The notes under the pieces: generated by a model | The model's input: the letters and a program-made list of their open reading frames with translations, nothing else | The model's database searches: none | What the model was told of the DNA's origin: nothing | In this document: in pieces, positions 1 to 6,216 of the stretch | Layout: each line of letters opens with the position of its first letter | Position numbering within the stretch: the stretch's first letter is position 1 | From: a virus | IMG/VR virus record: IMGVR_UViG_3300045988_015852 | Length of the DNA stretch: 6,216 nucleotides | Strand: one strand, 5' to 3' | Position numbers and translations under genes: made by a program

Positions 1-77
1 CCGGTTAATACGGCTGCTTATACTCGTATTAAGGAGTATTATGACTTCTACGCTGTGCCGTTACGTTTGATTTCTCG
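1..77. repeat. Terminal redundancy of a circular assembly, identical to 6140..6216
   Basis: Base-by-base comparison: ccggttaatacggctgcttatactcgtattaaggagtattatgacttctacgctgtgccgttacgtttgatttctcg occurs at both ends of the window. Confidence 0.97.
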
Positions 78-1551
78 TGCTCTTCCGCAGGCGTTTACTC
101 AAATGACGGACTATATGACTAGTGCAGCTAGTTCTACCACAAATACGTCTGCTCTTACTTCTGTTCCTAGTGTTACTCAGAGCATTTTTAGTGTGTTTCT
201 TCAGACGGCTAATGCTGGTGACCAGACTAATACCCGTGATGATGCAGGCCTCCCTATTGTCTATGGTTCTTGTAAGCTGCTTGATATGCTTGGCTATGGT
301 TCTGTGATTGATTCTAAAAATACTGGTAAGGCTGCTATTACTAAAAAATATCTAGGTGTTGATACCCTTGGTGACGCTGATAATCCTTTGGTTTATCAGA
401 CTTCGCAGACTGTCAATGCTCTTCCGTTCCTTGCTTATCAGAAGATTTATTATGATTTCTTCAGCAATAACCAATGGGAAAAGCACAAAGCTTACGCCTA
501 TAATGTAGACTATTGGTCCGGAACTGGTAATATTGGATTGGTTACTGATATGATTCAGTTGCGCTATGCGAATTATCCTAAGGACTATTTCATGGGTATG
601 CTTCCTAATTCTCAATATGGTTCGGTAGCTCTCCTTCCATCTAATTATCGTTCTGATGTCCCTTCTAATTCATTGTTAAAGCCGGATCAAAAGTTAATAG
701 TTCAGTCTCAAAGTACTGGCAATGCTGTTGTGTTAGGTGATTCTTCTACTTCTGTTGAATATATTCGTCTTAATTCTAATTTATCTGCTCTCTCAATCCG
801 TGCCACAGAATATCTCCAGCGTTGGAAAGAAGTAGTCCAGTTTAGTAGTAAGGACTATTCAGACCAAATGGCTGCTCAATTCGGTATTAAAGCCCCCGAG
901 TACATGGGCAATCATGCACATTATATTGGTGGTTGGTCCAGTGTTATCAACATTAATGAGGTAGTTAATACTAATCTTGATTCTGATTCTTCTCAGGCTT
1001 CTATTGCTGGTAAAGGTGTATCCAGTAATTCCGGATATACTATTACTTATGACTGTGGCGCTGAACATCAGGTGATTATGTGCGTATATCACGCTGTACC
1101 TATGCTGGATTGGAATCTGACCGGCCAAAATCCTCAACTGACCGTGACTGCTATCTCTGACTTCCCGCAACCTGCATTTGACCAGCTTGGTATGCAGGCT
1201 GTTCCTGCTCTTAATCTTCAGAATAACCCCGGCCGTAAGGCTTCCGGTTCTCTTGGTTATAACCTCCGTTATTGGCAATGGAAATCTAATATTGATACCG
1301 TTCACGCTGGATTCCGTGCTGGTGCTGCTTATCAGTCTTGGGCTGCTCCTCTTGATGGCTGGCAAGTTTTGACTTCCGCTGGTGTTTGGTCTTACCAGTC
1401 TATGAAAGTTCGTCCTCAACAGTTGAATTCTATATTCGTTCCTCAAGTTGATGCTTCTAACTGCTCTGTCGCATTTGACCAGTTATTGTGTAATGTTAAT
1501 TTCCAAGTATATGCCGTACAGAACTTGGATAGAAATGGTTTACCTTATTAA
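1..1551 (+). CDS. VP1: Microviridae major capsid protein (VP1 / F family), C-terminal 516 codons plus stop. The 5' part is at 5963..6216 across the circular junction, giving 575 aa in total.
   Basis: The frame is open from base 1 (PVNTAAYTRIKEYYDFYAVPLRLISR...) and is the same frame as the ATG at 5963 once the 6139-nt circle is closed (55+6139=6194, same phase as 5963). The track start at 55 is an internal GTG, not the true start. The combined N-terminus carries motifs I recall from microvirus capsid proteins (RSSFDLS..., FTAKVGEILP, FTRTVPVNTAAYTRIKEYYDFYAVPLRL). Third codon positions are T-rich. It is the longest + strand ORF apart from Rep. Confidence 0.93.
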   Translation, partial: PVNTAAYTRIKEYYDFYAVPLRLISRALPQAFTQMTDYMTSAASSTTNTSALTSVPSVTQSIFSVFLQTANAGDQTNTRDDAGLPIVYGSCKLLDMLGYGSVIDSKNTGKAAITKKYLGVDTLGDADNPLVYQTSQTVNALPFLAYQKIYYDFFSNNQWEKHKAYAYNVDYWSGTGNIGLVTDMIQLRYANYPKDYFMGMLPNSQYGSVALLPSNYRSDVPSNSLLKPDQKLIVQSQSTGNAVVLGDSSTSVEYIRLNSNLSALSIRATEYLQRWKEVVQFSSKDYSDQMAAQFGIKAPEYMGNHAHYIGGWSSVININEVVNTNLDSDSSQASIAGKGVSSNSGYTITYDCGAEHQVIMCVYHAVPMLDWNLTGQNPQLTVTAISDFPQPAFDQLGMQAVPALNLQNNPGRKASGSLGYNLRYWQWKSNIDTVHAGFRAGAAYQSWAAPLDGWQVLTSAGVWSYQSMKVRPQQLNSIFVPQVDASNCSVAFDQLLCNVNFQVYAVQNLDRNGLPY

Positions 1552-1562
1552 TTTGTATTGTT

Positions 1563-2003
1563 ATGAGAAATTTTGCTTATAAAAATCCCGATTATATTAA
1601 AAATGAGGTTGTTCCCGAGTTAATTGAGGATAATCCGTGTTATCAACAGTCTGTATATGATACAGTTATGTATGACGAATCTCTTGATGGTGACTTGATT
1701 CAATGTGATATGACGCAGATTTTGCTGAATCAGGAAAAATATCGCCGGTTACTCGGTGATATGAATGTTCAGAATATTCTTGCTCAAATGCACCCTACTC
1801 AGTCTACTTTCATGGATGGTATGACTGATGAAGAACGTTTTGATTGTGTTATCTCCCGTCATTGTCAGACTATGTCTGAACGTCAGGCTGTTTTACAGCA
1901 GTTGGCTAGTGAGAAGTCTGAACTATCGGCTTATGCCGAATCTATGTTGGCAGAGCAAAAGGCAGCGCCGTCTCCGGATTCCGCATCTGCCTCTCCTGAA
2001 TAA
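1563..2003 (+). CDS. Hypothetical acidic 146-aa protein. Its position between VP1 and VP2 is compatible with a scaffolding-like role, but this is unproven.
   Basis: The ATG lies 11 nt after the VP1 stop. The stop TAA (2001..2003) shares one base with the VP2 ATG (TAATG). Codon style matches the other genes (gct, gtt, tct, gat, tat). The protein is rich in D/E/Q with an Ala/Ser/Pro tail. I recognise no motif. Confidence 0.75.
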   Translation: MRNFAYKNPDYIKNEVVPELIEDNPCYQQSVYDTVMYDESLDGDLIQCDMTQILLNQEKYRRLLGDMNVQNILAQMHPTQSTFMDGMTDEERFDCVISRHCQTMSERQAVLQQLASEKSELSAYAESMLAEQKAAPSPDSASASPE

Positions 2004-3145
2004 TGGGACTATTTGATGCTATAGCTTCCTCGGCTGCAAACCTTACCGACAATGTTGTCGGTATGGTTAATCAGAATCATCAGAATAAGGTTAATCTCCG
2101 TATGATGCGTGAACAGAACGCATTTAACGCAGAGCAGGCTCAGATTCAACGTGATTGGCAGCAACAGATGTGGGGCATGAATAATGCCTACAATTCTCCT
2201 GACGCTATGATTTCTCGTGGTTTGAATCCGTTTGTTCAAGGTTCTGCTGCTATGGCTGGTTCTAGGTCTCCTGCTTCAGGTGGAGCTGCTGCTACTGCTG
2301 CTCCTGTTCCTAGTATGCAGGCCTATAAGCCTAATTTCTCTAGCGTGTTCCAGTCTCTTGCTTCCCTTGCTCAAGCTAAGGCTTCTGAGGCTTCTGCTGG
2401 TGAATCAGGCTCTCGTGCACGTCAGACTGATACGGTAACTCCTCTTTTGTCTGATTATTATAGAGGTCTTACTAACTGGAAGAATCTAGCTATTGGCTCT
2501 TCCGGTTATTGGAATAAGGATACGGGCCGTATATCTGCTGCTTTGGACCAGTCTACTGAGGCTCAGAATTTAAAAAACGCCCAGTTTGCTGAACGTATAT
2601 CTGCTGCTCAAGAAACACAGATTTTGCTTAATTCTGATGCTCAACGTATTATGAATAAATATATGGATCAGAATCAACAGGCTGATTTGTTTATTAAGGC
2701 TCAAACCTTAGTCAATCTTCAGTCCCAAGGTGCTCTTACTGAGAATCAGATGCAGACTGAAATTCAGCGTGCTATTCTTATTGCTGCTGAGGCTTCCGGT
2801 AAGAAAATTGACAATCGTATAGCTTCCGAGACGGCTGATTCTTTGATTAAGGCAGCTAACGCCTCTAATGAATTGCAATATCGTGATAGTACGTATGATT
2901 ATAAGAATGTTAAGCTTCGTAAACATACGGAGTATAAAACTTCTATGGCTAATCAGAAAGCTGCTGAATATGGCGCAGACTTGGCTCGCAAACAAAGCCG
3001 TACTCATTATTGGGAATCTGTTGCTCGTGGTGTTGGTAGTATTGCCTCCGGTGCTGGTAATTTTGTCGGCGCGTTTCGTCCAGGTGCTAATATCTATCGT
3101 AATGATTATGGCCCTCGTAATACTACTATTTATAATGGTCGGTAA
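2003..3145 (+). CDS. VP2: Microviridae minor capsid / DNA pilot protein (VP2; functional analogue of phiX174 H)
   Basis: The N-terminal block REQNAFNAEQAQIQRDWQQQMWGMNNAYNSPDAMISRGLNP (nt about 2108..2230) resembles the conserved VP2 motif of non-phiX microviruses (...N.EF...M.NTAYQR...D...AGLNP). It is followed by an Ala/Ser/Gly-rich low-complexity stretch and a long Q/A/N-rich, probably helical region. It sits directly after the capsid module. Confidence 0.85.
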   Translation: MGLFDAIASSAANLTDNVVGMVNQNHQNKVNLRMMREQNAFNAEQAQIQRDWQQQMWGMNNAYNSPDAMISRGLNPFVQGSAAMAGSRSPASGGAAATAAPVPSMQAYKPNFSSVFQSLASLAQAKASEASAGESGSRARQTDTVTPLLSDYYRGLTNWKNLAIGSSGYWNKDTGRISAALDQSTEAQNLKNAQFAERISAAQETQILLNSDAQRIMNKYMDQNQQADLFIKAQTLVNLQSQGALTENQMQTEIQRAILIAAEASGKKIDNRIASETADSLIKAANASNELQYRDSTYDYKNVKLRKHTEYKTSMANQKAAEYGADLARKQSRTHYWESVARGVGSIASGAGNFVGAFRPGANIYRNDYGPRNTTIYNGR

Positions 3146-3164
3146 ACATTCTTCAGGACTAGAA

Positions 3165-3211
3165 GCCCATCGCGGCGTTTGAGCGATATACACCCGCCGC
3201 CCGCGTAGGGC
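3165..3211 (+). other. GC-rich imperfect hairpin (ssDNA or RNA), function unknown
   Basis: gccc(3165-3168) pairs with gggc(3208-3211). cgcgg(3171-3175) pairs with ccgcg(3201-3205). The two stems are separated by a 2x2 at/ta internal loop. An alternative 6-bp pairing is gcggcg(3172-3177) with cgccgc(3195-3200). Confidence 0.55.
3187..3195 (+). repeat. First copy of the 9-mer TATACACCC, repeated at 3316..3324 and as TATACACTC at 3328..3336
   Basis: Exact 9-mer seen twice in the non-coding region, plus a third copy with one substitution. Confidence 0.6.
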
Positions 3212-3224
3212 CTGATCGAAATAT

Positions 3225-3270
3225 GGAGCGGAGCGACTTCCTTATAGGAGCGTTCCGCTCCGGTATTTTA
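3225..3270 (+). terminator. Candidate intrinsic terminator: 11-bp GC-rich stem followed by GGTATTTTA
   Basis: ggagcggagcg(3225-3235) pairs with cgttccgctcc(3251-3261): 10 Watson-Crick pairs plus one G-T wobble, with a 15-nt loop. It is followed by ggtatttta. It lies about 80 nt downstream of the last gene of the long + strand gene string (VP2). The T-tract is short and interrupted, so the terminator call is tentative. Confidence 0.35.
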
Positions 3271-3287
3271 GCACGTAGGTGCGCAAA

Positions 3288-3310
3288 GGCAAGACAGTTT
3301 CTGCCTTGCC
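3288..3310 (+). other. Stem-loop: 10-bp stem with one A-C mismatch and a TTTC tetraloop
   Basis: ggcaagacag(3288-3297), loop tttc, ctgccttgcc(3301-3310). Nine of ten positions are complementary. Confidence 0.6.
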
Positions 3311-3337
3311 GTGCCTATACACCCCTGTATACACTCA
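3310..3337 (+). repeat. Tandem TATACAC(C/T)C repeats that also form a 28-bp 11-6-11 imperfect palindrome (recombinase-core or iteron-like)
   Basis: cgtgccTATAC-acccct-GTATAcactca. The inner 5 bp of each arm are perfectly inverted and 7 of 11 arm positions are complementary, with a 6-nt spacer. Read as direct repeats: TATACACCC (3316-3324) and TATACACTC (3328-3336), 12 nt apart. Confidence 0.5.
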
Positions 3338-3360
3338 CTTGTCAATTAAGCGAAGCCCCT

Positions 3361-3429
3361 AGTTGTGTGCGAAAGCAAATTCGAGTTATCCTCTCGAATT
3401 CTCCATCTCTTGTCCATAAACGCACAACT
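3361..3429 (+). other. Nested structure: a long-range stem enclosing a perfect 8-bp hairpin
   Basis: Outer stem: agttg(tg)tgcg (3361-3371) pairs with cgcacaact (3421-3429), 9 bp with a 2-nt bulge. Inner hairpin: aattcgag(3378-3385), 7-nt loop ttatcct, ctcgaatt(3393-3400). A competing local gc-GAAA-gc tetraloop lies at 3369-3376. Confidence 0.55.
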
Positions 3430-3467
3430 CACACTCTATGGTAGAATCTAAAAAAAAACGGTTTTCT

Positions 3468-3498
3468 TTTGGTTTAATAAAAATAGTTTGTATATTTG
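3468..3498 (+). promoter_or_regulatory. Bacteroides-type promoter: -33 TTTG (3468-3471) and -7 TAtaTTTG (3491-3498)
   Basis: Exact match to the Bacteroides consensus TAnnTTTG, with a TTTG 19 nt upstream. It sits at the 3' end of the only large non-coding region, about 50 nt before the ATG at 3549. The leader is AT-rich with no Shine-Dalgarno sequence. The predicted transcription start is near 3503-3506. Confidence 0.5.
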
Positions 3499-3548
3499 CC
3501 CCCAGTTAGAAGTTACAACTATTATTAACATCTTAAAATCTTACAATT

Positions 3549-3743
3549 ATGCAGAAATTTATTATTTCAGTCAAAGAAAAAACTACTGGCCGTGATGTTA
3601 TTTCGCCTTATATCGTTAATTCTCTCGATGGTCTTGGAAATTATTCTGAGCGAGTTTCTTCGCTGGGTCTTATTGTTATTGTGGATTCAATTAAAGAAGA
3701 AAATAATTTTGTTGAACTTAAAACTCAAAGCGATGAAAAGTAA
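3549..3743 (+). CDS. Hypothetical 64-aa protein, orphan accessory ORF
   Basis: First ORF after the candidate promoter. Third codon positions are strongly T-biased, as in the core genes, and this supports it over the overlapping 3592 frame. It ends in a double stop (taa taa). There is no TM segment and no motif I recognise. Confidence 0.6.
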   Translation: MQKFIISVKEKTTGRDVISPYIVNSLDGLGNYSERVSSLGLIVIVDSIKEENNFVELKTQSDEK

Positions 3744-3816
3744 TAATATTTGGAAAATTATTATCGGTGCTGTTTCTGCCGCATTAGGCTATATTCTTAA
3801 TGCTATCGGACTATGA
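3733..3816 (+). CDS. Candidate 27-aa single-pass membrane micro-protein (MKSNNIWKIIIGAVSAALGYILNAIGL), a possible holin-like partner of the downstream peptidase
   Basis: The ATG at 3733 overlaps the end of the 64-aa ORF by 11 nt. Its TGA overlaps the ATG of the M15 gene (ATGA at 3813-3816). It exactly fills what would otherwise be a 69-nt gap in a genome whose other intergenic gaps are -1 to 18 nt. Codons are genome-typical (ggt gct gtt tct gcc). It has a short polar N-terminus followed by about 22 hydrophobic residues. It is very short, so it remains unproven. Confidence 0.4.
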   Translation: MKSNNIWKIIIGAVSAALGYILNAIGL

Positions 3817-4121
3817 ATTATACTCTTATGCATTTCCTTGAGTATCTGCTCTACTCTAATGTTCATTTTTCGGTGACTAGTGCTAGACGTACTCCTGAAC
3901 AGAATAAAGCTGCTGGAGGTGTTCCGAATTCCCAACATCTTGTAGGCGAGGCTGTTGATATCAAACCTTATGGTTCTACTACGTTTAATAATTTGCTCGA
4001 AGCGATTCATTTTTTCTCTGATAATGTTTCGCCATTTGACCAGCTTATTATATATCCGACATTTATTCATGTTTCATTCTGCTCTCGTAATCGTCGGCAG
4101 GTGATAGACAAACGTAAATAA
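3813..4121 (+). CDS. Peptidase M15 family (M15_3 / VanY-like) zinc peptidoglycan peptidase, a putative endolysin of 102 aa
   Basis: VTSARRTPEQNKAAGGVPNSQHLVGEAVDI contains the family signature SxHxxGxAxD (SQHLVGEAVD). The putative Zn ligands are H42 (nt 3936-3938), D49 (3957-3959) and H86 in FIHVS (4068-4070). The preceding S-x-R-R-T-P-x-x-N-x-x-x-G-G block matches the S-G-Y-R-x-P-x-x-N-x-x-x-G-G pattern of this family as I recall it. No signal peptide or TM segment is present. Confidence 0.85.
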   Translation: MNYTLMHFLEYLLYSNVHFSVTSARRTPEQNKAAGGVPNSQHLVGEAVDIKPYGSTTFNNLLEAIHFFSDNVSPFDQLIIYPTFIHVSFCSRNRRQVIDKRK

Positions 4122-4123
4122 TT

Positions 4124-5944
4124 ATGAAATTTTCTCCTGAGTTACTGAAAGCGACTGCCTGTTGCCAGCATCGTTCGTTTATTACTAATCGTTACAACGG
4201 TGCACGTATTGCCGTGGATTGTGGCCAATGCGATTATTGTATCCATAAGCGTGCTCAGAAAGCGTCCATGCGTGTGAAGACCGCTGGAAGTGCCTTTAAG
4301 TATTCTTATTTTGTAACTCTTACGTATGACAACGAACATATTCCTCTTATGAATTGTAAGGTTCTCCACAGTGAATATGAGGACGTTGTAGGTATCTCAG
4401 GAGATATTCATTTTGGTGATGAATATCATAAATATATCCCTGTTTCCGAGTATCGATGTGATGATAACTCCATGCTGCGTCATATTTTCTTCGAACAGGT
4501 TCAAGGCACTGTGCCGTATGACCGTGAAATTAAGGAATATGTACCTGTTAAAGATAATTGGTTTCTTAGTATGGATGCTATTCGTAGTTTTATCTATAAA
4601 ACGCAGTCCGTGGAGAATACGGTATATCCCGCTGCTGAACAATACGGTCTTGGTAACCTTATTCCCTTTTTAAATTATGTTGATGTTCAGAATTATATCA
4701 AACGTTTACGTAAACATTTGTTTCAAAAATTAGGCTCTTATGAAACGTTACATTTCTACGCTGTGGGTGAGTACGGACCCGTGCATTTCCGCCCGCATTA
4801 TCATCTCTTATTATTCACAAACTCGGAAGAAGTCTCCGAGGTTTTACGATACTGTCACGATAAGAGTTGGAGGCTCGGTCGTTCAGATTTCCAACGTGCC
4901 GCTGGTGGAGCTGGTTCGTACGTTGCGAGTTACGTTAACAGCTTGTGCTCTGCTCCCCTCTTATATCGCTCATGCCACGCGTTTAAGCCCAGGTCGCGAG
5001 CATCTGTCGGATTCTTTGAGAAAGGCTGCGATTTCGTGGAAAACGATGATCCTTATGCGCAAATTGAACAAAAAATCGATTCTGTCGTTAACGGACGAGT
5101 CTATAACTTCAATGGTATCAGTGTTCGGTCAACTCCGCCCCTGTCGTATATCCGTACCTTACTCCCCCGATTCTCGTCTGCTCGCAATGACGATGTTGTT
5201 GCGATTGCTCGAATTCTTTGCGCTGTACATTCAACGCCAAAGAGAATTGCGAGATTCGGATTTGTTGACTACAAACAGGATTCAATCTTGAGTCTTGTCC
5301 GCACTTATTATCAATATCTTAAGGCCAATTCTATTCTTACTGATGATGACAAGATTATATTACATGCTTCTCGGTGTCTTACTAGGTTTGTTAACTGTTC
5401 TAGTGATGTCGATATTGAATCTTATATTAATAAGCTATATCGGCTGTTCTTATATGTCTATAAGTTCTTCCGGAATTGGCATTTGCCTCTCTTCGGCTCT
5501 GATATTAGTGCTTACTCCGGTCGTATTATGTTTATCATTAAAACAGGTATAGAATATGAGAAGAAAACGGATTATGTACGAATGTGTGATTCGTTGCGAA
5601 TACAACAGACTTTGCCAGCCCCTATGCTTCGGTATTTCTATTTACCAGCCGAAGGATGCGAAATGGCAACCATTGGTATCGGTGAGGACGGAGAATATGC
5701 AGACGGATTTATTCGTCCCGTTAAAGAACAAATACGAGTTCCGTTTGATGACCCCAGAATCCCACCTCTCGCGTCTTGTAATTACATCAAATCTGCGAAG
5801 CCCGATACAAGAAGTGCCTATGATAGTGGGCAAAGTAGCGACTTACAAAAATGTCTTGATTTCCGTGCTGCTACCTTCTGTCGTGATATGATTAAGCATA
5901 AGAAGCTTAATGATGCTAATAATATTTTCAACCGTATGGTTTAA
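4124..5944 (+). CDS. VP4: Rolling-circle replication initiator, HUH endonuclease (VP4; phiX174 gpA family)
   Basis: Motif 1 is FVTLTY (aa 63-68). The HUH motif is H-Y-H-LLLF (aa 225-227, nt 4796-4804). The two-tyrosine motif YVASYVNS (Y266/Y270, nt 4919-4933) is nearly identical to phiX174 gpA YVAKYVNK. The N-terminal cysteine cluster CGQCDYC is typical of microvirus Rep proteins. Confidence 0.95.
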   Translation: MKFSPELLKATACCQHRSFITNRYNGARIAVDCGQCDYCIHKRAQKASMRVKTAGSAFKYSYFVTLTYDNEHIPLMNCKVLHSEYEDVVGISGDIHFGDEYHKYIPVSEYRCDDNSMLRHIFFEQVQGTVPYDREIKEYVPVKDNWFLSMDAIRSFIYKTQSVENTVYPAAEQYGLGNLIPFLNYVDVQNYIKRLRKHLFQKLGSYETLHFYAVGEYGPVHFRPHYHLLLFTNSEEVSEVLRYCHDKSWRLGRSDFQRAAGGAGSYVASYVNSLCSAPLLYRSCHAFKPRSRASVGFFEKGCDFVENDDPYAQIEQKIDSVVNGRVYNFNGISVRSTPPLSYIRTLLPRFSSARNDDVVAIARILCAVHSTPKRIARFGFVDYKQDSILSLVRTYYQYLKANSILTDDDKIILHASRCLTRFVNCSSDVDIESYINKLYRLFLYVYKFFRNWHLPLFGSDISAYSGRIMFIIKTGIEYEKKTDYVRMCDSLRIQQTLPAPMLRYFYLPAEGCEMATIGIGEDGEYADGFIRPVKEQIRVPFDDPRIPPLASCNYIKSAKPDTRSAYDSGQSSDLQKCLDFRAATFCRDMIKHKKLNDANNIFNRMV

Positions 5945-5962
5945 TTTAAATATTAATTAATT

Positions 5963-6216
5963 ATGAGTGATTTTAATCCTTTGGACCGTGCTAAGATTCC
6001 TACCCATCGGTCTTCTTTCGACTTAAGTTCGAAAAAATTGTTTACAGCTAAAGTAGGTGAAATTCTTCCTTGCTATTGGCAGATTGCTATTCCCGATACG
6101 AAGTATCGTATTTCCTCTGACTGGTTTACCCGTACTGTTCCGGTTAATACGGCTGCTTATACTCGTATTAAGGAGTATTATGACTTCTACGCTGTGCCGT
6201 TACGTTTGATTTCTCG
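5963..6216 (+). CDS. VP1: Major capsid protein VP1, N-terminal part, running off the window end and continuing at 1..1551
   Basis: The ATG at 5963 lies 18 nt after the Rep stop. Translation: MSDFNPLDRAKIPTHRSSFDLSSKKLFTAKVGEILPCYWQIAIPDTKYRISSDWFTRTVPVNTAAYTRIKEYYDFYAVPLRLIS. The last 77 nt duplicate 1..77. Confidence 0.93.
   Translation, partial: MSDFNPLDRAKIPTHRSSFDLSSKKLFTAKVGEILPCYWQIAIPDTKYRISSDWFTRTVPVNTAAYTRIKEYYDFYAVPLRLIS
6140..6216. repeat. Terminal redundancy of a circular assembly, identical to 1..77
   Basis: Exact 77-nt identity with the window start. Confidence 0.97.

What the first reader, a model, noticed from the sequence alone, without database searches (positions are those of the whole stretch)
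3150..3445. GC-rich, densely self-complementary non-coding island in an otherwise compact, T-rich microvirus genome
The only large non-coding stretch in the genome is 3146..3548 (403 nt). Its first roughly 290 nt differ sharply from everything else. By hand count, 3161-3440 has 144/280 G+C (about 51%) and 3161-3320 has 91/160 (about 57%). Spot counts on coding lines gave about 28-45%. The genome-wide third-position T bias also disappears here. The region packs at least four stem-loops (3165-3211, 3225-3261, 3288-3310, and 3361-3429 enclosing a perfect 8-bp hairpin at 3378-3400), plus repeated GAAGCCC (3162-3168, 3352-3358) and TATACAC motifs. In characterised ssDNA phages, structured intergenic DNA serves as the complementary-strand origin: the PriA/n' hairpin in the phiX174 F-G spacer, primase-recognised stem-loops in G4, and RNAP-recognised hairpins in Ff phages. 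No such element has been defined for Bacteroidota-type microviruses as far as I know. Alternative or additional roles are termination of a genome-length transcript, a structured ncRNA made from the + strand, or a host-derived attP-like segment. I cannot assign it to any RNA family from memory.
Basis: partly seen in the sequence, partly recalled or inferred. Interest (0 to 1): 0.7.

Follow-up and report, generated by a model that had tools for sequence, protein, structure and literature searches.

The report
Conserved folded-DNA replication-origin region in gut microvirus
The one long non-coding stretch of this small single-stranded-DNA gut phage is a real, strongly conserved set of DNA hairpins, whose 93-base core is shared by distant relatives (including a cultured Bacteroides phage) and most likely tells the host where to start copying the incoming viral strand.

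Summary
Positions 3146-3548 are the only large non-coding gap, 3161-3320 is the GC maximum of the genome, and the region folds far better than shuffles (z about -4 to -4.8). The 73-aa ORF is not coding: it is intact in 4 of 116 homologues.

The region is composite.
1. 3150-3335 is a clade-specific 5' domain of short hairpins supported by covariation. One of them (3247-3261 plus a T-run) looks like the late-operon terminator. Some close relatives lack the whole domain.
2. 3346-3438 is a fixed-size (92-95 nt) three-way junction with strong covariation. A covariance model finds it on the gene strand, in the same gap, in microviruses whose Rep is only 26-41% identical, including Bacteroides fragilis phage phiHBP1.
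3. 3450-3498 holds an A-tract and the only Bacteroidota-type promoter in the genome.

Three results point to structure in the viral ssDNA rather than in RNA. G-T/G-U pairs are almost absent (27 of 3,279 cells). The small hairpin is C-GNA-G or C-GNNA-G in 88 of 97 variants, the "extraordinarily stable DNA mini-hairpin" known from the G4 priming site and RSF1010 ssiA. The core also lies after terminators and before the promoter.

Best reading is a complementary-strand (single-strand initiation) origin. This is inferred, not shown. There are no Rfam, plasmid or bacterial-genome matches.

The parts
3150..3335 (+). 5' accessory domain: GC-rich, clade-specific cluster of short hairpins and invariant blocks
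   Evidence: Present in all 34 GenBank records whose Rep is at least 61% identical and in about 130 IMG/VR contigs. Mean identity is 0.83 in the 12-genome set chosen independently of the element, against 0.48-0.76 for the four large genes. Absent from L251, L272, L260 and L265, whose Rep is 73-77% identical to the window's.
3169..3187 (+). Hairpin ATCGC / GCGAT with a 9-nt loop
   Evidence: Pair 3172-3184 covaries: GC 109, AT 14, CG 5. The helix is 100% paired in A2.
3185..3214 (+). Most conserved 30-mer of the genome, GATATACACCCGCCGCCCGCGTAGGGCCTG. It holds TATACACCC copy 1 and two short crossing or alternative helices, 3195-3197/3203-3205 and 3199-3202/3208-3211.
   Evidence: Identity 0.989 in the 12-genome set. 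Covarying pairs are 3195-3205 (CG 49, UA 4, GC 3), 3200-3210 (CG 53, GC 3) and 3202-3208 (CG 53, UA 3). A hairpin followed by TATACACC also lies about 150 nt upstream of the core in distant clades.
3225..3237 (+). Invariant GGAGCGGAGCGAC. It repeats the 5' arm of the terminator hairpin; GAGCG occurs four times (3181, 3226, 3231, 3248).
   Evidence: Nearly every column of the block is invariant in A1 and A2; only the middle purine (3231) varies between G and A. The block is kept even in relatives that lack the complementary CGCTCC arm. Its role is unexplained.
3247..3271 (+). Intrinsic-terminator-like hairpin GGAGCG-TTC-CGCTCC followed by GGTATTTTAG
   Evidence: First + strand entry in the terminator-like site list of the window scan. 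Pair 3248-3260 covaries: GC 78, AT 46. A hairpin plus T-run lies upstream of the core in 80 of 98 family members, mostly this hairpin. Relatives without the 5' domain carry a classic terminator at this place.
3271..3282 (+). Hairpin GCAC-GTAG-GTGC (GCAC-GGA-GTGC in many relatives)
   Evidence: Pair 3273-3280 covaries: AT 101, GC 29. The helix is 100% paired.
3283..3314 (+). Long hairpin GCA..GGCAAGACAG-TTT-CTGCCTTGCC..TGC
   Evidence: Inverted repeat I6. Alternative stems keep the pairing: GGCAGGT/ACCTGCC, GGGAG/CTCCC and GACAAG/CTTGTC. Basal pairs are 97.9% paired.
3316..3333 (+). TATACACCC copy 2 (3316-3324) and TATACAC copy 3 (3327-3333)
   Evidence: Direct repeat D4. CTATAC(A)CCCC also follows a hairpin in the L291-L294/L300 clade.
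3346..3438 (+). 3' core domain, a 93-nt three-way junction. In order: GCGAAGCC (3350-3357); closing helix 3361-3367/3423-3429; mini-hairpin GCGAAAGC (3369-3376); hairpin 3378-3385/3393-3400 with loop TTATCCT; unpaired CT-rich strand ending CTTGTCCATAAACG (3409-3422); then TCACAC (3429-3434).
   Evidence: Length is 92-95 nt in all clades. On the MAFFT alignment A3, 94.4% of cells pair against 79.1% shuffled, 13 of 18 pairs change on both sides, and the covariation score is 0.418 against 0.138 (0/500). On the model-fitted alignment of 98 distinct sequences, 98.4% pair and 16 of 18 pairs change on both sides. Model R1 hits the + strand of the VP2-Rep gap in mar56, mar63, Dulem 244/256/257/263, bajarodmic 410/576, MT837631 and Bacteroides phage phiHBP1.
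3450..3458 (+). A9 tract between the core and the promoter
   Evidence: A run of at least 6 A lies within 40 nt downstream of the core in 82 of 98 members. It sits roughly 45-55 nt upstream of the inferred transcription start, so an UP-element-like role is inferred only.
3468..3498 (+). Bacteroidota-type promoter TTTG-N19-TATATTTG for the early operon (small ORF, peptidase, Rep)
   Evidence: The only match to TTTG-N17-23-TAnnTTTG in the window on either strand; 0.22 expected, and 38 of 200 shuffles have at least one. The same motif lies downstream of the core in 57 of 98 relatives and upstream in 3 of 98. The consensus is taken from my own knowledge of Bacteroides promoters.

Best explanation
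The region is a non-coding control region that acts mainly as folded single-stranded DNA of the packaged (+) strand.

Its universal core, the 93-nt three-way junction at 3346-3438, is most likely the complementary-strand origin, that is, a single-strand initiation signal. After injection the hairpins form. These include a C-GNA-G mini-hairpin of the kind that binds SSB poorly. They keep this spot free of single-strand-binding protein. They also present the invariant unpaired blocks (CTTGTCYATAAACG, TCACAC, GCGAAGCC) to the host priming machinery. That machinery could be primase acting directly as in G4, a PriA-type primosome, or RNA polymerase. A primer is made and the host converts the circle to the double-stranded replicative form.

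Only then can the adjacent promoter (3468-3498) fire.

The GC-rich 5' domain (3150-3335) is an accessory, clade-specific module. It contains the intrinsic terminator of the genome-length transcript (3247-3271). It also has further hairpin-plus-TATACACC units that may be auxiliary initiation or protein-binding sites.

Shown here: the structure, its strand, its conservation, its non-coding nature, and the positions of the terminator-like and promoter-like motifs. Inferred: that it acts as DNA, and that the activity is priming.
For: 1. It is real and under selection.
- Folding z is -4 to -4.8.
- The non-coding element is more conserved (0.83 and 0.87) than the four large genes, MCP, VP2, peptidase and Rep (0.48-0.76). 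This is in the 12 GenBank genomes that equal the set retrieved by Rep similarity. Only the 64-aa small ORF (0.84) is comparable.
- Covariation is strong in the core and in the 5' helices.

2. It is not coding. The ORF is intact in 4 of 116 homologues, indel lengths are uniform modulo 3, and there is no codon periodicity.

3. The core persists across deep divergence.
- R1 hits in genomes with Rep 26-41% identical, always on the gene strand and always in the VP2-to-early-gene gap. These include the cultured B. fragilis phage phiHBP1.
- The helices are fully compensated, for example GUUGUGUG/CGCACAAC becoming AUUUCUAU/GUAGAAAU and GAGUUUGC/GCAAACUC.
- Sequence motifs kept while phage proteins diverge fit recognition by a conserved host factor.

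4. DNA rather than RNA.
- Only 9 of 1,744 and 18 of 1,535 helix cells are G-T/G-U, although 260 and 60 cells carry double changes.
- Hairpin H1 is C-GNA-G in 77 and C-GNNA-G in 11 of 97 unique variants. The window has GCGAAAGC; relatives have GCGAAGC and CCGAAGG.
- These are the extraordinarily stable DNA mini-hairpins. d(GCGAAAGC) lies at the site where primase starts the primer on G4 ssDNA, and CCGAAGG lies in RSF1010 ssiA. They bind SSB poorly, and r(GCGAAAGC) melts at only 39 C (PMC13037366).
- Such motifs reach 2.9 per kb on the + strand of these gaps, 0.40 per kb on the - strand, and 0.21-0.36 per kb in the rest of the genomes.

5. Position.
- A terminator-like hairpin precedes the core in 80 of 98 members. 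In relatives lacking the 5' domain, a classic terminator directly precedes the core.
- The promoter follows the core.
- No promoter motif precedes it: 3 of 98.

6. Precedent.
- Conversion of ssDNA to dsDNA starts at ssi/sso signals that use only host enzymes (PMC5714925).
- Conserved gap hairpins with compensatory changes in other microvirus clades were tentatively read the same way (PMC9865509).
Against: - No experiment or read data show a primer start.
- Both strands fold equally well under DNA parameters. The strand call therefore rests on loop motifs, on the + strand-only model hits and on the unpaired conserved blocks.
- GNRA-like loops are also good RNA motifs.
- In the window itself, 3146-3261 lies upstream of the terminator and is probably transcribed as a 3' UTR.
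- Terminators can leak, so the core could be present in RNA too.
- The invariant unpaired CTTGTCYATAAAC loosely resembles the CTTG/ATA nick site of phiX174 and pC194 (my own knowledge). A Rep (+) origin in the same element is therefore not excluded.
- The promoter consensus alone is weak statistically in one genome (38 of 200 shuffles have a match).
- Most family members were retrieved with motifs from the element itself, so their conservation values are biased. Only the 12-genome figures are free of this.
- The benchmark that natural RNA helices carry several per cent G-U is from my own knowledge and was not computed here.
Confidence: 0.5

Rival explanations
1. The core is, or also contains, the viral-strand (+) origin. 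In this reading the phage HUH Rep protein binds the junction and nicks in an invariant unpaired block (CTTGTCYATAAAC, the hairpin loop GTTATCC, or TATACACC). That nick starts and ends rolling-circle synthesis. Both origins could sit side by side, as in the Ff phage intergenic region.
For: Invariant unpaired sequences sit next to covarying stems. This is the usual look of HUH origins (my own knowledge of CRESS viruses and pT181-type plasmids).

CTTG followed by an A/T-rich stretch recalls the phiX174/pC194 nick motif CTTG|ATA (my own knowledge).

The motif is duplicated: TCACTTGTCAATTAA at 3335 and TCTCTTGTCCATAAA at 3406.

No other convincing candidate was found. The only CTTGATA is at 280-286, at chance level. 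The very conserved AACTTGGATAG at 1522 is not kept in relatives.
Against: The same unpaired motifs persist in phages whose Rep is only 26-41% identical. That fits a host factor at least as well as a co-evolving Rep.

The T of CTTG varies, with CTCG in many members.

The 5' domain cannot be the (+) origin. Genomes with Rep 73-75% identical lack it, while genomes with Rep 61-62% identical have it.

In phiX174 the origin lies inside gene A, not in a structured gap (my own knowledge).

No nicking data exist.
Confidence: 0.2
2. The element works as RNA. It could be a structured 3' UTR or read-through product of the late transcript that ends and stabilises the mRNA. It could also be a new structured non-coding RNA acting on the phage or the host.
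For: The structure is on the mRNA-sense strand. In the window it begins 5 nt after the VP2 stop codon, so at least 3146-3261 should be transcribed. It contains a terminator-like hairpin. It also folds significantly as RNA, with z -4.0. The window's H1 is a GAAA tetraloop.
Against: - No Rfam match at E up to 1 in the window, and none at gathering score in six relatives.
- G-U pairs are almost absent: 27 of 3,279 cells.
- The dominant H1 loop is the GAA triloop closed by C-G. That is a DNA-stability motif and not a notably stable RNA one (PMC13037366).
- In many relatives a terminator precedes the 5' domain (Dulem 226/243/238/241) or directly precedes the core (L251, L272, L260).
- No promoter motif lies upstream of it.
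- It was not seen outside microvirus-sized contigs, apart from CRISPR spacers.
Confidence: 0.15
3. The region is a host-derived or dif-like attachment site. Host XerC/D recombinases would use it to integrate the phage, as proposed for Bacteroidales microvirus prophages, perhaps as a folded ssDNA site like CTX-phi.
For: Alpavirinae proviruses are flanked by dif-like sites and encode no integrase, and their gene order puts the junction in this same gap (PMC3091885).
Against: - There is no match to the bacterial dif core consensus at up to 3 mismatches anywhere in the window (the consensus is from memory).
- None of the first 120 exact 17-mer hits in 185,579 species genomes is a real copy.
- The metagenome and IMG/VR contigs checked are about 6 kb, are circular concatemers, or (L382, L284) are CRISPR arrays with matching spacers; none was found embedded in a host chromosome.
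- A 28-bp recombination site would not explain 300 nt of covarying hairpins.
Confidence: 0.04

Closest known systems
Primase-dependent complementary-strand origin of phages G4, St-1 and alpha3 (oric)
   Same: A non-coding gap of a microvirus. Several stable hairpins in the viral strand. A GCGAAAGC-type mini-hairpin, the very octamer found in the window at 3369-3376, lies at the G4 priming site (PMC13037366). Host enzymes only.
   Different: No sequence homology was tested or is evident. Here the core is a three-way junction with a 23-nt unpaired strand, not three tandem hairpins. The host is Bacteroidota, whose primase specificity is unknown. No priming has been shown.
Single-strand initiation signals ssiA/ssiB of RSF1010, and the sso elements (ssoA and others) of rolling-circle plasmids
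   Same: Orientation-dependent, highly structured non-coding DNA of about 100-300 nt with conserved unpaired motifs, used to prime the lagging strand (PMC5714925). ssiA carries a CCGAAGG mini-hairpin, and CCGAAGG is the second commonest H1 variant here.
   Different: ssiA is recognised by a plasmid primase (RepB'), and ssoA by RNA polymerase through the RSB and CS-6 motifs. No CS-6 (TAGCGT/A) is visible in 3146-3548. The recognising enzyme here is unknown.
Intergenic region of Ff phages (f1/M13)
   Same: One long multi-hairpin non-coding region in an ssDNA phage that gathers replication signals next to transcription signals. This is a useful model if both origins are co-located here.
   Different: A different phage family with no sequence or structural homology. 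The Ff minus origin mimics a sigma-70 promoter. No Bacteroidota promoter mimic was seen in the stems here.
Conserved gap hairpins of reekeekee- and roodoodoo-microviruses (PMC9865509)
   Same: Microvirus gap hairpins with identical loops and compensatory stem changes, tentatively assigned to minus-strand initiation.
   Different: Those are single hairpins of 13-64 nt in unrelated clades. This is a 93-nt junction plus a roughly 190-nt accessory domain, traced across many clades with a covariance model.
phiX174 primosome assembly site (n'/PriA site)
   Same: A hairpin in a gap of the viral strand that recruits host replication-restart proteins. A DNA three-way junction resembles the branched substrates PriA prefers (my own knowledge).
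   Different: The phiX174 site is a roughly 55-nt hairpin. PriA dependence cannot be tested here.

Membership tests
G4-type primase-dependent complementary-strand origin | Lies in a non-coding gap and folds in the packaged (+) strand | tested here: met
   The gap is 3146-3548. Model hits are on the gene strand only. That the packaged strand has mRNA sense is established knowledge for Microviridae.
G4-type primase-dependent complementary-strand origin | Mini-hairpin GCGNNAGC/GCGNAGC at the initiation region | tested here: met
   GCGAAAGC at 3369-3376. 88 of 97 unique family variants are C-GNA-G or C-GNNA-G. The motif definition comes from PMC13037366.
G4-type primase-dependent complementary-strand origin | Sequence or structure homology with the G4/St-1/alpha3 origin | not tested
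   No G4 sequence was fetched. The architecture (a three-way junction) differs from the three tandem hairpins described for G4.
G4-type primase-dependent complementary-strand origin | DnaG makes a unique primer on SSB-coated DNA at this site | not testable with these tools
   Needs biochemistry or primer mapping.
Rolling-circle plasmid ssoA | Conserved RSB and the CS-6 hexamer (TAGCGT/A) in the terminal loop | tested here: not met
   No TAGCGT or TAGCGA in 3146-3548 on reading the sequence. No plasmid similarity.
Any Rfam RNA family | Covariance-model match | tested here: not met
   0 matches at E up to 1 in the window. 0 at gathering score in six relatives. No tRNA or tmRNA.
Protein-coding gene (ORF 3223-3444) | Reading frame kept in homologues, with codon-position bias in substitutions | tested here: not met
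   4 of 116 intact. Length modulo 3 is 38/40/38. Variability by codon position is 0.099/0.101/0.108. No PHROG family.
Intrinsic (rho-independent) terminator | G+C-rich hairpin directly followed by a T-run on the transcribed strand | tested here: met
   3247-3261 followed by GGTATTTTAG. The stem covaries. The T-run has only 4 consecutive T, so strength is uncertain. Termination itself was not measured.
Bacteroidota housekeeping promoter (-33 TTTG / -7 TAnnTTTG) | Both elements at 17-23 nt spacing upstream of an operon | tested here: met
   3468-3498 is the only site in the window. It is conserved in position in 57 of 98 relatives. The consensus is from my own knowledge.
dif-like XerC/D attachment site | 28-bp site with the ATAA-N6-TTATG-type core | tested here: not met
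   No match at up to 3 mismatches. The consensus was recalled from memory and may not fit Bacteroidota, so the result is weak.
phiX174-type Rep (+) origin | CAACTTG|ATA-like nick sequence conserved with the Rep family | tested here: inconclusive
   CTTGATA occurs only at 280-286, at chance level. The element has CTTGTCCATAAAC, a partial resemblance. The 5' domain does not track Rep lineage.

The most novel reading that the evidence does not exclude
The roughly 300-nt element, or its 93-nt junction, is a new class of structured non-coding RNA made by gut microviruses from the end of, or read-through beyond, the late transcript. It would act on the host or on host defence rather than in DNA replication. 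One odd hint fits this: in some relatives the tail of the core (CTCACACCCTACGG) matches 12-13 nt of the repeat of a type I-C CRISPR array that carries spacers against this very element.
Probability: 0.08. Interest if true: 0.8.

Novelty: new variant of a known kind. Interest (0 to 1): 0.55.

Why it matters
Bacteroidota-infecting microviruses (Alpavirinae-like) are among the most abundant ssDNA phages of the human and animal gut. Nothing is known about how their injected strand becomes double-stranded, or about which host factors they depend on.

This analysis yields a defined 93-nt motif supported by covariation. It comes with a working covariance model, and it is present in a cultured Bacteroides fragilis phage, phiHBP1. 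That makes the question directly testable through deletion and compensatory mutants, primer mapping and ssi-rescue assays.

The element is also practically useful:
- It is a marker for annotating these genomes. Several GenBank records place hypothetical CDSs over it.
- It helps to orient and rotate microvirus contigs.
- It is a part that synthetic microvirus vectors for Bacteroides would need.

If the DNA mini-hairpin reading is right, the link between GNA mini-hairpins and priming sites extends from enterobacterial phages and plasmids to a different bacterial phylum.

Tried and rejected
- **Known RNA families.** Rfam at a permissive threshold and ARAGORN found nothing.
- **Coding reading of ORF 3223-3444.** Rejected.
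- **Bacterial genomes.** An exact 17-mer scan of 185,579 species genomes gave 120 hits across many phyla, but none matches the element profile. About 140 chance hits are expected for 17 bases in 596 Gb, so this says little beyond "not common in chromosomes".
- **Plasmids.** No match.
- **Protein-seeded search for mar56 relatives in IMG/VR.** Nothing found.
- **RNAalifold/MFE stems 3165-3168/3208-3211, 3171-3175/3201-3205 and the long 3225-3261 stem.** Replaced by the helices that covary.
- **Mini-helix 3411-3413/3420-3422.** Not kept in outgroups, so left out of the model.
- **(+) origin at the most conserved coding 30-mer, AACTTGGATAG at 1522.** Rejected because it is absent from close and distant relatives.
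- **5' domain as (+) origin.** Rejected because its presence does not follow Rep lineage.
- **dif-like site.** Not found.
- **Thermodynamic strand test.** Uninformative; both strands give z about -4.7 to -4.8.
- **Conservation profile over all 139 members.** Biased by motif-based retrieval, so it was recomputed on the 12-genome set.
- **phiHBP1 gap before the capsid gene.** Holds an unrelated hairpin. The homologous core lies instead at L288 3899-3996, just upstream of Rep.
Full report
**1. What the window is**

The window is a complete circular microvirus genome with a 77-nt terminal redundancy, so the true length is 6,139 nt. All genes are on the + strand:
- major capsid protein, ending at 1551 and wrapping the ends of the window;
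- a 146-aa protein (1563-2003);
- the DNA pilot protein VP2 (2003-3145);
- a 64-aa ORF (3549-3743);
- a peptidase (3813-4121);
- the replication initiator Rep (4124-5944).

This layout, with a peptidase between VP2 and Rep, is that of Bacteroidota-associated Alpavirinae-type microviruses (PMC3394797; PMC3091885). The only long gap is 3146-3548.

**2.

No non-overlapping 160-nt window of the genome is as G+C-rich as 3161-3320. At 200-nt resolution two coding windows reach the same 0.505.

The listed inverted and direct repeats are present.

The gap folds much better than dinucleotide shuffles. For 3146-3548, z is -4.0 as RNA and -4.5 as DNA. For 3150-3445 as DNA, z is -4.8 on the + strand and -4.7 on the - strand. 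The two strands therefore cannot be told apart by energy.

**3. It is not a gene and not a known RNA**

The 73-aa ORF 3223-3444 keeps an intact frame in only 4 of 116 distinct homologous sequences. Segment lengths are spread evenly over the three residues modulo 3. Variability is the same at all three codon positions. It has no PHROG match.

Rfam gives no match at E up to 1 in the window, and none at gathering score in six relatives. ARAGORN finds nothing.

**4. Relatives**

blastn against GenBank phages finds the gap in 34 records: Dulem viruses from lemurs, two dog-faeces microviruses and one human isolate. These are exactly the records whose Rep is at least 61% identical to the window's.

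Motif scans of IMG/VR and of metagenomes add well over 200 further contigs. Those examined are about 6 kb, fragments, or circular concatemers, and many come from human gut samples; two non-microvirus exceptions are the CRISPR loci of section 11.

A 17-mer scan of 185,579 bacterial and archaeal species genomes returned only chance hits. None matches an nhmmer profile of the element. There is no plasmid match.

In the 12 GenBank species-level representatives, which were not chosen through the element, identity to the window is:

| Region | Identity |
|---|---|
| 3150-3335 (5' domain) | 0.83 |
| 3346-3438 (3' core) | 0.87 |
| Capsid | 0.75 |
| Rep | 0.76 |
| VP2 | 0.48 |

The single most conserved 30-mer of the genome is 3185-3214, at 0.989.

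**5. Anatomy: three parts**

(a) *The 5' domain, 3150-3335.*

Mutual information and pair counts support these helices:
- 3169-3173/3183-3187;
- 3195-3197/3203-3205 and 3199-3202/3208-3211, which cross each other or alternate;
- 3247-3252/3256-3261;
- 3271-3274/3279-3282;
- the long hairpin 3283-3314.

Overall, 98.2% of cells are paired and 8 pairs change on both sides. The covariation score is 0.137, against 0.064 for shuffles (0/500) and at most 0.047 for slid controls.

The outer 3165-3168/3208-3211 pairing and the long 3225-3261 stem predicted by energy are not the ones that covary.

Hairpin 3247-3261 followed by GGTATTTTAG heads the + strand terminator-like sites listed for the genome.

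(b) *The 3' core, 3346-3438.*

It measures 92-95 nt from GCGAAGCC to TCACAC in every clade. It forms a three-way junction made of:
- the closing helix 3361-3367/3423-3429;
- the mini-hairpin H1 (3368-3377);
- hairpin H2 (3378-3400), with a nearly invariant loop GTTATCC;
- an unpaired CT-rich strand ending in CTTGTCYATAAACG.

On a plain MAFFT alignment of 38 diverse sequences, 94.4% of cells pair against 79.1% in shuffles. 13 of 18 pairs change on both sides. The covariation score is 0.418, against 0.138 for shuffles (0/500) and at most 0.098 for slid controls. On 98 distinct model-aligned sequences the figures are 98.4% paired, 16 of 18 pairs and a score of 0.438 (this alignment leans towards the model).

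(c) *3450-3548.*

This part holds an A9 tract and then TTTG-N19-TATATTTG (3468-3498). That is the only full match in the window to the Bacteroidota promoter pattern. The early operon starts 50 nt downstream.

Among 98 family members:
- the promoter pattern lies downstream of the core in 57 and upstream in 3;
- an A-run follows the core in 82;
- a hairpin plus T-run precedes the core in 80.

**6. The parts are separable**

L251, L272, L260 and L265 lack the 5' domain. In the first three, a textbook terminator follows VP2 and the core comes next. L246 keeps only the terminator hairpin.

Their Rep proteins are 73-77% identical to the window's. That is as close as relatives that have the 5' domain, and closer than Dulem 226/241 (61-62%), which also have it.

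The 5' domain is therefore dispensable and does not travel with Rep. It is unlikely to be the Rep origin.

In the Dulem 226/243/238/241 group a terminator-like hairpin with a T-run lies between VP2 and the 5' domain.

**7. The core is old**

Microvirus mar56 (Rep 41% identical) and mar63 (30%) have the same junction, with almost every closing-helix pair replaced by a compensating pair. So does the IMG/VR clade L291-L294/L300 (Rep 27-31%).

A covariance model of the core (R1) hits the following, all on the gene strand and all between VP2 and the early genes:
- Dulem 257 (E = 2.5e-13) and bajarodmic 410 (2e-12);
- the cultured Bacteroides fragilis phage phiHBP1 (5e-7; 6e-8 with filters off);
- Dulem 256 and Dulem 244, MT837631, bajarodmic 576 and Dulem 263.

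It hits none of 11 Bacteroidales genome loci used as controls.

A hairpin followed by TATACACC, as at 3169-3195 and 3283-3324, also recurs upstream of the core in distant clades.

**8. DNA or RNA?**

Three results favour DNA.

- *Wobble pairs are nearly absent.* They make up 9 of 1,744 cells in the core and 18 of 1,535 in the 5' helices, although hundreds of cells carry double changes. From my own knowledge, natural RNA helices usually carry several per cent G-U. I could not compute a calibrated control.
- *H1 is a DNA-type mini-hairpin.* It is C-GNA-G in 77 and C-GNNA-G in 11 of 97 unique variants. The window has GCGAAAGC, and the commonest relatives have GCGAAGC and CCGAAGG. These are the "extraordinarily stable mini-hairpin DNA" sequences. 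According to PMC13037366:
  - GCGAAAGC lies where primase makes the primer on G4 ssDNA, and St-1 and alpha3 have GCGTTAGC there.
  - CCGAAGG lies in RSF1010 ssiA, and GCGGAGC-type hairpins occur in N4 single-strand promoters.
  - Such hairpins bind SSB poorly.
  - r(GCGAAAGC) melts at only 39 C, much lower than the DNA form.
  - In the family studied here, such motifs reach 2.9 per kb on the + strand of these gaps, against 0.40 on the - strand and 0.21-0.36 elsewhere. H1 itself supplies about 60% of them.
- *The core sits after terminators and before the promoter, with no promoter motif upstream*.

None of these is proof. Terminators leak, and in the window 3146-3261 is probably part of a 3' UTR.

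**9. Most likely function**

Every microvirus must have its injected (+) strand converted to the replicative form by host enzymes at an ssi/sso signal (PMC5714925; PMC9865509). The core has the expected properties:
- strand-specific structure in the packaged strand;
- an SSB-resistant mini-hairpin of the type found at known priming sites;
- invariant unpaired blocks kept while phage proteins diverge to about 26% identity, which suggests a conserved host partner;
- universal presence in the family.

I therefore read 3346-3438 as the complementary-strand origin, with confidence about 0.5. The enzyme could be primase acting directly, a PriA-type primosome on the branched DNA, or RNA polymerase. 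I cannot tell which.

The 5' domain is read as an accessory module. It provides the late terminator and perhaps auxiliary initiation sites. Its invariant 30-mer and the GGAGCGGAGCGAC block remain unexplained.

**10. Rivals**

- *A Rep (+) origin in the core.* It remains possible, and both origins could be adjacent as in Ff phages. CTTGTCYATAAAC loosely recalls the CTTG|ATA nick motif (my own knowledge), and the motif is duplicated at 3335 and 3406.
- *An RNA role.* Disfavoured by section 8 but not excluded.
- *A dif-like attachment site.* Not supported.

**11. By-product**

One metagenome hit (L382, 11.5 kb) is not a phage. It is a type I-C CRISPR locus next to hydEFG, with Cas7/Csd2, Cas4 and Cas1c. 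It has 25 repeats and 24 spacers.

At least nine distinct spacers match this microvirus clade. Two of them lie inside the 3' core. This gives a handle on a natural host. It also shows that the core is conserved enough to be a recurrent CRISPR target.

**12. Novelty**

The kind of element, a structured minus-strand origin of an ssDNA phage, is known. This particular family is not in Rfam, and I found no paper on it. I rate it a new variant of a known kind, of moderate to good interest. The main reason is that a cultured phage now makes it testable.

Noticed in passing
L382 4382-5975 (metagenome contig ERZ1504592 NODE_296); also L284: This is a type I-C CRISPR locus (Cas7/Csd2, Cas4, Cas1c upstream; hydEFG downstream) with 25 repeats GTCACACCCTACGTGGGTGTGTGGATTGAAAC and 24 spacers. 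At least nine distinct spacers match this microvirus clade. Two lie inside the 3' core: AAGCGAAGCCCCTAGTTGTGTCCGAAGGAAAA and AATGCGAACGCAAAACTGAGTTATCCTCTCAG. L284, filed in IMG/VR as viral, carries the same spacers 16-24 and so is the same locus. The host taxon was not determined.
   Followed up: partly
window 3429-3441 versus the L382 repeat: The tail of the core in some relatives (CTCACACCCTACGG) shares 12-13 nt with the 5' end of that CRISPR repeat (GTCACACCCTACG). The window itself has CTCACACTCTATGG. This is probably chance, since TCACA is conserved family-wide, but it is unexplained.
   Followed up: no
window 1-77 and 6140-6216: A 77-nt terminal redundancy: the window is a circular genome of 6,139 nt written with an overlap. 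The capsid gene runs across the ends.
   Followed up: yes
window 2800-3100 and 5600-5850: The C-terminal third of VP2 and a stretch near the Rep C-terminus align in only 28-54% of 139 relatives, while their flanks align in nearly all. These are hypervariable or recombining segments that abut the conserved gap.
   Followed up: no
L004 3352-3678; L302 3581-3784; L288 3584-3994; L003 3618-3914: GenBank records annotate hypothetical CDSs over the conserved non-coding element or its core. Given the lack of frame conservation, these ORF calls are probably spurious at least in part.
   Followed up: partly
window 3478-3488 / 3517-3527: An 11-nt inverted repeat brackets the promoter -7 element. Dulem 242-type relatives have a different but also complementary pair there (AAAATAATG / CATTATTTT), so this hairpin may be selected too.
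   Followed up: no
window 3335-3349 and 3406-3420: A direct repeat, TCACTTGTCAATTAA / TCTCTTGTCCATAAA. The CTTGTC-AT-AA motif occurs once just before the core and once in its unpaired strand.
   Followed up: no
L287 3480-3800 (Microvirus mar56): The 593-nt gap of mar56 holds several pairs of direct repeats: TTCCCCACAGCGCAGC x2, GGAGTACGGAA x2, CCGCAGGTGT x2 and AGCGTAGCG x2. CACAGCGCAGC also occurs in mar63. Their meaning is unknown.
   Followed up: no
L007 and L010, 3305-3470 (Dulem 254/255): A roughly 160-nt insertion with a 50-aa annotated ORF lies between VP2 and the element, compared with Dulem 237/239.
   Followed up: no
L130 3295-5021 (Bacteroidetes MAG OY969813.1): The 17-mer GATATACACCCGCYGCC occurs four times at exactly 570-nt spacing, which implies a tandem repeat. 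The locus has no similarity to the element profile.
   Followed up: no
window 1522-1551: The last 30 nt of the capsid gene (AACTTGGATAGAAATGGTTTACCTTATTAA) are the second most conserved 30-mer of the genome (0.96), well above the gene average of 0.75. The motif is not kept in relatives outside the close clade.
   Followed up: partly

Follow-up and report, generated by a model that had tools for sequence, protein, structure and literature searches.

The window, that is, the whole 6216-nt stretch of DNA that was analysed, represents a complete microvirus genome with all listed genes on the plus strand (Table 1). Downstream of the pilot protein gene, ORF64 is followed by a 27-codon micro-ORF and by a gene for an M15_3 peptidase, each overlapping the next. 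Neither a phiX E-type gene nor a further lysin could be detected in the window with Pfam and PHROG, and ORF64 itself had no match in either database.

Table 1. Genes and overlaps along the microvirus genome.
Feature	Coordinates	Strand	Remarks
Major capsid protein	5963-6216 -> 1-1551 (wraps)	+	Pfam Phage_F
146-aa ORF	1563-2003	+	
Pilot protein	2003-3145	+	
Mostly non-coding stretch between pilot protein and ORF64			
ORF64, soluble 64-aa protein, function unassigned	3549-3743	+	TAA stop at 3741-3743
Candidate 73-aa long form in the micro-ORF frame, +1 overprint on ORF64 codons 16-64, begins MLFRLISLILSMVLEIILSEFLRWVLLLLWIQLKKKIILLNLKLKAM	3595-3816	+	
ORF64/micro-ORF overlap, ATGAAAAGTAA	3733-3743	+	micro-ORF ATG 8 nt before ORF64 stop; termination-reinitiation geometry
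Micro-ORF, 27 codons, predicted single-helix membrane peptide, MKSNNIWKIIIGAVSAALGYILNAIGL	3733-3816	+	translation
ATGA, formed by peptidase ATG (3813) and micro-ORF TGA (3814-3816)	3813-3816	+	
Peptidase_M15_3, 102 aa, candidate endolysin	3813-4121	+	Pfam PF08291, PHROG 894
Rep	4124-5944	+	

A first-pass annotation of the same DNA had proposed the micro-ORF as a 27-aa frame coupled to both neighbors, and inspection of the sequence bore out this layout. The frame translates as MKSNNIWKIIIGAVSAALGYILNAIGL*, its ATG lies within an 11-nt overlap with the end of ORF64, its stop shares ATGA with the peptidase start, and it fills the 69-nt gap (3744-3812) between ORF64 and the peptidase. The TAATG cited from positions 2001-2005 as an overlap of the same style is also present.

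The polar N-terminus and following hydrophobic stretch described for the peptide were likewise found. The N-terminus carries K2 and K8, and residues 9-27 have a mean Kyte-Doolittle hydropathy of 2.03, above the usual membrane-span threshold of 1.6 on this scale. The transmembrane domain characteristic of holins is therefore predicted for this 19-residue stretch. As K2 and K8 are the sole charged residues, the product is probably a single-pass inner-membrane peptide with its N-terminus inside. Small or polar residues (K8, G12, S15, G19, N23 and G26) recur every 3-4 positions and form a stripe on one helix face. The peptide ends (...NAIGL*) within the hydrophobic segment, and the highly charged hydrophilic C-terminal tail that is a hallmark of holins is absent.

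Conservation and coding status of the micro-ORF

IMG/VR was queried with the peptidase, which yielded 65 loci, 59 of them usable, with peptidase identities of 61-97%. All 59 relatives contain a 26-28-codon ORF whose stop overlaps the peptidase start, the ATGA overlap being kept in the listed relatives and taking the form GTGA in L038 and L047. Across a 23-codon core of the micro-ORF in these relatives, entropy at the first, second and third codon positions was 0.218, 0.011 and 0.739, and residues were fixed despite the use of each of the four Gly codons and of both families of Leu codons. The Nei-Gojobori dN/dS of this core was 0.050 at a dS of 0.63 over the 59 genomes, while reading these nucleotides in the two alternative frames gave 1.24 and 6.5. 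The peptidase gave 0.188 in the same comparison, and the peptide is therefore under tighter constraint than the enzyme. On these patterns of substitution we consider it at least nearly certain that the micro-ORF is a real coding gene.

Similar peptides were found in more distant genomes. Microvirus mar56, whose peptidase is 49% identical, encodes MKRNWIKILIGAVSAALGYVLNSLGL, also with ATGA, and Dulem viruses 238, 226 and 243 encode ...RIIIGAVSAALGYVLNSLGL; the ending ...IGAVSAALGYVLNSLGL* is retained in all four. A positional analogue of 29 aa, MKSETKSKIWSAIIAAAVSLLTSIAQIFS, occurs in clade B, which comprises bajarodmic viruses 410 and 1134, Dulem viruses 236 and 257 and IMG/VR loci L076-L082, and this ORF has a dN/dS of 0.050 versus 1.6-2.0 in the other frames. 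Comparison of the clade A and clade B peptides by hhalign gave a probability of 29%, at which homology is not established. The stop of the upstream gene lies 5-11 nt 3' of the micro-ORF ATG in 58 of 58 clade-A loci and exactly 8 nt after the peptide ATG in 11 of 11 clade-B loci, and the same spacing recurs in mar56 and Dulem virus 238, the usual value overall being 8 nt. A spacing of 5-11 nt is the geometry expected of termination-restart. The methionine that starts the short form is kept in all lineages except L111, in which the start codon is GTG.

A short frame below gene-finder limits, in an AT-rich genome with T-rich third codon positions (T3) where hydrophobic ORFs are common, could in principle be a chance ORF in an intergenic spacer that is conserved merely as DNA or RNA. 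The substitution pattern refutes this reading, to which we assign almost no probability: variation is confined to third codon positions, residues stay fixed across differing codons, and the low dN/dS is found in two independent clades.

The 27-, 29- and 73-aa forms had no match in Pfam, PHROG or NCBIfam, holin families included, even at E<=10, and the peptide showed no similarity to E, L or LysM in Pfam and PHROG. Four peptide variants run through hmmscan with Pfam and NCBIfam, likewise at E<=10, gave no match to the Bacteroidales 'smalltalk'/DUF6486 small proteins. A scan for GA[VI]SAALGY over 185,579 species genomes identified no relative, and neither the peptide nor the peptidase was found as a prophage or cellular copy in this set of one genome per species. 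A profile search of 1.84 billion representative proteins identified 24 clusters at 50% identity only, and those inspected all represent the same reading frame from microvirus-like sequence. As judged by these searches, the peptide family is narrow.

Gene finders usually require at least 90 nt, and the micro-ORF, at 84 nt, falls below this minimum. The peptide occurs in 35 GenBank phage records, none of which annotates it as a CDS, and the peptidase CDS of Dulem viruses 238, 226 and 243 has been stretched across it in the wrong frame. The gene has been missed in annotation and, in these three virus species, absorbed into an over-extended peptidase CDS. We found no published description of the peptide.

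The upstream frame overprinted on ORF64

The initial description of a 27-aa ORF was correct but incomplete, as the open frame extends upstream as far as an ATG at 3595 and gives a 73-aa form consisting of MLFRLISLILSMVLEIILSEFLRWVLLLLWIQLKKKIILLNLKLKA followed by the 27 residues. The long-form ATG is conserved in 72 of 73 distinct sequences, and the frame is free of stops in 72 of 73. When ORF64 codons were redrawn synonymously from genome usage, the frame stayed stop-free in 1.3% of trials. Gene finders have called this frame, at 73-74 aa, in 220 database protein clusters, all labeled 'hypothetical' and none with a Pfam domain.

Synonymous variation in ORF64 points to the same frame. Third-position entropy, measured at amino-acid-conserved degenerate codons, was 0.331 in ORF64 codons 16-61 (11 of 32 invariant). 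The corresponding values were 0.655 for ORF64 codons 1-15 (Mann-Whitney p = 0.007), 0.733 for the micro-ORF (p = 6e-4) and 0.765 for the peptidase (1 of 58 invariant; p = 2e-6). The comparison sequences share ancestry; as every segment derives from one set of genomes, the contrast is fair provided that the segments do not differ in recombination. The suppression peaks in ORF64 codons 16-48, which correspond to long-form residues 1-33, and relaxes in the KKK-linker region, and it is therefore not an effect of the short-form initiation region. ORF64 codon 19 encodes Pro, Ser or Ala, yet the Arg read there in the +1 frame never changes; two Trp residues of the +1 frame are also nearly fixed, occurring in 73/73 and 72/73 sequences. 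An RNA or ssDNA fold as the source of the suppression was unsupported (z = 0.51 and -0.44).

Position 2 of the micro-ORF frame is position 3 of ORF64, and the open upstream frame was also considered as a by-product of T-ending ORF64 codons. This view was rejected because of the outcome of the synonymous recoding, the suppression in codons 16-48 and the equal T3 content of ORF64 and the peptidase (0.56 in both). ORF64 accompanies the peptide in 34 GenBank records, and its codons 1-15 show a coding pattern of their own with a dN/dS of 0.14. ORF64 is probably the upstream partner in translational coupling and probably dual-coding from codon 16 onward.

Holins are usually about 60-145 aa long, a range that includes the 73-aa form and lies far above the 27-aa form. 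Because the frame from ATG 3595 is conserved and the synonymous variation of ORF64 is halved there, the product may be holin-sized rather than minimal. AlphaFold2 models of 33 long forms showed one continuous helix (pLDDT 88, pTM 0.45) and were uninformative on topology.

The evidence for the long form also bears on whether the 27-aa form is a separate product. If only the 73-aa protein from ATG 3595 to 3816 were made, the 27-aa stretch would be its non-overlapped C-terminal helix, and the gene would encode a membrane protein of ordinary size containing two or three hydrophobic segments, which is compatible with a role in lysis. Such a protein would account for the conserved and open frame, which is improbable under synonymous recoding, for the loss of synonymous variation and the behavior of codon 19 in ORF64, a constraint that folding of RNA or DNA does not explain, and for the 73-74-aa clusters in databases. 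However, the upstream frame stops 13 and 20 codons before the micro-ORF ATG in L075 and L076 of clade B, and this clade has no conserved upstream ATG, yet its 29-aa ORF is under the strong purifying selection described above. The short-form Met, kept everywhere but L111, also always lies 5-11 nt before the upstream stop, and across these genomes +1 frames are hydrophobic and often open owing to T-rich third positions. We therefore regard exclusive production of the 73-aa protein as rather unlikely, whereas the presence of both the 73-aa and the 27-aa forms in this clade is plausible from the sequence comparisons.

The neighboring peptidase and genomes without it

The gene downstream of the micro-ORF matches PF08291 with 37.9 bits (cut-off 23.2) and the endolysin family PHROG 894 at 1.6e-15, and it contains the M15_3 zinc-ligand pattern H-x6-D ... 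H as SQHLVGEAVD...FIHV. The protein begins MNYTLMHFLEYLLYSNVHF, without a signal sequence or hydrophobic anchor, and the N-terminal SAR domain needed for a pinholin/SAR-endolysin system is absent. It shares 39% identity with the core of the M15 peptidase of Bacteroides phage phiHBP1 with about 33 N-terminal residues missing, and the N-terminal third of the M15_3 domain is missing. The microviral M15_3 protein of human-associated Microviridae has been proposed to be a horizontally acquired endolysin, with no membrane partner named for it (Roux et al. 2012, PMC3394797), and the neighboring gene here is of that kind.

A degenerate DNA pattern for GA[VI]SAALGY identified more than 111 IMG/VR stretches, and pooling these with the earlier loci gave 114 distinct peptide loci. 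The M15 peptidase lies directly downstream in 106 of them (93%), overlapping the peptide gene in nearly all, so that the adjacency to an endolysin gene that is characteristic of holins was observed both in the window, with its ATGA overlap, and in most relatives. The remaining eight loci (L084, L114, L123, L128, L130, L142, L150 and L155) have no peptidase anywhere on the contig. Seven of these, for which ORFs were listed, have the order ORF64, peptide (...SAIGV*), an AT-rich spacer of about 50 nt and Rep, with no ORF of at least 50 aa outside the core genes as a possible lysin. Three of the peptidase-less contigs are complete circles, as indicated by terminal repeats of 55-99 nt. Purifying selection on the peptide persists in these eight genomes (dN/dS 0.086), and retention of the peptide without the peptidase indicates that enzyme export is not its sole role. 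In a quick Rep tree the peptidase-less genomes were scattered among peptidase-bearing ones, with weak support and recombination likely.

Phage phiHBP1 encodes a full-length M15 protein after Rep and has no counterpart of the peptide. L065, a dsDNA-phage contig from IMG/VR, has the same layout as the present locus: a 205-aa ORF with multiple transmembrane segments overlaps a 144-aa M15_3 gene by ATGA.

Possible functions of the peptide

The cassette of the tailed phage on L065 resembles the locus described here in that a membrane-protein gene directly precedes a leaderless M15_3 gene with an ATGA overlap, and in a cassette of this type a membrane lesion is expected to let the cytoplasmic wall hydrolase out. 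The two differ in the size of the membrane protein (27 or 73 aa here versus 205 aa), which shows no sequence similarity, and holin-endolysin cassettes of this type further differ from the present locus in that the peptide has no charged tail, spanin genes are absent, and the peptide is kept without an endolysin. Pinholin S21-68 with its dual-start antiholin S21-71, and lambda S105/S107, are closer in size to the 73-aa form (68-107 aa), share small-residue helix-packing motifs, and suggest how two in-frame starts could give two products of one gene. The starts are 46 codons apart here rather than 2-3, however, and the likeness is one of analogy only; pinholins also pair with SAR endolysins, whereas the peptidase here has no N-terminal anchor.

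Membrane peptides of about this length are known from other systems. Membrane-depolarising bacterial type I toxins include TisB (29 aa), DinQ (27 aa) and the Hok family, and P10 of phi6 (42 aa) is required together with the P5 lysin. These examples show that a single helix of 27-42 residues can collapse the membrane potential or support phage lysis, but their sequences are unrelated to the peptide, and the type I toxins are encoded on chromosomes and do not serve as lysis genes of phages. Among proteins that lyse the host alone, phiX174 E has 91 aa, MS2 L 75 aa and phage M Lys (LysM) 37 aa. Protein E blocks MraY, and Lys of phage M is a single-gene lysis (Sgl) protein inhibiting MurJ (PMC10614894; bioRxiv 10.1101/2022.01.20.477139). 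The peptide shares with Sgl proteins a tiny one-helix membrane protein in a minimal genome, a long form overprinted on another gene, and the position of sole lysis candidate in the peptidase-less relatives; it differs in showing no homology to them and in that most genomes here also carry a translationally coupled muralytic enzyme. Overall, the predicted product is most like a holin or a single-gene lysis protein, although it lacks two holin features, namely the charged tail and membership of a known family.

The first-pass annotation had proposed a minimal holin. A real gene, a single hydrophobic helix, coupling at both ends and a neighboring M15_3 gene in most genomes sustain part of this proposal, whereas the retention of the peptide in the eight peptidase-less genomes, the lack of a holin family and of a charged tail, and the possible 73-aa product do not fit it. 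We slightly favor the broader view that the peptide, in one or both forms, is a membrane-permeabilising lysis effector, and the micro-ORF peptide is the best candidate for how these phages open the host. Ribosomes ending ORF64 would probably restart at the ATG 8 nt upstream of its stop to make the short form, and those finishing the peptide would restart on the peptidase at ATGA. The same frame would probably also be translated from ATG 3595 into a 73-aa membrane protein over ORF64. The peptide could accumulate in the cytoplasmic membrane, self-associate through its Gly/Ser/Asn stripe and, late in infection, permeabilise or depolarise the membrane. In the phage analysed here the leaderless M15 peptidase would thereby reach the cell wall in a holin-like manner, and in the peptidase-less relatives the peptide would lyse without a phage enzyme, through host autolysins or a block of wall synthesis, in an Sgl-like manner.

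The position directly upstream of an endolysin-type gene in 106 of 114 genomes, the parallel with the L065 layout, and the constraint on the peptide in peptidase-less genomes that offer no other lysis candidate all argue for a lysis effector. The absence of homology to holin, Sgl or other families in Pfam, PHROGs and NCBIfam, the narrowness of the family in the profile search, the absence of the holin tail and the lack of a counterpart in other M15-bearing microviruses such as phiHBP1 argue against it; AlphaFold predicts a single featureless helix, and retention without the peptidase could mean that enzyme export is not the peptide's role at all. The near-invariance of the helix could just as well result from binding to a membrane protein of the host. 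A rival reading is an amurin-type effector for single-gene lysis, in which the helix, in the manner of phiX174 E and phage M Lys, would bind and block a conserved membrane enzyme of the host that supplies cell-wall precursors, such as MraY or MurJ, and M15 would be an optional accelerator. Amurins are found in genomes without a muralytic enzyme; the window encodes M15 and eight related genomes have no such enzyme, yet keep the peptide. A helix more conserved than the peptidase (dN/dS 0.05 vs 0.19) would be in keeping with one specific protein target, the long form resembles E in overprinting another gene, and Sgl proteins can be very small. We nevertheless find this version doubtful, as the peptide has no similarity to E, L or LysM, its tight pairing with a muralytic enzyme in 93% of genomes would be needless for an amurin, and the sequence allows no inference of a target.

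A role outside lysis, such as superinfection exclusion, blocking of a host membrane defence or transporter, or anchoring of replication or assembly at the membrane, would fit the independence of the peptide from the peptidase and its place in a promoter-proximal accessory block with ORF64, which always accompanies it, and nothing ties the peptide directly to lysis. But these phages must lyse, no other lysis gene candidate was seen, least of all in the peptidase-less genomes, and a role of this kind would not explain why start and stop are so tightly coupled to an endolysin-type gene in 93% of genomes; it appears improbable. Far less probable is that ribosomal frameshifting or readthrough joins the helix to the peptidase to form a membrane-tethered SAR-type endolysin. 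Like SAR anchors, the helix contains much Gly, Ala and Ser, and four clade-B genomes have the ORF in frame with the peptidase with a single stop between. The distance from stop to peptidase ATG in clade B is, however, -6, -12, -19, -24 or -35 nt, and the frame relation is therefore not conserved. Clade A has no slippery sequence and shows free variation at the wobble bases preceding ATGA, the peptide is retained in genomes that lack a peptidase, and no consistent fused protein occurs among the 1.84 billion representatives, where the few proteins beginning with the peptide diverge at differing points and look like assembly chimeras. The varying distances, the lack of a slippery site and the lack of a consistent fusion effectively refute a fusion.

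A more specific form of the lysis-effector proposal, which we advance tentatively and consider unlikely as a whole, is that two starts in one ORF64-overprinted frame give 73-aa and 27-aa forms that constitute a core, enzyme-independent lysis system of the holin/antiholin kind, with M15 as an optional addition. If true, a very common clade of gut microviruses, probably infecting Bacteroidota, would possess a two-form system whose 27-aa product would be smaller than any other known lysis membrane protein.

Next to nothing is known about how microviruses other than phiX174 lyse their hosts. For the present group of gut phages with single-stranded DNA, which is common and ranks with the most abundant phages of mammals, the nearly invariant helix of 27 residues, found with or without a wall enzyme, provides a concrete lysis candidate. 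If the peptide kills alone, either no smaller phage membrane-lesion protein is known, or it is a new 'protein antibiotic' whose target is conserved in Bacteroidota.

Flanking genes and variant ends of the micro-ORF

Of the 35 GenBank records containing the membrane peptide, 34 also have ORF64, the gene for a soluble protein upstream of the 27-codon micro-ORF. ORF64 has no family match. Its C-terminal codons are fixed as ...DEK* across clades, apparently because the same nucleotides encode the start of the peptide, MKS. Variation at this junction is seen in the IMG/VR locus L111, where the micro-ORF begins with GTG rather than ATG (VKSSHFWK...) and an upstream ATG is kept, giving a 68-aa form.

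At the other end of the micro-ORF, the ATGA overlap with the peptidase start forces a terminal Leu in the peptide. The last residue in genomes that carry the peptide without the peptidase is not Leu but Val (Gly in L128). In these peptidase-less genomes the place that the peptidase would occupy is taken by an AT-rich spacer (TGATTGATTTTATT...), conserved and some 50 nt long, and their Rep comprises 559 aa (L084, L114, L123 and the others listed) versus 606 aa in the window. The overlap is also missing from the IMG/VR locus L109, in which the peptidase match begins 32 nt past the peptide stop.

Coordinates of the genes and reading frames compared
Feature	Sequence	Position	Strand
ORF64	window	3549-3743	+
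Peptidase	window	3813-4121	+
183-aa ATG ORF within Rep, +1 frame	window	4740-5291	+
Peptidase CDS as annotated	Dulem virus 238 (L068, GenBank PP511332)	1438-1812	
Peptidase CDS as annotated	Dulem virus 226 (L069, GenBank PP511396)	1438-1812	
Peptidase CDS as annotated	Dulem virus 243 (L070, GenBank PP511322)	1438-1812	
Region of differing gene order	Bacteroides phage phiHBP1 (L181, PV598014)	84-654	-

Peptidase domain and comparison with phiHBP1

The window peptidase lacks approximately 33 N-terminal residues found in full-length M15 enzymes. Its Pfam match spans profile positions 43-94 of 108, and its residue 21 aligns with residue 54 of the enzyme from phiHBP1, the only cultured Bacteroides microvirus. 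In phiHBP1, Rep, a 54-aa soluble ORF and a 134-aa M15 peptidase follow one another in that order, which differs from the layout of the window. The phage carries no membrane-peptide homologue, and its 54-aa ORF showed no BLASTP similarity to ORF64.

Overlapping frames, composite proteins and database annotation

The +1-frame ORF within Rep is also open in all seven listed peptidase-less relatives (175-183 aa). Since its sequence changes between genomes are non-conservative, T-ending codons are probably what keeps this frame open. Five database proteins (P0143, P0148, P0149, P0150 and P0153) carry the peptide at their N-terminus followed by unrelated sequence, with switch points that differ, after ...GYIL; P0153 (128 aa) runs on into unrelated soluble sequence. 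These entries probably represent contig chimeras or recombination junctions.

Finally, the annotated peptidase CDS of Dulem viruses 238, 226 and 243 starts 63 nt too early, and the extra 5' part crosses the micro-ORF in another frame (MENHHWCCLCC...). This early start is an annotation artefact that masks the peptide gene.
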